DNA of 64,000 nt from Terriglobia bacterium (GTDB lineage: Bacteria; Acidobacteriota; Terriglobia; 2-12-FULL-54-10), in assembly GCA_963666975.2 (NCBI GenBank), contig CAXVYR010000004.1, positions 1,664,001 through 1,728,000 of the forward strand. Reading direction: 5' to 3'. Below are positions 1-64,000 of this stretch, one piece after another. Under the pieces are notes generated by a model, which saw only the letters and a list, made by a program, of their open reading frames with translations, was not told where the DNA came from and ran no database searches. Within the stretch, counting starts at the first letter, position 1, and each line of letters opens with the position of its first letter. The position numbers and the translations under genes were made by a program.

Positions 1-742
1 TGCCGCCACGGGCCGCCTGGATCCGCCCCATGCGGGACTGCACGGCGCCGGTGAACGATCCGCGCTCGTAGCCGAACAACTCCGCCTCCAGCAGTGTCTC
101 CGGAATAGCGGCGCAGTTGATCACTACGAATGGGTTCTTGGCCCGCGCACTGAGTTGATGCAACGCTCGCGCCACCAATTCCTTGCCCGTGCCGGTCTCT
201 CCGGCCAGCAGCACGGTGGTGGTGCGCGCCGCCACCAGCCGCACCATGCGGTACATGGCGGCCATCTTCGGGCTGGTTCCGATCATTCCCGGCAGCGGTT
301 CCACCGCAACGGGCTGCTCTTGTTGGAACGCGGCGTTCGAGTCCACCTTGCCGGGCTGTTTGCGCGGAGGCCATCCGGGCGGGTTCCCCGAGACGCGGAA
401 CAGCTCCCGCGCGCGGAGATGGCGGAGAGTGCCTTGCGGAAGCGGCGCCTGGCCGGTTTCCGAATCCATTAAGAAAATGTCGACTTCCGGATGGCGGGAT
501 TTGACGATCTCCAGCAGCTCGCCGACCTCGAGGTCGGGCAAGGAGCGGTCTACCAACAGGGCGTGACACGGGCCGGCGTCCAGTTTGGCCAGGGCTTCGG
601 CTCCTCCCTGAGCTTCCTCGGCCAGCCAGCGGGCCGAGTGTAAGGTTTTCAGAATTCCTTGCCGATAGTCTTTATTCGGGCAAGCGACTATCGCAGCCAG
701 AAACTGTGGTTCGTCGAGACAGATCGCCGGGGCCAGTGACAT
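1..742 (-). CDS. sigma54-dependent enhancer-binding response regulator (runs off the window edge)
   Basis: Manual translation from ATG 742: receiver-like N-terminus, then GETGTGKE (Walker A), NCAAIPETLLEAELFG and GSFTGA. Confidence 0.9.
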   Translation of the reverse strand, partial: MSLAPAICLDEPQFLAAIVACPNKDYRQGILKTLHSARWLAEEAQGGAEALAKLDAGPCHALLVDRSLPDLEVGELLEIVKSRHPEVDIFLMDSETGQAPLPQGTLRHLRARELFRVSGNPPGWPPRKQPGKVDSNAAFQQEQPVAVEPLPGMIGTSPKMAAMYRMVRLVAARTTTVLLAGETGTGKELVARALHQLSARAKNPFVVINCAAIPETLLEAELFGYERGSFTGAVQSRMGRIQAARGG

Positions 743-1192
743 AGTTTCCCCTCGTCGTTTTCCCTGTGTCGTTTTCCCTCATCAGGGTTTGACTTGGTTG
801 TGTTATTCCGTTTGCGAATCGCCAGTACGAATCGTCAATACGAAACACGAAAATACCACAGCCTTGTTTAGAGAACCGTTAGAGAGAGGTTAAATTCTCC
901 TCATATCCTGCTTCCTCCCATATGGCTTCCCCGCAATCATCCGGAAGCTGAAATCCTGATCGCCAGGAGTGCCCATCACCAGTAGGGCCAACCTTGTTCG
1001 CCTCGGCAGTTTCCTGGCAGGGGATTCCGGTCCATGACCCACAGGCAACAAGATGCTCATGCCGCCAGATGGAAAACTGCCGCAGGGGAAGTGGGGCATC
1101 TCCCCCCTTCTGAGCCAACCGACGCTGCATGGCGGGTTCGCTTCGCACATGCAACAATTTGATATTAAATTAGGTTATATACTCGACAGCAA

Positions 1193-1207
1193 TGGCATGT
1201 CTTTTGC
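1193..1207 (+). promoter_or_regulatory. sigma54 -24/-12 promoter
   Basis: TGGCAT-GTCTT-TTGC matches TGGCAC-N5-TTGC, 41 nt before ATG 1249; two bEBP genes nearby. Confidence 0.7.
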
Positions 1208-1248
1208 GGGAGCAAAGGCAGGTTTCTTAGCAGCTTTGGAGGTCGCTG

Positions 1249-1476
1249 ATGAAACGAACTAAGGTCTTCTTCGAGTTAGTCCTACTTACACTATTCCTTA
1301 TACCGATCATTGCCAGCATCACGGCCAGTTTTTCACAGGCCAAGCCGGAATTCGCCAAGAAGGAATCGAAAACCTGTACGGTTTGCCACGTTAAGCTGGG
1401 CTCCAAAGAGTTGAATGCTACTGGCAAATACTATAAGGAGCACGGTTCTTTAGAAGGATACGAACAGAAGAAGTAG
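1249..1476 (+). CDS. small exported monoheme c-type cytochrome
   Basis: Signal peptide, CTVCH heme motif, GGAGG RBS. Confidence 0.8.
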   Translation: MKRTKVFFELVLLTLFLIPIIASITASFSQAKPEFAKKESKTCTVCHVKLGSKELNATGKYYKEHGSLEGYEQKK

Positions 1477-1669
1477 TTGCAGAGGTTGGAAGGCTGGAAC
1501 GCATAGCAACGGCAACCGCGCGCGGGAAATGTTTCGCGCCGGTCGAACCACCCCGCGAGAGGAAGCAAGCCTCAGCATCGGATATTCCCTAACGGGGCGT
1601 GGCGAGCGGAATCAACTGTGGGGCTTCGCGACCGGCTGCCTCTATCTGTTCAACGGCGGAAGCGAGACC

Positions 1670-2060
1670 CATGCCAAAAGTCGTGCAAATATCGCTTGAA
1701 GACCGCAGTTACGCCGAGCAGCTCTCTCGATGCTTGCGGGAGGATGCGACCTTTGAGGATTGCGAGATTGTTCTGAGCAAAATCAAAGAGAGCCCTCCGG
1801 AGGTGTCCGATGGGGTTCGCGTGATCGACGCCGCAAGCCTGCAAGCGCTTCCCCAGCCGCTGTTGAACCCTGCCAAGACACTGCTGATCGCCTCGGGCTT
1901 TGTCAATCTGACGCAGGCATGGGAGGTAGGCATCGTTTCCGTACTCAAAAACAGCGAGCCGATGGAGTACGTCAAGCTGGCCATCCTGGCAGCGCTTCTC
2001 CGTCCCGGGAAGCCTCCTCTTACCGGCTCCCCTCGCAGTCAGCCTAATTATTCTGGCTAA
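1670..2060 (+). CDS. hypothetical protein, possibly degenerate receiver-like domain
   Basis: ORF from MPKVVQISLED with alternating beta/alpha pattern; start uncertain. Confidence 0.5.
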
Positions 2061-2339
2061 GCATGAAGTTGCCCCAACCAAAGGGAATCGAATCTCTTCC
2101 CAGAACCCAATTTCACGTCCCTTCGTGGCAGGCATCTGAAGCTTAGCTTGCTTGGTGTAGCTATTGGTTTGGTCAACTGCTGCGTGATTTCACGCAGCCA
2201 ACGCCCAACTGAATTACTCCTTATTGCGATCCTTTTTATAATCTGCAAGTTGGATTGGCAGGCAGCTGGACCCCGGCGTGCATATTCACGACTCTAGGTC
2301 CGGAATTCTATGTCCGGGTTCTAAGCGCGGATTGGAAGG

Positions 2340-3491
2340 ATGGCGAGCCCCCCCGGTAATTTCGAACTTGAGTTTATGAAAACGGCATATCATCCACGGC
2401 TCTCCTGGCGCTGGAAAGCACTGATCCCTTTGTTGGTCTCAGCGGTGGTGGGGATGCTGCTGACGATGTACTCCGTGCGTTCTTTGCTATGGGAGCAGCA
2501 CCTCGTTTTGCAACATCACATCCTGGTGGGCTCAGTGATTCTGGGCCTGGTTCTGGTCATGCTGGTGGTTTTGATGGTCCTGGTGCATCGTCCGCTTTCG
2601 GAATTGCGCCGAACCATCGCCCGCACCCGCCAGGGTGACTGGCCGGCACAGGTCAGTTTTGCCGAGCGTGCCGACGAGATCGGCGCGCTGGGCTCGGACT
2701 TCAACGAGATGGTTCACCATCTCAAAGAAAACTGCGAGCGCTGCGACCTGCTGCACCGCGCGGAGATGCGCGAGGCGGAACACCTGGCCACGCTGGGCGA
2801 GGTGGCCGCCGGGCTGGCGCACGAGATCAAGAATCCTTTGGCGGGCATCAGCGGCGCGGTGGAAGTCGTAGCCAGCCAGTCTCCTTCCCACAGCCCCACA
2901 CGGGAAATTCTCGGAGAGGTGCAGGGAGAGTGTGACCGCATCGAGAAGCTGGTGAATGACCTGTTAGACTACGCTAAGCCCAAGAAACCTGCGATGGTCC
3001 TCGCCGACTTGAACGCCACGGTGGAATTAGCCGGCCAATTCGGCCGCCAGATGCTGGGCGACAAGGACCTCCGGTTTGAGACCGATCTCGATCCGGAGAT
3101 ACCGAAGATACTGCATGACCCGCAACTGATCCAGTAGGTTTTCCTGAATCTTATTCTGAACAGCGTGCAGGTGCTGCAACCAGGAGGCAGCATCCGAGTC
3201 CAGACCCGCTTCGTGCCGCAGAACGGCACGGCAGAGGTGACGGTCACCGATAGCGGCCCGGGAATTCCTCCCAACCTGCTGCCCCGAATTTTCCAGCCGT
3301 TTTTCACCACCAAGGGGGCGAACGGCACGGGGCTGGGATTGAGCCTGTCGAAACGCATCATGGAACAACACGGCGGCGGCATTCGCGTCAACAGCATTTT
3401 AGGAAAGATGACGGAATTCACAATCCGGTTGCCGGTTGCGACGCCGCAGCGCGTGACGCAACCGAGTGCCCAGGCAGTGACAAGACAATGA
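2340..3491 (+). pseudogene. HAMP-domain sensor histidine kinase interrupted by in-frame TAG (3135-3137)
   Basis: 2 TM, HAMP, H-box AHEIKNPL; reads DPQLIQ*VFLNLILNS into DSGPGI and GTGLGL in the same frame. Confidence 0.85.
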
Positions 3492-4972
3492 ACGCACATA
3501 TCCTGATCGTCGATGACGAGCGGCTGGTGCGCTGGACGCTCCGAAAGAAATTTGAAGAGTGGGAATACACGGTGACCGAAGCGGAAACGGCCGCCGGAGC
3601 GCTGGAACAGTGGCGCGCGCAATCGCCCGACTTGGTGATGCTCGACGTGCGCCTGCCGGACCGCAGCGGCGTGGAACTGCTGACCCAGATGCGGCCGGAG
3701 AGCGAGCACACGGCGGTGATTATGGTGACGGCCGATCCGCAATTGGAGGATGTAAAAACGGCCTTGCGGGCCGGCGCGCACGATTTTTTGACCAAGCCGT
3801 TCCACTTCGACGAACTGCGCGTGACCTTGCAGAACGCGCTGGAAGCCTGCCAGTTGCGGCAGGAAGTGGCAACCTTGCGGGGAGAAGTGCGCCGCCAGAG
3901 CAAGCCGCCCGAGGTGGTGGCCCAGTCTCCCTCGATGGTTCAACTGATGGAGTTTGTCCACAAGGTGGCCCGCAGCGCCGCCGCCACACTGCTGATCCAG
4001 GGGGAAAGCGGCACGGGGAAGGACCTGGTCGCCAAAGCCATCCACATGACCAGCAACCGCCAGGACAAGGCCTTCGTGCCGATTAACTGTTCGGCGATCC
4101 CGGAAACCTTGCTCGAAGCCGAGCTGTTCGGGCACGAGCGCGGGGCCTTTACCGATGCCAAAGCAATGAAGCGAGGCCTGTTTGAAGTGGCCGACCAGGG
4201 CACGCTGTTCCTGGATGAAATCGGCGAATTGCCGATGGTGCTGCAGGCCAAGCTGTTGCGGGTGCTCGAGGACCAGACCTTCCGCCGCATTGGAGGGCTG
4301 CGGAACATCACAGTGGATACGCGGGTCATCGCCGCTTCCAACCGCGACCTGGAACACGCCGTGCAAGAAGGCCGCTTTCGCGAGGACCTGTTCTATCGCT
4401 TGACCGTCATTCCCCTGTTCATCCCGCCCCTGCGGGAGCGCAAGGAGGACATCCTGCCCCTGGCGGAACTTTTTGTGCGCCGCTACAGCCGCCGTCTCCA
4501 GAAATCGGCCCAGGGCATCAGCCCGGAGGCGCAGCAACTGTTCCTGCGATACCCATGGCCCGGCAACGTCCGCGAACTGAAAAACGCCATCGAGCGCGCC
4601 TTGATCCTGGAGGAAGGTCCTTGCATCCAGCCCCAATACCTGCCGGTAACGTTAGAGTCCCAGTCGGCAACAGAGGCTTTTCGTCCTAGTGCTCTGTGGC
4701 CGTCCGCGCAGCCGAGCCAGAGTTGGCGCGCGATGGAGAGCGGGCGCTACCTGCCCCCTTTGGAAATCCCCGACAAGGGAACTTCGCTCGAAGGAATCGA
4801 GAAGGAGCTGGTGCAGATGGCGCTGAAGCAAACTCGCGGCAACCAGACCCGCGCCGCCCGCCTGCTGGACATCAGCCGGGACGCCCTCCGCTACCGCATC
4901 AAGAAATTCTCGCTCGCCGAAGAGGAACGCCCGGCCACTGACACCCAGGCATCGAACCAAGCCGCGCGCTAG
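3488..4972 (+). CDS. NtrC/AtoC-family sigma54 response regulator
   Basis: Receiver (VDDE, LDV), GESGTGKD, GAFTDA, Fis HTH; ATGA overlap with the kinase. Confidence 0.95.
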   Translation: MNAHILIVDDERLVRWTLRKKFEEWEYTVTEAETAAGALEQWRAQSPDLVMLDVRLPDRSGVELLTQMRPESEHTAVIMVTADPQLEDVKTALRAGAHDFLTKPFHFDELRVTLQNALEACQLRQEVATLRGEVRRQSKPPEVVAQSPSMVQLMEFVHKVARSAAATLLIQGESGTGKDLVAKAIHMTSNRQDKAFVPINCSAIPETLLEAELFGHERGAFTDAKAMKRGLFEVADQGTLFLDEIGELPMVLQAKLLRVLEDQTFRRIGGLRNITVDTRVIAASNRDLEHAVQEGRFREDLFYRLTVIPLFIPPLRERKEDILPLAELFVRRYSRRLQKSAQGISPEAQQLFLRYPWPGNVRELKNAIERALILEEGPCIQPQYLPVTLESQSATEAFRPSALWPSAQPSQSWRAMESGRYLPPLEIPDKGTSLEGIEKELVQMALKQTRGNQTRAARLLDISRDALRYRIKKFSLAEEERPATDTQASNQAAR

Positions 4973-5278
4973 GCAGCAGCCCCTCAAAACTTAAACATCG
5001 TCCTGAACTTCTTCTGCAAATCGACCTCGACCAAGCCTCTGCGCCGGACTTTTTGAGCTTCACTGCCCTTAGCGCCGAGTTTCAGTTCCTGGAAAAAGCG
5101 AGGAACAACTTGCGGCCGGGCAGGTTGTTGAATTTTTCCGCCAGTCCGGGCGCAGCTTCTCCGCACCCATCGGAGGCGCCGCCGGTATTACCCCCTCGTC
5201 GTCGGAGGAAGCCGGATATTTGGATATAATGTTAGGGCGATACAAATTCACAGCACTGCCAGCAAGGAGATTCATCAG

Positions 5279-5731
5279 ATGGCTCATGCACCGGGGAAAT
5301 TTTGCGGGGACGTAAACAAGGTTCGCTGGAGCTTGATTGCAGGCACCCTCACGCGAACGACCACCGAGGGCGGGATATGGAATACAACTGAAATGCCCGT
5401 CCAGCAAGTGATGGGGATCGAGAAGCTGACGATTGAGGAAAGCCGCCGGGCGCCGCTCGGCGTGCCGGTTACGTTATTTGCCGTGGCCCTTTTGGCGATT
5501 GCCGGATGGGCCGGCTCGATCCCCGTCGGCGTGATCGGGATGCTCTGCCTGTTTTGGGGCGTCCGGATGCTCCCCAAGCAGAAGGTCTCGCACGAAGCTC
5601 ACCGGCTGCTGGGCCCCGGTCTGGACCCGAAGGAATGGGTGCTGGTCGGCTCCGGCGCTGACGTCGCAGGCTTCCTCGATGCGCTCCAGTCCGAGCTGTC
5701 GCAAAAAACCGAGTCGGTGCAGACGCAGTAA
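5279..5731 (+). CDS. hypothetical membrane protein (start uncertain)
   Basis: ORF with two hydrophobic segments. Confidence 0.45.
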   Translation: MAHAPGKFCGDVNKVRWSLIAGTLTRTTTEGGIWNTTEMPVQQVMGIEKLTIEESRRAPLGVPVTLFAVALLAIAGWAGSIPVGVIGMLCLFWGVRMLPKQKVSHEAHRLLGPGLDPKEWVLVGSGADVAGFLDALQSELSQKTESVQTQ

Positions 5732-5819
5732 GAAAACGCGCCAGGAAAGAAAAACGGAAGGAAGAACGAAAGAAGGGAAAGCGGCAGGGCAACGGGAGTG
5801 AGCCAGCTCTGAAGCTTTT

Positions 5820-6725
5820 TTAGAAGACTCGGATCATCTTCAAGCCGCTGGCCAGCACCAGCAAGGCCATCCCGAACTTCAGCGGCCGGGCTGGAGTTAA
5901 GTAAGCCAGCCGGCTGCCCAGAATCACGCCGGGCAGGGAACCCAGCAGCAAGTTAGCCGCAAGCGGAATATCGACGGTCCCAATCTGCCAGTGCGTCACG
6001 GCGGCGGCGCTGACCAGCACCAGGGCATGGGCGATGTCGGTCCCTACGATGCTGGTGGCGGGAAGCCGCGACACCGCGATCAACGCCACGGCAATCAATG
6101 CCCCGCTTCCCACCGAGGTGAGCCCCACCAGGAAACCGACCCCAGCTCCCAGCAGGATGATCTTGGCGCGGTGCGCCCGCGGGTCAAACGGCTCCGATAC
6201 GCCATCCTCACGGCGGCGCTTCCGGTAGATTTCATGGATCAACGTAACGAAGGCGGCCAGGACCAGTACCCCGCCCAGGCCCATCCGCACCATTCCGTCC
6301 GCCGAGCCGTACTGCAGGTTGACGTAGTGGATCAGGTAGCTGGCTGCCACGGAGGCCGGAACGCTCCCGATGGCCAGGTATCGCACCCAGCCCCACTGGA
6401 TGCTGCCGCGCTTCCAGTGCTGGTGGGACCCAACCAGCTTGGTCACCGAGCCGTACAACAGGTCGGTCCCCACGGCCACCATGGGGCGCACGCCCAGCAA
6501 GATGAGGATCGGGGTAAGAACGGAACCGCCCCCGACGCCCGTCAGCCCCACCAGGAAGCCGACCACCAGCCCCACTAGAATAATGAGAAAGCGGAGTTCT
6601 GAGATCAGTTCTCCGGTGGACTGGGCCAACTCCGCCTGGAGGAAATGGAGCAACGCCGCCCCGGAGGGCACGTCGAACAGCGTCATCGCCGCTGCGTTGC
6701 CGGATTGTATGAGGCCGATTGCCAT
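5820..6725 (-). CDS. TauE/SafE (TSUP) family sulfur-compound transporter
   Basis: GLTGVGGGS and GLTSVGSG repeat motifs, AVGTDL/VGTDIAHA, about 8 TM. Confidence 0.9.
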   Translation of the reverse strand: MAIGLIQSGNAAAMTLFDVPSGAALLHFLQAELAQSTGELISELRFLIILVGLVVGFLVGLTGVGGGSVLTPILILLGVRPMVAVGTDLLYGSVTKLVGSHQHWKRGSIQWGWVRYLAIGSVPASVAASYLIHYVNLQYGSADGMVRMGLGGVLVLAAFVTLIHEIYRKRRREDGVSEPFDPRAHRAKIILLGAGVGFLVGLTSVGSGALIAVALIAVSRLPATSIVGTDIAHALVLVSAAAVTHWQIGTVDIPLAANLLLGSLPGVILGSRLAYLTPARPLKFGMALLVLASGLKMIRVF

Positions 6726-6759
6726 CGAATTTTCTGCGAGCTTCCTGAAAACCTGCGTA

Positions 6760-6804
6760 AAAACAAAAAACCCACCAACCGATTTGCCGGTTGGTGGGTT
6801 TTTG
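6760..6804 (-). terminator. intrinsic terminator (attenuator) in the TauE leader
   Basis: AAAAACCCACCAACCG-gcaaat-CGGTTGGTGGGTTTTTTGTTTTT on the minus strand, upstream of the TauE ATG. Confidence 0.9.
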
Positions 6805-6826
6805 TAAGCCTGAATTAAGAAAAAAT

Positions 6827-6943
6827 CTAATTCAAACCACTACCCCCCGCGCCGGCAGACGTACAACAACACATACAACAGCACGCCATCTGGCCGCTGA
6901 CCATTGTCTGGGTGTTTGCCGGTTTGGAGTAGCAGAAACGCAT
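6827..6943 (-). CDS. Cys-rich leader peptide MRFCYSKPANTQTMVSGQMACCCMCCCTSAGAGGSGLN (start could be an internal Met)
   Basis: TGC TGT TGT ATG TGT TGT TGT codon run; lies between promoter and terminator. Confidence 0.8.
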   Translation of the reverse strand: MRFCYSKPANTQTMVSGQMACCCMCCCTSAGAGGSGLN

Positions 6944-6975
6944 TGAACAAATAGTAATTGCTAAAAGCAAGCTCC

Positions 6976-7005
6976 ATTCTAGGAGGCCCCCGTCTGGCGT
7001 GTCAA
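6976..7005 (-). promoter_or_regulatory. sigma70 promoter for the Cys leader/TauE unit
   Basis: TTGACA-18 nt-TAGAAT. Confidence 0.75.
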
Positions 7006-7132
7006 GCAAATAATCACCAAATTTTAAGCCATTTTTGCGCGTCACCGCTTTACCTGCCAGAAGGGGTTTTGCCTGCCGGGAGGGCGTTTCCCCCAGGCGT
7101 GGGCCGCCTGGTTTTATGAGTGAACATTTCCC

Positions 7133-7161
7133 TAGACAGCCAGGAACGGCGGGCATATAAT
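7133..7161 (+). promoter_or_regulatory. sigma70 promoter for the aroF leader
   Basis: TAGACA-17 nt-TATAAT. Confidence 0.75.
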
Positions 7162-7178
7162 GGCTGCCATCTGAGGTT

Positions 7179-7244
7179 ATGGGTAAAAATTCAATGCTCG
7201 AACGCACTCGATTTTACTTTTACTGGAGGTGGGCGGGCCGCTGA
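7179..7244 (+). CDS. aromatic-rich leader peptide MGKNSMLERTRFYFYWRWAGR (alternative start 7194)
   Basis: F-Y-F-Y-W-R-W cluster directly upstream of a terminator and aroF. Confidence 0.85.
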   Translation: MGKNSMLERTRFYFYWRWAGR

Positions 7245-7269
7245 AAGGATTCAGCAGCGTTGAGTTCCC

Positions 7270-7305
7270 GCCCGCTCGGTCAGCCCGAGTGGGCTTTTTG
7301 CTTTT
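7270..7305 (+). terminator. attenuator terminator of the aroF leader
   Basis: GCCCGCTCGG-tcagc-CCGAGTGGGC followed by TTTTTGCTTTT. Confidence 0.9.
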
Positions 7306-7350
7306 AGGGACGCTTTCCGGTCGAGGCGCGGCTTATCGCGGAGGCAAAAC

Positions 7351-8400
7351 ATGATTATATCAATGAAGCTAAGGGCCAGCAAACAGGAGGTGGAGCACGT
7401 CTGCCAGCTTCTCCGGGAATTTGGTTATAAAGCCCACACCATCCAGGGAGAGGAGCGGGTCGTCATCGGCGCCGTGGGCAAGCTGGAAAACAAGCAGCAG
7501 GTGATGAACTCCATCGAATCCGCGCCGGGCGTCGAGTCGGTGGTCGCTGTCAGCCAGCCCTACAAGTTTGTCAGCAAAGAATCGCAGCCGGGCAAGACCG
7601 TTCTCCGGCTCGATGGATGCTCCATCGGCGGCGCCGAGTTTGCCGTCATTGCCGGCCCGTGTTCGGTGGAGAGCGAGCAGCAGATACTGTCAACGGCAGA
7701 GGCCGTCAAGAAGGCCGGGGCCACCATCCTGCGCGGAGGCGCCTTCAAGCCCCGCACCTCCCCTTACGATTTTCAGGGCCTCGAAGAGGAAGGCCTCAAG
7801 TTGCTGCGAAAAGCAAAGGAGAAAACGGGGCTGGCCGTCTGCACCGAGGTGATGTCGCCACAGGATGTGGAGATGGTCGCCGAGTATGCCGACGTGCTGC
7901 AGATAGGCGCTCGCAACATGCAGAACTACACTTTGCTCAAGCGGGTGGGCAAGACGAACAAGACGGTCATGCTCAAGAGAGGACTCAGCGCCACGATCAA
8001 GGAGTTGCTGCTCTCGGCCGAATACATCCTGACCGGCGGCAATCCGAATGTCTTCCTGTGCGAGCGCGGCATCCGAACCTTTGAGACCTACACCCGGAAC
8101 ACGCTGGACCTGTCCGCCGTCCCGGCGCTGGCCGAGCTTACCCACCTGCCCATCATCGCCGATCCCAGCCACGGCACGGGGAAGCGTTCCCTCATCCCTC
8201 CCATGTCCCGTGCCAGCGTGGCCGCCGGAGCCGACGGGATCATGGTGGAGGTCCATACCAATCCGGAGAAGGCATTCAGCGACGGCGCACAAGCCTTGTT
8301 GCCTTCCGAATTCGACCAACTGATGCAGGACCTGAAACCTTACCTGGAAATCTGGAAAGCCACCCGCACGGCTGCCCAGGCCTCCGCCGTGGTCGCATAA
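7351..8400 (+). CDS. aroF: DAHP synthase, class I-beta with N-terminal regulatory domain
   Basis: [36 protein letters not shown] motifs. Confidence 0.95.
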
Positions 8401-8412
8401 GCTGAGTGTCTC

Positions 8413-8544
8413 TGTAGGACGGAGGAAGCGGTCGAACTCACCCGCGAGGCGATTGACATTCACATCGAGAGCCTCCTGCAGGACGGCATCTCCGTGCCTT
8501 CGCCTAGCTCCGAGGGTGAGTTTGTGGAGGTGACTGCCGCCTGA
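8413..8544 (+). pseudogene. C-terminal remnant of a HicB-like antitoxin
   Basis: Reads RTEEAVELTREAIDIHIESLLQDGISVPSPSSEGEFVEVTAA* with no start codon. Confidence 0.6.
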
Positions 8545-8683
8545 CACGGCGTTGCAGTCGCGCTTCGGGTTGGAGGGGGTGGCGTTGAGAAAACCCACAG
8601 CGAGAAAAAGCACTCGCCGTGGCCACCCCGCTTCGGCCATACTTTTACCCCTTCCTTGATTGCGTCCGTTGCATAAGCTGTGA

Positions 8684-9454
8684 TCAAGAAGCCGTACCCT
8701 CCGGCTTCCCTTGCAACCCTAACCTCATAATCTCTGGATTTGTAGATCGAATGATTCTGAGAATTGCGACAGGGAACGCTGACGGTGGACCCACGCCTCC
8801 TTCCATCCGCTGGTTTTCTCGATCTCCAAAAACGCAAAATCCAGCTTGCTCCAGTTCGCGAAGTAATGAGGCCATCTTAAAAGTCGCTCTTACCCGCGCG
8901 GCTGCTTCCATATCAGACCACATTTCTCCGTAGTCCTGTGCTTCCTGAAGAAAGTGACCAACCAGATCAACTTCTGCTTCGGAATGAAGTTCTTCGTGTT
9001 CAAACGAGCTTGCCGAGGCGTCGCCCACGATCTTCATGATGTCGCCACCTGACGTAAGACGCACAAGCAAAGGAGGAATGTTTTCTTTGATACGTCGTAT
9101 ACGAACCGGCTGGACCTGCTTCTCCTCGGTTAGGGTTGACGATACCCACTTCTCATGGTTTGCCTTTATCTTATGAAGTACCTCAGCAGTGTAGGTTTCA
9201 TGCTGATCGTCGACCATCTTGTGGTGAGTTCGGCATAACAAAACCAGGTTATCTGGCTCATCTAGGCAGTCAGTTCGGAAGGCAAGATCGTGTCTTGGCC
9301 CCTGGCCTTTCCCCGAAACGATGTGGCATTCCTCACCCACCACGGATTCGTCATCCGCCGGGGTAGCTTCTACCACTAGTTCTCGCCTACATATGGCACA
9401 CCGGTTTCCAGACTTTCCCCACAAGACCTTCCTCGTTTTATCTGAGATTGACAT
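8684..9454 (-). CDS. HNH endonuclease with uncharacterised C-terminal domain
   Basis: LWGKSGNRCAIC, ECHI, GPRHD, NLVLLCRTHHKMVD; lower GC. Confidence 0.8.
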   Translation of the reverse strand: MSISDKTRKVLWGKSGNRCAICRRELVVEATPADDESVVGEECHIVSGKGQGPRHDLAFRTDCLDEPDNLVLLCRTHHKMVDDQHETYTAEVLHKIKANHEKWVSSTLTEEKQVQPVRIRRIKENIPPLLVRLTSGGDIMKIVGDASASSFEHEELHSEAEVDLVGHFLQEAQDYGEMWSDMEAAARVRATFKMASLLRELEQAGFCVFGDRENQRMEGGVGPPSAFPVAILRIIRSTNPEIMRLGLQGKPEGTAS

Positions 9455-9601
9455 GAGCCACGATGTCTTGACTAATGAGCAGCGGGTGTCTCGCAAAGTA
9501 GATTTTTTCGTGGGCCTTCTTAACAGTAGAAAACGAACCTGCCCGCACTAGTGCGATTATACCTAAACGAGATGCCTCAGAGCCGTTGAGCACCACTCGG
9601 C

Positions 9602-12600
9602 TCAGGCCTCCAACTGTTGCAGCACCGCTTGCACTTGCGGCAATAGTTCCTGCGAGTTTCCCCGGAAAGGAATCCGCAGCATCCCCGAAGGAGTAAACTG
9701 CACTTCCGGGTGTTTCGAGATAAATTTCGTCAGCCGTTCCGGATCGACCGGAGCGCTCGAATGAAACTGAATGTTCACCGCCTCGCTTTTCCGTTCGATG
9801 GACTGAATCAAAAACCGCTGCGCCATTGCCTTCAGACTGGCGTACTCCAGCAGGTTGAGGACCGGTGCGGGAGGAGCGCCGTAGCGGTCCTCCAGTTCCT
9901 GTTCGACGGCGGCCCGCTGCCCGGCGTTTTCAATCGCGCCGACGGTCTTGTACATCCGCAGGCGCTGGCTCTCCTCGGCGATGTAGCCGGGCGGGATGCG
10001 GATGTCGAGCCCCAGGTTGATGGTAGTGGCCACCTCGGGCCGCGTTACCTCGCCTCGCAATTGCTGCACCGCGCCCTCCAGCATCCGGCAGTACATCTCA
10101 AATCCGATGGCGTTCACCTGCCCGTGCTGTTCTCCCCCCAGCAGGTTCCCTGCGCCGCGCAACTCCATGTCCAGGGCGGCTACGCGGAACCCGGAGCCAA
10201 GCTCGCTGAACTCTTTCAGGGCGCTGAGGCGGCGACGGGCCAGCGGGGTCAGCTCCTCTTTGTTCGGAACCAGCAGGTAAGCGTAGGCACGGCGGTTGGA
10301 GCGCCCCACGCGGCCCCGCAACTGGTATAGCTCGGCGAGCCCGTGGCGGTCGGCGCGGTTGACGATGATGGTGTTCACCTGCGGGATGTCGAGGCCATTT
10401 TCAATGATCGTGGTGGCCACCAGCACATCCCATTCCTGCCGAATGAACCCCAGCATTACCTTCTCCAGTTGTTTCTCGCCCATCTGTCCGTGAGCCACCG
10501 CGACGCGTGCCTGGGGCACCAGCTTCTGAATCAAAGCGGCGATGCTGTAGATGGACTCTACGCGGTTGTGGACGAAGTAAACCTGGCCTCCGCGCTCCAG
10601 CTCTTGCTCAATGGCCGCGCGGATCAACTGCTCGCGGAAAGGGGCCACCACGGTCTGGATCGCCAGCCGGTCCTTGGGCGGCGTCTCGATCAGCGACATG
10701 TCGCGCAACCCCACCAGCGACATGTGCAGCGTGCGCGGGATCGGCGTGGCGGAGAGCGACAGCACGTCCACGGATTTCTTCATGGTCTTGAGCCGCTCCT
10801 TGTGGCGGACCCCGAAGCGCTGCTCCTCATCGACGATCACCAAGCCCAGGTCCTGGAAGATGACGTCTTTGGAAAGCAGGCGGTGTGTCCCCACCACCAC
10901 ATCCACCTTCCCTACGGCCAAATCCTCGAGGACCACTTTTTGCTGCGCGGCGCTGCGGAAGCGGCTGAGCATCTCCACGCGCAGCGGAAAGGCGGCCATG
11001 CGCTGGCGGAAGGTCTCATAGTGCTGGAAGACCAGAACCGTGGTGGGAGCCAGCACCGCCACCTGTTTGTTTTGGATGGCGGCTCGGAAGGCCGCCCGCA
11101 TGGCGATCTCCGTCTTGCCGTACCCCACGTCGCCGCACAGCAGCCGGTCCATCGGCTCCGGTTTCTCCATATCCCGATGGACGTCTTGAATGGCGCCCAG
11201 TTGATCCGGCGTTTCCTCATACTCGAACGCCTCGGCAAACTCCCGCTCCCAGTGGCTGTCGCCAGTGAAGGCGTGCCCGTCCGCCATTTTCCGCTCGGCG
11301 TAGAGCTTCAACAGCTCATCGGCCATCTTCTCCATGGACTTGCGAATGCGAGCTTTGGTCCGCGCCCAGGAGCCGCCTCCCAGTTTGTCCAGCGTGGGCC
11401 GCCCCCCTTCGAGGCCCCGGTATTTCTGGACCAAATCCAGCCGCGCCAGGGGCACGTAGAGCCGCGCCTCGCTCTGGTACTCCAGTTCCATGAACTCGCT
11501 GGTGACCCCGTCATGCTCGATCTCCCGCAACCGGCGGTAGCAGCCGATGCCGTGCTCCACATGCACCACGTAGTCGCCCGCCCGGAGGTCTCGGAAATCG
11601 GAAAGGAAGGTGGAGACCTTGGAGCGGGGCATGGCAGGCCGCGCCACCGCCTCGGAAGCGTCGTACAGGTCCTGATTGCCCAGAATCAGGAGCCGCCGTG
11701 GGGGGATCATGACGCCGTTCGGCGCAGTTCCTTTGCTGATCCAGCAGGTGGGAAGGGCGGAAGACAGTTGAGACTTCTCCTGCAAAAAGGCGTCGCTCTG
11801 CTTGGGACGCTCCGCGAGGTGGAAGGGGATTTTGTATTCGGCCAGCAGCTCGGACAACCGTTCCGATTCTCCCTGGCTGGCCGTCAGGAACAGCACGCGG
11901 TACTGTTGCTGCAACAGCTTTTCCAACTCCGAAAGACAGAGCGGCACGTTGCCGTGGAATCGCGGAGCCGGGCGCGTGGCGAACGAGAAGCGAGAAGAGT
12001 GCGAAGAAGCCGCCTCGGGCGGCGCGGCCATGTCCAGTTCCTCCGCGTTCACCACCGGACGGCGAGCCCACCCGGCGGCCATGGCATCCCATCGAAAAAA
12101 GAGCTGTTCCGGAGCCGCTGCCACGCGGCCTTCCGACTGCGCCTCGGCGTACTCCGCCTCCAGCAGCATCCAGAGGTGATCCATCTCTTTGCGCAGCTCC
12201 TGCGGCTCGTCTAAAAAGACGACCGCATCGTCATTATTCACCAGGTCCAGGATAGCCCCCGGCAACGGATTGAGAAGAGGGACCAGAAACTCCCAGCCGG
12301 GAAACATCTCACCGGGAATAAATACGGAGGATTGGGAAACCTCCGGATGAGAGGAGAACTTTTCGAGCAGTTCCTTGCGGAGTGGAAATTCGGTCAGAGG
12401 AAGCACGGCAGCCCTCTCCACCGGCTCCACGGAGCGCTGCGTTTCGATGTCAAATTCCCGGATGGAGTAGACCTCATCGCCGAACAACTCCAGGCGCACG
12501 GGGCGGCGCGTCTCGGGAGAAAACAGATCGAGGATACCTCCACGGAGCGAGTACTGGCCGGTCATCTCGACCGGATCGTGCGGCGCGTAGCCGGCCATCT

Positions 12601-13114
12601 CCAGGTGTTCGAGCAGGTCTTGGAGGTCGATCTCCTCGCCTCTGCGAATCTGCAGCGCCAGCCCTTGGTAGAATGCACGCGACTCCATGCGGCTGGCGAG
12701 AGCCGCCGCCGGGAGAACCGCCAGAGACGCCTGCCGCGCCGCAAGCTTCCACAACCCCAGCGCTCTTTTCTCGCTGATGTCGGCGTGCGGAGAAAGCCCC
12801 TGATAAGGGCGGATATCATGGGCGGGAACAAAAACGGGCGGCGACTCCCCCAGCAGCCTCGCCCAGGTTTCCATCAAATCCAGAGCCTGCTCGGCCTCGC
12901 GGTTGGTGCGGGTGACATAGACCAGCGGTTTCCGCAGGGCGCGGCGGAGCAGCACGGCACAGAGCGTCTTGGCAGGAACGGTCAGGCCGGAGGCGTGGAG
13001 GTTGACTCCCTGCTTCCCGGCAGAGGCGCGCTCCAGCTCGCGGAGAATGGCTCGAAACTCCGGGCCTTCTGCGACCTCGTGTAAAAGCTCCGCTACGGGA
13101 TGCTCGATCATCAT
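9602..13114 (-). CDS. mfd: transcription-repair coupling factor
   Basis: UvrB-like N-terminus, CarD/RID (GDYVVHVEHGIG), GDVGYGKT, DEEQRFG, QLRGRVGR, TRCF C-terminus. Confidence 0.97.
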   Translation of the reverse strand: MMIEHPVAELLHEVAEGPEFRAILRELERASAGKQGVNLHASGLTVPAKTLCAVLLRRALRKPLVYVTRTNREAEQALDLMETWARLLGESPPVFVPAHDIRPYQGLSPHADISEKRALGLWKLAARQASLAVLPAAALASRMESRAFYQGLALQIRRGEEIDLQDLLEHLEMAGYAPHDPVEMTGQYSLRGGILDLFSPETRRPVRLELFGDEVYSIREFDIETQRSVEPVERAAVLPLTEFPLRKELLEKFSSHPEVSQSSVFIPGEMFPGWEFLVPLLNPLPGAILDLVNNDDAVVFLDEPQELRKEMDHLWMLLEAEYAEAQSEGRVAAAPEQLFFRWDAMAAGWARRPVVNAEELDMAAPPEAASSHSSRFSFATRPAPRFHGNVPLCLSELEKLLQQQYRVLFLTASQGESERLSELLAEYKIPFHLAERPKQSDAFLQEKSQLSSALPTCWISKGTAPNGVMIPPRRLLILGNQDLYDASEAVARPAMPRSKVSTFLSDFRDLRAGDYVVHVEHGIGCYRRLREIEHDGVTSEFMELEYQSEARLYVPLARLDLVQKYRGLEGGRPTLDKLGGGSWARTKARIRKSMEKMADELLKLYAERKMADGHAFTGDSHWEREFAEAFEYEETPDQLGAIQDVHRDMEKPEPMDRLLCGDVGYGKTEIAMRAAFRAAIQNKQVAVLAPTTVLVFQHYETFRQRMAAFPLRVEMLSRFRSAAQQKVVLEDLAVGKVDVVVGTHRLLSKDVIFQDLGLVIVDEEQRFGVRHKERLKTMKKSVDVLSLSATPIPRTLHMSLVGLRDMSLIETPPKDRLAIQTVVAPFREQLIRAAIEQELERGGQVYFVHNRVESIYSIAALIQKLVPQARVAVAHGQMGEKQLEKVMLGFIRQEWDVLVATTIIENGLDIPQVNTIIVNRADRHGLAELYQLRGRVGRSNRRAYAYLLVPNKEELTPLARRRLSALKEFSELGSGFRVAALDMELRGAGNLLGGEQHGQVNAIGFEMYCRMLEGAVQQLRGEVTRPEVATTINLGLDIRIPPGYIAEESQRLRMYKTVGAIENAGQRAAVEQELEDRYGAPPAPVLNLLEYASLKAMAQRFLIQSIERKSEAVNIQFHSSAPVDPERLTKFISKHPEVQFTPSGMLRIPFRGNSQELLPQVQAVLQQLEA

Positions 13115-13199
13115 CGGTTCTTAGCCACTTTCTGTTGTCCGGTGCGCGCCAAGCTGATCTTTTATTGTAGCTGAACTGTTTGTAGTGGTCAGTTTCAAC

Positions 13200-13408
13200 G
13201 TCAGGGCACGGTTTTAACCGTGCCGATAACGAGGTGCCGAAGAGCGGCTTTAGCCGCTGAGGGGTTGCCGCCGGCAAATTTATCGCATCTGTAGGTTGGA
13301 AAACTTCGCTGAGAGCCTCAAGACGTGAAACTCTCGGCGAGAGCCCTCAGGGGCTAAAGCCCTTCAGAAAACGGCCATCTAACGGCACGGTTAAAACTGT
13401 GCCCTGAC
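13200..13408. repeat. REP/MITE-like nested palindromic element (family A)
   Basis: Terminal IR GTCAGGGCACGGTTTTAACCGTGCC...GGCACGGTTAAAACTGTGCCCTGAC with inner GCGGCTTTAGCCGCTGAG/CTCAGGGGCTAAAGCCC; related copies at 14282 and 23290. Confidence 0.8.
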
Positions 13409-13469
13409 AAATCGTGTGACGATGTGCCTAACGGAAACTGACCCACTACCGAACTGTTTGCTTGGCGGC

Positions 13470-13665
13470 ATTCCGAGCCGCGACAGTGATGGAGCGGTTC
13501 CAAAAATGACTCAATTGACTAGCGTTTGGTGTCCGCTTGCTTACGCGCGCGGCTCGGATTTATTTCTGAGCCATTTCCAGGGTTGCTGTAGCGCAGCCGC
13601 CAAAGTAGGGACAGGCCTCCAGGCCTGTCCTCTCAAGGGCAGGCAGGAATGGCTGCCCTACCTGA
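13470..13665. repeat. cluster of other REP-like palindromes
   Basis: CCGAGCCGCG...CGCGCGGCTCGG (CTTGCTTACGCGCGCGGCTCGGATT repeated near 16116-16141) and GGACAGGCCTCCAGGCCTGTCC. Confidence 0.55.
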
Positions 13666-13789
13666 GGGCTATACAGCAACGCCGAAAATGGTCTAGCCTC
13701 TGCGGGGCTGGTGATACAATCGCGGTCAGCAAGGCGGGAATCACACCATTTTCGCTGCCACGGCCATCCGGCAGGAGAGGGAGGCTCAA

Positions 13790-14233
13790 ATGCAGACTCG
13801 AACACGATTTCGGTTGATCGGAGTTTTATGCGTGATGCTTATGTTCGCGCAGGGATGCGCCCAAGGCACTCGATGGGATAGGTATATAGATGCCGGAACG
13901 GAGGCCTATCAGCAAGCCAACTATGCCGAGGCGGAGAAGCAGTGGACGGATGCGCTCCGGGAAGCAGAAAAATTCGGGCCGGAAGACCCCCGCTTGGCGA
14001 CCAGCCTCAACAACCTGGGGGAGCTGTACCGCCTCCAGGGCAAGTACGCCGAGGCCGAGCCGCTCTACCAGCGGTCGCTGGCGATTTGGGAGAAGGCCCT
14101 GGGTCCGGAGCATCCCGACGTGGCCATGGTTCTGGAGAACTACGCTGGGCTGCTCCGGGAAACGGGGCGAGAAGAGGAGGCGTCTAGCATGGAAGCCCGC
14201 GCCCAGGCGATCCGAGCCAAGCGCGCCCAATGA
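13790..14233 (+). CDS. tetratricopeptide-repeat (lipo)protein
   Basis: Signal with AQGC lipobox; ATSLNNLGELY..GKYAEAEPLYQRSLAI..LGPEHPDVA. Confidence 0.9.
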   Translation: MQTRTRFRLIGVLCVMLMFAQGCAQGTRWDRYIDAGTEAYQQANYAEAEKQWTDALREAEKFGPEDPRLATSLNNLGELYRLQGKYAEAEPLYQRSLAIWEKALGPEHPDVAMVLENYAGLLRETGREEEASSMEARAQAIRAKRAQ

Positions 14234-14385
14234 TTTCGTTTAGACCTGTTTCAGGGTTCGTGTATCCCATATTACGCTCTCGTCAGGGCACGGTTTTATG
14301 TGCCCCGTCAGGGCTTGTTGGACAGGTAGAGGGTAATAGTTAAGGTGATGTTTTTGGCTCATCGTAGAGACTGAAAGGAACGAAG

Positions 14386-14757
14386 ATGAGACAAAAACAA
14401 GACGACAGGGGGGCGGTCGAGAAGGCCGTCCGGGAGATCAAACGCAGGACGCGGCGCAGGTTCAGCCCGGAAGACAAAATCCGCATTGTATTGCAGGGAC
14501 TTCGCGGCGAGGACAGCATCGCGGAGCTGTGCCGCCGCGAGGGGCTGCACCAGAACCAGTATTACCGCTGGAGCAAGGAGTTTCTGGAGGCTGGCCGCAA
14601 GCGGCTGGCGGGCGACATAGACCGTGAGGCAACCAGTGGCGAAGTCAAGACTCTGCGGGAGCAGGCCGTACAGCTGAAAGAGGCCCTGGCCGAGGCTATG
14701 CTGGAAAATCGCCTGCTAAAAAAAAGCGTGATCGGGGATGGGGAGGAACATACATGA
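14386..14757 (+). CDS. transposase OrfA (HTH)
   Basis: FSPEDKIRIVL..SIAELCRREG; A8G slippery site at 14718-14726. Confidence 0.9.
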   Translation: MRQKQDDRGAVEKAVREIKRRTRRRFSPEDKIRIVLQGLRGEDSIAELCRREGLHQNQYYRWSKEFLEAGRKRLAGDIDREATSGEVKTLREQAVQLKEALAEAMLENRLLKKSVIGDGEEHT

Positions 14758-15737
14758 GATACCCTGCCTCGGAGAAGCTGGAGATCATCTGCACGGTGGA
14801 GCAATCTGCCCTGGGGGTGCGCCGGACGCTGCAGCAGGTTGGCATTCCCAGATCGACGTTTTACAACTGGTACGACCGCTATGTGTCGGAAGGCTTTGAT
14901 GGGCTGGAAGACAAAAAACCCGATCCTGGCCCTGTCTGGAACAAGGTGCCGGAGGAGATAACTCAGCAGTTGGTGACGTTAGCCCTGGCCGAGCCCGATC
15001 TGTCGTCACGCGAGCTGGCGGTGCGTTTTACCGAGGAAAGGCGGTATTACCTTTCTGAATCGACGGTTTACCGCGTCCTGAAAAGCCATGACCTGATTAC
15101 CGCGCCAGCCTTTATTGTCCTGAAAGCGGCGGAACGGTTCGCCAACCCGACCACGGCGGTCAACCAGCTCTGGCAGACCGACTTCACCTACCTGAAAGTC
15201 ATCGGTTGGGGCTGGTTCTACCTGTCCACGGTGCTGGACGACTTCTCGCGCTATATCATCGCCTGGCGGCTGTGCAAAACCATGAGCGCAAGTGACGTCT
15301 CGGCCACGTTGCGGGATGCTTTGCAAGCCACCGGCCTCGACCGCGTGGGCGCCCGGCACAGACCTCGCCTCCTGAGCGACAACGGGCCGTGCTACGTCTC
15401 TTCCGAACTGCAATCATGGCTGGCAGAAAACAGCGTGCCGCATACTCGCGGCAAGCCCTATCACCCCATGACGCAGGGCAAGATCGAACGCTGGCACCGA
15501 ACTCTGAAAGACCGCATCCTGCTCAACAACTATTACCTGCCAGAAGAGCTGGAGCGGCAGATCGATGCCTTCGTCAACCACTACAACACCAACCGATACC
15601 ATGAAAGCCTGAACAACCTGACACCGTATGACGTTTTTACAGGCCAAGGCAGTGCCATCCTGCAAAAACGGGATCGCATCAAAGAGAAAACTATGATCTT
15701 AAGAAAACGGTTGCACTTCAAAAGAAGGGCAGCCTAA
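14754..15737 (+). CDS. transposase OrfB (rve DDE integrase core)
   Basis: WQTDFTY, LSDNG, GKIERWHRTLK. Confidence 0.93.
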   Translation: MRYPASEKLEIICTVEQSALGVRRTLQQVGIPRSTFYNWYDRYVSEGFDGLEDKKPDPGPVWNKVPEEITQQLVTLALAEPDLSSRELAVRFTEERRYYLSESTVYRVLKSHDLITAPAFIVLKAAERFANPTTAVNQLWQTDFTYLKVIGWGWFYLSTVLDDFSRYIIAWRLCKTMSASDVSATLRDALQATGLDRVGARHRPRLLSDNGPCYVSSELQSWLAENSVPHTRGKPYHPMTQGKIERWHRTLKDRILLNNYYLPEELERQIDAFVNHYNTNRYHESLNNLTPYDVFTGQGSAILQKRDRIKEKTMILRKRLHFKRRAA

Positions 15738-16231
15738 CATCAACCCAGAGGAGCCTGAACGCCACCTTATCTTTTTATGCTCTGTGTCCAACATTATCTG
15801 ACGACGTACAGGTTTTAACCGTGAAACGAGATGCCGAAGAGCGGCTTTAGCCGCTGAGGTTGATTTCCCTCAGGGGCTAAAGCCCTTCTGGAAACGGCCA
15901 TCTAACGGCACGGTTAAAGACACCCCAGCTCGCTGTGATGGGCCAAAGCAAAGCCACATTTATGGTGCTGTTGGTATGGTTCTGCTGGTCCGGAATCGCA
16001 GCAAATTCCGGCTAATGTGGTTAGTGTTAGCCACGGCGAAGGTAGTATCTCGCCGTGGGCTTTTCCCGAATTTACAAACCCACGGCAAATTTAAACTGCA
16101 AATTTGCCGTGGCTACCTTGCTTACGCGCGCGGCTCGGATTAGCTCACCCACCTATCAACGAACCATCATAGGCCTCGTGCTACAATGGGCCGCCGCCAG
16201 ACGGTGCATTTCCTTTGCAGGTAAAATACGG

Positions 16232-17569
16232 ATGAGCCCTTCACGAAAACGATCCCGGTCCAATGAGCTTTATGAACGCGCCCGCAGCCTGATCCCCGGC
16301 GGCGTGAACTCGCCGGTGCGCGCCTTTCGCGCCGTGGGGGTCGATCCGCTATTCCTAGCCAGCGGCCGTGGCTCCCAAGTCACCGACGTGGACGGGAACC
16401 GTTACATTGACTACATCGGAGGCTGGGGGCCGCATATCCTGGGCCATTCCCATCCTGCCATCCAACGGGCAATCCGCGAGGCGCTCAAGCGCGGGACCAG
16501 CTTCGGCGCGGCGACCGAGGCTGAAATCGATCTGGCACGGCTCATCTGTGATGCCATTCCCTCCATTGAGAAGGTCCGGCTGGTCAATTCCGGAACCGAA
16601 GCGACGATGAGCGCCGTCCGCTTGGCGCGGGGATTCACGGGCAGATCGCTGCTGGTCAAGTTCATCGGGTGCTATCACGGCCATGTGGATTCTCTGCTGG
16701 TCAAGGCCGGTTCTGGCGTGACCACCTTCGCCCTGCCGGAGTCGGCCGGCGTGCCCGCCGAGTTCACCGGGCTGACCCTGGCCGTTCCGTTTAATAATCC
16801 CGATGCCCTCCGGGAAGTTTTCTCCGCCCACGGCGAAAAGATCGCCGCCGTGATTGTGGAGCCGGTGGCGGGCAATATGGGCTGCGTGCTGCCCGCCGAC
16901 GGTTTTTTGGAGACCCTGCGTGAGCTGACCTCGCAGGCCGGGGCCGTGCTGATCCTGGACGAGGTGATGACGGGCTTTCGGCTGGCCTACGGCGGTGTCC
17001 AGGGAAGCTATGGCATCCGCCCTGACCTGACCACGTTAGGAAAGATCATCGGGGGCGGACTGCCGGTCGGTGCTTACGGTGGCCGCGCCGAGATTATGGA
17101 TACGGTCGCACCGGAGGGGCCTGTCTATCAAGCCGGGACGCTTTCCGGCAATCCGCTGGCGGTGGCGGCCGGCATTGCGGCGCTGGAGGAGTTGCGCCGC
17201 CAGCCGGGTCTCTACGCCGAACTGGATAACCGCGCCGAAGCGCTGGGGGAAGGGCTGGCGGAGTCCGCTCGGCGGGCAGGAGTAGAGGTTTGCGTGAACA
17301 GGGCAGGGTCGATGGTTACGGTTTTCTTTACTCCGGGACCGGTCACCGAATTCGATTCAGCCTCCGCCGCTGACCGCGATGCCTTTGCCTGTTACTTCCA
17401 AACGATGCTCGAACGGGGCGTGCTGCTGCCGCCCTCGCAATTTGAAGCGGCGTTTGTCTCCGCCGCGCACACCGACCGCGATGTGGAGAGAACGCTGCGC
17501 GCCGCTAAGCAGGCTTTCAAAGCTGTTGCCCGCCGGCGCAAAGCCAAGCCCGGCAACCGGGCCGGTTAA
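16232..17569 (+). CDS. hemL: glutamate-1-semialdehyde 2,1-aminomutase
   Basis: PGGVNSPVRAF, NSGTEATMSA, DEVMTGFR, GKIIGGGLPVG. Confidence 0.96.
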   Translation: MSPSRKRSRSNELYERARSLIPGGVNSPVRAFRAVGVDPLFLASGRGSQVTDVDGNRYIDYIGGWGPHILGHSHPAIQRAIREALKRGTSFGAATEAEIDLARLICDAIPSIEKVRLVNSGTEATMSAVRLARGFTGRSLLVKFIGCYHGHVDSLLVKAGSGVTTFALPESAGVPAEFTGLTLAVPFNNPDALREVFSAHGEKIAAVIVEPVAGNMGCVLPADGFLETLRELTSQAGAVLILDEVMTGFRLAYGGVQGSYGIRPDLTTLGKIIGGGLPVGAYGGRAEIMDTVAPEGPVYQAGTLSGNPLAVAAGIAALEELRRQPGLYAELDNRAEALGEGLAESARRAGVEVCVNRAGSMVTVFFTPGPVTEFDSASAADRDAFACYFQTMLERGVLLPPSQFEAAFVSAAHTDRDVERTLRAAKQAFKAVARRRKAKPGNRAG

Positions 17570-17596
17570 AAACGACATTTCCATATACAGATGTAT

Positions 17597-17935
17597 TTAG
17601 TGCCGGATGGGTTTGGCCATTTCTTTCACCATCTCCAGCAGTTCCTGGCGCTGCTGAGGTGAAAGTTGAGGCAGGTAGGAGCGCAACTCATCGAGAGAGT
17701 CGGGCGGGCCATGGGCCTCGACCGTCGCGGGTGGCGCGCCTTCGGTTGGGAAAAAGTCCGCCAGGGTCACCTCCATGGCTGCGGCCAGGCGCTGGAGCGT
17801 GGCGAGCGAAGGGACGGTATGTCCGTTCTCCACCCGCGAGAGATAGGAGCGCAAAATTCCGGTGCGCTTCTGCATCTCTCCCTGGGAGAGCCCCTTGGTT
17901 TGCCGAATCTTCCGGATCGAATCGCCCAGATTCAT
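17597..17935 (-). CDS. XRE-family HTH transcriptional regulator
   Basis: IRKIRQTKGLSQGEM..YLSRVENGHTVPSLATL. Confidence 0.88.
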   Translation of the reverse strand: MNLGDSIRKIRQTKGLSQGEMQKRTGILRSYLSRVENGHTVPSLATLQRLAAAMEVTLADFFPTEGAPPATVEAHGPPDSLDELRSYLPQLSPQQRQELLEMVKEMAKPIRH

Positions 17936-18023
17936 TCCAAACTCCGTCGTCAGAATCAATGCGCGAAGTTCCGTTCTATTTCTTCCGGCGCCATTTTGCC
18001 GGATGCTCCGCGCCGAATCATCG

Positions 18024-18623
18024 TCACTCTCGCTTGAGCAGGGTCTCAATTTCTTTCTGCAATTTCTCGTACTCTTTTCTCATGGAGCGGCGCGACGATT
18101 TGCCGTCGTACATCCCGTCGGGCTGAATGTAGCGGATAATCCCCTGGCGGTCGATCAAAAACGTGGTCGCCGTCAGGTCGGCGTCCGGGCGGTTCAGCCA
18201 ATAGCGGCTCAGGGTTTCCCAGCGGGAATCCAGCCCCACCGGGAACTGGAATCCAAGAGCAGAAGCCAGCCGCTGGAGATGCTTCACGTCGGTTTCTGTC
18301 GGAAAAGGCGTCGGGGCATAGAGGCCGACCACCATCAGCCCTTGCTCCCGGTAGGTCCGGTGAAGCTCGTTCAGGCTGGATACGCCGGTGGGGTTGTCAT
18401 TGAAGAAACGGAGCAAGACCACATTGTCCCGCAGATCACCTACGTCCAGTGGCTTGGAATTGACCCATCCCAGAGCTTTCCACGCCGGAGCTACCTCATC
18501 GATCATCTGCCAGCTTCCCAGCGCCAGTTCTTTATTAGTGAATTGTGCCTGGAGCAGCGCCGCGCTCATGCCAAACAGGATCAGACGCAGCGCCCAGATA
18601 CCGACGATTGCACGCCATCTCAT
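18024..18623 (-). CDS. exported TlpA/redoxin-fold protein lacking CxxC
   Basis: APAW..WVNSKPL..LRDNVVLLRF, FPVGLD, TFLIDRQGIIRY; no Cys in the protein. Confidence 0.75.
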   Translation of the reverse strand: MRWRAIVGIWALRLILFGMSAALLQAQFTNKELALGSWQMIDEVAPAWKALGWVNSKPLDVGDLRDNVVLLRFFNDNPTGVSSLNELHRTYREQGLMVVGLYAPTPFPTETDVKHLQRLASALGFQFPVGLDSRWETLSRYWLNRPDADLTATTFLIDRQGIIRYIQPDGMYDGKSSRRSMRKEYEKLQKEIETLLKRE

Positions 18624-18805
18624 GGATTTGTTTCCTCCGCGCCTTTCCTGTTCTCTCACAGCAGAATCTCCGCTGAGCGCATTCAGCAAGTTTCCGCGAT
18701 TCTACCATAACTGACCGGGGTGGCTGGGAGTGTGTTATCTTGGACAAAGTTTTTTCCGGCAGGACTCGGCAGAAGCGGTCCGGTCCGGCAGCCCTGATTC
18801 CACGC

Positions 18806-21706
18806 ATGACCCAAGCGAGCGAACTCGAGTTCGAGCTGAAAAAAGCGGTTCGGGGAGAGGTGCGCTTCGACGCCTACTCGCGCACCCTGTATTCCACCGA
18901 CGCCAGCATCTACCGCGTGGAACCGCTCGGCGTCGTGATCCCGCGCGACCGCGATGACGTCATAGCGGCGCTCGAAGTCGCCCGGCGGCATCAAGCGCCG
19001 GTTTTGCCACGCGGAGGCGGCACCAGCCTGGCGGGACAGGCCATCGGCCGTGCCGTCATCTTCGATTTTTCCAAATACATGAACCGGGTGATTGGGGTGA
19101 GTCCCGAGGAACGGCGCGTCCGCGTGCAGCCGGGCGTGGTGCTGGATGAGCTGAACGAGCAGCTTCGCCCCCACGGACTGTTTTTTCCTCCGGACCCGGC
19201 CAGCGCCAGCCGCTCCAGCATTGGAGGCATGATCGGAAACAACTCCTCCGGCGCGCGGTCCATCGTCTACGGCAAAACCGTGGATTACCTCCACAGTCTG
19301 CGGCTGGCCCTCTCCGGCGGCGAGGAGATTCAGACAAGATCGCTCTCGCCGGAGGAACTCGGCGCAAAGCGAAAAGGACAGAGCCGCGAGAACCGGATCT
19401 ACGAACAACTGCTCCGGCTGGCTGGCGAGAATCGCGAGGAGATCGACAGGCGGTTTCCGAAGATCCTGCGCCGCGTAGGGGGATACAACCTGGATGCTTG
19501 TCTCGAACCCAATCACATCAACCTGAGCCGGTTGATCGCCGGTTCGGAGGGCACCCTCGGCGTCGTCACCGAGGCGGAGATCACGCTGGCGGTCCGGCCC
19601 CGGGCTGCGGTGCTGCTGGTGGCGCACTTTCGGGAGCTGGCCGAGGCGCTGGAGGCCACGCAGGTGCTTCTCGAAACCGGCCCGACCGCGGTGGAGTTGA
19701 TCGACAAGATGATCCTCGATATGACGCGGGGCACGCAGGAATACCGCCGCCGCATGACTTTTGTCGAGGGAGACCCGGCCGCGTTGCTGGTGGTGGAATA
19801 CTCCGGCGAGGACCCCGGCGAGTTGGCGGCACGCCTGGACCATGCCGAAGCGAAGCTGCGCCGCGCGGGGATGGGGTACGCTTTCCTGAAGGCCGTCGAT
19901 GCTCCCTCGCAAGCCAACATCTGGAAAGTTCGCAAGGCGGGACAAGGTTTGCTGATTGGAATGGTGGGCGACCGCAAGCCGATCTCTTTTGTGGAAGACA
20001 CTGCCGTCGCTCCGGAAAAACTTCCGGCCTACATTGCGCGGTTTCGCGAGATCATCCGGGAGCACGACACCACGGCTGCCATCTACGCGCACGCCAGCGT
20101 GGGATGCCTGCACATCCGTCCGCTGATCGACCTGAAGCAACCCGCCGAGGTGCGGAAGATGCGGTCGCTGGCCGAGGCGGTCTCCGGGCTGGTGCTGGAG
20201 TTCGGTGGCGCATTGAGCGGCGAGCACGGCGACGGAATGGTTCGCAGCCCCTTTAATAAAAAAATGTTCGGCGCACAACTCTATGAAGCCTTCCGTCAGG
20301 TGAAGCGCGCCTTTGACCCGGAAGGGCTGATGAACCCCGGCAAGATCGTCGATGCCGCTCCCATGACCGAAAATCTGCGGATGACGCCCGCCCCGCCGTA
20401 TGAGGTGGGCAAGACCCGTTTCGACTACAGCAGCCAGGGGGGATTTGCGGGCGCCGTCCAAATGTGCAGCGGCGTGGGCGCTTGCCGCAAGCGCGGGGAG
20501 GGAACCATGTGTCCTTCTTACAGAGTCACCGGCGAGGAGGAGCACTCCACGCGGGGCCGCGCCGTGCTGTTGCAGGCGGCGCTCGACGGCAGTCTGCCGC
20601 CGGAGGAGCTCAGCTCCACTCGGATGTTCGAGGCGCTGGACCTGTGCCTGGAGTGCAAGGGCTGCAAGGGAGAGTGCCCGGCCAACGTGGACATGGCCAA
20701 ATTGAAGTATGAGTTCCTGGCGCGCTACTACCAGCGGCATCCGGTCCCCCTGCGCGTCCGTTTGTTCGGGGAGGTCGCCAGGCTCAATGAAAAGGCCTCG
20801 CGCTTTGCTCCGGTCTACAACTGGGCTATCGGGAACGGGCTGGTCCGCCGCGCGATGGAACGGATGGCGGGCATTGACCGCAGGCGTCCGCTCCCGACGC
20901 TGGCCCGGCAGAGGTTTTCCAGATGGTTTGCTGATCGGAAGGGAGCAGGCGGCAGCGCGACTCGTGGCACACGCCGTCCCGCGGTCGGCCTGTTTGTCGA
21001 TACCTTCACCGAGTTCCACTACCCGGAGGTGGGGAAGGCGGCGACACGGGTTCTGGAGGCTTTCGGGTATCAGGTCAGGCGTCTGGAGAGCGTGTGCTGC
21101 GGGCGACCCTTGATCTCAAAAGGCCTGCTCGACCGCGCCCTGGAAAACGCTCGCGCCAACTTGCAGGTTCTGGGGAAAGCCGCAGACGAGGGAATGCCCG
21201 TTGTCGGGTTGGAGCCGAGCTGCTTGCTGACGTTTCGGGATGAATATCTCGACATGGTTCCGGGGCCGGAGGCGCAGCGGATTGCCAAAAATACTTTTCT
21301 GCTGGAAGAGTTTCTCGACCCCGGCAGCCAGCATCAACACCCCAACCCGGCATGGCGTTTCCGGCCGCTGCGGCAACAGGGCTTGTTTCATGGCCATTGC
21401 CACCTGAAGGCGCTGGTGGGCAGCGAGCCTTCTTTGAGACTTTTGCGGAGCATTCCAGGCTTTGAGGTCCAGGAGGTGGACTCGGGCTGCTGCGGCATGG
21501 CTGGCGCTTTCGGATTTGAGAAGGAGCACTACGATTTCTCGATGGCAGTTGCGGAAACCAAGCTTCTCCCGGCCGTGCGGTCACTTGCTCCGGATGCGAT
21601 GGTGGTGGCCGCCGGGGTTTCCTGCCGCCAGCAGATCCTTCACGCTACCGGCCGCCAACCGCTCCACCCCGCCGAGGTCTGCGAGCGGGCTTTGATCTCA
21701 TCCTAA
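18806..21706 (+). CDS. FAD-linked 2-hydroxyacid dehydrogenase fused to 4Fe-4S and CCG domains (YdiJ-like)
   Basis: YSTDASIY, RGGGTSLAGQ, GEHGDG, CLECKGCKGECP, two CCG motifs. Confidence 0.92.
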   Translation: MTQASELEFELKKAVRGEVRFDAYSRTLYSTDASIYRVEPLGVVIPRDRDDVIAALEVARRHQAPVLPRGGGTSLAGQAIGRAVIFDFSKYMNRVIGVSPEERRVRVQPGVVLDELNEQLRPHGLFFPPDPASASRSSIGGMIGNNSSGARSIVYGKTVDYLHSLRLALSGGEEIQTRSLSPEELGAKRKGQSRENRIYEQLLRLAGENREEIDRRFPKILRRVGGYNLDACLEPNHINLSRLIAGSEGTLGVVTEAEITLAVRPRAAVLLVAHFRELAEALEATQVLLETGPTAVELIDKMILDMTRGTQEYRRRMTFVEGDPAALLVVEYSGEDPGELAARLDHAEAKLRRAGMGYAFLKAVDAPSQANIWKVRKAGQGLLIGMVGDRKPISFVEDTAVAPEKLPAYIARFREIIREHDTTAAIYAHASVGCLHIRPLIDLKQPAEVRKMRSLAEAVSGLVLEFGGALSGEHGDGMVRSPFNKKMFGAQLYEAFRQVKRAFDPEGLMNPGKIVDAAPMTENLRMTPAPPYEVGKTRFDYSSQGGFAGAVQMCSGVGACRKRGEGTMCPSYRVTGEEEHSTRGRAVLLQAALDGSLPPEELSSTRMFEALDLCLECKGCKGECPANVDMAKLKYEFLARYYQRHPVPLRVRLFGEVARLNEKASRFAPVYNWAIGNGLVRRAMERMAGIDRRRPLPTLARQRFSRWFADRKGAGGSATRGTRRPAVGLFVDTFTEFHYPEVGKAATRVLEAFGYQVRRLESVCCGRPLISKGLLDRALENARANLQVLGKAADEGMPVVGLEPSCLLTFRDEYLDMVPGPEAQRIAKNTFLLEEFLDPGSQHQHPNPAWRFRPLRQQGLFHGHCHLKALVGSEPSLRLLRSIPGFEVQEVDSGCCGMAGAFGFEKEHYDFSMAVAETKLLPAVRSLAPDAMVVAAGVSCRQQILHATGRQPLHPAEVCERALISS

Positions 21707-21832
21707 GGTCGTCATCCTAAAAGGCCTCGAATTGCTATGGTTGCCTCACAAGGTCAGCAGCCGTCCCAAAAGGAAACAGATTCAGCGCAGCAGATAGGTC
21801 AATCGGGAGAAGCGTGGCGGGGAGGTTCCTGC

Positions 21833-22126
21833 TTACGAGCGTTTGCGCTGATAGTGTCGTTCCATGTATTGCTGTATATCCTGCTCGCCGATATTCAGGC
21901 GGGATTTGGCGAGCGACTCTTGGGTTTCGATATCCAGTTCCTTCTGCAATAGCTCAAAGCAGATCGATGGGCCGTCCTGATATTGCAAGGAGGTCGAGCG
22001 AAACAAATCCAATGGAACCTTGACAGTGAACTGGCGGGATTCCCGCAGGGCGTCAATCACGAGGAAATTATAATCGCGAGAAGCGCGCGCAACAACCAAA
22101 CCATCATACTGTATTAGGATACTCAT
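21833..22126 (-). CDS. hypothetical protein
   Basis: Clean 97-aa ORF with AAGGA RBS, downstream of the RRM gene. Confidence 0.65.
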   Translation of the reverse strand: MSILIQYDGLVVARASRDYNFLVIDALRESRQFTVKVPLDLFRSTSLQYQDGPSICFELLQKELDIETQESLAKSRLNIGEQDIQQYMERHYQRKRS

Positions 22127-22280
22127 CCACGCATCCTTGAATGATCGGCGAATGATCAGCTTTGCGGCTTCCGTTCGACGGCAGCCAAATTCTGCTGGGT
22201 TGCCATCGGCCTCTCAGAGAGGGCATTGGGGGCGACTTCCGTCGCCCCCAGAGGAAATTTTGTTGGAATTTCGTTGCTTG

Positions 22281-22634
22281 CTACCAGCGCGGTTCGCGTG
22301 ATTGGTAGCCGCCGCCGCCGCCGCCACGACCGCCGCCGCCACCACGACCGCCGCCGCCGCCGCCGCCGCCCCGCGGCCCGCTGCGCTCCGGCTTGGGACG
22401 CGCTTCATTCACGTTCAAGGCTCGTCCGTCCAGTTCCTTGCCATTCAACTCCGTGATTGCCTTGGTCGCTTCACCGTCATCGGCCAATTCCACGAAAGCG
22501 AAACCGCGGGCCCGTCCCGTATCGCGATCCGTCATCACCTGGAGGCGCGTGATCTCTCCATACGGCTCAAAGATCGACCGCAGTTCATGTTCCGTGGTTT
22601 GGAAACTCAGGTTTCCTACAAATAAATTCTTCAT
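22281..22634 (-). CDS. RRM RNA-binding protein with Gly-rich tail
   Basis: RNP2 LFVGNL, RNP1 RGFAFVEL. Confidence 0.93.
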   Translation of the reverse strand: MKNLFVGNLSFQTTEHELRSIFEPYGEITRLQVMTDRDTGRARGFAFVELADDGEATKAITELNGKELDGRALNVNEARPKPERSGPRGGGGGGGGRGGGGGRGGGGGGYQSREPRW

Positions 22635-23289
22635 TCTCTTTTCTCTTTTCTCCTTAAGTTTGCCGCACCGCTCTTGTGAAGCGGTCAGGTCAGCCGGCCA
22701 TAGAGCGGGTTGCACCGTAACGGCTATTGGCATTTGATGGAGTCAACTAGGCAGGAAGCAAACGACAGTTGTGAATGGTTTCAAGCGAACCGACTTTCTC
22801 AAATACTCGGTTTAGTATGGCAATGTTTGCCGCTAACACCGCGCGAGACGAAATTGGGGAAAAATGAAGGGTGCAGAAACTATGTAGTTTTTCGCAGGCG
22901 TGGGAATAATAGAGGATACAAGCTGGCCGCAACCTGACCGTCGGGCCGTCGCTTACGGAAATGAATCTACTCCCCCCTTCCGAGCGCCGGAGGCGGACCC
23001 TTTCCGGAACTTCTCTTATCCCAGCTTCGACCCGGTATAGGCTGATTCGGAGCGCGCTATAACGCCCGCGCAGCCCGGAGGGAAAATTTTTACCGAAGGG
23101 ATCAAGGATCAGGGACAAATCAAGCCGAGGCCCGCGCAGATCCTATTCCTACCATACGTAACGTCACAATGATGTGCGCACCTCACGAAGAATGATCTTG
23201 CTTTATGGACCTCGCGATGCGGTTTACGCTCAATTATCTATGTCGCCATGTATAGTTACAGCATTTTACGGATTGATGTATAGGGGTTC

Positions 23290-23388
23290 GTCAGGGCACG
23301 ACTTCAGTCGTGCCGCAACGAGGCCAGCCATCAGGGGTTTTAACCCCTGATGGGACCCGATAGAAAAATATGAACCGCAGCGGCTAAA
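23290..23388. repeat. family A REP-like element, partial
   Basis: GTCAGGGCACGACTTCAGTCGTGCC..GGGGTTTTAACCCCTGA..GCGGCTAAA. Confidence 0.65.
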
Positions 23389-23811
23389 GAGTCTGTGTGA
23401 AAACCCCTCTTAACTGATCTCGTATAATGCACCGCAAGGAGGCGCGATGAAATAGTTGACTGACAACCCCAAACAAGGCTATCTGCTGCCGCCCAGCGTG
23501 CGAGACGTACTCGGAGAAGGGCACGTTAGTTTCTTTCTGCACCGAGCCGTGGAGCGGTTGGACCTGAGCACATTCGAGCAGGGATACGTCGAGCAAGGAC
23601 GCCCGGCCTATCACCCTGTCCTGCTGCTGAAGGTGTGGCTGTATGCCTCCGTGTTGGGGCTCACCTCGGCGCGGCGGCTGGAGCAACGGATTCGGGAAGA
23701 CCTGGCGTTTCGGTATCTGGCGGCAGGAGCGGATTGAGAAACCAGAAGGTATGCTGTTATGCATCAGCGGGTTCGTCCCAAAACAAAAATCGGAGGTTTT
23801 TACACAGACTC
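23389..23811 (+). mobile_element. internally deleted IS1182-family element (423 bp)
   Basis: IRs GAGTCTGTGTGAAAAC / GTTTTTACACAGACTC; only the transposase N-terminus remains (LLPPS..GRPAYHPVLLLKVWLYA..SARRLE..DLAFRYL). Confidence 0.85.
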
Positions 23812-23837
23812 TTTAGGCCCTGGCGTTGGGGGCCTTT

Positions 23838-24155
23838 CTAAGTATTCCTCGCCTGCTGCGCCAGCGCGGCTCGCAACTCTTCTAAGAACCGCCCGAAATT
23901 TTCAAGCGGCTCGCCTTCAGCTTCAACCTGCTTTGACTTGTAAACAAACATTGGGCGGCCTTTGCGCTCCACCAGCAGGGCGATCTGCCCGTCGAGAAGA
24001 TACCCGGCCGAGCTGAACAGCTTCACTCCGCCTTCCGGTGTGGGCTCCAGCAGCGCAGCGCAGTTGTACTTCTCCACGGCCATGTGACGCGGGTAGGCCG
24101 GAAAGCTGCGAAAAGTGAAACCCCGCTCCAGGAGGTTTTCCAATATCTCCATCAC
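23838..24155 (-). CDS. hypothetical protein
   Basis: 105-aa ORF, co-oriented with the radical SAM gene. Confidence 0.6.
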   Translation of the reverse strand: MMEILENLLERGFTFRSFPAYPRHMAVEKYNCAALLEPTPEGGVKLFSSAGYLLDGQIALLVERKGRPMFVYKSKQVEAEGEPLENFGRFLEELRAALAQQARNT

Positions 24156-24219
24156 GTATCACTCTAATCCTGGCTAATCCTGGTTCCAAATCCCCGGACT
24201 ACACTACGGTGAGTAGGGT

Positions 24220-25287
24220 CTAGGCGGGCTGGAAGTCGCGCGCGTCCCGGAAGGGAAGGCTCGGATCATCGAAGTCCGGGCGGTAATAGTCCGGGGCGTC
24301 CGACTCCAGCGGCTGTATCCAACCATTTTCAAATCCAAGCCGGTCCACGATCTCTAGCGCCTGTTCCCACTCCCGTGGACGAATCTTGCGGTTCAGCAAC
24401 GGGAACAACTCCTCGCCGCTCCGCCGGGCGGCCTTGCCCACCTTGTGCGTGGGATAATATTGCGCCATCAGGCTCAGCGTTACGCGAGGGGAGAGATGAT
24501 CGTGTATCCACTCCAGGCTCTCGCGGATTCCGGCCAGCTCGTTCGGCAGCACCAGCAGCCGGATCACCAAGCCCCGGCGCAGGAGTCCCTGCTCAGCTTC
24601 ATCCATCACAACCTTGTCGCCCACCTGGCGGTACATCTCCCGGATGGCGGCGCGGGCGCTCTCGACGTAATGGGGTATTTGGGAGTACTCGCGGGCCACG
24701 CTGCTGGAGCTGTATTTCAGGTCGGGCAGGTAGATGTCGAAGATTCCCTCCAGTTGCCGCAGCGCCTCCACGCTGTCGTAGGCGTTGGTGTTATAGATCA
24801 GAGGAAGACGCAGGCCGCCGGCGACTGCGAGGTTCAGCGCCCGCACAATTTGCGCCGAAAAATGGGTGGGGGAGACGAAGCCGATGTTGTGGCAGCCCTG
24901 CTCTTGCAACTCCAGCATCATGGCTGCCAGCCGCTCGAAGCTGGTTTCGCCCGACTGACGGAAGTTCTGGCTGATCTGCCAGTTTTGGCAGTAAGAGCAC
25001 CGCAGGTTGCAGTGGCCGAGAAAGATGTTTCCGGCTCCTTTGGCCTTCCCTGCCTCGAGATGAGTTCCGCTGAGCGCAGGCTCTTCCCCGAAGTGCGGCC
25101 CGTAGGAGGAGACAATCGGCAGATAGCCGGCCACGCATACCTTTGTTTCGTTTTGAATCCGGTTCACGCGGCAGTCCCACGGACACAGCGTGCAGGATTC
25201 CAGCATCTGCTCCAAGCGGTCGGCGCGCCGGGCCAACTCACCGCTTTCTGCCAGACGAAGGTAAGATGGAAGGATTGGGTCAGACAT
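24220..25287 (-). CDS. PflX-like radical SAM protein
   Basis: CTLCPWDC, HFGEEP, CNLRCSYCQN, DIYLPDLKY. Confidence 0.9.
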   Translation of the reverse strand: MSDPILPSYLRLAESGELARRADRLEQMLESCTLCPWDCRVNRIQNETKVCVAGYLPIVSSYGPHFGEEPALSGTHLEAGKAKGAGNIFLGHCNLRCSYCQNWQISQNFRQSGETSFERLAAMMLELQEQGCHNIGFVSPTHFSAQIVRALNLAVAGGLRLPLIYNTNAYDSVEALRQLEGIFDIYLPDLKYSSSSVAREYSQIPHYVESARAAIREMYRQVGDKVVMDEAEQGLLRRGLVIRLLVLPNELAGIRESLEWIHDHLSPRVTLSLMAQYYPTHKVGKAARRSGEELFPLLNRKIRPREWEQALEIVDRLGFENGWIQPLESDAPDYYRPDFDDPSLPFRDARDFQPA

Positions 25288-25682
25288 CAACGCTCCAGAC
25301 ACTAACGCTCAAAACATTAACGCTATTGTAACATGAGCTTTGCTCCTCTCCGGAGCCACGCTCCACCTGCGCCGGCCCGAGCGCCAGGCAGAACTTTGTA
25401 TGGAGACGGCTACGGCCAAAGATCTAACTATTTTGAAATCAGAAACTTTCGTATGGCAGCCGGGCTGCGTAGCCGTACCGGAGGCATTCGTCGCAAGGAT
25501 TGCCGACTTGCCCCGCGCGGCTCGCCACAATGCGGCTCAGTGGCGAAAAAATTGAACGAGACTTGCGGCGCGATAGTGGTGTAGAATAAAGGGGAGTTGC
25601 GACTCATTATCAATAATAGTTACACATCAGAGTGTGACCTGGAGATATTGCTGGAAGTGTCAATTTCAGGGGGAGGTTCTAG

Positions 25683-26294
25683 ATGAAGAGTGTTGTCACC
25701 GGCGTTTTTTTCTTGTGCATGGTGGTTATAGTCATGGCCGGTCAAGCTGCCGCTCAGGAGCAACCGGGCGAGGCAGAGCAGGCTCCCATTGATCCGAAAG
25801 TTACATCAAGGGTGACGCTGGGAAGCAGTTCGGGGACGCCAGGCACGTCGCTCGTAGTTCCCATTTACTTTACGCCGGCTGAAGGTTTGCAGGTAGGACG
25901 ATTGAAGCTGGATGTGAACTTCGTCAGCACCAACCTCAAATTTAGCAAGCTCGATGCCGGTATCGCCGCCGAGCTGGGAAACGTGACTATAAACACCGAC
26001 GTGCAGGTGGGCGAGAATGAGGATGGATTGGAGACTACGACGCTGGCGATTACGGCGTCGTTTCCCCCGGGGGAGCCACCCGAGAAAGGAATCCCCGCAG
26101 GTTTGCTGGGCTATTTGACCATGCGGATTGAGGAAGACGGACGGGCCGCCAGCATCACCCTGCGCACTAGCGCGGAGGGTTCCTCATTAGGCTCGAACGA
26201 GCCCCTGAAGGACCTGCGATCCTTTGACGCCACGGTGGATGTTCTCGCGCCGGGCACACAGCCGCTTGTTGCTTGCTTTTTTTTCACCCATTAG
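25683..26294 (+). CDS. exported beta-sandwich (cohesin-like) protein ending in CFFFTH
   Basis: Signal peptide; GTPGTSLVVPIYF..LKLDVNF beta-strand pattern; GGAGG RBS. Confidence 0.6.
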   Translation: MKSVVTGVFFLCMVVIVMAGQAAAQEQPGEAEQAPIDPKVTSRVTLGSSSGTPGTSLVVPIYFTPAEGLQVGRLKLDVNFVSTNLKFSKLDAGIAAELGNVTINTDVQVGENEDGLETTTLAITASFPPGEPPEKGIPAGLLGYLTMRIEEDGRAASITLRTSAEGSSLGSNEPLKDLRSFDATVDVLAPGTQPLVACFFFTH

Positions 26295-26327
26295 CGGAAG
26301 ACGGAGGGTCCTGCCTCACGGCTGCCG

Positions 26328-27125
26328 ATGGCCCTATATTCCTGCATGAGCAAGATAACTATTCAGGCGATGGTTCCTGCCAGGATTTCGCTTCGGGTCA
26401 TTCTGCTTCTTGTCATGGGAGCAGCGGGCTCGCCCCTGTGTTTGCGGGCTGCAGATGCTCCGGCTGAGCTGACGCTTTCTCAGTTTCGCGCGCAGGTCCG
26501 CGAGCAAACCCCGCCTGCAAAGCAGGCCGATTCCACCAAGCGTGCCGTGGAAGTGTTCCTTAAGTTGGTAATTGCGCAAGGCAGGGAAGCTGCGGCGCGG
26601 CAGAATCTCGACCGGCTGTCCGGGTGGCACGAGGCGGCACAGGCGCGCCTGGAAACGCAGAGCATCCCTCCGCTGGAGGTGGAAATATTGCGCTTTTCCG
26701 AAGCCAGCGCTGCCGCCCGGGCGGCACAATTTCAAACCGAACGTCGCAGGGCTTTGCAGCAGGCCAACCTCTTGCTCGGCAGAGCCCCGGACGCCTCCCT
26801 CGTGGCCCTGACGCAGGCAATTGCCGTAACAGCTTCGGACAACATAGGCGAACAGTCCGGCATCCCACTTCTTAGTGGGGAGCAGCCGGCGTCCCCGCAA
26901 ACACAAGAAGAATGGGAGGATTTCGCCAGCCGCATAGCTCAGTTCGAGACAGAGTTGCTGCCGCAGGGGCGCGATTTGCTGGCCAAAATGTACCAGAGCT
27001 ATTTGCTGGGCGGCACCCGGCTGAGCGCTCTGCTGAGACAGGAAAGCGAAGTTTATCAGACGGAGTTACAATATAGGCTGCTGTTGGTGGAAGCGGAAAG
27101 GATGCTTGCGCCAACACAAAGTTGA
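26328..27125 (+). CDS. short TolC/CzcC-like helical protein
   Basis: Signal peptide, helical repeats, ELLPQGRDLLAKMYQSYLLGGTRLSALL resembles OEP C-terminal repeat; RND context. Confidence 0.55.
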   Translation: MALYSCMSKITIQAMVPARISLRVILLLVMGAAGSPLCLRAADAPAELTLSQFRAQVREQTPPAKQADSTKRAVEVFLKLVIAQGREAAARQNLDRLSGWHEAAQARLETQSIPPLEVEILRFSEASAAARAAQFQTERRRALQQANLLLGRAPDASLVALTQAIAVTASDNIGEQSGIPLLSGEQPASPQTQEEWEDFASRIAQFETELLPQGRDLLAKMYQSYLLGGTRLSALLRQESEVYQTELQYRLLLVEAERMLAPTQS

Positions 27126-27223
27126 CCGGAGTTGACCATAACCCTCCGCGAACTCGGCTTCATCGGGAAACAAACCCGCCGGACCGTTCGGCAGGAATTT
27201 GGTCAAAGAGCAGGGAATGTATA

Positions 27224-27805
27224 ATGAAACATGGAATGAAAACCACGCCACGTTTTGTTCTCGCTTTGTGTTTATTGCTTTGCTTGCTGCCGGGAAGTTC
27301 TCTGCTGGCCCATGAAACGGGCTTCCCGGAGGAGACCCTGAAGAAAGTCTTTCCGGAGGCCACCGGTTTCACACTCCGCAAAAAGACCTTGACGCCAGGC
27401 CAGTTAAGACAAGCCGAGCAACTCTCCGGCAGCAAGGTGCAGCGCAACGACAATCCTTTGTCCCTCTATGTGGCGCTCGGCAAGAGTGGAGATGGTTCCG
27501 GCGTGTTGGGAACCGTATTGATGCTCGATACCCGGGGACCCATGGGGGGGATCGACTTGGCGGTCGGCTTCAAACGGGATGGCAGTGTCAACCGGGTGGT
27601 TGTGGTTGAAAATGCCGATGATCCCGGCCTCGGCTCAGCCGGTTTCCTGGACCAGATTCAGGGAAAAGGACTAGAGGCTGATTTGTCGGTGGGTCAGGAT
27701 ATTCAATTTTCCGGAGACGCCAAGTCCGCCCAGGCTCTTCTGAATGCCGTGCGCCGGGGCCTGTACTTTTTGGAGGCGGCCGGATTGATGTCCGCAGCGA
27801 AATAA
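27224..27805 (+). CDS. exported FMN-binding-domain-like protein
   Basis: LKKVFPEATGF, RGPMGGIDLAVGFKRDGSV, FLDQIQGK; flavinylation motif degenerate (FSGDAKSA). Confidence 0.65.
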   Translation: MKHGMKTTPRFVLALCLLLCLLPGSSLLAHETGFPEETLKKVFPEATGFTLRKKTLTPGQLRQAEQLSGSKVQRNDNPLSLYVALGKSGDGSGVLGTVLMLDTRGPMGGIDLAVGFKRDGSVNRVVVVENADDPGLGSAGFLDQIQGKGLEADLSVGQDIQFSGDAKSAQALLNAVRRGLYFLEAAGLMSAAK

Positions 27806-27817
27806 GAGAAATAGAAA

Positions 27818-28741
27818 ATGCAAAGGGAAGAAAAAAACAGGAAAGCCAAGAAAGCAAGGTCCGCCGCAATGCCTGCTGGTGGCAGCCTGCGCCCCCGCTG
27901 GACAGCGGGTTTCCGGTCATGGGCAGGTTGCGCGGGTCTGTTGGTCTTCGGGAGTTTTTTGTTTTCCGGCGCCGCCAGCGGAGCGGAGCCGGCAACAGTT
28001 TTAGGGGAAGTGGTTCCTCTTCCCGACACAGTGGTGGAGGTCCAGTGCCCCGCCGCCGGGCGAATCATATCGCCGCGGGAGAAACCTCTTACGGTGGGGG
28101 AAAAGGTGAAGGCCGGGGACCCGCTGGCAGTCATCGAGCACCATTTCGTATTGCACGATGCCGCCCACCTTTCCAATACCCTCTGGAATCTGCTGATCGC
28201 CATGCTGGATGCCCGCGGGGTTGCCTTGGAAGCGAGGATCAAGCGGGAAAAAGCGGAGCGCCTTCTCGGGCTCGGCAGTGTCTCCGGCCAGCAGGTGCAG
28301 GAGTTGCGTGCCGCCGAACTGGTGGCGAAGGCGGAGTATGACAAACGCAGGACGCTGCACGAACAGCAGGATTCACAGCTCCAGAAGACGGAGTTGGTGC
28401 GCCGGGGAATCTTTTCTCCCATCGACGGAGACGTCAGCTTCACGAACTTCACGCAAGGCCAAGTCGTCAACGAGGGAACCCTGTTGTTCCGGATCGTCAA
28501 TATGAAGGAAGTCGGAGTCTCCGCGCGCTTTGCAGAAACGGATCGCAACCGCCTGCGGCCGGACTCGACCGTCAGCGTTCGTTTTGACAACGTGCCTGGA
28601 AAGGTCTTTACCGGCCGCCTGGAAGTGGTGCCGCCCGCGGTCAATCCGGTGACGCGCACCTGGGACGTTCTGTTTCGCGTGGAAAATCCCGGCGAATATC
28701 TCCGCTTTGGGATGATTGGCCGGGTGGAGTTGTCCCTATGA
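27818..28741 (+). CDS. RND periplasmic adaptor (MFP) 1
   Basis: VGEKVKAGDPL, SPIDGDV, VNPVTRT. Confidence 0.85.
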   Translation: MQREEKNRKAKKARSAAMPAGGSLRPRWTAGFRSWAGCAGLLVFGSFLFSGAASGAEPATVLGEVVPLPDTVVEVQCPAAGRIISPREKPLTVGEKVKAGDPLAVIEHHFVLHDAAHLSNTLWNLLIAMLDARGVALEARIKREKAERLLGLGSVSGQQVQELRAAELVAKAEYDKRRTLHEQQDSQLQKTELVRRGIFSPIDGDVSFTNFTQGQVVNEGTLLFRIVNMKEVGVSARFAETDRNRLRPDSTVSVRFDNVPGKVFTGRLEVVPPAVNPVTRTWDVLFRVENPGEYLRFGMIGRVELSL

Positions 28742-30624
28742 ACCCAATAAAGAAAAATAGCGGTTTTGTTTCTGTTCTTGCTGTGCTCCCGGTCCCCTTG
28801 GGGATTGCGCTGGCAGCATTGCTTGCCCTTGCCACAAACGGCTGGGCTCACGGAGAAATTGCGGGCAGCGGGCAGCGAAATCTGGAGCGCATCGTGGAGG
28901 GACGGGACGGGCGGTACCGGATAGAGCTGATGCATTCCCCCGCCTTGCCCACAGCGGGCGAGCCGACCAACATCGAACTGAAAGTGATGCGCCTTCTTCC
29001 GGAGCCCGACCCTCTGCTCGGTTCGGAAGTGCCCGTGGCGCTGACGCCGGAGGTTTCTGTCCTCTACGCCGGCTCCCGGAAGCTGCTCGATTCCCACTTG
29101 CCGCTGCATGCGGAAGGGGAAGCGGGAATCTTTGGGGCCGAGTATGATTTCCCGGACCACGGCTCCCTCTTGCTTCGGTTTGCGATCCACACGGAGACGG
29201 ACGACGAACTGAGCGTTGATTTCAGCATAGTAGTGGAAAGGGATTGGACCGCTTTCTTTCGGCGCTGGGTAAACTTTGCGGTTTCGATTCTGATCCTGGT
29301 GCTGACCGGGATGCAGTTATGGAAGGTGCGCGCAAAGGGAGGCCGGCTGGGGCAAATGGTGCGGCCGATCACCCTCGGGGCGCTTTCCTGGGTGGTGGTG
29401 ATTCTGGGGATGAACTTTTTTGTCCTGGACCAGGTTTTGGCCTTGCGCGAACCAATAGTTATCGAGGGGACGGCAGAAACCGTGACGGCCAATGAGGATG
29501 GCTCTTACACGATTCCCGCCGATATCCAGCAAGAGCTGGGGATCGTCCTGGTCGAGGCAAAGCAGAGGTCTCTCGATGAAACCTTCTCCGCTTTCGGGGT
29601 CATCGAAGCCAGTCCCCTCCATTCTGCGGAGGTGGTGGCCCCGCTGTGGGGAAGAATTGAATTTGCGGACGAGAGCATTGCGGTGGGCGACCGGGTCCAG
29701 CGCGGCCAGTTATTAGTGTACATGGTGCTGGAACTTTCCCAGCTCGAACGCTTTCCCATGGTGGCCAAGCACCACGATATCCAGGGCGCGCTCCAGAAGG
29801 CGACCGAGCGCAAGGAGGCCGCCGAGCTGGAATATGAACGCGCTCAAAAACTGTTTGCGGCCAATCCCCTGTTTGAGCAAGACCTCCAATGGGCCACCGA
29901 GTTGCTTGAGGAAGCCACCGACACCTACGAGCAGATTTTCACTCAAGAGAAGAACTACGTGGGCGTGATGAAGTGGCGCGACCCCCGCAAAACGCCCGTG
30001 ATTGCGCCGATCAACGGTACCGTGGCCTCGGTGGATTTCATTCCGGGACAGTTGAACCTGTTCGATGAATATCGGAAACTCTTCACCATTGTGGATACCA
30101 GCGAGGTCTGGGTGCGGGGGGAGGTGTATGTTTCCGACGCCATCAAGATGAAGATCGGGCAGCGGGCGCTGGTGTATCCTCAAAGCAACCCGAACCGGCC
30201 TTTGCGGGCGACGGTCCACTATATCGATGACAGAGTGAATCCGGTGAATCGCACGCTTTCCGTCATCCTGGATGTTCCCAACCCCGAGGAGCAACTTTTC
30301 TTGGGGAGTTTTGTTCGGATGGAATTCCAGCAGCCGCGCCGGCAGGCCGTCGCCGTGCCCGAGCAGGCCGTGGTGGACAACGGCGCGATCCAGTGGATTT
30401 ATGTGGCCATGGACGAAGAGACATTTTTGCCGCTGGAAGTTGAGATGGGAATCCGGAAGGAAGGATGGTGGCAGGTGGTTTCCGGTTTGCAGGAAGGCGA
30501 CCGCGTCATTGGAAAAGGAGTTGCCTTGCTGGGTTCGCTTCGGCAAAGCGAGCCGGAGACGCCCGCAGCCAGCCATTCTCCCGCGACCCAGACGAGCAGC
30601 TCGTTGCTTCCTGCCGAACCGTAA
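28738..30624 (+). CDS. RND periplasmic adaptor (MFP) 2 with N-terminal soluble domain and 2 TM
   Basis: VGDRVQRGQLL, APINGTV, VNPVNRT, GLQEGDRV. Confidence 0.85.
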   Translation: MNPIKKNSGFVSVLAVLPVPLGIALAALLALATNGWAHGEIAGSGQRNLERIVEGRDGRYRIELMHSPALPTAGEPTNIELKVMRLLPEPDPLLGSEVPVALTPEVSVLYAGSRKLLDSHLPLHAEGEAGIFGAEYDFPDHGSLLLRFAIHTETDDELSVDFSIVVERDWTAFFRRWVNFAVSILILVLTGMQLWKVRAKGGRLGQMVRPITLGALSWVVVILGMNFFVLDQVLALREPIVIEGTAETVTANEDGSYTIPADIQQELGIVLVEAKQRSLDETFSAFGVIEASPLHSAEVVAPLWGRIEFADESIAVGDRVQRGQLLVYMVLELSQLERFPMVAKHHDIQGALQKATERKEAAELEYERAQKLFAANPLFEQDLQWATELLEEATDTYEQIFTQEKNYVGVMKWRDPRKTPVIAPINGTVASVDFIPGQLNLFDEYRKLFTIVDTSEVWVRGEVYVSDAIKMKIGQRALVYPQSNPNRPLRATVHYIDDRVNPVNRTLSVILDVPNPEEQLFLGSFVRMEFQQPRRQAVAVPEQAVVDNGAIQWIYVAMDEETFLPLEVEMGIRKEGWWQVVSGLQEGDRVIGKGVALLGSLRQSEPETPAASHSPATQTSSSLLPAEP

Positions 30625-30647
30625 AGAGACCCTGATTTCCTCAGGCC

Positions 30648-33600
30648 ATGTTAAACCATATCATTCGTTCTTCCCTCGAACACCGGCTCATGGTGCTGAG
30701 CCTGACCATCTTCCTGCTGGGCTACGGCGGGTATGTCATCGCTTCCGGGCTGGACGTGGACATCTTTCCCGATCTGAACCGGCCCACGGTAACCGTGTTC
30801 ACCGAGGCGACGGGCCTGGCGCCGGAGGAAGTGGAGGTTCTGGTCACGCTGCCTCTGGAGTATGCGCTGAACGGAGCCACCAACGTGGAACGCATCCGCT
30901 CGCAGTCGGCGGTGGGCCTTTCGCTGCTGTTTGTCGAATTTTCCTGGGATTCGGATATTTACAGGAACCGGCAGATCGTTACAGAAAGATTGCAACTGGC
31001 GGCCGAACGCCTGCCCGCCGGGCTGACGCCCGTGCTGGGACCGATCAGTTCCATCATGGGCGAGATCATGCTGGTGGCCTTGCAGGCCGATTCGTCCGGC
31101 GTTTCTCCCCTGGACATTCGCACGGCGGCGGATTGGCTGATCCGTCCCCGGCTGCTGGCGGTTCCCGGCATTTCCCAGGTGACGGTCATCGGCGGCGGCG
31201 TGAAGCAATATCAGGTCTACGCTTCCCTCGACCGCCTGCGGGAGTACAACGTCTCCCTGCATGAACTGGAAGCCGCCGTGGCGACCACCAATGAGAACAC
31301 CTCCGGCGGATTCCTGATCGGTTCCAACCGGGAATTCCTGATCCGGAACCTGGGCCGCACCAACCGCCTGGAGGATATCGGCGAAGCGGTGGTGGCTTAC
31401 CGCGGCAACCAGCCCGTCTACGTCCGCGATGTGGCCCGGCTTCAGTTCGGCCCGGCGGTCATGCGCGGGAGCGCGGGATTTAATGCGGAGGCGGCCCCCA
31501 CGGTGATCATGAGCATTTACAAGCAGCCGGGGGCCAACACGATTCCTCTCACACGGGCCGTCGAGAGCGCGCTCGAAGACATGCAGGGTTCCCTGCCCGC
31601 CGGCGTCACCATGGATACGCACGTCTTCCGGCAGGCGAGCTTCATTGAGCTGGCCATCGCCAATGTGGAGGACGGCCTCGTCGAGGGATCGATTCTGGTG
31701 ACGATTGTTTTGTTCCTGTTCCTGCTGAATTTTCGCACCACGTTTATCACGCTCACGGCCATTCCGACCTCCTTCCTGGTCACGCTGCTGTTTATGCGCG
31801 CCTTCGACCTCAGCGTTAACACCATGACCTTGGGGGGAGTTGCCATCGCCATCGGGTTGCTGATCGATGACGCCATTGTCGATGTGGAGAACGTCTTCCG
31901 GCGCTTGAAGGAAAACCACGAGCGGGAGAACCCGGAGCCTATTCTTCAGGTGGTGTTCAAGGCCTCGGTCGAGATCCGGAGTTCGATTGTTTACGCCACG
32001 GTCATTATCATCCTGGTCTTCTTGCCGCTATTTTTCCTCTCCGGAGTGGAGGGGCGGATGTTTGCCCCGCTGGGGGTGGCCTTCATCGTCTGTCTGCTGG
32101 CCTCGCTGCTGGTGGCGCTGACGCTGACTCCCGTGTTGTGCTCCTATTTGCTGCCAAAGGCCCGTTTCATGGAGCGCGAAGAAGACGCCTTTTTGGTGCG
32201 CTGGCTCAAAAAACAGCAGACGCGCTTGCTGCGCGTCACGCTGCCTCACGCCTGGGAAGTCCTGATTGCCGCTGTTTTCCTGGTCTTGCTCTCGATCGCT
32301 TTTATCCCGCTCATGGGGCGCGAGTTTCTGCCGGACTTCAACGAAGGCACCCTGACGGTCAACGTCTTGTCGGAGCCGGGAATCAGCCTGGCGGAATCCG
32401 ACGAAATGGGAAGACTGGCGGAGAGGCTGATGGGATCCGTGCCCGAGGTCATCTCCACCGGCCGCCGCACCGGGCGGGCCGAGCTCGACGAGCACGCCGA
32501 GGGGGTGCACTCCACGGAAATCGAGGTGGACCTGCGCCGCTCGGGCCGCAGCAAGGAAGAGATCCTCGCCGATATTCGCAACCGGCTCTCGATTCTGCCG
32601 GGAGCGGCCATCAACATTGGCCAGCCGATCTCCCACCGCCTGGACCACATGCAGAGCGGCGTGCGCGCCCAGATCGCCGTGAAAGTGTTCGGTCCCGACC
32701 TGCCGCTGCTGCGGGAAAAAGCCGGCGAGATCGAATCCGTAATGAAGACGGTCCCGGGCATGGTGGACGTCTTGGTGGAAAAGCAATCCCTGGTCCCCGA
32801 ATTGTTGCTGGAGGTGGACCGGCAGCGCGCCGCACAGTACGGCCTGCAAGTGGCCGAGGTCAACTCGGTGCTGGAGCTCGCCTTGCAAGGGCGCGTAGTC
32901 TCACAGGTTCTCGAAGAGCAGAGGACCTTCGACGTGGTGGTGCGGCTCGATGAGCCCTACCGCAACGACATGCAATCCATTGGGAACATCCTGATCGATA
33001 CTCCCGTCGGCGGGAAGGTCCTGATTCGGGACGTCGCCGACATTTCCCTGAGCAGCGGCCCCAACCAAGTCTGGCGCGAGAATGCGCAGCGACGGATCGC
33101 CGTGCAGGCGAATCTGGCCGGACGCGATCTGCAAGGGGCGGTGACCGAATTGTCCGAGCGGGTGGAGCAGCAGGTGGAATTGCCTCCCGGCTTCTTTGTC
33201 GTCTACGGAGGACAGTTTGAGTTTCAACGCAACGCAACCCGGTTGATTTTGGTGTTATCCGTCTTTGCTGTCCTGGCCATTTTTGTGCTGCTTTATGGAC
33301 ACTTCCGGTTTGCGCGGGTGGCCTTGCTGGTCATGTCCAACCTGCCCCTTGCCCTGGTGGGAGGGGTGATCGTCATCTTCCTCACCGGAGGGGTGCTTTC
33401 GGTGGCTTCCATGATCGGCTTTATCACCGTGATGGGCATTGCCGCCCGCAACAGCATCATGATGATCTCCCATTACATCCACCTGGTCCGCTACGAGGGA
33501 GAGCAGTTTGATGAGAAGATGATCATCCGCGGCACGCTGGAACGGCTGCGCCCCGTTTTGATGACCGCGCTCACCTCCATCCTGGGGTTGCTGCCTCTGG

Positions 33601-33818
33601 TATTGGCGGCGGGAGAGGCTGGGAAGGAGCTTTTGCAACCGATCGCCATGGTTGTGACCGGCGGGTTGATTAGTTCCACTTTCCTCGACCGCGTGGTGAC
33701 TCCGGCCCTGTTTCACAAGTTTGGCCGGCCGGTCTGCGAGTACTATTTGAACTCCAAGGAACATGGCGGGGAGTTCCTGGCAGGACAATCCACTCCAACG
33801 CTGAGCCAAAGTTCTTAG
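30648..33818 (+). CDS. CusA/CzcA-family heavy-metal RND permease
   Basis: DIFPDLNRPTV, GLAPEEVE, GLLIDDAIVDVEN, AELDEHAEGVH, ERLRPVLMTAL. Confidence 0.95.
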   Translation: MLNHIIRSSLEHRLMVLSLTIFLLGYGGYVIASGLDVDIFPDLNRPTVTVFTEATGLAPEEVEVLVTLPLEYALNGATNVERIRSQSAVGLSLLFVEFSWDSDIYRNRQIVTERLQLAAERLPAGLTPVLGPISSIMGEIMLVALQADSSGVSPLDIRTAADWLIRPRLLAVPGISQVTVIGGGVKQYQVYASLDRLREYNVSLHELEAAVATTNENTSGGFLIGSNREFLIRNLGRTNRLEDIGEAVVAYRGNQPVYVRDVARLQFGPAVMRGSAGFNAEAAPTVIMSIYKQPGANTIPLTRAVESALEDMQGSLPAGVTMDTHVFRQASFIELAIANVEDGLVEGSILVTIVLFLFLLNFRTTFITLTAIPTSFLVTLLFMRAFDLSVNTMTLGGVAIAIGLLIDDAIVDVENVFRRLKENHERENPEPILQVVFKASVEIRSSIVYATVIIILVFLPLFFLSGVEGRMFAPLGVAFIVCLLASLLVALTLTPVLCSYLLPKARFMEREEDAFLVRWLKKQQTRLLRVTLPHAWEVLIAAVFLVLLSIAFIPLMGREFLPDFNEGTLTVNVLSEPGISLAESDEMGRLAERLMGSVPEVISTGRRTGRAELDEHAEGVHSTEIEVDLRRSGRSKEEILADIRNRLSILPGAAINIGQPISHRLDHMQSGVRAQIAVKVFGPDLPLLREKAGEIESVMKTVPGMVDVLVEKQSLVPELLLEVDRQRAAQYGLQVAEVNSVLELALQGRVVSQVLEEQRTFDVVVRLDEPYRNDMQSIGNILIDTPVGGKVLIRDVADISLSSGPNQVWRENAQRRIAVQANLAGRDLQGAVTELSERVEQQVELPPGFFVVYGGQFEFQRNATRLILVLSVFAVLAIFVLLYGHFRFARVALLVMSNLPLALVGGVIVIFLTGGVLSVASMIGFITVMGIAARNSIMMISHYIHLVRYEGEQFDEKMIIRGTLERLRPVLMTALTSILGLLPLVLAAGEAGKELLQPIAMVVTGGLISSTFLDRVVTPALFHKFGRPVCEYYLNSKEHGGEFLAGQSTPTLSQSS

Positions 33819-33861
33819 AGCAAATTCATAGTTGCTGTATAGCTTCCCAGAACGCTCGTGA

Positions 33862-34053
33862 AGCCCCAGAGGGGCGCAAGAGTTTAGCCCACGGCGCCAG
33901 CCGTGGGTGGGAAAGGCCACGCCGGATCAGCCCCGGAAGCGGCGAAAGACGAGGGCCGGAACGTCTTTCGCCCCTCTGTGGCTTGAGGTAATATCAGTCC
34001 CCGTTGTCCCAGGGCTTACGCCCTGGGCTAGATTCTGCCGCCCTTGCAGGGCT
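33862..34053. repeat. REP-like nested palindromic element (family B)
   Basis: AGCCC..GGGGCG..TAGCCCACGGCGCCAGCCGTGGG paired with CCCAGGGCTTACGCCCTGGGCTA..CGCCC..GGGCT. Confidence 0.7.
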
Positions 34054-34199
34054 GCGAAGCACTCTACACCAACTCTGAAATTGGTCTAGGCTCCAGAACG
34101 CCTTCTCTCCATTTCGGTTGCGCCTTCCGAGCGGAGGCACAGCTATCCCGCAATCAGAGGAAAGCAGCAGGGCAGGATTTCAGGGATTTCCCGGATGGA

Positions 34200-34475
34200 T
34201 CACTGCTTGGCGGCGGCGAGCGCGTTCATCCGCACCGTCAGGCGGGATTTCAGCCGCCCGGCAGTGTTTTTGTGGAGAATGCCCTTCTGGACGGCTTTGT
34301 CGATTCGGGAGAGGGTCTGGGGAATTTGTTGCTGGGCCTTCCCCGTGTCTTTTGCGGCCAGCGTCTGCCGGAGACCGCGCAGGCTGGAACGGAGAACTCC
34401 CTTACTCCGGCGGTTGACGGCGGTGCGCTTTTGGGTTTGGCTCACACGTTTGAGCGCTGAGTAATGATTTGCCAT
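34200..34475 (-). CDS. rpsT: 30S ribosomal protein S20
   Basis: MANHYSALKR..IDKAVQKGILHKNTAGRLKSRL. Confidence 0.97.
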   Translation of the reverse strand: MANHYSALKRVSQTQKRTAVNRRSKGVLRSSLRGLRQTLAAKDTGKAQQQIPQTLSRIDKAVQKGILHKNTAGRLKSRLTVRMNALAAAKQ

Positions 34476-34513
34476 GTTTCTTTCGCCTTTGGATGGTATC
34501 GACTGGAACCTAT

Positions 34514-34542
34514 ATTGTAAAGGACCCGCCCCGTCCGGTCAA
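34514..34542 (-). promoter_or_regulatory. sigma70 promoter of rpsT
   Basis: TTGACC-17 nt-TACAAT. Confidence 0.7.
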
Positions 34543-34598
34543 CTCTGGAGGTTCTAGGAGCCGTGTCCTAGTTGTGTGTTGCTCTGCTGGTGGGAGTT

Positions 34599-34991
34599 CT
34601 ACTGGATGCTCAGCGGTATTACGATAGTGCTGATTCTCGGAAGTAAAACCCTCACTTCAGTGAGTTGTTCACCTTTTTGCGGAAGACCAAAAACATAAGA
34701 ATGGGCCCTGTTTGTCGGTTCCGGCGTGTGTTCAACTCTTAAATCGTCGATCTTCCGAATCTCAACAACAGGCATGCTTATGACCGCATTATGATCCGGG
34801 TTTTTTCTAGCCTGTTGTTTGGTCTCTTCTGCGGAGGCATACCTGTCCCAGTTGACCGACATCCCCTTACCATGGGGCTTAAATACTCCAGGCTGGAGTT
34901 CTCCGTCCCGAAAATAATCCTGATGTGCACGCATGAAGACCGAATCAGCATCGGGTATTTCCTCGATCGGCCACCCTAGTTCATCAGCCAC
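34599..34991 (-). CDS. putative ART/RES-fold toxin-like protein
   Basis: beta-strand Arg (VFMRAH), GMSV Ser motif, HTPEPTNRAH; overlaps the upstream gene. Confidence 0.55.
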   Translation of the reverse strand: MADELGWPIEEIPDADSVFMRAHQDYFRDGELQPGVFKPHGKGMSVNWDRYASAEETKQQARKNPDHNAVISMPVVEIRKIDDLRVEHTPEPTNRAHSYVFGLPQKGEQLTEVRVLLPRISTIVIPLSIQ

Positions 34992-35494
34992 GTTGCGATT
35001 CCCAAATTGAAGTTTTTTGGGTCCAGGCTACCCCTAAACTTTTGGGCCGCGTAATTATCTCCGTAGAACGTCGCCATTTCATTGGCATCTGCCGGTATAT
35101 TCACCAGCAACTCCCAAGACGGCTGTTTCCAGTGAAGGTCAATGCTTCCGTCAGGTCCAGGGCCAATCCTTGGGATAGGCAAAGGAATACTGTATGTATC
35201 CCAAAGCCGCTCTACATGTGTGGTCAGGAACGTGATAGCACGGTTAAACGTGTCCTCTGAATAGCCCAAGCTACCCTCGCCGTCCCAATCATCTTCTAAT
35301 TCAAGAATCCGCTTTGCCTGCTCAATTTCCGCTTTCAACCCTTTATAGATATCTAATCCTCCAACAATGCGGAAATTGCTGGGACCTTCGGTGCGATGCT
35401 CTCTCCAACTGGCAGGTCGGTTTTTCGTCTCAGGCCATGCTTTTAATTCGACAGGCTCTATTTCCCATTTGTGAGCCGTCTGTGCTGGTGGCAT
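34976..35494 (-). CDS. hypothetical protein with LEDDWDGEG motif (candidate antitoxin)
   Basis: LEDDWDGEGS..PRIGPGPDGSIDLHW. Confidence 0.6.
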   Translation of the reverse strand: MPPAQTAHKWEIEPVELKAWPETKNRPASWREHRTEGPSNFRIVGGLDIYKGLKAEIEQAKRILELEDDWDGEGSLGYSEDTFNRAITFLTTHVERLWDTYSIPLPIPRIGPGPDGSIDLHWKQPSWELLVNIPADANEMATFYGDNYAAQKFRGSLDPKNFNLGIATWLMN

Positions 35495-35508
35495 AATTCT
35501 CTTTGCTC

Positions 35509-36216
35509 CTAAAAGATTTCCCTGGGAGGCAAGACGCTAACGCCGGGAGGCAAGACGGTAACGCCTGAATCCTTCATGAGGCCCTTCAACGTCTCTTCTT
35601 TCTTCAATGCGCGATCAACGAGTGCCTTCATGGACCTAATATCATTGCTATCGAGCGCAAAATATTGATCTGCTTGATTCCCGAAGTGGTCGCGCTGAGT
35701 TATTCGCAACATATGAATAATCACTGCTGAATCGGGTTTCTCGGAAACATTCAGATGAAAAATCGGACGAACATCAGTCAAGATTCGTGCGCCGACAAAA
35801 ACTCGCTCATGCTGCGTCATAACGTAGCCAGCCTTAGCAGCCGTCCCGACTGTACTCTCAAGCGACAAAGCAGCTATGAGGAACTTCCGGAGTTTTGCCC
35901 ATTGAGCATCGCCTTCCTTTTCCGAAAAGGCCTCCGCTTTTTTCAGCGCGACAGAGACTTCCTGGTCCACGAATTTTTCTATCGGAGTGCTTTGCGCGTC
36001 CCTTGTGAGATAAAGACTGGCCAATACCAGAACGATCCCCTCAGTTAGATCATTTGGTAGTCCCAGGCGATCTGATACTTCTTCAGAAAGGTCAAAGAAG
36101 TTGAACTGCGGCCCAGCTTTCGCAAGGGCGTCAAGGAATCCGTCAATCTTATCCTCTGGCAGTTCCAGGAACTTCTTGATGTGGTCAATCTGCTTCTCTG
36201 GAACTCTGAGGGCCAT
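35509..36216 (-). CDS. putative prokaryotic COMMD-like protein
   Basis: Helical N-domain, then beta (FVGARILTDVRPIF), beta (IIHMLRITQR), beta (QYFALD), long helix; fold inferred by eye. Confidence 0.6.
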   Translation of the reverse strand: MALRVPEKQIDHIKKFLELPEDKIDGFLDALAKAGPQFNFFDLSEEVSDRLGLPNDLTEGIVLVLASLYLTRDAQSTPIEKFVDQEVSVALKKAEAFSEKEGDAQWAKLRKFLIAALSLESTVGTAAKAGYVMTQHERVFVGARILTDVRPIFHLNVSEKPDSAVIIHMLRITQRDHFGNQADQYFALDSNDIRSMKALVDRALKKEETLKGLMKDSGVTVLPPGVSVLPPREIF

Positions 36217-36254
36217 TACAAGACAATCCTAGCGGCTAGGCGGACATTGCGAAA

Positions 36255-37061
36255 TTAACGAGCCGTTTCCGGTTCAATTCTGAGAGTGGACAGTTTGTCC
36301 TCTGCCAGGCGGGCTTCGGGAGTATTGGGAAACCGCTGGAGCAGGCTGCTCAATTCCCGTGCGCCCTGCGTGCGGAGATTCAGGTTAATCAGCGCGTACC
36401 CTTTTTTGAGTTGAGCGGCAGCCGATTTGTTGCCGTTGGGATACTGCTCAATGGCTTTGTCGTATTCCTGAATGGCTTTCTCGAATTGCCCCTGTTGATA
36501 GTAAATGTCCCCAGCGTAGAACTGGGAGTTCGAGGCCAGAGGCGTGTCGGCATAGTAGCGCAGGTAGTCGGTGAACTCCTGCAGGGCCAGGGGATAATTT
36601 CCGCTGGTGTAGTCGCGCAGCGCGGTGTTGTAGAGCACGTCGGGCGGCGGGGGAGCCGCCTCTCCGGAGCCGAAAAAGATCGTTTGAGACGCTGACTCCA
36701 TCTTGGTGATTTGCTGCGAGACCCGGTCCAGCCGGGCGCGCAGTTCGTCGAGCGAGACCTGGAGTCCCTGCATCTGTCCGGTCAAGTTATCCACCTTCTG
36801 GCCGGTGTTTCCCACCGAGTCCCGCAGGGAGTTCTGCAATTCGTTCAGGCTCGAATCCAACTGGCCCATTTGATCCGACGACTGTTCCACCAGCGTGCGT
36901 ATCACCGCCATTTTTTCATCGAGGTTGCGCTGCATCTCCCGTACCATTCCTTGCAGGAGCGCGACGCTCTGTTGCAGTTGGATCACTTCCTTGTCCACCG
37001 CGAAACCAGGCAGAGCAAATCCGGCTATCCAGAAGGCCAGCAATAAAACACTTCGTTTCAT
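36255..37061 (-). CDS. cpoB: Tol-Pal associated CpoB/YbgF
   Basis: Signal peptide, coiled coil, C-terminal TPRs; follows pal. Confidence 0.9.
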   Translation of the reverse strand: MKRSVLLLAFWIAGFALPGFAVDKEVIQLQQSVALLQGMVREMQRNLDEKMAVIRTLVEQSSDQMGQLDSSLNELQNSLRDSVGNTGQKVDNLTGQMQGLQVSLDELRARLDRVSQQITKMESASQTIFFGSGEAAPPPPDVLYNTALRDYTSGNYPLALQEFTDYLRYYADTPLASNSQFYAGDIYYQQGQFEKAIQEYDKAIEQYPNGNKSAAAQLKKGYALINLNLRTQGARELSSLLQRFPNTPEARLAEDKLSTLRIEPETAR

Positions 37062-37246
37062 AAAACTTCCCATTTGGAACGGACTATAACCGCTGCCGCG
37101 GAGGGGGCGGTTCGAACCGCCCCTCCGAAACAGCGGTTGCAGTTCCCGCTTGCGATCCCTGCCGGTTCGGAGGACATCGAGACTTTCAGGACCTCAGTTC
37201 CGGCAGGGCCGTGGTTAGTGGCCGGTCAGGCATAGCTGCGGCGCTT

Positions 37247-38008
37247 CTAGCGGTCGCAGTTGGTGCACACCAGATGGGCCCGGCGGTTCTGCTGCCAGCA
37301 AGTTTCGTTATGCTCGCTGCAGAAAGGCCGTTCCTTGCCGTAACTGATGCTCGTGATACGGCCTGCTGACACACCCAGTTGCACCAGGAAGTCCCGGGCC
37401 GAATTCGCCCGGCGGTCTCCCAAGCCCAGGTTGTAGGCGACGCTGCCGCGCTCGTCGCAGTGCCCCTCGATACTGAAGGTGACACTGGGGTTGTCGCGGA
37501 AGAAGCGCGCACCCCGGGTGAGAGCCTCCCTGGAGTCGGAACGGATATCCGAATTGTCATAATCGAAATACGCGTCCTGGACCGCCTGGTCGAACTTCTG
37601 CCGCATGCTGATCTCCGGAGGAGGAGGAGGAGGCGGCGGCGGCGGCGGCGGCGGCGCGGTCACCGTGATTCGTGCCGTGCTGCTCGTGCTTCCCCCCGGC
37701 CCTCTGGCCGTAATGGTATAGGTTGTAGAACTGGTTGGCGAAACCGAACGCGAACCGTCCGCTTGCACTTCGCCGATACCAGGCTGCAGGTTGAGTTCCG
37801 TCGTATTTTGGGAACTCCACCGCAAGGTCGCGCTCTCTCCTCGCTCAATACTGCTCGGCTGGACCGTCAAGCTTACCGACGGAGCCGGCGGCGGCGGCGG
37901 CGGGGGCGGCGGTGGGGGTGGTGGCACTTGCCTTCTGCAGGCGCTTGCAAAAATCAGCAGTAGGATTACAAGTCCCAGCCCGAATTTCCGGAATTCCTGC
38001 TTCTTCAT
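37247..38008 (-). CDS. pal: peptidoglycan-associated lipoprotein with Ig-like insert and poly-Pro linkers
   Basis: ASAC lipobox; YFDYD, EGHCDERG, LGDRRA, SYGKERP. Confidence 0.93.
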   Translation of the reverse strand: MKKQEFRKFGLGLVILLLIFASACRRQVPPPPPPPPPPPPPAPSVSLTVQPSSIERGESATLRWSSQNTTELNLQPGIGEVQADGSRSVSPTSSTTYTITARGPGGSTSSTARITVTAPPPPPPPPPPPPPEISMRQKFDQAVQDAYFDYDNSDIRSDSREALTRGARFFRDNPSVTFSIEGHCDERGSVAYNLGLGDRRANSARDFLVQLGVSAGRITSISYGKERPFCSEHNETCWQQNRRAHLVCTNCDR

Positions 38009-38054
38009 CTTACCCTCCTTTGTCTCGTGAACTGTCCCGAATCGAGTTGGAAAA

Positions 38055-39392
38055 TTACTTGCTTGACCATACAGGTTCTGTACTCTCACCTTGAAATGTC
38101 AGTTGGCGGTGTTTCGTGCCATCTGCCAGCATGGACCATACCTGTGTGACCCCAGCCCTGTTGGACTGAAAAACAATGTGTCTGTTATCGGGCGACCAAG
38201 TGGGGTGCTCGTTGCGCCGGCTGTTGTGGGTCAGCTGCACCACCTGCCTTGTCGCCACATCCATGAGGTGGATATCGTACTCTCCCCCCCGGTCCCAGGT
38301 AAAGGCCAACAGCCTGCCATTCGGCGACCATGCGGGGTCCAGGGCCTGACTGCCCCCGCTGACAACCTGGGTTACGTTCGCCCCCTCGGAGTCCATTATG
38401 TAGATCTGCGGCTTGCCGCTGCGGTCGGAGACAAACGCAATCTGTGCTGACGTTCTCGGGTTCCAGGCGGGCGAGATATCCACTCCGCGCGCAACCGTCA
38501 GCCTTTTTAATCCCCCTCCCCGGACATCTCCCACGTAAATTTCCGGGTCGCCCGTGAAGGAGGAGGTAAAGGCGAGCTTTGTTCCGTCTGGAGACCAAGT
38601 CGGTGTTGTATTCAAGCCCTGCCGATTAAAGAACGACAGGGGGGCCTTGGTCAACAGGGAGAAAATCATGATATCAGGATTGTTCTTCCCATAGGTCGTA
38701 AAAGCGATCTGATCGCCGTCCAGGGAGATTGCCGGTGTCAGAGACAGCGTGTTCAGATGCGTGACCTGCTTCTGGTTTTTCCCGTCATAGTCCATCATCC
38801 AAATTTCTTTTACGTCGGCGCTGATCCGCCGGACGAAGGCGATCTTGGTTTCGGCGATGCCGGGAATGCCCCCGCCCAGGCGGTAGATGATTTCATTGGC
38901 AAATTTATGCGCCGTTCTCCGGACCGCTTCCCGGGTGGGTTCCTCCGCATACCGTTTTCCCAGCACGACTGGCTGCGCGCCTTCATTCTGGGGGTCCACC
39001 CGCGGGTCCACCAGCCAGCCTTCTATCATCAATCGCTCGCCCAGCCGGTAGGCGTTGCCGAGCACCAGCATGTGGGCGCTTACGGGAGGCCCGCTCCACT
39101 CCTCCAGCTTCACATCTCCCGGACGGGCAGGGACCGAGAGGGGAAAAAAGCTCCGACTAACGAGGTCTAAGATACCTGAATATTCCAGGTCATTCCAGAG
39201 GGTTTCGTCAAAAGTTCGCAGCAGGGCCGCGCTGTCGGCGGCTGCCCGGAAATTGGAGACTGCCAGCCGCGTTCGTTCCACTCCAATTCCGGTTCCGCTC
39301 CGGATGAAGTCTTCCTGAGCGCGCGCCGCGCAGGCTGCCCAAAGGATCAGGGCCGGCAGAAGAACCCGCCAATGGATTTTTCCGGTGGGCAA
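38055..39392 (-). CDS. tolB: TolB
   Basis: PD40 repeats (PTWSPDG), AHKFANEI..GGIPGIAETKIAF. Confidence 0.93.
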   Translation of the reverse strand: MPTGKIHWRVLLPALILWAACAARAQEDFIRSGTGIGVERTRLAVSNFRAAADSAALLRTFDETLWNDLEYSGILDLVSRSFFPLSVPARPGDVKLEEWSGPPVSAHMLVLGNAYRLGERLMIEGWLVDPRVDPQNEGAQPVVLGKRYAEEPTREAVRRTAHKFANEIIYRLGGGIPGIAETKIAFVRRISADVKEIWMMDYDGKNQKQVTHLNTLSLTPAISLDGDQIAFTTYGKNNPDIMIFSLLTKAPLSFFNRQGLNTTPTWSPDGTKLAFTSSFTGDPEIYVGDVRGGGLKRLTVARGVDISPAWNPRTSAQIAFVSDRSGKPQIYIMDSEGANVTQVVSGGSQALDPAWSPNGRLLAFTWDRGGEYDIHLMDVATRQVVQLTHNSRRNEHPTWSPDNRHIVFQSNRAGVTQVWSMLADGTKHRQLTFQGESTEPVWSSK

Positions 39393-39441
39393 GCTTTTCC
39401 TTTCTCCTCAAAACGGCGACGGTCCGGGATGGATCTCAGAC

Positions 39442-40356
39442 TTACCGCCGAAAATCAAACCAAAAGTCTACCGCGACACTCGGGGCGAGATAGTCGTCGG
39501 GCAGCGGCGGCATGGGACTGGAATCGTAAATGGCGCGCAGCGCCGACCGGTCCAGCGAGGCCAGCCCGCTGGAGGCGGTCAGTTGCGTGTTTACGATCCG
39601 GCCATCCCGCAATATCTGGAACGTGACATAGACGCGAGGGGCTACCCGGATGTTGGGGTTCACGGTTCCCTTCAACCAGTTGCTGCTGATCCGGTTGCGA
39701 ATTGCCGTGACGTACCATCCGTAGCGTTCGGCGAAATTCCCGGCGCTTTCGGTGAAACCGAAGCCGCCGGAGCCCGCGTCGGTTTGAAAGATGCCGTAGG
39801 GTCCCTGAGCAGGCCCGCTCTCTCCCAAGGGAATCTCATTGCCAGGCGGAGTTTCCGGCGGCGGTTTGCGCAGCCGGGCTACCTGGCGCCGGCGCGGCGG
39901 CTGACGCTCCGGCTCCTTCTGGGCCGCTGCTTGTTCGGAAGCCTCCGGCTTTGCAATTTTCGGCTCTGCTTTTTTAGGAACCACCTTGGCGTTGCGAGCC
40001 GGCAGATCAACGGCTTCTTCGGCTTTTTCCGGCGTGTCAGGCTTTTTAGTTGCCGCCGGCTGGGGGGGTTCCGGGGAGTGCAAGGCCGGGTCTTCGGTTG
40101 CGACATTGTTTTTGGTCGCAATCCGGGGCGCGGGCAAAGGAACGCTGGCGGCGCTGACCAGTTGCACCGTGGCTGCCCCTCCGGTAGAACTCACCCCCCA
40201 CACCAACCCATTATGTGCAGTGAGGACTCCGATTAAGCTGGCAGCCACCAGGAAGACATGACCCGCTACCGAGATCAACAGCGGCCTGCGCAGCAGCCCT
40301 CTGCCGCTAGCCGTTTCCCGCCGTTCCGCTGGATTGCTTCCCCGCACTTTCGACAC
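39442..40356 (-). CDS. tolA: TolA/TonB-family protein
   Basis: TM with SVAGH motif, Pro/Lys-rich linker, C-terminal SSG..LDRSALRAI. Confidence 0.8.
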   Translation of the reverse strand: MSKVRGSNPAERRETASGRGLLRRPLLISVAGHVFLVAASLIGVLTAHNGLVWGVSSTGGAATVQLVSAASVPLPAPRIATKNNVATEDPALHSPEPPQPAATKKPDTPEKAEEAVDLPARNAKVVPKKAEPKIAKPEASEQAAAQKEPERQPPRRRQVARLRKPPPETPPGNEIPLGESGPAQGPYGIFQTDAGSGGFGFTESAGNFAERYGWYVTAIRNRISSNWLKGTVNPNIRVAPRVYVTFQILRDGRIVNTQLTASSGLASLDRSALRAIYDSSPMPPLPDDYLAPSVAVDFWFDFRR

Positions 40357-40407
40357 TCGATAGCCCCTTTGCTCTTGCCGCTTTCTTCAACCGTTATCCG
40401 CAATACA

Positions 40408-40827
40408 CTATCTGCGCCGCCCCTGCGGTTCTGTCACCATGCTGATTTGCTCGATCCCGGCCAGACGCAGCTCGTCCACCACCATGGCGACCGTGCCGAA
40501 GGGCACGTCCTTGTCGGCCCGCAGAAACACCGACTGCCGTTTGTCCGAGCCCGCTTTTTCGCGCAGCAGGGGACCCAGCCGGTTAATGTTTACCGGGTCG
40601 CTGCCCAAGAACAACCGCTGCCCCCGGTCGATGCTGACCACCAATCTCTCTTGGGAAATTTCCCGGACGGTTCGCGTCTGCGGCACATCCAGTTCAATGC
40701 CGGATTGCAGGATGGGCGCCGTCAGCATGAAGATCACCAGCAGCACCAGCAGCACGTCCACGAAGGGCGTCACGTTGATGTCGGAAAGCGATGTTTGCGT
40801 TCTTCCTTGAGGGTTGGTAAATGCCAT
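40408..40827 (-). CDS. tolR: TolR
   Basis: INVTPFVDVLLVLLVIFMLTAP, LRADK. Confidence 0.93.
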   Translation of the reverse strand: MAFTNPQGRTQTSLSDINVTPFVDVLLVLLVIFMLTAPILQSGIELDVPQTRTVREISQERLVVSIDRGQRLFLGSDPVNINRLGPLLREKAGSDKRQSVFLRADKDVPFGTVAMVVDELRLAGIEQISMVTEPQGRRR

Positions 40828-41023
40828 GATAAACGCCTCGTCCTAATATGGTTCCGATGCCAAGGCCAACCGCAGGGTTGCCGGAAGTTGTTCCCTATGT
40901 CAAACTTGGTTCAACCCGGATTCAATCTTGGTTCACCTTGTCATTATCTTGCAGCGGGTCTTGCATCCGTCTTGCCGTGAGCCTGGCATTTTGCCTGGCT
41001 TTGAGTTCCAGTTCTTGGTTGCT

Positions 41024-41713
41024 TCAGGTTTGGTTTCGTTCAGCCGCGTTCTGAAATTCCAGGGAAAAATTATCCATCCGTGTTCCCGCTTCCTTGATCT
41101 GGCTCAGGAAGTGGTTATAGCCGATCACGGCCGGGACCGCCACGAATAGCCCCGCCGCAGTAGCCACCAGCGCCTCCGCAATCCCCGGCCCGACGGCGCG
41201 CAGGCTGGCTGCTCCGGCGGCTCCCAGGCCGAGAAAAGCGTCCATAATGCCCCAAACAGTTCCGAATAATCCAATGAACGGCGTCACGGCGCCGGCCGTG
41301 GCCAGCCAGTTCAGGTTTTCTTCCAGTTCGCTCAGTTGCTGGCTGGAGGCGATTTGCAGGGTCCGCCCCAGGGCGGCCGGGTTCGTGACGGGCCCGCCGG
41401 GATTGCCCACCTGATGGACTACCTCCTTGTATCCTGCCTCAAAAATGACTTTCAGCGGCTGGGAAGGAAAGTTGTCCGCGAGCACATGCATGTCGGAAAG
41501 TTTGAGGGTCCGGCGAAAGGCTTTCGCAAACTGGTCGCTTTGCACCTGCAAAATCTTAAATTGCTTCCATTTGGAATAGATGATCGCCCAGGAAAAGATG
41601 GAAAAACAAAGCAATACCACCAGGACAATTCTCGCGACAACGCCCGTCTGAGCAATCAGGCTGGGAATGTCGGTCTGTATTAAAGAAAGGAGTAAAACGG
41701 CAAATACGTTCAA
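41024..41713 (-). CDS. tolQ: TolQ
   Basis: PFIGLFGTVWGIM, GIAEALVATAAGL. Confidence 0.93.
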   Translation of the reverse strand: MNVFAVLLLSLIQTDIPSLIAQTGVVARIVLVVLLCFSIFSWAIIYSKWKQFKILQVQSDQFAKAFRRTLKLSDMHVLADNFPSQPLKVIFEAGYKEVVHQVGNPGGPVTNPAALGRTLQIASSQQLSELEENLNWLATAGAVTPFIGLFGTVWGIMDAFLGLGAAGAASLRAVGPGIAEALVATAAGLFVAVPAVIGYNHFLSQIKEAGTRMDNFSLEFQNAAERNQT

Positions 41714-41992
41714 TCGACAGCGCCTCGGCTTACATTCCTTAGTGGTCGCACCAATACGGGTCCAATCACGGTTCCAGCAATGGTTTCCTGAGTCTCAAAT
41801 TATCACAGGGCCAGGCAGCCGTCAATTTGTATCGTGTTGCGGCGCTGTAGGTTGCGTGCCGAAAGAGGCAATGGGGAAGGAAGGGGCCGACGCCATTATT
41901 CCATCACGCCCAATTGGATATTCCAATTTGCCGTGGGTTTGTCAATTTAAAAAAAAGCCCCCTCTGGCAGGAGTTCCGAACGAAAAAATGTT

Positions 41993-42592
41993 CTAGATCT
42001 CCCGGCGACCTTCCATTGCCTTGGAGATCGTCACCTGGTCCGCATACTCCAGGTCTCCTCCCACCGGCATGCCCAGCGCGATCCGCGTAACGCTCACGCC
42101 CAGCGGCTTGAGGAGCTTGGAAAGATAAACGGCCGTCGCCTCCCCCTCCACATTGGGGTTGGTGGCAACGATCACCTCTTCTACCGCGCCGCTTTTTAGC
42201 CGCTCCACCAGGTTTGCCGTCCGTAGCTGTTCCGGCCCGATGCCGTGAAGCGGCGATAAAGCGCCGTGCAATACGTGGTAGTAGCCCCTGTAGTTTCCGG
42301 TTCTTTCAATCGGGAGAATGTCCTCCGGCCCTTCGATGACGCAAAGAAGCTTCGCGTTGCGGGAAGGGTCCGAGCAGTATGCGCAGGGATTCACCTCGGT
42401 CACATTGTTGCAGAGGTCGCACAGCCGGATGTTTTCCTTCACGTCTCGAAGAGCGGCGGCCAGACGTTCCACATCGTGCGTTCCCGCCTTCAGAACGTGG
42501 AATGCGATCCGCTGGGCCGATTTCGAACCGATGCCAGGCAGGCGCTCCAGATCCTCAATCAGCCGTGCCATTGGTTTTGCGTATTCGGGCAT
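41993..42592 (-). CDS. recR: recombination protein RecR
   Basis: [11 protein letters not shown] HhH, C4 zinc finger, [17 protein letters not shown]. Confidence 0.97.
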
Positions 42593-42618
42593 TGGGTCAC
42601 TACTGCAATCGGGCGGAA

Positions 42619-42921
42619 CTAGAAAATTCCGGGCAGATTCATGCCGCCCGCCAGGCCTCCCAGCTTCTCCGCCAGGGCCTCGTCCGCTTTGCGCACCGCC
42701 TCATTCACGGCCGCCTGCAACAGGTCTTCGAGCATCTCCACATCGCCGCCCTTCACCGCCTCCGGGTCGATCTTCACAGACAGCAGATGCTTCGTGCCGT
42801 TCATGCTTACCGTCACGATCCCGCCTCCGGAGGAAGCCTCCACGCGCAGGGTTTCCATCTGCTCCTTCATCTCCTGCTGCATCTTCTTTACCTGGCTCAT
42901 CATTTGCTGCATGTTGCGCAT
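42619..42921 (-). CDS. ybaB: YbaB/EbfC nucleoid-associated protein
   Basis: [25 protein letters not shown]; between dnaX and recR. Confidence 0.93.
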
Positions 42922-42925
42922 GGAA

Positions 42926-44779
42926 CTATCCCTTCCGTCCGCGAATCCGCGTGACCTGTTTGCCAAAAATCTTCTCAAACTCCACCACGCCGGGGTCCCG
43001 TCTGGCGCGCTCCTCGACCGCGCCGGCGGGGTTTGTCTCCGCTTGTTCGGCGGCGCGCGTCTCACCCTGGAGTAACTTCACCCGGACCTTGCGTCCCAAA
43101 ACCGCCGTCGCGAGTTGGTTGAGCAATAGACGGTCCTGCTCCGTAAAGAGTTGAACCAGGCCATTGTCGGTTAACTCGATCCTTACTTCCTCTCCTCCCC
43201 ATTTCCACCCGCTGGCACGAGACAGCAGAGAGGCCAGCGCAGGTTTCGATTGCTCCTCCAGCCGCCGCAGGACTTCCCCCGTCCATGCCTCTTCCTGCGC
43301 TGAAAGGGCTGCATTGGCTTCCGGGATGGGAGCCAGCTTCGCAGCGGTGGCGGTGGCGACAGCAATGCCACCGGCGGCTTCACGAACGGGATGCTCCCCT
43401 CCTGAAGATGCAGACACGGAGGGTCCTTTCTCCGAAATCCCGCCCGGCGAAAGTTCCGCATGGGCCGAGGGTTCGGGTGTTTGCTTCTTGCGGCGGAGAT
43501 CCCGCTCGAACGGGCTCAGGCGCTCGGAACGGGCAGCTTGATCGGATGTGGGATCAGGCGGTCTCTGCGCTGCTCCGTGGCTGGGAACCTCGCGGGAAAC
43601 AGCGGCAGTCTTCGGGCGTGCAGCAGCGTCTGTGTCCACATTGGTTCCCGGCTTATTTTCCATTTGGGCCAGCAGGTCTTCGATGGCAACAAGCCGCTCG
43701 GCGTCCACCAGCTTCAGCAGGCCCAGCTCCAGATGAAAACGGGGTTGCGTGCTGTGCCGCAACTGTTGGTTGAGAGCGAGCAGTATCTCCAAAAAGCGGG
43801 TGAGATTCTCTTCGGTGAAATTTTGCGCCATCGCCGCCAGCCGCTCGCTCTCCTCCGCTGTCGATTCCAGCAAGCGCGGCTGCGCGCCCGCCACCCGCAC
43901 GACCAGCAGGTTCCGCGCGGCGAGGACCAGTTGAGAGCAAAAGTGGGCCAGTTGATAACCTTCCTCCACCAGCTTCTCCACCACATCGAGCAACCGCTCC
44001 CGTTTTTGCGCGAGCACGGCGTTAAACACTTCCTCCAGCAACTCGGAGGGCACCGCTCCCAGCAAGCGCGCCACCGCCGGACCTTCCAAACTCGTACCAA
44101 AGGCGGCAATCACTTGCTCCAGCCTGGATAAGGAATCCCGCACGCTTCCCTCGCCGGACCGCGCCAGCGCCACCAAAGCTTCCGGCTGCGCTTGAATCTT
44201 CTCCCCGGCACAGACCGCTTCCAGATGGGCGAGAATCTCGGCAAACGCAACCGCATGGAAGTTAAAGTGCTGGCACCGGGAAAGAATGGTATCCGGGAAT
44301 TGATGAACCTCGGTGGTGGCCAGGATAAAAACAACGTGCGGGGGCGGCTCTTCCAGCGTCTTCAGCAGCGCGTTGAAACCTTCCGGGGTGATCTGGTGAG
44401 CTTCATCGATGATGAATACCTTGTAGCGGTCGCGCGCCGGGGCGTAGCGCGCGTTTTCGCGCAACTCCCGCACGGCGTCAATGCCGCGATTGGAGGCGGC
44501 GTCAACTTCAATGACGTCCACGGCGCGGCCGGCGGCGATCTCCTGGCACGAGTCACACTCTCCGCAAGACTCCGGGGCGGGACCTTTCCGGCAGTTCAGC
44601 GATTTGGCCAGCAGGCGGGCGACGGTGGTTTTGCCGACTCCGCGCTGGCCCGAAAAAATGTAGCCGTGGCCGATGCGGCCGAGGCGGATGGCGTTCTCCA
44701 GCGTCTGGGTCACATGCTTCTGCCCTATTACTTCGGAAAATCGCCGGGGCCGCCATGTGCGTGCGAGGACTTGATACAA
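42926..44779 (-). CDS. dnaX: DNA polymerase III gamma/tau
   Basis: LARTWRP, GQRGVGKTT, IIDEAH, NALLKTLEEPP, SRC. Confidence 0.96.
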   Translation of the reverse strand: MYQVLARTWRPRRFSEVIGQKHVTQTLENAIRLGRIGHGYIFSGQRGVGKTTVARLLAKSLNCRKGPAPESCGECDSCQEIAAGRAVDVIEVDAASNRGIDAVRELRENARYAPARDRYKVFIIDEAHQITPEGFNALLKTLEEPPPHVVFILATTEVHQFPDTILSRCQHFNFHAVAFAEILAHLEAVCAGEKIQAQPEALVALARSGEGSVRDSLSRLEQVIAAFGTSLEGPAVARLLGAVPSELLEEVFNAVLAQKRERLLDVVEKLVEEGYQLAHFCSQLVLAARNLLVVRVAGAQPRLLESTAEESERLAAMAQNFTEENLTRFLEILLALNQQLRHSTQPRFHLELGLLKLVDAERLVAIEDLLAQMENKPGTNVDTDAAARPKTAAVSREVPSHGAAQRPPDPTSDQAARSERLSPFERDLRRKKQTPEPSAHAELSPGGISEKGPSVSASSGGEHPVREAAGGIAVATATAAKLAPIPEANAALSAQEEAWTGEVLRRLEEQSKPALASLLSRASGWKWGGEEVRIELTDNGLVQLFTEQDRLLLNQLATAVLGRKVRVKLLQGETRAAEQAETNPAGAVEERARRDPGVVEFEKIFGKQVTRIRGRKG

Positions 44780-44886
44780 GGTAATTCTGGAAAACGGGTT
44801 CGTCGTGTTCTCTGCTGGCGGGAGGCAAAACTGCTCGGCTGCCGCCCATCAAGCCCGTAAATTGAGAGCACGGAAATTATTGGCCA

Positions 44887-44986
44887 GACTTCGGGTGGTT
44901 CTGTGGCACATAGAAGCTCCCTCTACCGTTGCTTCCTTCCGGACCTGGCGGGGTTTGAAGGTTTCTATTGCACAGAGCCCGAAGCC
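44887..44986 (-). ncRNA. ffs: small SRP (4.5S) RNA
   Basis: GCCAGGTCCGGAAGGAAGCAAC domain IV within a long hairpin; upstream of dnaX. Confidence 0.93.
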
Positions 44987-45119
44987 TGATAAATGGGACT
45001 CGTCTTTCTCCCGGCCTTCTTTCTTGCTCCCGGTTATGGTAGCACCTCCCCTGCCGGCTGGCAATGAAGGCTCAAGAATGGGTAGTGTCTTAAAAGTGCG
45101 TTGGTGGGCTGATGGAGGT

Positions 45120-46189
45120 TTAGTCAATTGTGTGCACGTATTTGCGAATATTCGGCTTTTGTCGATCAAGCTGTGATTGATTAACCTGAATGCGCCTTCC
45201 GGCTAAGTTTTTGGTGCCAGCGGCAAGACTCGAAATTGGAATACCAAGCGCACCAGATACAACCGAAGCAGTATTGGCATCATTGATTTCCACTTGGAAC
45301 ATCTCCCGAAATTCTCTCTGATTTCTCGGTGCAGACCGTCCGGCGGGATGAATCGCAAATTGGTTTGGATTTGCTTGCCATACGGACCATATTTCCTTGC
45401 CGATTTCATTGACCACGGTTTTAAATGCGCTCGCTGCGCCCAGGTTCATTTGCGTCAGGCGATTGCCGACATAGTTATAGATTTTTGGCGCAGACATTCT
45501 GAATTGTTGAGAGTTCAAGTAAAATTCGGATTGCTCCGCACCCTTTACCCTGGTGGCACCATATAGCAATGCCAAAACTGCACGAACGGCACGTTTAGAT
45601 GATCCGTCCGCCGAGAAAGGGATGATTAAACGATCCGATGCAGACATGGCCAGTTCCGTGTAAACGGAAAAGCTTGGGTTGCAGTCAATAAAAACGGTCG
45701 ATTCATTAACATTCCATGAGTGCCGAATATCAGCAATTAGATCGCTGATCCACGTATGAACTATGCGCCAAGCGTCCGTGGGGCCAGGATTTGTAGCGTT
45801 TGAAACCCGCGAAGTTTGAACTTCCAGACTCTCATCGCCAGTTCTCCTTCTACGACCAAAAATAGATTCTTCGGCAATTGATCGTTGTATGTATGAGCGT
45901 TCACAACAAATTTCCCGCCGACCTTCGGGCTTACGTAAGGGCTGCGAATCCGCTCATCAATATAGCCAGCAATCGTTCGCCTCCTAGTGCTGCTTGCGAT
46001 TTCGACCAGATGTTCCTCTCCACGTATAATGCCGCCTAACAACATACTCGAAGCATTGGCTTGCGGGCAGAGATCAATGACAAGAATTTTTTGATCGGGA
46101 TGGGTCTTCGCATATTCGGAAGCGATCTGGAAGGTGAGATAGCTCTTGCCTACCCCTCCCTTGTTATTCCATGTAGCGTATATGGCCAT
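45120..46189 (-). pseudogene. ParA-family ATPase, frameshifted near 45840-45850
   Basis: NNKGGVGKS, DLCPQANAS, then after one frame change FIDCNPSFS..ASDRLIIP. Confidence 0.8.
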
Positions 46190-46323
46190 GCAATCCTCAC
46201 TGTTTAAAGTTGTCAGACAGTCGGAATATTGAATGAATCGAAAGGTTTAGTGGTAATGTTTTTTCAAATTATTGTGGAGTTTAAGCAAACCCATTGAGGT
46301 GTTTAGTTTACAAGCTAACAAGA

Positions 46324-46786
46324 TTACACCAGAAGGTCACCGATTGTCCATATCCGATCCTCAATCCCTGCCTCCATTGCCGGTGTCATCCGAATTGTCC
46401 GATGAACCCGGCAGAAGTTGTACCAGGCAAAATATACCGCAAGTGCAGCTTTCAGGTTTGCCCACTTCTTTGAGAAGGCATTCGTCAGCCGGGTCAGCCG
46501 TCTCATCTGCATTCTCATGGTGAGGTTTTGCCTTTCCACATGAGACGTGCAGATGCGGTCACGGTCAGGATTTCCCATGACTGGGGTCATCCGAATTGTC
46601 CGATGAACCCGGCAGAAGTTGTACCAGGCAAAATATACCGCAAGTGCAGCTTTCAGGTTTGCCCACTTCTTTGAGAAGGCATTCGTCAGCCGGGTCAGCC
46701 GTCTCATCTGCATTCTCATGGTGAGGTTTTGCCTTTCCACATGAGACGTGCAGATGCGGTCACGGTCAGGATTTCCCATGACTGGG
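46324..46786 (-). mobile_element. IS1-like transposase C-terminal remnant with a 201-bp tandem duplication
   Basis: TSHVERQNLTMRM..RRLTRLTNAFSKK..YNFCRVH..TPAMEAG; units 46385-46585 and 46586-46786. Confidence 0.8.
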
Positions 46787-46887
46787 GTTGGGACCTTCGC
46801 AGGGAGAAAAGCAGACTTTCACCCGTTGGACACAATCCACACGGTCGATCAGAGCCGTGTCAATCGCGTCCGGGCAGGCCGCCGCTA

Positions 46888-47163
46888 CTAGCCCACTCTG
46901 CGCGCCTTCTGAGCCAAGTGGAGCCGGTCCAGGGCTTGGCGAACAAACGTCTTGATGACCGCCTGGCGGCTTACGTTCAGTTCCGATGCAGCTTGATCCA
47001 GTTCCTGCAACATGGACGCGGTGAAATCCACGTTCACCCTCTGGATGGGCTGCATCATCTTGCCGCGATTCGTGAAAAAGCGCGACACATCTTTGCCCCG
47101 GTCCGCCATCCGTGCGATGGACTCGGCCGAGGGAACCTTCTTCGTTTCACGCGTTCGCTTCAT
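46888..47163 (-). CDS. CopG/RHH antitoxin (BrnA-like)
   Basis: RVNVDFTASMLQELDQAA..VSRQAVIK; overlaps the toxin gene. Confidence 0.8.
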   Translation of the reverse strand: MKRTRETKKVPSAESIARMADRGKDVSRFFTNRGKMMQPIQRVNVDFTASMLQELDQAASELNVSRQAVIKTFVRQALDRLHLAQKARRVG

Positions 47164-47425
47164 ACAACTGCTTCTCCTCCTGCGTGGATCGCCAGAGCGT
47201 CACCAAATGACAATACTCGCCGATGCGATCCTCCCTGATTTCGAAGATCACGGTAAACAGGCGGTCTTTCACCCATCCGATGGCGCGATACTGCTCCGGA
47301 TCGTCCGAGCGCTGGTCTTGATAGTAGGGATGCTCGAATATCTCCTGGGCCTCTTCGAAGCCAATCCCTCGCCTCGGGTTCCTCCGCAAGGACTCGCTCT
47401 TCAATTTGCTGAACCGGAAGCGCAT
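47147..47425 (-). CDS. BrnT-family toxin
   Basis: KSESLR..RGIGFEEAQEIF..EQYRAIG..EEKQLY. Confidence 0.85.
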   Translation of the reverse strand: MRFRFSKLKSESLRRNPRRGIGFEEAQEIFEHPYYQDQRSDDPEQYRAIGWVKDRLFTVIFEIREDRIGEYCHLVTLWRSTQEEKQLYEANA

Positions 47426-47672
47426 CGCTGTTCTAGTATAACTGTTATACCATAAAAGCGGTCTCCGAGGCCATGCGCGCCTGCCTTTTCTGAATCCTTT
47501 CCTCGGCAGTTGAATCTTACAAAGCAGGACCTTGGAAGTCGGCGGCCAAGAGAGTCGGCAACAGACGGTCCTGCAACGGGCAGCCAGCAGAAAGGCCCGT
47601 TGCGTCTCGACCGGTCCGGTTCTTGCCGGGCATGTCCTGGGCGCAGGTGTTCATCGCAGCTGTTCATCTGTG

Positions 47673-48380
47673 ATGCGGAATCGGATTGATATCGTTCAGG
47701 AGGAACCAATCAGCGTCGAAAAAAGCGCCGAAGCAGAAGGCGATGCAGAACTGGTCCGCCGGGCCCAGCAAGGAGAAAAAGAAGCCTTTGCCACGCTGGT
47801 GAGCCGTCATGAGAAAAGAGTCTACTGGATTGTCCAGGGGATTCTGCAAAACCAGGCGGACGCGGAAGAAGTCCTCCAGGAGAGCTTTTTGAAAGCAATG
47901 CAACACATCGGGGGATTTCGCGGCGAGGCCCGGTTCAGCACATGGCTCATACAAATCACCATCAATGAAGCCCGGATGAGGCAGCGGAAATACCGGGCGG
48001 GACTGTATGACTCCCTCGACGAACCACGCGACGACCCATCGGATTTCCGGCCACGGGAACTGGTCGATTGGCGCGCCAATCCGAAAGAGACGATGGCAAA
48101 CGAAGAGATGGGGTTGCTGTTGCAACGAGCCGTTCGCTCCCTGCCCCCAATATATCGCGAGGTATTTCTGCTGCGCGACGCAGAGCAGTTCTCGAACGAG
48201 GAAACGGCCGGGGCGCTGGGGATCAGCACTTCCGCAACCAAAACCCGCCTTTTGCAGGCGCGCCTGATGATGAGGGAATTCCTGGCGCCTCATTTCAAGC
48301 TGAACTGGCGCGAACGGCTGCTGGCCCGAGTGAAACGGCGCGGGAGGTCGCGCGCGGGAGGTCACCATGATCCGCTGTGA
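47673..48380 (+). CDS. ECF sigma factor
   Basis: DAEEVLQESFLKA, FSTWLIQITINEA, region 4 LPPIYREVFLLRD. Confidence 0.92.
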   Translation: MRNRIDIVQEEPISVEKSAEAEGDAELVRRAQQGEKEAFATLVSRHEKRVYWIVQGILQNQADAEEVLQESFLKAMQHIGGFRGEARFSTWLIQITINEARMRQRKYRAGLYDSLDEPRDDPSDFRPRELVDWRANPKETMANEEMGLLLQRAVRSLPPIYREVFLLRDAEQFSNEETAGALGISTSATKTRLLQARLMMREFLAPHFKLNWRERLLARVKRRGRSRAGGHHDPL

Positions 48381-48642
48381 AGAGATCTTGCGAGAGATTT
48401 CCAACTACATCGACGACGACGTCACGCCCGAATTGCGCCGCCAGGTGGAACAGCACCTCGGCGACTGCCGCCGTTGCACGGTGCTGGTGAACACCACACG
48501 CCAGACGCTGACCTTAGTTGGGGACCATTGCATCTTGGAACTGCCGAAAGAGGTCGCCGAACGGCTCATGAACCGGCTGAACGCCTGCTGGGGTACACTA
48601 TCTACCCCCCCACCCGAAAACGGTTTGGAGCGGGAACGTTAA
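48367..48642 (+). CDS. zf-HC2 anti-sigma factor
   Basis: C..ISNYIDD..HLGDCRRC. Confidence 0.9.
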   Translation: MIRCEEILREISNYIDDDVTPELRRQVEQHLGDCRRCTVLVNTTRQTLTLVGDHCILELPKEVAERLMNRLNACWGTLSTPPPENGLERER

Positions 48643-48698
48643 GGCTGATCTCAATTAGCTGGAACTGCCGGCGAAAGGGACATCTGAAAGGAACATTC

Positions 48699-49166
48699 AT
48701 GGGAGAACTGGTTCACACTTCACGCGTGAAGATTTACAAAGACAAGGGGCCGACACGGCGCGCCTACATTGAAAATTTTCCCGAGCCGATTCGCTTCGGC
48801 GTACACGGCGGCATCAAGAAATTCTACGGGCTGGAGCCCCAGGAGGAACTGCCGGCCACGCTCGATCATATTGTGGCCGCGGTGGGCGGCTGAATGACCG
48901 GCACGCTGGCCGGGGCGCTGGCGGCACGCAAGATTCCTACGCAGCCCGACAAGCTGCAGGCGGAGGTCGAAGGCACCATTGAAAACGTGGACGGCAAGCC
49001 TTTGATCACATGCATCCGGGTGAAGTACTCCGTGAAAGTTCCCAAAGGAAAGCGGGAAGAGGCGGAGCGCGCCATGGAAGTGCATGAAAAAGGCTGTCCC
49101 GCTGCGGAAAGCGTAAAGCGGGGCATCCAGGTCGAGTGGTCGGGGACGGTGGAGGAAGAAGGCTGA
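48699..49166 (+). CDS. OsmC-family selenoprotein (Sec at TGA 48891-48893)
   Basis: Two in-frame ORFs joined by TGA: AAVGG-U-MTGT, resolving Cys in GCPAAES; GC hairpin downstream. Confidence 0.85.
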
Positions 49167-49288
49167 TCCTCAAACGACGGCAACTATGCCGGGGCGGGCA
49201 GGCCAGGCGCGGGCCTGGCTCCGGCGGGATTCAGTCTCCGGGTGAAAGAAAAAGAAAGGGACACAGACCGGTGCGGGGGGCGGCAGCC

Positions 49289-50272
49289 ATGCAAATAATG
49301 GATCATAAAAGAACAGTCCTTGCTCTTTGTTTGTGCGCCATCGTTGGCGTCGGGCTGATCTGGCCTGCTGATCAAAACGCGCAGGCCACCGCCGAGATCA
49401 TCACGGAGCCGAAGCAGCGGCTGATCCGCACGGCTCCCGGCGACACGCCTTTTGATGTGACCCGCCACACAATCGCTTTGAAAGGAATCCGCGGGGGAGG
49501 CCCCCCTAAGGACGGTATCCCAGCTTTGCTGGAGCCCTCCTTTATCTCTCCCGCGGAGGCCACTTCCTTGCGGCCTAAAGACATGGTCCTGGGCGTCAGC
49601 ATAGGAGGCGCTTCCAAAGCATACCCGATCCGCATCCTCAACTGGCACGAGTTGGTGAATGACCGGATCGGCTCGCGCCCCATTTTGGTGAGTTGGTGAC
49701 CGCTTTGCGGCTCGGGCGTAGTTTACGACCCGGTGATGGACGGCACGCGGTATCTGTTCGGAGTTTCGGGGCTGCTCTACCGCCGCAACGTCCTGATGTA
49801 CGACCGCCAGACGGAGAGCCTGTGGTCCCAGATGGCAGCGAAGGCCGTCACCGGCCCGATGGCGGGCGCCTCGCTCGAAATCCTCCCGGCGGAACACGCC
49901 AGTTGGCAGGACTGGAAAACACGCCATCCGGATACGCAGGTTCTCTCCTTCAATACAGGATACTCCCGCAACTATAGACGGGACCCCTACCGCGATATGC
50001 CGCTCGACCGCAGGGAAGCGGCTGCCGTCTTCTCTCGAGATCAGGTCAAACTGTACCCGCTGCGGGAGCTGGAAAAGGCGGAAAAGGACGGACAAGAAGT
50101 GGTCGAGGAGCTGGCCGGAGTAAAGTTAACAATCCGCTACGACCGCAAGCAGCACCGCCTCTCCATCACCGCAGAGAATGGTGAGCCGGTGAGGCAATTC
50201 GGTGCCTTTCTGGCCGACCTGCGCGCCTTCTATCCCGACGCGGAAATCTTCCGGTACAAGCGAAACCGCTAG
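49289..50272 (+). CDS. DUF3179-family exported selenoprotein (Sec at TGA 49697-49699)
   Basis: GGPPKDGIPAL, WHELVND, W-U-PLCGS, FGVSGLLY, YDRQTESLWSQ; SECIS-like hairpin 49713-49732. Confidence 0.9.
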
Positions 50273-50451
50273 AACCTCACCCGGAAACAGACCCACAGAG
50301 CAGGCCCAGCCTCCCAAGTGTGCCCCGCCTGAATTTCAGCATAGGAAGTCCCTTTTTCGTTGGAACTTTTGGAAGCCCCCCGAATCTTAGTCTCTGGGCA
50401 TGTTTCCCAATAGCGGAATCTAAGTGAAACAATCTAAAAGGAGAAATCGCA

Positions 50452-50826
50452 ATGGCAAATTGTATGACAAAACGGAATTACCTGGCGGGGCTGCTGGTAG
50501 CGAGCGCCTTGCTGGCGGGTGGGATGCTGTTTGACGGCACCGCCATGGCCCAGGGCATGGACAAGGGCACAACGCTCACAGGCACAGTCACCGACCTCGC
50601 GTGTGGAATAAAGCACAAGATGCCAGGTGATGCCGCGCAGTGCACCAACGAATGTGTCAAGATGGGGTCGAATTACGCCCTTGTCGTCGGCAGCAAGGTC
50701 TATACGCTGCGGGTGAAGGGAACAGCGGCAGGCCAGAGCCTAGCGGAGCTAGCCGGTGGACAGGCGAAGGTCACAGGAAAGGTGGACGGAAACACGATCT
50801 TTGTGAACTCCGTTGCTCACATCTAA
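50452..50826 (+). CDS. exported Cys/His-motif protein (paralog 1)
   Basis: AAGGAG RBS, signal peptide, CGIKH..CTNECVKMG..YALVV..VTGKVDG. Confidence 0.8.
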   Translation: MANCMTKRNYLAGLLVASALLAGGMLFDGTAMAQGMDKGTTLTGTVTDLACGIKHKMPGDAAQCTNECVKMGSNYALVVGSKVYTLRVKGTAAGQSLAELAGGQAKVTGKVDGNTIFVNSVAHI

Positions 50827-51008
50827 TGTTCCAGTTCTGGGAAGCAACCGGCGTTGGAGGGAACTACAAGCCTCTGAGTGCTGTTTCTTTTGCTGACGAG
50901 AGGCTGTAGGCTGACACTTCCAGCGCGGATTCGTTTCCGAATGGCCCAGCATCGATTTGGCGAACAAGCACAGAAGCTAAGATGCTGTGCTCTTTTTTTG
51001 CCTGCTAG

Positions 51009-51269
51009 GCCGATTTAATCGCTTATGGCAGAACGCTTTACCGCCAGGAGGGATGCTTCATGTGTCACCAACTGGATGGCGAGGGCGGAACGCTTGGTCC
51101 GGACCTTACCTTTCAGGGCAGCCGCGGGCGCACCGACGATTGGCTGACCGGCCATTTCAAGGACCCGCCGGCATACACGGAGGGTTCCCTCATGTCCGCA
51201 TTCGAGAACTTGACCGAAGAGCAGTTGCGAGCCCTGGTGGCATTCCTGCAAAATCAGAAAGGGAGTTAA
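51009..51269 (+). pseudogene. 5'-truncated c-type cytochrome domain
   Basis: GRTLYRQEGCFMCH..GPDL..WLTGHFKDP..SLM; in-frame TAG at 51006, no start or signal peptide. Confidence 0.7.
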
Positions 51270-51514
51270 CAGCGCTAAGACCTATAATACCCAGGGCGCT
51301 CACAGCAAAGAACAGCTTGCCCTCACTCCTCTGTTCTGATATCTTTTCGGCAGTTCGATTTGGCGGAACCAGCTACTTTCAGGCATCTAGGATTTAAGGA
51401 AGCGGGAAGACCATCAGGGCACTGCGAAGCCGCGAAATGTTCCCAAAGCTGGTTCTGGGGTACCCGAATACGGCTACATCAACCCCGCAAGGGGAACCGT
51501 TAAAGGAGACGTTA

Positions 51515-51862
51515 ATGGCAAACTGTAAATTATGGAGAAATTTTCTGCTGTCCGGACTGTTGGGCGCTTTCCTGCTGGCAGGGGCGACATTAGTTCACGC
51601 CGATGATCAGACCCTGGTTGGAGTGGTCAGCAACACGCATTGCGGTTTAAAGCATAGCACTGCCGATGCCAGCGGGGCCACTTGCGTCAATGGCTGCGTC
51701 AACGCCGGACGCGGCACCTACGCTCTGGTAGTAGACGGCAAGATTTACAAATTGGAAGGCGGCACGGCCGAGCTAACGAAGCTGGCTGGCCTAGAGGCGA
51801 AGGTCACAGGAAACGTCGATGGAATGACGATGCATGTGGCCTCCGTGGTTGCAGGCAGTTAA
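51515..51862 (+). CDS. exported Cys/His-motif protein (paralog 2)
   Basis: AAGGAG RBS, MANC start, CGLKH..CVNGCV..YALVV..VTGNVDG. Confidence 0.8.
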   Translation: MANCKLWRNFLLSGLLGAFLLAGATLVHADDQTLVGVVSNTHCGLKHSTADASGATCVNGCVNAGRGTYALVVDGKIYKLEGGTAELTKLAGLEAKVTGNVDGMTMHVASVVAGS

Positions 51863-52063
51863 GAGCAGACGCCGGAAGCTCCATCGAAGAAGATTGGTTT
51901 ATCGGGCGGTTTTACCTCCCTGTGAGGATGCAGGGGTGTGATGCCGCCCTTTCTTTTTGCTGCAAGTTCACCCCTCCCACAGCAACCCCACTGCCGTCGG
52001 AACCATCTTCAGGGACCGCAAATGCAATATCGAAGTCGCAATACGAAGCTGTAGAATCTTCAC

Positions 52064-53062
52064 ATGCCGGCACGTCTGCCAAACCGTCTGCCAAATATCG
52101 TCGAGTGCGTCCCCAACTTCAGCGAGGGACAGGACCGCCAGAAGGTCGACGAAATCGCTGCGGCAATCAGCAGCGTGGAGGACGTCTATGTGCTGGATAT
52201 CCACAGGGACGCCGACCATCACCGCTCCGTCATCACCTTTGTGGGAAGCAAGGAGAAGGTGGGCGAAGCGGCCGTGCGGGCAGCGGGCCGTGCAGCGGCT
52301 TTGATCGACATGAACCAGCATCACGGCGAGCACCCCAGGATCGGCGCTGCCGACGTGATTCCCTTCATTCCGGTCGCGGGGGTTACGCTCGAAGACTGCG
52401 CCGCCCTGGCGCGCGACACAGGCACGGAAATCCACCGCCGCTTCCAGATTCCCGTTTACTTCTATGAGGCCGCAGCGTCCCGGCCGGAGCGCGTCCATCT
52501 GGAAAACTTGCGGCGAGGCGGATTGGAAAGGTTGAAGGAACAGGGCATGGACGATCCTTCGAACCGCCCCGACGTTGGGGACCCTCGACCCCATCCCACC
52601 GCAGGAGTGTCGGCGGTGGGAGCGCGGAAGTTTCTGGTCGCCTTCAATGTAAATCTCAACTCGGCAGATATAGAGGTCGCCCGGCAGATCGCCCGAACCA
52701 TCCGCACTACCAGCCGCTTCCCTGGTGGCGGCTTGCCGGGCGTCAAGGCGATGGGTGTTCTCCTGAAATTGTGGACCGGGAACGGGCCAGCAGGACAGGC
52801 ACAGGTGTCACAGGTATCACAAGTTTCTATGAACCTGACGGACCTGGAACAGACATCCCTCCTCCAAGCCTTCCATGCAGTACAGCAGGAAGCCTCGCGC
52901 CTGGGAGTCACCATCCGTAGCAGTGAGGTTGTGGGATTGATCCCCGAAATGGCGCTCGCCGGAATGAGCCTGGAGTCTTTCCAGGAGTCGCTCCAGATAG
53001 AAGATTTTCATCCGCAGAAGATTTTGGAAAACAGGCTGGCGGCGGTGTTGTCCCGTGGATGA
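52064..53062 (+). CDS. ftcD: glutamate formimidoyltransferase
   Basis: VECVPNFSEG, DADHHRSV, HPRIGAADVIPF, QVSMNL. Confidence 0.93.
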   Translation: MPARLPNRLPNIVECVPNFSEGQDRQKVDEIAAAISSVEDVYVLDIHRDADHHRSVITFVGSKEKVGEAAVRAAGRAAALIDMNQHHGEHPRIGAADVIPFIPVAGVTLEDCAALARDTGTEIHRRFQIPVYFYEAAASRPERVHLENLRRGGLERLKEQGMDDPSNRPDVGDPRPHPTAGVSAVGARKFLVAFNVNLNSADIEVARQIARTIRTTSRFPGGGLPGVKAMGVLLKLWTGNGPAGQAQVSQVSQVSMNLTDLEQTSLLQAFHAVQQEASRLGVTIRSSEVVGLIPEMALAGMSLESFQESLQIEDFHPQKILENRLAAVLSRG

Positions 53063-53100
53063 CAAGTGGCTGACAAACTGTAACAAGCGGGAAGGGTGTA

Positions 53101-53457
53101 TTACCGGGGAGGGTCGTTCTCCAGGGAAGACCGATCCGGCTGCTCCTCCGGCGGGAGGGTGACGACCACCTCGCCGGGGCGCCCCATGCGAAGCTGTTCG
53201 CGGGCCAGTTCCTCAATGGTCTGCGGGTCGCTGCGCAATTCCTGGATTTTTTGTGCCAGCCGCAGGTTGTCCTCTTGCAGCCGCTGGACTTCCTCATCCA
53301 GCGCTTGCATCTGGAGGCGGCGCTGGCGGCGAACGAGATACCCGTTTTCTCCGGCAATCTCATGGACGGCAAGCGACAGAAGCGCCAAGCTGCACGCGGC
53401 TATCCACAGGTAGCGCTTTGCCCGCCGTCTTTTTTCTGCTGGGATGGAAAACTGCAT
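53101..53457 (-). CDS. ftsB: FtsB/DivIC septum formation initiator
   Basis: TM, coiled coil, IEELAREQLRMGRPGE; TGATG coupling with pgm. Confidence 0.88.
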   Translation of the reverse strand: MQFSIPAEKRRRAKRYLWIAACSLALLSLAVHEIAGENGYLVRRQRRLQMQALDEEVQRLQEDNLRLAQKIQELRSDPQTIEELAREQLRMGRPGEVVVTLPPEEQPDRSSLENDPPR

Positions 53458-54890
53458 CAGTCGAACAGAAATCGCCTCGCCGCTCCGGCCAACTCTTCCA
53501 GGCTCTTCTCGGTCGAAGCCTCGCAATAAAGCCGGCAAACGGGTTCCGTGCCCGAAAGCCGGAACAGAACCCACGAACCGTCGTCCAGGAGCAGCTTGAG
53601 TCCATCCATGCGGACCGTCTTCACCACTCGCCGCCCCTGGAAATTACTGTACTCTTGTTTACTCCGCTCCACAAAGCGGTTTTTGACGGTTTCCGTCAAT
53701 GGCACACTCCAGCGGCCGGGATAGTAGCTGCCCACCTTGCCGAACAGTTCCTGGATTTGCCGGGCGAGCGGCATCCCGCGGCTGGCCACCATCTCGGCGG
53801 TCAACAAGCAGGCCAGGATGCCGTCTTTTTCAGGAACATGATGCCGGATCGTCAGCCCGGCGCTCTCCTCGCCGCCCAGAACAAGCTTGTCCTGCTGGAT
53901 CATCTCCCCGATATATTTGAACCCCACCGGCGTCTCATAGACGGGGATGCGGTGGAACTTCGCCACCGCGTCAATCATGTGCGTGGTGGCAACGCTTTTG
54001 GCCACACCGCCCGTCCAGCCCTCTTCAGCCGTCCACGGGCGCGACTCGATCAGGTAGTCGAGCAACAGGGCCAGGATGTGGTTCGGCGAAATGAACGCCC
54101 CGCCTTCATCCACAATGCCGAAACGGTCGGCGTCGCCGTCTGTTGCCAGCCCCAAATGAGCGTGGCTCTGCTGCATGGCCTGCCGCAATTCCGCTAGATG
54201 TTCTCCGTCCGGCTCCGGAGGATGGCCACCGAACAGCACGTCGCGCCAGTTGTGAACCGACACCGCTTCTATCCCCGCATGCGCCAGCAGGCCGTCGATA
54301 TATCCTATTCCCGCGCCATAAAGCGGATCATAGGCCAGTCGCAACCCCGCCGAGCGGATCAACTCCAGATTCACCTTTTGTGCAATCTCCTCCATGTAGG
54401 CAGGCTGCAAATCAGTGCTTTCTACAGCGGCGGGCTTCTCCGGCAATGGGACCGGAAAATCGTTATTGAGCCATGCCTCCACCTTTTGGGTTACGCCCGT
54501 CATGGCCGGGGCGCCGTCAGAAGTGGAAAACTTGACGCCATTGTAGTGGGCCGGATTGTGCGAGGCGGTAAAGTTGATGGCGCCGTCGGTCTTCAGTCGG
54601 CGGATGGCGTACGCAATGGCCGGGGTGGGCACGGCTTGTTGGGACAAATAGCAGTGAATGCCGTGGCTCGCCAGAAGCTCGGCCGACATTGCCGCGAATT
54701 TTTCCGAGAGGAACCGTGTATCATAACCGACGATCAATGAGGGTCCGCCGCTCAGAGGCGAGCGTACCGGATTCGTGGAAGTGACGTAGCGGGCGACGGC
54801 CTCCACAGCCTTCTTCGCGTTCGCCATGGTGAAATCCTCGGCGATGATGGCTCGCCAGCCGGAGGTGCCGAACTTTATGGGAGAACTCAT
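53457..54890 (-). CDS. phosphoglucomutase/phosphomannomutase
   Basis: IKFGTSGWR, TASHNP, DGDADR, GEES, RLSGTEP. Confidence 0.95.
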   Translation of the reverse strand: MSSPIKFGTSGWRAIIAEDFTMANAKKAVEAVARYVTSTNPVRSPLSGGPSLIVGYDTRFLSEKFAAMSAELLASHGIHCYLSQQAVPTPAIAYAIRRLKTDGAINFTASHNPAHYNGVKFSTSDGAPAMTGVTQKVEAWLNNDFPVPLPEKPAAVESTDLQPAYMEEIAQKVNLELIRSAGLRLAYDPLYGAGIGYIDGLLAHAGIEAVSVHNWRDVLFGGHPPEPDGEHLAELRQAMQQSHAHLGLATDGDADRFGIVDEGGAFISPNHILALLLDYLIESRPWTAEEGWTGGVAKSVATTHMIDAVAKFHRIPVYETPVGFKYIGEMIQQDKLVLGGEESAGLTIRHHVPEKDGILACLLTAEMVASRGMPLARQIQELFGKVGSYYPGRWSVPLTETVKNRFVERSKQEYSNFQGRRVVKTVRMDGLKLLLDDGSWVLFRLSGTEPVCRLYCEASTEKSLEELAGAARRFLFD

Positions 54891-54998
54891 TTCGTCCATT
54901 GTACATTGCAGGAAATCCTTGGGGCCAACTCCACATTTGCTCCGTCTTTCAGGAGTTTGATAATTGGCTCCGTGCTTGCGATGAGGAGATGTAAACCA

Positions 54999-55367
54999 AT
55001 GACCGACAAGATTGTTGTAATGGTCACCGGCGGCAGCGCCGCCGAATGCAAGCGGATTGCCCGCAGGTTGCTGGAAAAGCGGCTGGTGGCCTGCGTGAAC
55101 CTGCTGCCGAGGATGCGCTCGCTCTACCGCTGGGAGGGCAAGATCGCCGACGAGCCGGAATATCTGATGATCCTCAAGTCCAGCCGCGAGCTTTTCCCGG
55201 AGTTGCGCAAGGAGGTGGAGAAGCAGCACAGTTACTCCGTCCCGGAGGTGATTGCGCTGCCGATCATCGACGGCGCCCCGAACTACCTCAACTGGGTCAC
55301 CGAGTGCGTCGCAACTTCGGCGACATTGGCAGACAGCCACAGAGACACAGAGATAGGGAGAAAATAA
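54999..55367 (+). CDS. cutA: divalent-cation tolerance protein CutA
   Basis: LVACVNLLP..SLYRWEG..HSYSVPEVIALPI. Confidence 0.93.
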   Translation: MTDKIVVMVTGGSAAECKRIARRLLEKRLVACVNLLPRMRSLYRWEGKIADEPEYLMILKSSRELFPELRKEVEKQHSYSVPEVIALPIIDGAPNYLNWVTECVATSATLADSHRDTEIGRK

Positions 55368-55458
55368 GGACATGAGCAAAAAGGGAGAGGCCACAAGGAC
55401 TAAGCCCTTCTCCACTTTCTGATTCTGGCTGCTTCTCCGTGCCTCAGTGCCTCTGTGG

Positions 55459-55998
55459 CTACACTTTCGGAAGCTCCAGCATTTCGCGGTGCCCAAAGCC
55501 GCGGCTGTTGTCGAGATACCAAACGGCCCTGGGAGCAATGCGATAGAGCCGGATTCCGGCCAGCTTCCGCTGCACCGTCTCCCGCAGCGGACCGGAGCGG
55601 AAGAACTTCGCCACAAAGGGAAATTTTTTTGTGTACACCTTCCAGAACCGCGCCTTCATTTTCAGGCCTCGCAGCCGCTCGGCCCGGCCCTCCAATTGAA
55701 TTCCTCGAATTTCACGCCAGTTGCTGTAATCCTCGTGGATCGCCGCGCTGACGGTGGCGTTGGCAGCCATGTTGACGCCGTGGCGGGAACGCGGATTGGA
55801 GAAAAAGTAGAGGTCCAGCCCGTCGCTCGCATAGAAGACGGCCGCCGCCCAGGGGACATCCTTTGCACAGGAGGCTATGGTCATGACGTTGTGCGTCTCC
55901 AGATATTCGAGGATGTCGCGGCGGAGCACGTCGCAATTCTGGCCGGGAGGGTTTTTCGATTTTTCTTTTTGTCGAGCCATCTTAGCGTGGGTTGGCAT
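55459..55998 (-). CDS. pyridoxamine 5'-phosphate oxidase-like protein (YhbP-like)
   Basis: PWAAAVFY, SRHGVN, IRGIQLEG, DNSRGFGHRE. Confidence 0.85.
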   Translation of the reverse strand: MPTHAKMARQKEKSKNPPGQNCDVLRRDILEYLETHNVMTIASCAKDVPWAAAVFYASDGLDLYFFSNPRSRHGVNMAANATVSAAIHEDYSNWREIRGIQLEGRAERLRGLKMKARFWKVYTKKFPFVAKFFRSGPLRETVQRKLAGIRLYRIAPRAVWYLDNSRGFGHREMLELPKV

Positions 55999-56027
55999 TC
56001 CTTCGTGAACGGAAGACAGTAGCGGAA

Positions 56028-57167
56028 TTAGATCGCCGTGAGCGCCTGGTCCAGGTCCCCGATCAGGTCTTCCACATCCTCAATGCCTACCGAGAGCCGG
56101 ATCAGCCCCTGCGTGATGCCGATCCGCTGGCGGTCCTCTTCCGAAAAATAGGCGTGGGTCATGGTCGCCGGATGCGAGATCAGCGTCTCCACCCCTCCCA
56201 GGCTTTCGCCCAGCAAGCACAGGCGGACACGGTTCAGCACCGCGCGCGCGTTCTCAAACGATCCAGTCTCAAACGACATCATCCCGCCAAACCCGGACAT
56301 CTGTTTTTTGGCCAGCGCGTACTGGGGATGGGCCGGCAAACCCGGATAGTAAACCTTTCTCACTTTGGGATGGCGGCTCAGGTACTCGGCCACGGCCATG
56401 GCGTTGGCGCTGTGCTGCCGCATCCGCACGGCGAGGGTCTTGACCCCCCGGAGCACCAGCCATGCATCCATCGGCCCCATGACGGCCCCGGCGGCATTCT
56501 GAATAAACTGCAGCCGTGCGGCGTCCTCCTCCCGCGCCAGCACCGCCACGCCGCCCACGCCGTCGCTGTGGCCGTTCAGATATTTCGTGGTGGAGTGCAC
56601 CACAATGTCGGCTCCCATCTCCAGGGGTCTCTGGAAATAGGGGGAAAGGAAAGTGTTGTCCACCACCAATTGAATCTTGCGCTGCCGGGTGATGGCGGCT
56701 ATCGCAGAGAGGTCCGAGACCGCCATCAGGGGATTGGTGGGGGTCTCGACAAGCGCCATGCGGGTGTTGGGCCGCAGCGCCTCCCGCACGCGGTCGGCTG
56801 AGCTGGTGTCCACATAAGTACAATCCAACCCGAAGTTTTTCATGACGGCATCCAGCAGACGCGGCACCCCTCCATAGGCCCCATCCGTGCAGACGATATG
56901 GTCCCCGCTCTTCAGCATGGTGAGGACGGCGTGGATAGCGGCCATTCCGGAGGCGAAAGCCAGCCCGCTGTGGCCCCCTTCGAGCACGGCCATGTTCTTC
57001 TCCAAGGCGGCTCGGGTGGGATTGCCGGTGCGGGAATATTCATACCCCTTGTGCTTCCCCAACTCTTCCTGCGCGTATGTGGATGTCTGATAGATGGGAA
57101 CGACGACGGCCCCGGTGGAGGGGTCCGGTTCCTGCCCGGCGTGAATTGCGTCTGTTGAAAAACCCAT
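56028..57167 (-). CDS. cystathionine gamma-lyase/synthase (PLP transsulfuration enzyme)
   Basis: YSRTGNPT, ETPTNP, VDNTF, HSTTKYLNGHSD, SLGGVETL. Confidence 0.94.
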   Translation of the reverse strand: MGFSTDAIHAGQEPDPSTGAVVVPIYQTSTYAQEELGKHKGYEYSRTGNPTRAALEKNMAVLEGGHSGLAFASGMAAIHAVLTMLKSGDHIVCTDGAYGGVPRLLDAVMKNFGLDCTYVDTSSADRVREALRPNTRMALVETPTNPLMAVSDLSAIAAITRQRKIQLVVDNTFLSPYFQRPLEMGADIVVHSTTKYLNGHSDGVGGVAVLAREEDAARLQFIQNAAGAVMGPMDAWLVLRGVKTLAVRMRQHSANAMAVAEYLSRHPKVRKVYYPGLPAHPQYALAKKQMSGFGGMMSFETGSFENARAVLNRVRLCLLGESLGGVETLISHPATMTHAYFSEEDRQRIGITQGLIRLSVGIEDVEDLIGDLDQALTAI

Positions 57168-57336
57168 GGTGGATTCCCTAATTTTTTAGTATCGGTCGAT
57201 TGCAAGCCCTTGCATTTTCTCTCCGGTCGGAACAACTGGTTGGAAGCAGCGGGCCGGAAAACCGGAGATCGCTTGAGGACTATACCTTTTTCTGCCGACT
57301 GTAGTAAAATATGCTCAGTTCAGTTGGAGGAAGCCC

Positions 57337-57714
57337 ATGCGAAACATAGCCTTCGGGGGAGTGCTGCTGGCGGTTATGGCAGCCAGCCTGTTCGCGGCAG
57401 ATTCAGACACGGTGACAACCTCGCGTCTGAATCTTCAGGTCGTCGCCGGCGAAAACAAGAAGCCCGTGCCAAACGCCCATGTGATCGTTCGTTTTGTGCA
57501 GGAAAAATTCCTCAAGGACAAACGCACCAGTTGGGAGACGAAAACCAACCGGAAGGGTTTCGTCGTGCTGGACAACGTCCCTCACGGCACCGTCCAGATC
57601 CAAATCATTGCTCGGGGCTATCAAACCTACGGGAACGAGCACGAACTCAGCAAACCGAAGGAAGAATTGACCATCCTGCTGAATCCGCCGCAGAGCCAGC
57701 ATTCCTCTTACTGA
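57337..57714 (+). CDS. exported carboxypeptidase-regulatory-like domain protein
   Basis: GGAGG RBS, signal peptide, KPVPNAHV..KTNRKG..ARGYQTYG. Confidence 0.8.
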   Translation: MRNIAFGGVLLAVMAASLFAADSDTVTTSRLNLQVVAGENKKPVPNAHVIVRFVQEKFLKDKRTSWETKTNRKGFVVLDNVPHGTVQIQIIARGYQTYGNEHELSKPKEELTILLNPPQSQHSSY

Positions 57715-57872
57715 AATCGCCGGATTTTCCCAATACGTCTCGCTTTCATGCAGCTTTTCACCGCCGGGGCCCGGTCACTGTAGCTGGGAAAAAGCTCCCG
57801 CACTCTTTGGAAGACACTTTTCGGAAAAGGTTGAAAAGGCTCGCCTACAAGTACCGTGCTTTCTTTATCTGG

Positions 57873-64000: not shown

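Follow-up and report, generated by a model that had tools for sequence, protein, structure and literature searches.

What is the role of a short open reading frame with six Cys codons, followed by a hairpin, ahead of a gene for a TauE/SafE membrane transporter? The question arises from a locus on the minus strand of the Terriglobia bacterium DNA analysed here (64,000 nucleotides of contig CAXVYR010000004.1, hereafter the window). An earlier note, made from the sequence alone, had read the locus as a cysteine-sensing leader-peptide attenuator. The parts it named are all in place, in the order promoter, leader ORF, stop codon, terminator and TauE gene (Table 1), and the run CCCMCCC with five of its six Cys codons being UGU is read directly from the DNA. 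The comparisons described below, which concern conservation, the frame of the leader, complementarity of the antiterminator and the sulfur genes that follow, support the attenuator reading. We consider it very likely that the element is a ribosome-controlled transcription attenuator sensing charged tRNA-Cys, and a Cys attenuator with tauE as its target is with high probability the best explanation overall.

Table 1. Features of the tauE leader locus (positions in the window) and the two sister Cys leaders of the source genome (positions given as G000:C4).
Feature	Position	Strand	Details
-35 hexamer TTGACA	7005-7000	minus	sequence; 18 nt spacer to -10
-10 hexamer TAGAAT	6981-6976	minus	sequence
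Leader ORF, 38 aa, MRFCYSKPANTQTMVSGQMACCCMCCCTSAGAGGSGLN	ATG 6943 to TAG 6827	minus	translation
Sensing codons CCCMCCC	6883-6863	minus	TGC TGT TGT ATG TGT TGT TGT
Leader stop codon	6829-6827	minus	
Segment 1, putative protector strand, CUACUCC AAA CCGGCA	6932-6917	minus	duplex with segment 2
Segment 2, predicted antiterminator strand, UGCCGG CGCG GGGGGU	6857-6842	minus	
Inner hairpin around the leader stop codon	6840-6804	minus	main helix of the earlier note
Segment 3, terminator 5' arm common to the antiterminator	6803-6785	minus	CCCACC 6798-6793, CCGGCA 6790-6785
Segment 4 (terminator 3' arm) and U tract	6782-6759	minus	
TauE/SafE (TSUP) membrane transporter, 301 aa	6725-5820	minus	PF01925
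Sister Cys leader ahead of sulfite reductase	G000:C4:1085312	minus	run of seven Cys codons; the stop follows one codon after it
Sister Cys leader ahead of sat-cysH	G000:C4:1767878	minus	weaker CCCPC run

The promoter pair TTGACA-18 nt-TAGAAT agrees with the consensus at 11 of 12 positions, and the region 5500-7600 holds two promoter-like sites against 0.3 expected. We infer that transcription starts near 6969, about 26 nt ahead of the leader ATG. A leaderless start from TACTAT (6956-6951), 7 nt ahead of the ATG, is possible; since TACTAT has no -35 match, the upstream promoter is preferred. The leader has no Shine-Dalgarno site (computed pairing +1.5 kcal/mol) and contains additional in-frame ATG codons at 6904 and 6889. 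The predicted terminator hairpin (6803-6766) has 17 pairs and is followed by U6-G-U5; the tauE start lies 45 nt beyond the hairpin and outside it. In a profile search the TauE protein matches PF01925 with E 7e-48 and 163.7 bits (gathering score 32.6), and no PDB relatives of it were found. The upstream neighbour is aroF, encoding DAHP synthase; it is divergent to the tauE leader and the hairpin therefore ends no upstream gene. Rfam gives 17 weak matches, none near a gathering score. Contigs from four RNA-library runs contain parts of tauE and the neighbouring genes only, and the leader is not covered.

Runs of Cys codons of this density are rare in the genome. There are 316 six-frame genome windows with at least four Cys per seven codons and just three with six or more. 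Two of these three, the tauE leader and the sulfite reductase leader, have a terminator and a sulfur gene downstream. Codon usage in the tauE run differs from the rest of the genome (GC 57.7%), where UGU makes up 26% of the Cys codons in long ORFs. The single tRNA-Cys gene has the anticodon GCA, which reads UGU by wobble, and this would sharpen sensing.

Conservation of the leader was followed among TauE orthologues collected by protein similarity, independently of the leader. The 61 searched genomes contain five close orthologues (57-94% identity), all with the leader. A metagenome search gave 27 TauE loci, five of them at 64-68% identity and again all with the leader; one of these five leaders is identical to that of a genome locus and one contig is cut short upstream. 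Thus the leader precedes all nine distinct close TauE orthologues found. The earlier note had proposed a search for poly-Cys uORFs with hairpins ahead of TauE and cys genes in relatives and had named absent conservation as evidence to the contrary; such elements were found at nine of nine orthologues, which contradicts the latter. Among more distant TauE genes of the searched genomes, a single one, belonging to another family (L019), also has a Cys leader. A Cys-run ORF is absent from 21 of 22 metagenome contigs with TauE below 56% identity (about 450-700 nt upstream covered, several contigs cut short). The one match among the 22 was judged spurious.

In the alignment of the window leader with eight orthologous leaders (nine sequences) the ATG column, the ends of the terminator and a large part of the Cys run are invariant. 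Insertions and deletions between the ATG and the Cys run are all multiples of three. A promoter of the form TTGACA/T, 17-18 nt, TAnnnT is found by eye upstream of the leader ATG in all nine. The peptide tail and the frame of the stop codon vary (the stop frame differs in the closest relative, G002), and the Cys run and the pairing segments alone are kept. This is expected of a cis-acting leader and not of a functional peptide.

The same arrangement extends beyond tauE. The search pattern was built from the Cys run plus the ends of the terminator, with the antiterminator left out. It is present in 23 of the 401 genomes of the class and a reversed control gives none; in the other classes of the phylum none of 229 genomes has it, for the one strict sequence form covered. 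Scanning GTDB with the pattern yields at least 119 stretches, at least 113 of which precede sulfur genes on the same strand. According to tblastn, the next gene among the 119 matches listed encodes sulfite reductase in 62 cases, rhodanese in 28 and 1-Cys peroxiredoxin in 6; cysD follows in 5, tauE and cysG in 3 each, sat and SBP56 in 2 each, cysK and cysH in 1 each and pth in 2, and 4 are without assignment. The two matches ahead of pth are false and one more looked spurious. Of the 80 named records among the matches listed, 73 are Acidobacteriota, mostly Terriglobia.

Duplicates and three leaders judged false (L101, L104, L105) were removed, and culling of leaders more than 90% alike reduced 134 to 85. 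These non-redundant leaders have 5-10 Cys codons each, with UGU accounting for 354 of 522. An ATG in frame with the Cys run occurs in 82 of the 84 leaders that have enough upstream DNA, while the other two frames give 5 and 5. A Shine-Dalgarno pairing of -5 kcal/mol or better is found in 7% of 82 leaders versus 64% of 64 downstream genes. Spacing between the -10 element and the ATG peaks at 6-10 nt in the family, and by this spacing part of the family looks leaderless; leaders of the TauE branch have a short untranslated stretch before the ATG.

Two explanations that dispense with sensing have to be weighed against these data. It is hardly credible that a UG-rich stretch lies beside an ordinary terminator by chance. 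The pattern does produce false matches, the three described above among the 119 listed, but nine distinct orthologous leaders, the frame bias of 82 versus 5 and a control of 0 in 401 speak against chance, as does the divergent orientation of aroF, which leaves the hairpin no upstream gene to end. Very unlikely, too, is a functional Cys-rich peptide (metal or redox) or a small RNA locus that the terminator merely ends. CCxCCC-like peptides can bind metals and the promoter is near consensus, both of which would suit such a locus; however, beyond the Cys run the peptide shows no conservation, its stop frame differs in G002, the sulfite reductase leader stops one codon past the run, 113 of the 119 matches listed precede same-strand sulfur genes and no Rfam match reaches the gathering score.

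Several individual leaders deserve mention. Three records titled Bacteroidetes or Saprospiraceae (L103, L151, L154; assignment by record title) carry convincing-looking leaders and terminators, ahead of a PALP enzyme (cysK-like) or sulfite reductase. A leader with its sulfite reductase in a record titled Candidatus Eisenbacteria (L083) is nearly Terriglobales-like, reflecting either transfer or mis-binning. In L179 a Cys leader and terminator stand ahead of a DUF4395 gene. A shorter leader form is seen ahead of 1-Cys peroxiredoxin genes and once ahead of SBP56 (L065, L066, L077, L079, L096, L097, L121, L127; L080). The peroxiredoxin and SBP56 genes behind the leader may serve sulfur supply rather than stress.

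For the attenuator reading, the RNA between the Cys run and the U tract would have to fold in two alternative ways. The outer antiterminator helix pairs UGCCGG (6857-6852) with CCGGCA (6790-6785); it is extended by GGGGGU:CCCACC and closed by the inner hairpin. The full antiterminator is computed at -29.7 kcal/mol, and the pairing given in the earlier note at -17.1 kcal/mol. The latter pairing does exist but is the inner part only, and the outer helix and the protector had been missed. The inner stem GUUUGAAUUA:UAAUUCAGGC coexists with the terminator and is compatible with both states; since it is also present in the terminated fold, the inner hairpin itself does not block termination. In the alignment of nine, the outer helix is paired in 80% of cells and five of its nine pairs are changed on both sides, compared with 76% and 64% of cells in the inner parts (64% in the inner hairpin), so that the outer helix is the better conserved part of the antiterminator. 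The terminator is paired in 95.7% of cells, two pairs being changed on both sides. Covariation over the whole structure was reached by 6-13 of 500 shuffles on four measures and by 128 of 500 on the fifth, a modest signal from nine related sequences.

As the antiterminator was left out of the search pattern, its complementarity is a separate test. In 56 of 85 leaders the 36 nt past the Cys run outdo their shuffled versions in pairing with the 5' arm of the terminator (z < -1.64), while three control windows give 0, 1 and 1 of 85; the threshold was missed by 29 of the 85. Own antiterminator pairs average -18.9 and crossed pairs -16.1 kcal/mol, a difference reached in 0 of 20000 permutations, a count that is overstated because kin are not independent. 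A structure-free alignment of the 85 leaders with a plain covariation score gave no usable ranking, as G-U wobble swamped it. In a background-corrected G-test, terminator pairs rank 1, 2 and 7, an inner-hairpin pair 3 and an antiterminator-register pair 6, among many non-pairing lineage effects.

Segment 1 is an upstream copy of the motif that pairs with segment 2, and in the window it can form a duplex of -22.5 kcal/mol with that segment. Across the family the 1:2 pairing is -24.3 kcal/mol for own and -21.0 for crossed partners (0 of 5000 permutations, subject to the same overstatement through kinship; control region 255 of 5000), and singly 24 of 84 leaders pass z < -1.64. In the nine aligned sequences 89.9% of cells are paired, with covariation not above shuffles, i.e. 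the pairing is kept mostly by invariance. The upstream protector would give a trp-like 1:2/2:3/3:4 layout, in the segment numbering of the trp attenuator. Segment 1 sits 33 nt ahead of the first Cys codon in seven of nine orthologues and 21 and 24 nt ahead in the others; across the family the distance ranges from 3 to 48 nt. At 33 nt, segment 1 lies outside the footprint of a single ribosome.

On the finished RNA the terminator (-45.4 kcal/mol) always wins over the antiterminator (-29.7 kcal/mol). Equilibrium folding gives a terminator probability of 1.0 for every 5' truncation and never yields the antiterminator for the whole leader, so folds of nascent lengths are needed, and the switch would have to be decided kinetically, while the RNA grows. 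The leading edge of the ribosome was set 13 nt beyond the A site in nascent folds. With a ribosome stalled at Cys21, 23 or 25, the antiterminator has a probability of at least 0.99 for RNA ends 6785, 6781 and 6777, and the terminator appears from 6773 onward. With the ribosome at the stop codon, the upper stem of the terminator nucleates at 6777 (probability 1.0). About 14 nt of RNA are inside the polymerase when the U tract is reached, which makes 6777 roughly the relevant RNA length. The earlier note had called for folding with and without ribosome occlusion; in such folds the antiterminator is seen on nascent RNA with a stalled ribosome but not on the finished RNA.

It is important to note two results of the nascent folds that count against the simple picture. 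A ribosome that stalls at the last Cys codon hides the core helix. When RNA on both sides of the stalled ribosome is left free, 1:2 closes around the ribosome and the terminator forms at 6775. In terms of these folds this is a real weakness of the model unless such closure is barred, be it by steric hindrance or by a queued ribosome.

The preferred sequence of events would be as follows. RNA polymerase would start near 6969 and a ribosome would translate the leader. With ample cysteine the ribosome would reach the stop codon and cover segment 2 in part, and the portion left uncovered could re-pair with segment 1; the 3:4 hairpin would form and transcription would end at the U tract. When cysteine is short, the ribosome would stall in CCCMCCC and leave segment 2 free to pair with the emerging terminator 5' arm, allowing read-through into tauE. 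A different route is quite unlikely: the Cys run could sense cysteine through a block of Rho, mRNA stability or tauE translation, the hairpin being a leaky fixed terminator. Mycobacterial poly-Cys leaders do act on translation (bioRxiv 10.1101/834739, accessible text), and equilibrium folding strongly favours the terminator over the antiterminator. Two points stand against this route. Throughout the family segment 2 has specific complementarity to the terminator arm, with which it varies, and the hairpin, ending 45 nt ahead of the tauE start, does not include that start.

A broader form of the attenuator reading holds that one RNA switch has been copied across a multi-locus Cys regulon, also in Bacteroidota, and that its TauE branch needs two ribosomes. 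We regard this as rather doubtful. The idea of two ribosomes comes from the position of segment 1, which lies 33 nt ahead of the Cys codons, beyond the stalled ribosome and at the place of a queued one; the variable spacing stands against it, and simple steric blocking explains the same data. If it is true, read-through would reflect both how long the ribosome stalls and how often translation starts on a leader that lacks a Shine-Dalgarno site.

Regarding the target, two further Cys leaders in the source genome (Table 1) mean that the whole assimilation path would share the switch: each of the three leaders, ahead of tauE, sulfite reductase and sat-cysH, has a terminator and a foldable antiterminator. 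By eye, no Cys leader is found in this genome ahead of cysK, cysG, peroxiredoxin, rhodanese and the three other tauE genes. Relatives have clusters that begin with tauE, of the form tauE-sat-cysH, tauE-cysD-cysN-cysH or tauE-cysH; in the source genome the cluster is split and tauE stands alone. Most likely, TauE would bring in sulfate for a regulon made up of three loci, tauE, sat-cysH and sulfite reductase. The earlier note had argued that induction on Cys starvation implies import. Induction alone is not enough for that conclusion, as a sulfite exporter might be switched on together with the pathway too; other grounds make import likely. One is the place of tauE in the cys clusters of relatives; another is that no sulfate-binding protein or CysT is found above the cut-off in the source genome (98.9% complete). 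A strong APS reductase (E <= 1e-50) occurs in 34 of the genomes searched; Sbp is above the cut-off in one of them, and a listed TauE match lies within about 3 kb of cysH in 16 (hand count). In E. coli, a TauE homologue associated with genes of sulfate assimilation compensated for the loss of cysA (PMC11535334, accessible text). Taken together, TauE is probably a sulfate importer.

It is possible, if unlikely, that the attenuator is real and TauE instead exports sulfite, or moves thiosulfate or organosulfur, as a co-induced safety valve. The name of the Pfam family and its earliest characterised members point to export (PMC11535334, PMC5840216, in the parts accessible), the one SulP permease of the genome could import sulfate, tauE is alone in the source genome and it has no PDB relative. 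On the other side stand the position of tauE as first gene of clusters with sat, cysDN and cysH in relatives, the lack of a sulfate-binding protein or CysT above the cut-off, the 1 of 34 versus 16 of 34 genomes given above, and the rescue of cysA loss. We therefore continue to prefer sulfate import.

The neighbourhood has features of its own. Back to back with the tauE leader, ahead of the divergent aroF, there is a second putative attenuator (7133-7304, plus strand), with a promoter TAGACA-17-TATAAT, a leader peptide MGKNSMLERTRFYFYWRWAGR with many Phe, Tyr and Trp residues, 1:2, 2:3 and 3:4 helices that can fold, and a terminator at 7270-7294. A leader containing F-Y-F with a terminator precedes aroF in nine of nine family loci examined (by eye, one with a GTG start; a tenth locus lacking upstream DNA is excluded from the count). 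Judged from its codons, this leader would sense all three aromatic amino acids, and no report of such an attenuator was found in the literature searched. In the closest relative a tRNA-Glu(CUC) is called between aroF and the tauE promoter (L006 1130-1203, G002), which is absent at the same place in the source genome. Between aroF and mfd there is an HNH endonuclease gene (8684-9496, minus strand), and two overlapping ORFs at 14386-15737 (plus strand) look like what we take to be an IS3-type transposase pair. A crude genome scan also found a short ORF with two Trp codons followed by a hairpin and U tract (G000:C4:939224, plus strand), which may be a tRNA or chance.

How does the element relate to known systems? 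Like trpL of E. coli, hisL of Salmonella, thrL, pheL and ilvB of Corynebacterium, it has a short leader ORF with a run of a pathway amino acid. As in classical attenuators, as defined in the accessible text of 10.1101/834739 and PMC11109978, its predicted antiterminator and terminator share strands, as the putative protector would, and a U tract precedes the first gene. Unlike them, it would sense Cys and control sulfate uptake and reduction; its leader has no Shine-Dalgarno site, copies occur before several separate loci, and in seven of nine orthologues segment 1 lies 33 nt ahead of the first Cys codon, outside the footprint of one ribosome. Mycobacterial polycysteine ORFs (Ms5788A) resemble it as poly-Cys uORFs before cysteine-pathway genes, including the rhodanese-type cysA2. 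Ms5788A exerts translational control by Shine-Dalgarno masking, and was shown not to act through termination (Canestrari et al., bioRxiv 10.1101/834739, accessible text); a later source still cites the mycobacterial case as translational (PMC13236596, accessible part). Cys leaders predicted in Actinobacteria are given there with no terminators (PMC1262725, accessible part). In contrast to the leaderless mycobacterial case, the tauE element has a conserved terminator and antiterminator and about 26 nt ahead of its ATG.

According to the authors of 10.1101/834739 in its accessible text, attenuation by a uORF had not been reported for cysteine before 2020. Closest in layout is uORFC-8-2, a prediction with two Cys codons and an intrinsic terminator before cysS, in Rhodobacterales only (Brewer et al. 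2021, PMC8632094). The accessible part of that source proposes read-through on Cys shortage and mentions neither an antiterminator nor a test. The tauE element is likewise a Cys-codon uORF with an intrinsic terminator; compared by description, the present family differs in having 5-10 Cys codons (six in the tauE leader) and biosynthesis or transport genes, with 115 of the 119 matches listed assigned to genes other than cysS (cysS was not among the queries). The accessible parts of PMC2965389, PMC4833913 and PMC11109978 mention no Cys leader, and no publication on this terminator-type Cys element was found in the openly accessible article text searched. The view of the earlier note that such a version is not a textbook case thus holds for the terminator/antiterminator form, but a Cys uORF with a terminator had been predicted (PMC8632094). 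While the class of mechanism is textbook, the Cys version was found in no organism as experimentally tested. The TauE of the window shares its Pfam family and its link to sulfate-assimilation genes with the TauE-family sulfate importers TK06_RS10770 and Ac3H11_578 (PMC11535334) and with CysZ of C. glutamicum, of the TSUP family (PMC5840216), a likeness at the level of the Pfam family. Attenuation is unmentioned in the accessible parts of these two sources, and since PMC11535334 already shows a TauE sulfate importer there, import by TauE is less new.

Cysteine has been a gap among the amino acids sensed by terminator/antiterminator leaders, and a family of more than 100 putative terminator-type examples fills this gap. 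In abundant, little-studied bacteria the leader marks the members of the Cys regulon, in which TauE would probably import sulfate and the genes for rhodanese, 1-Cys peroxiredoxin and SBP56 would serve sulfur supply.
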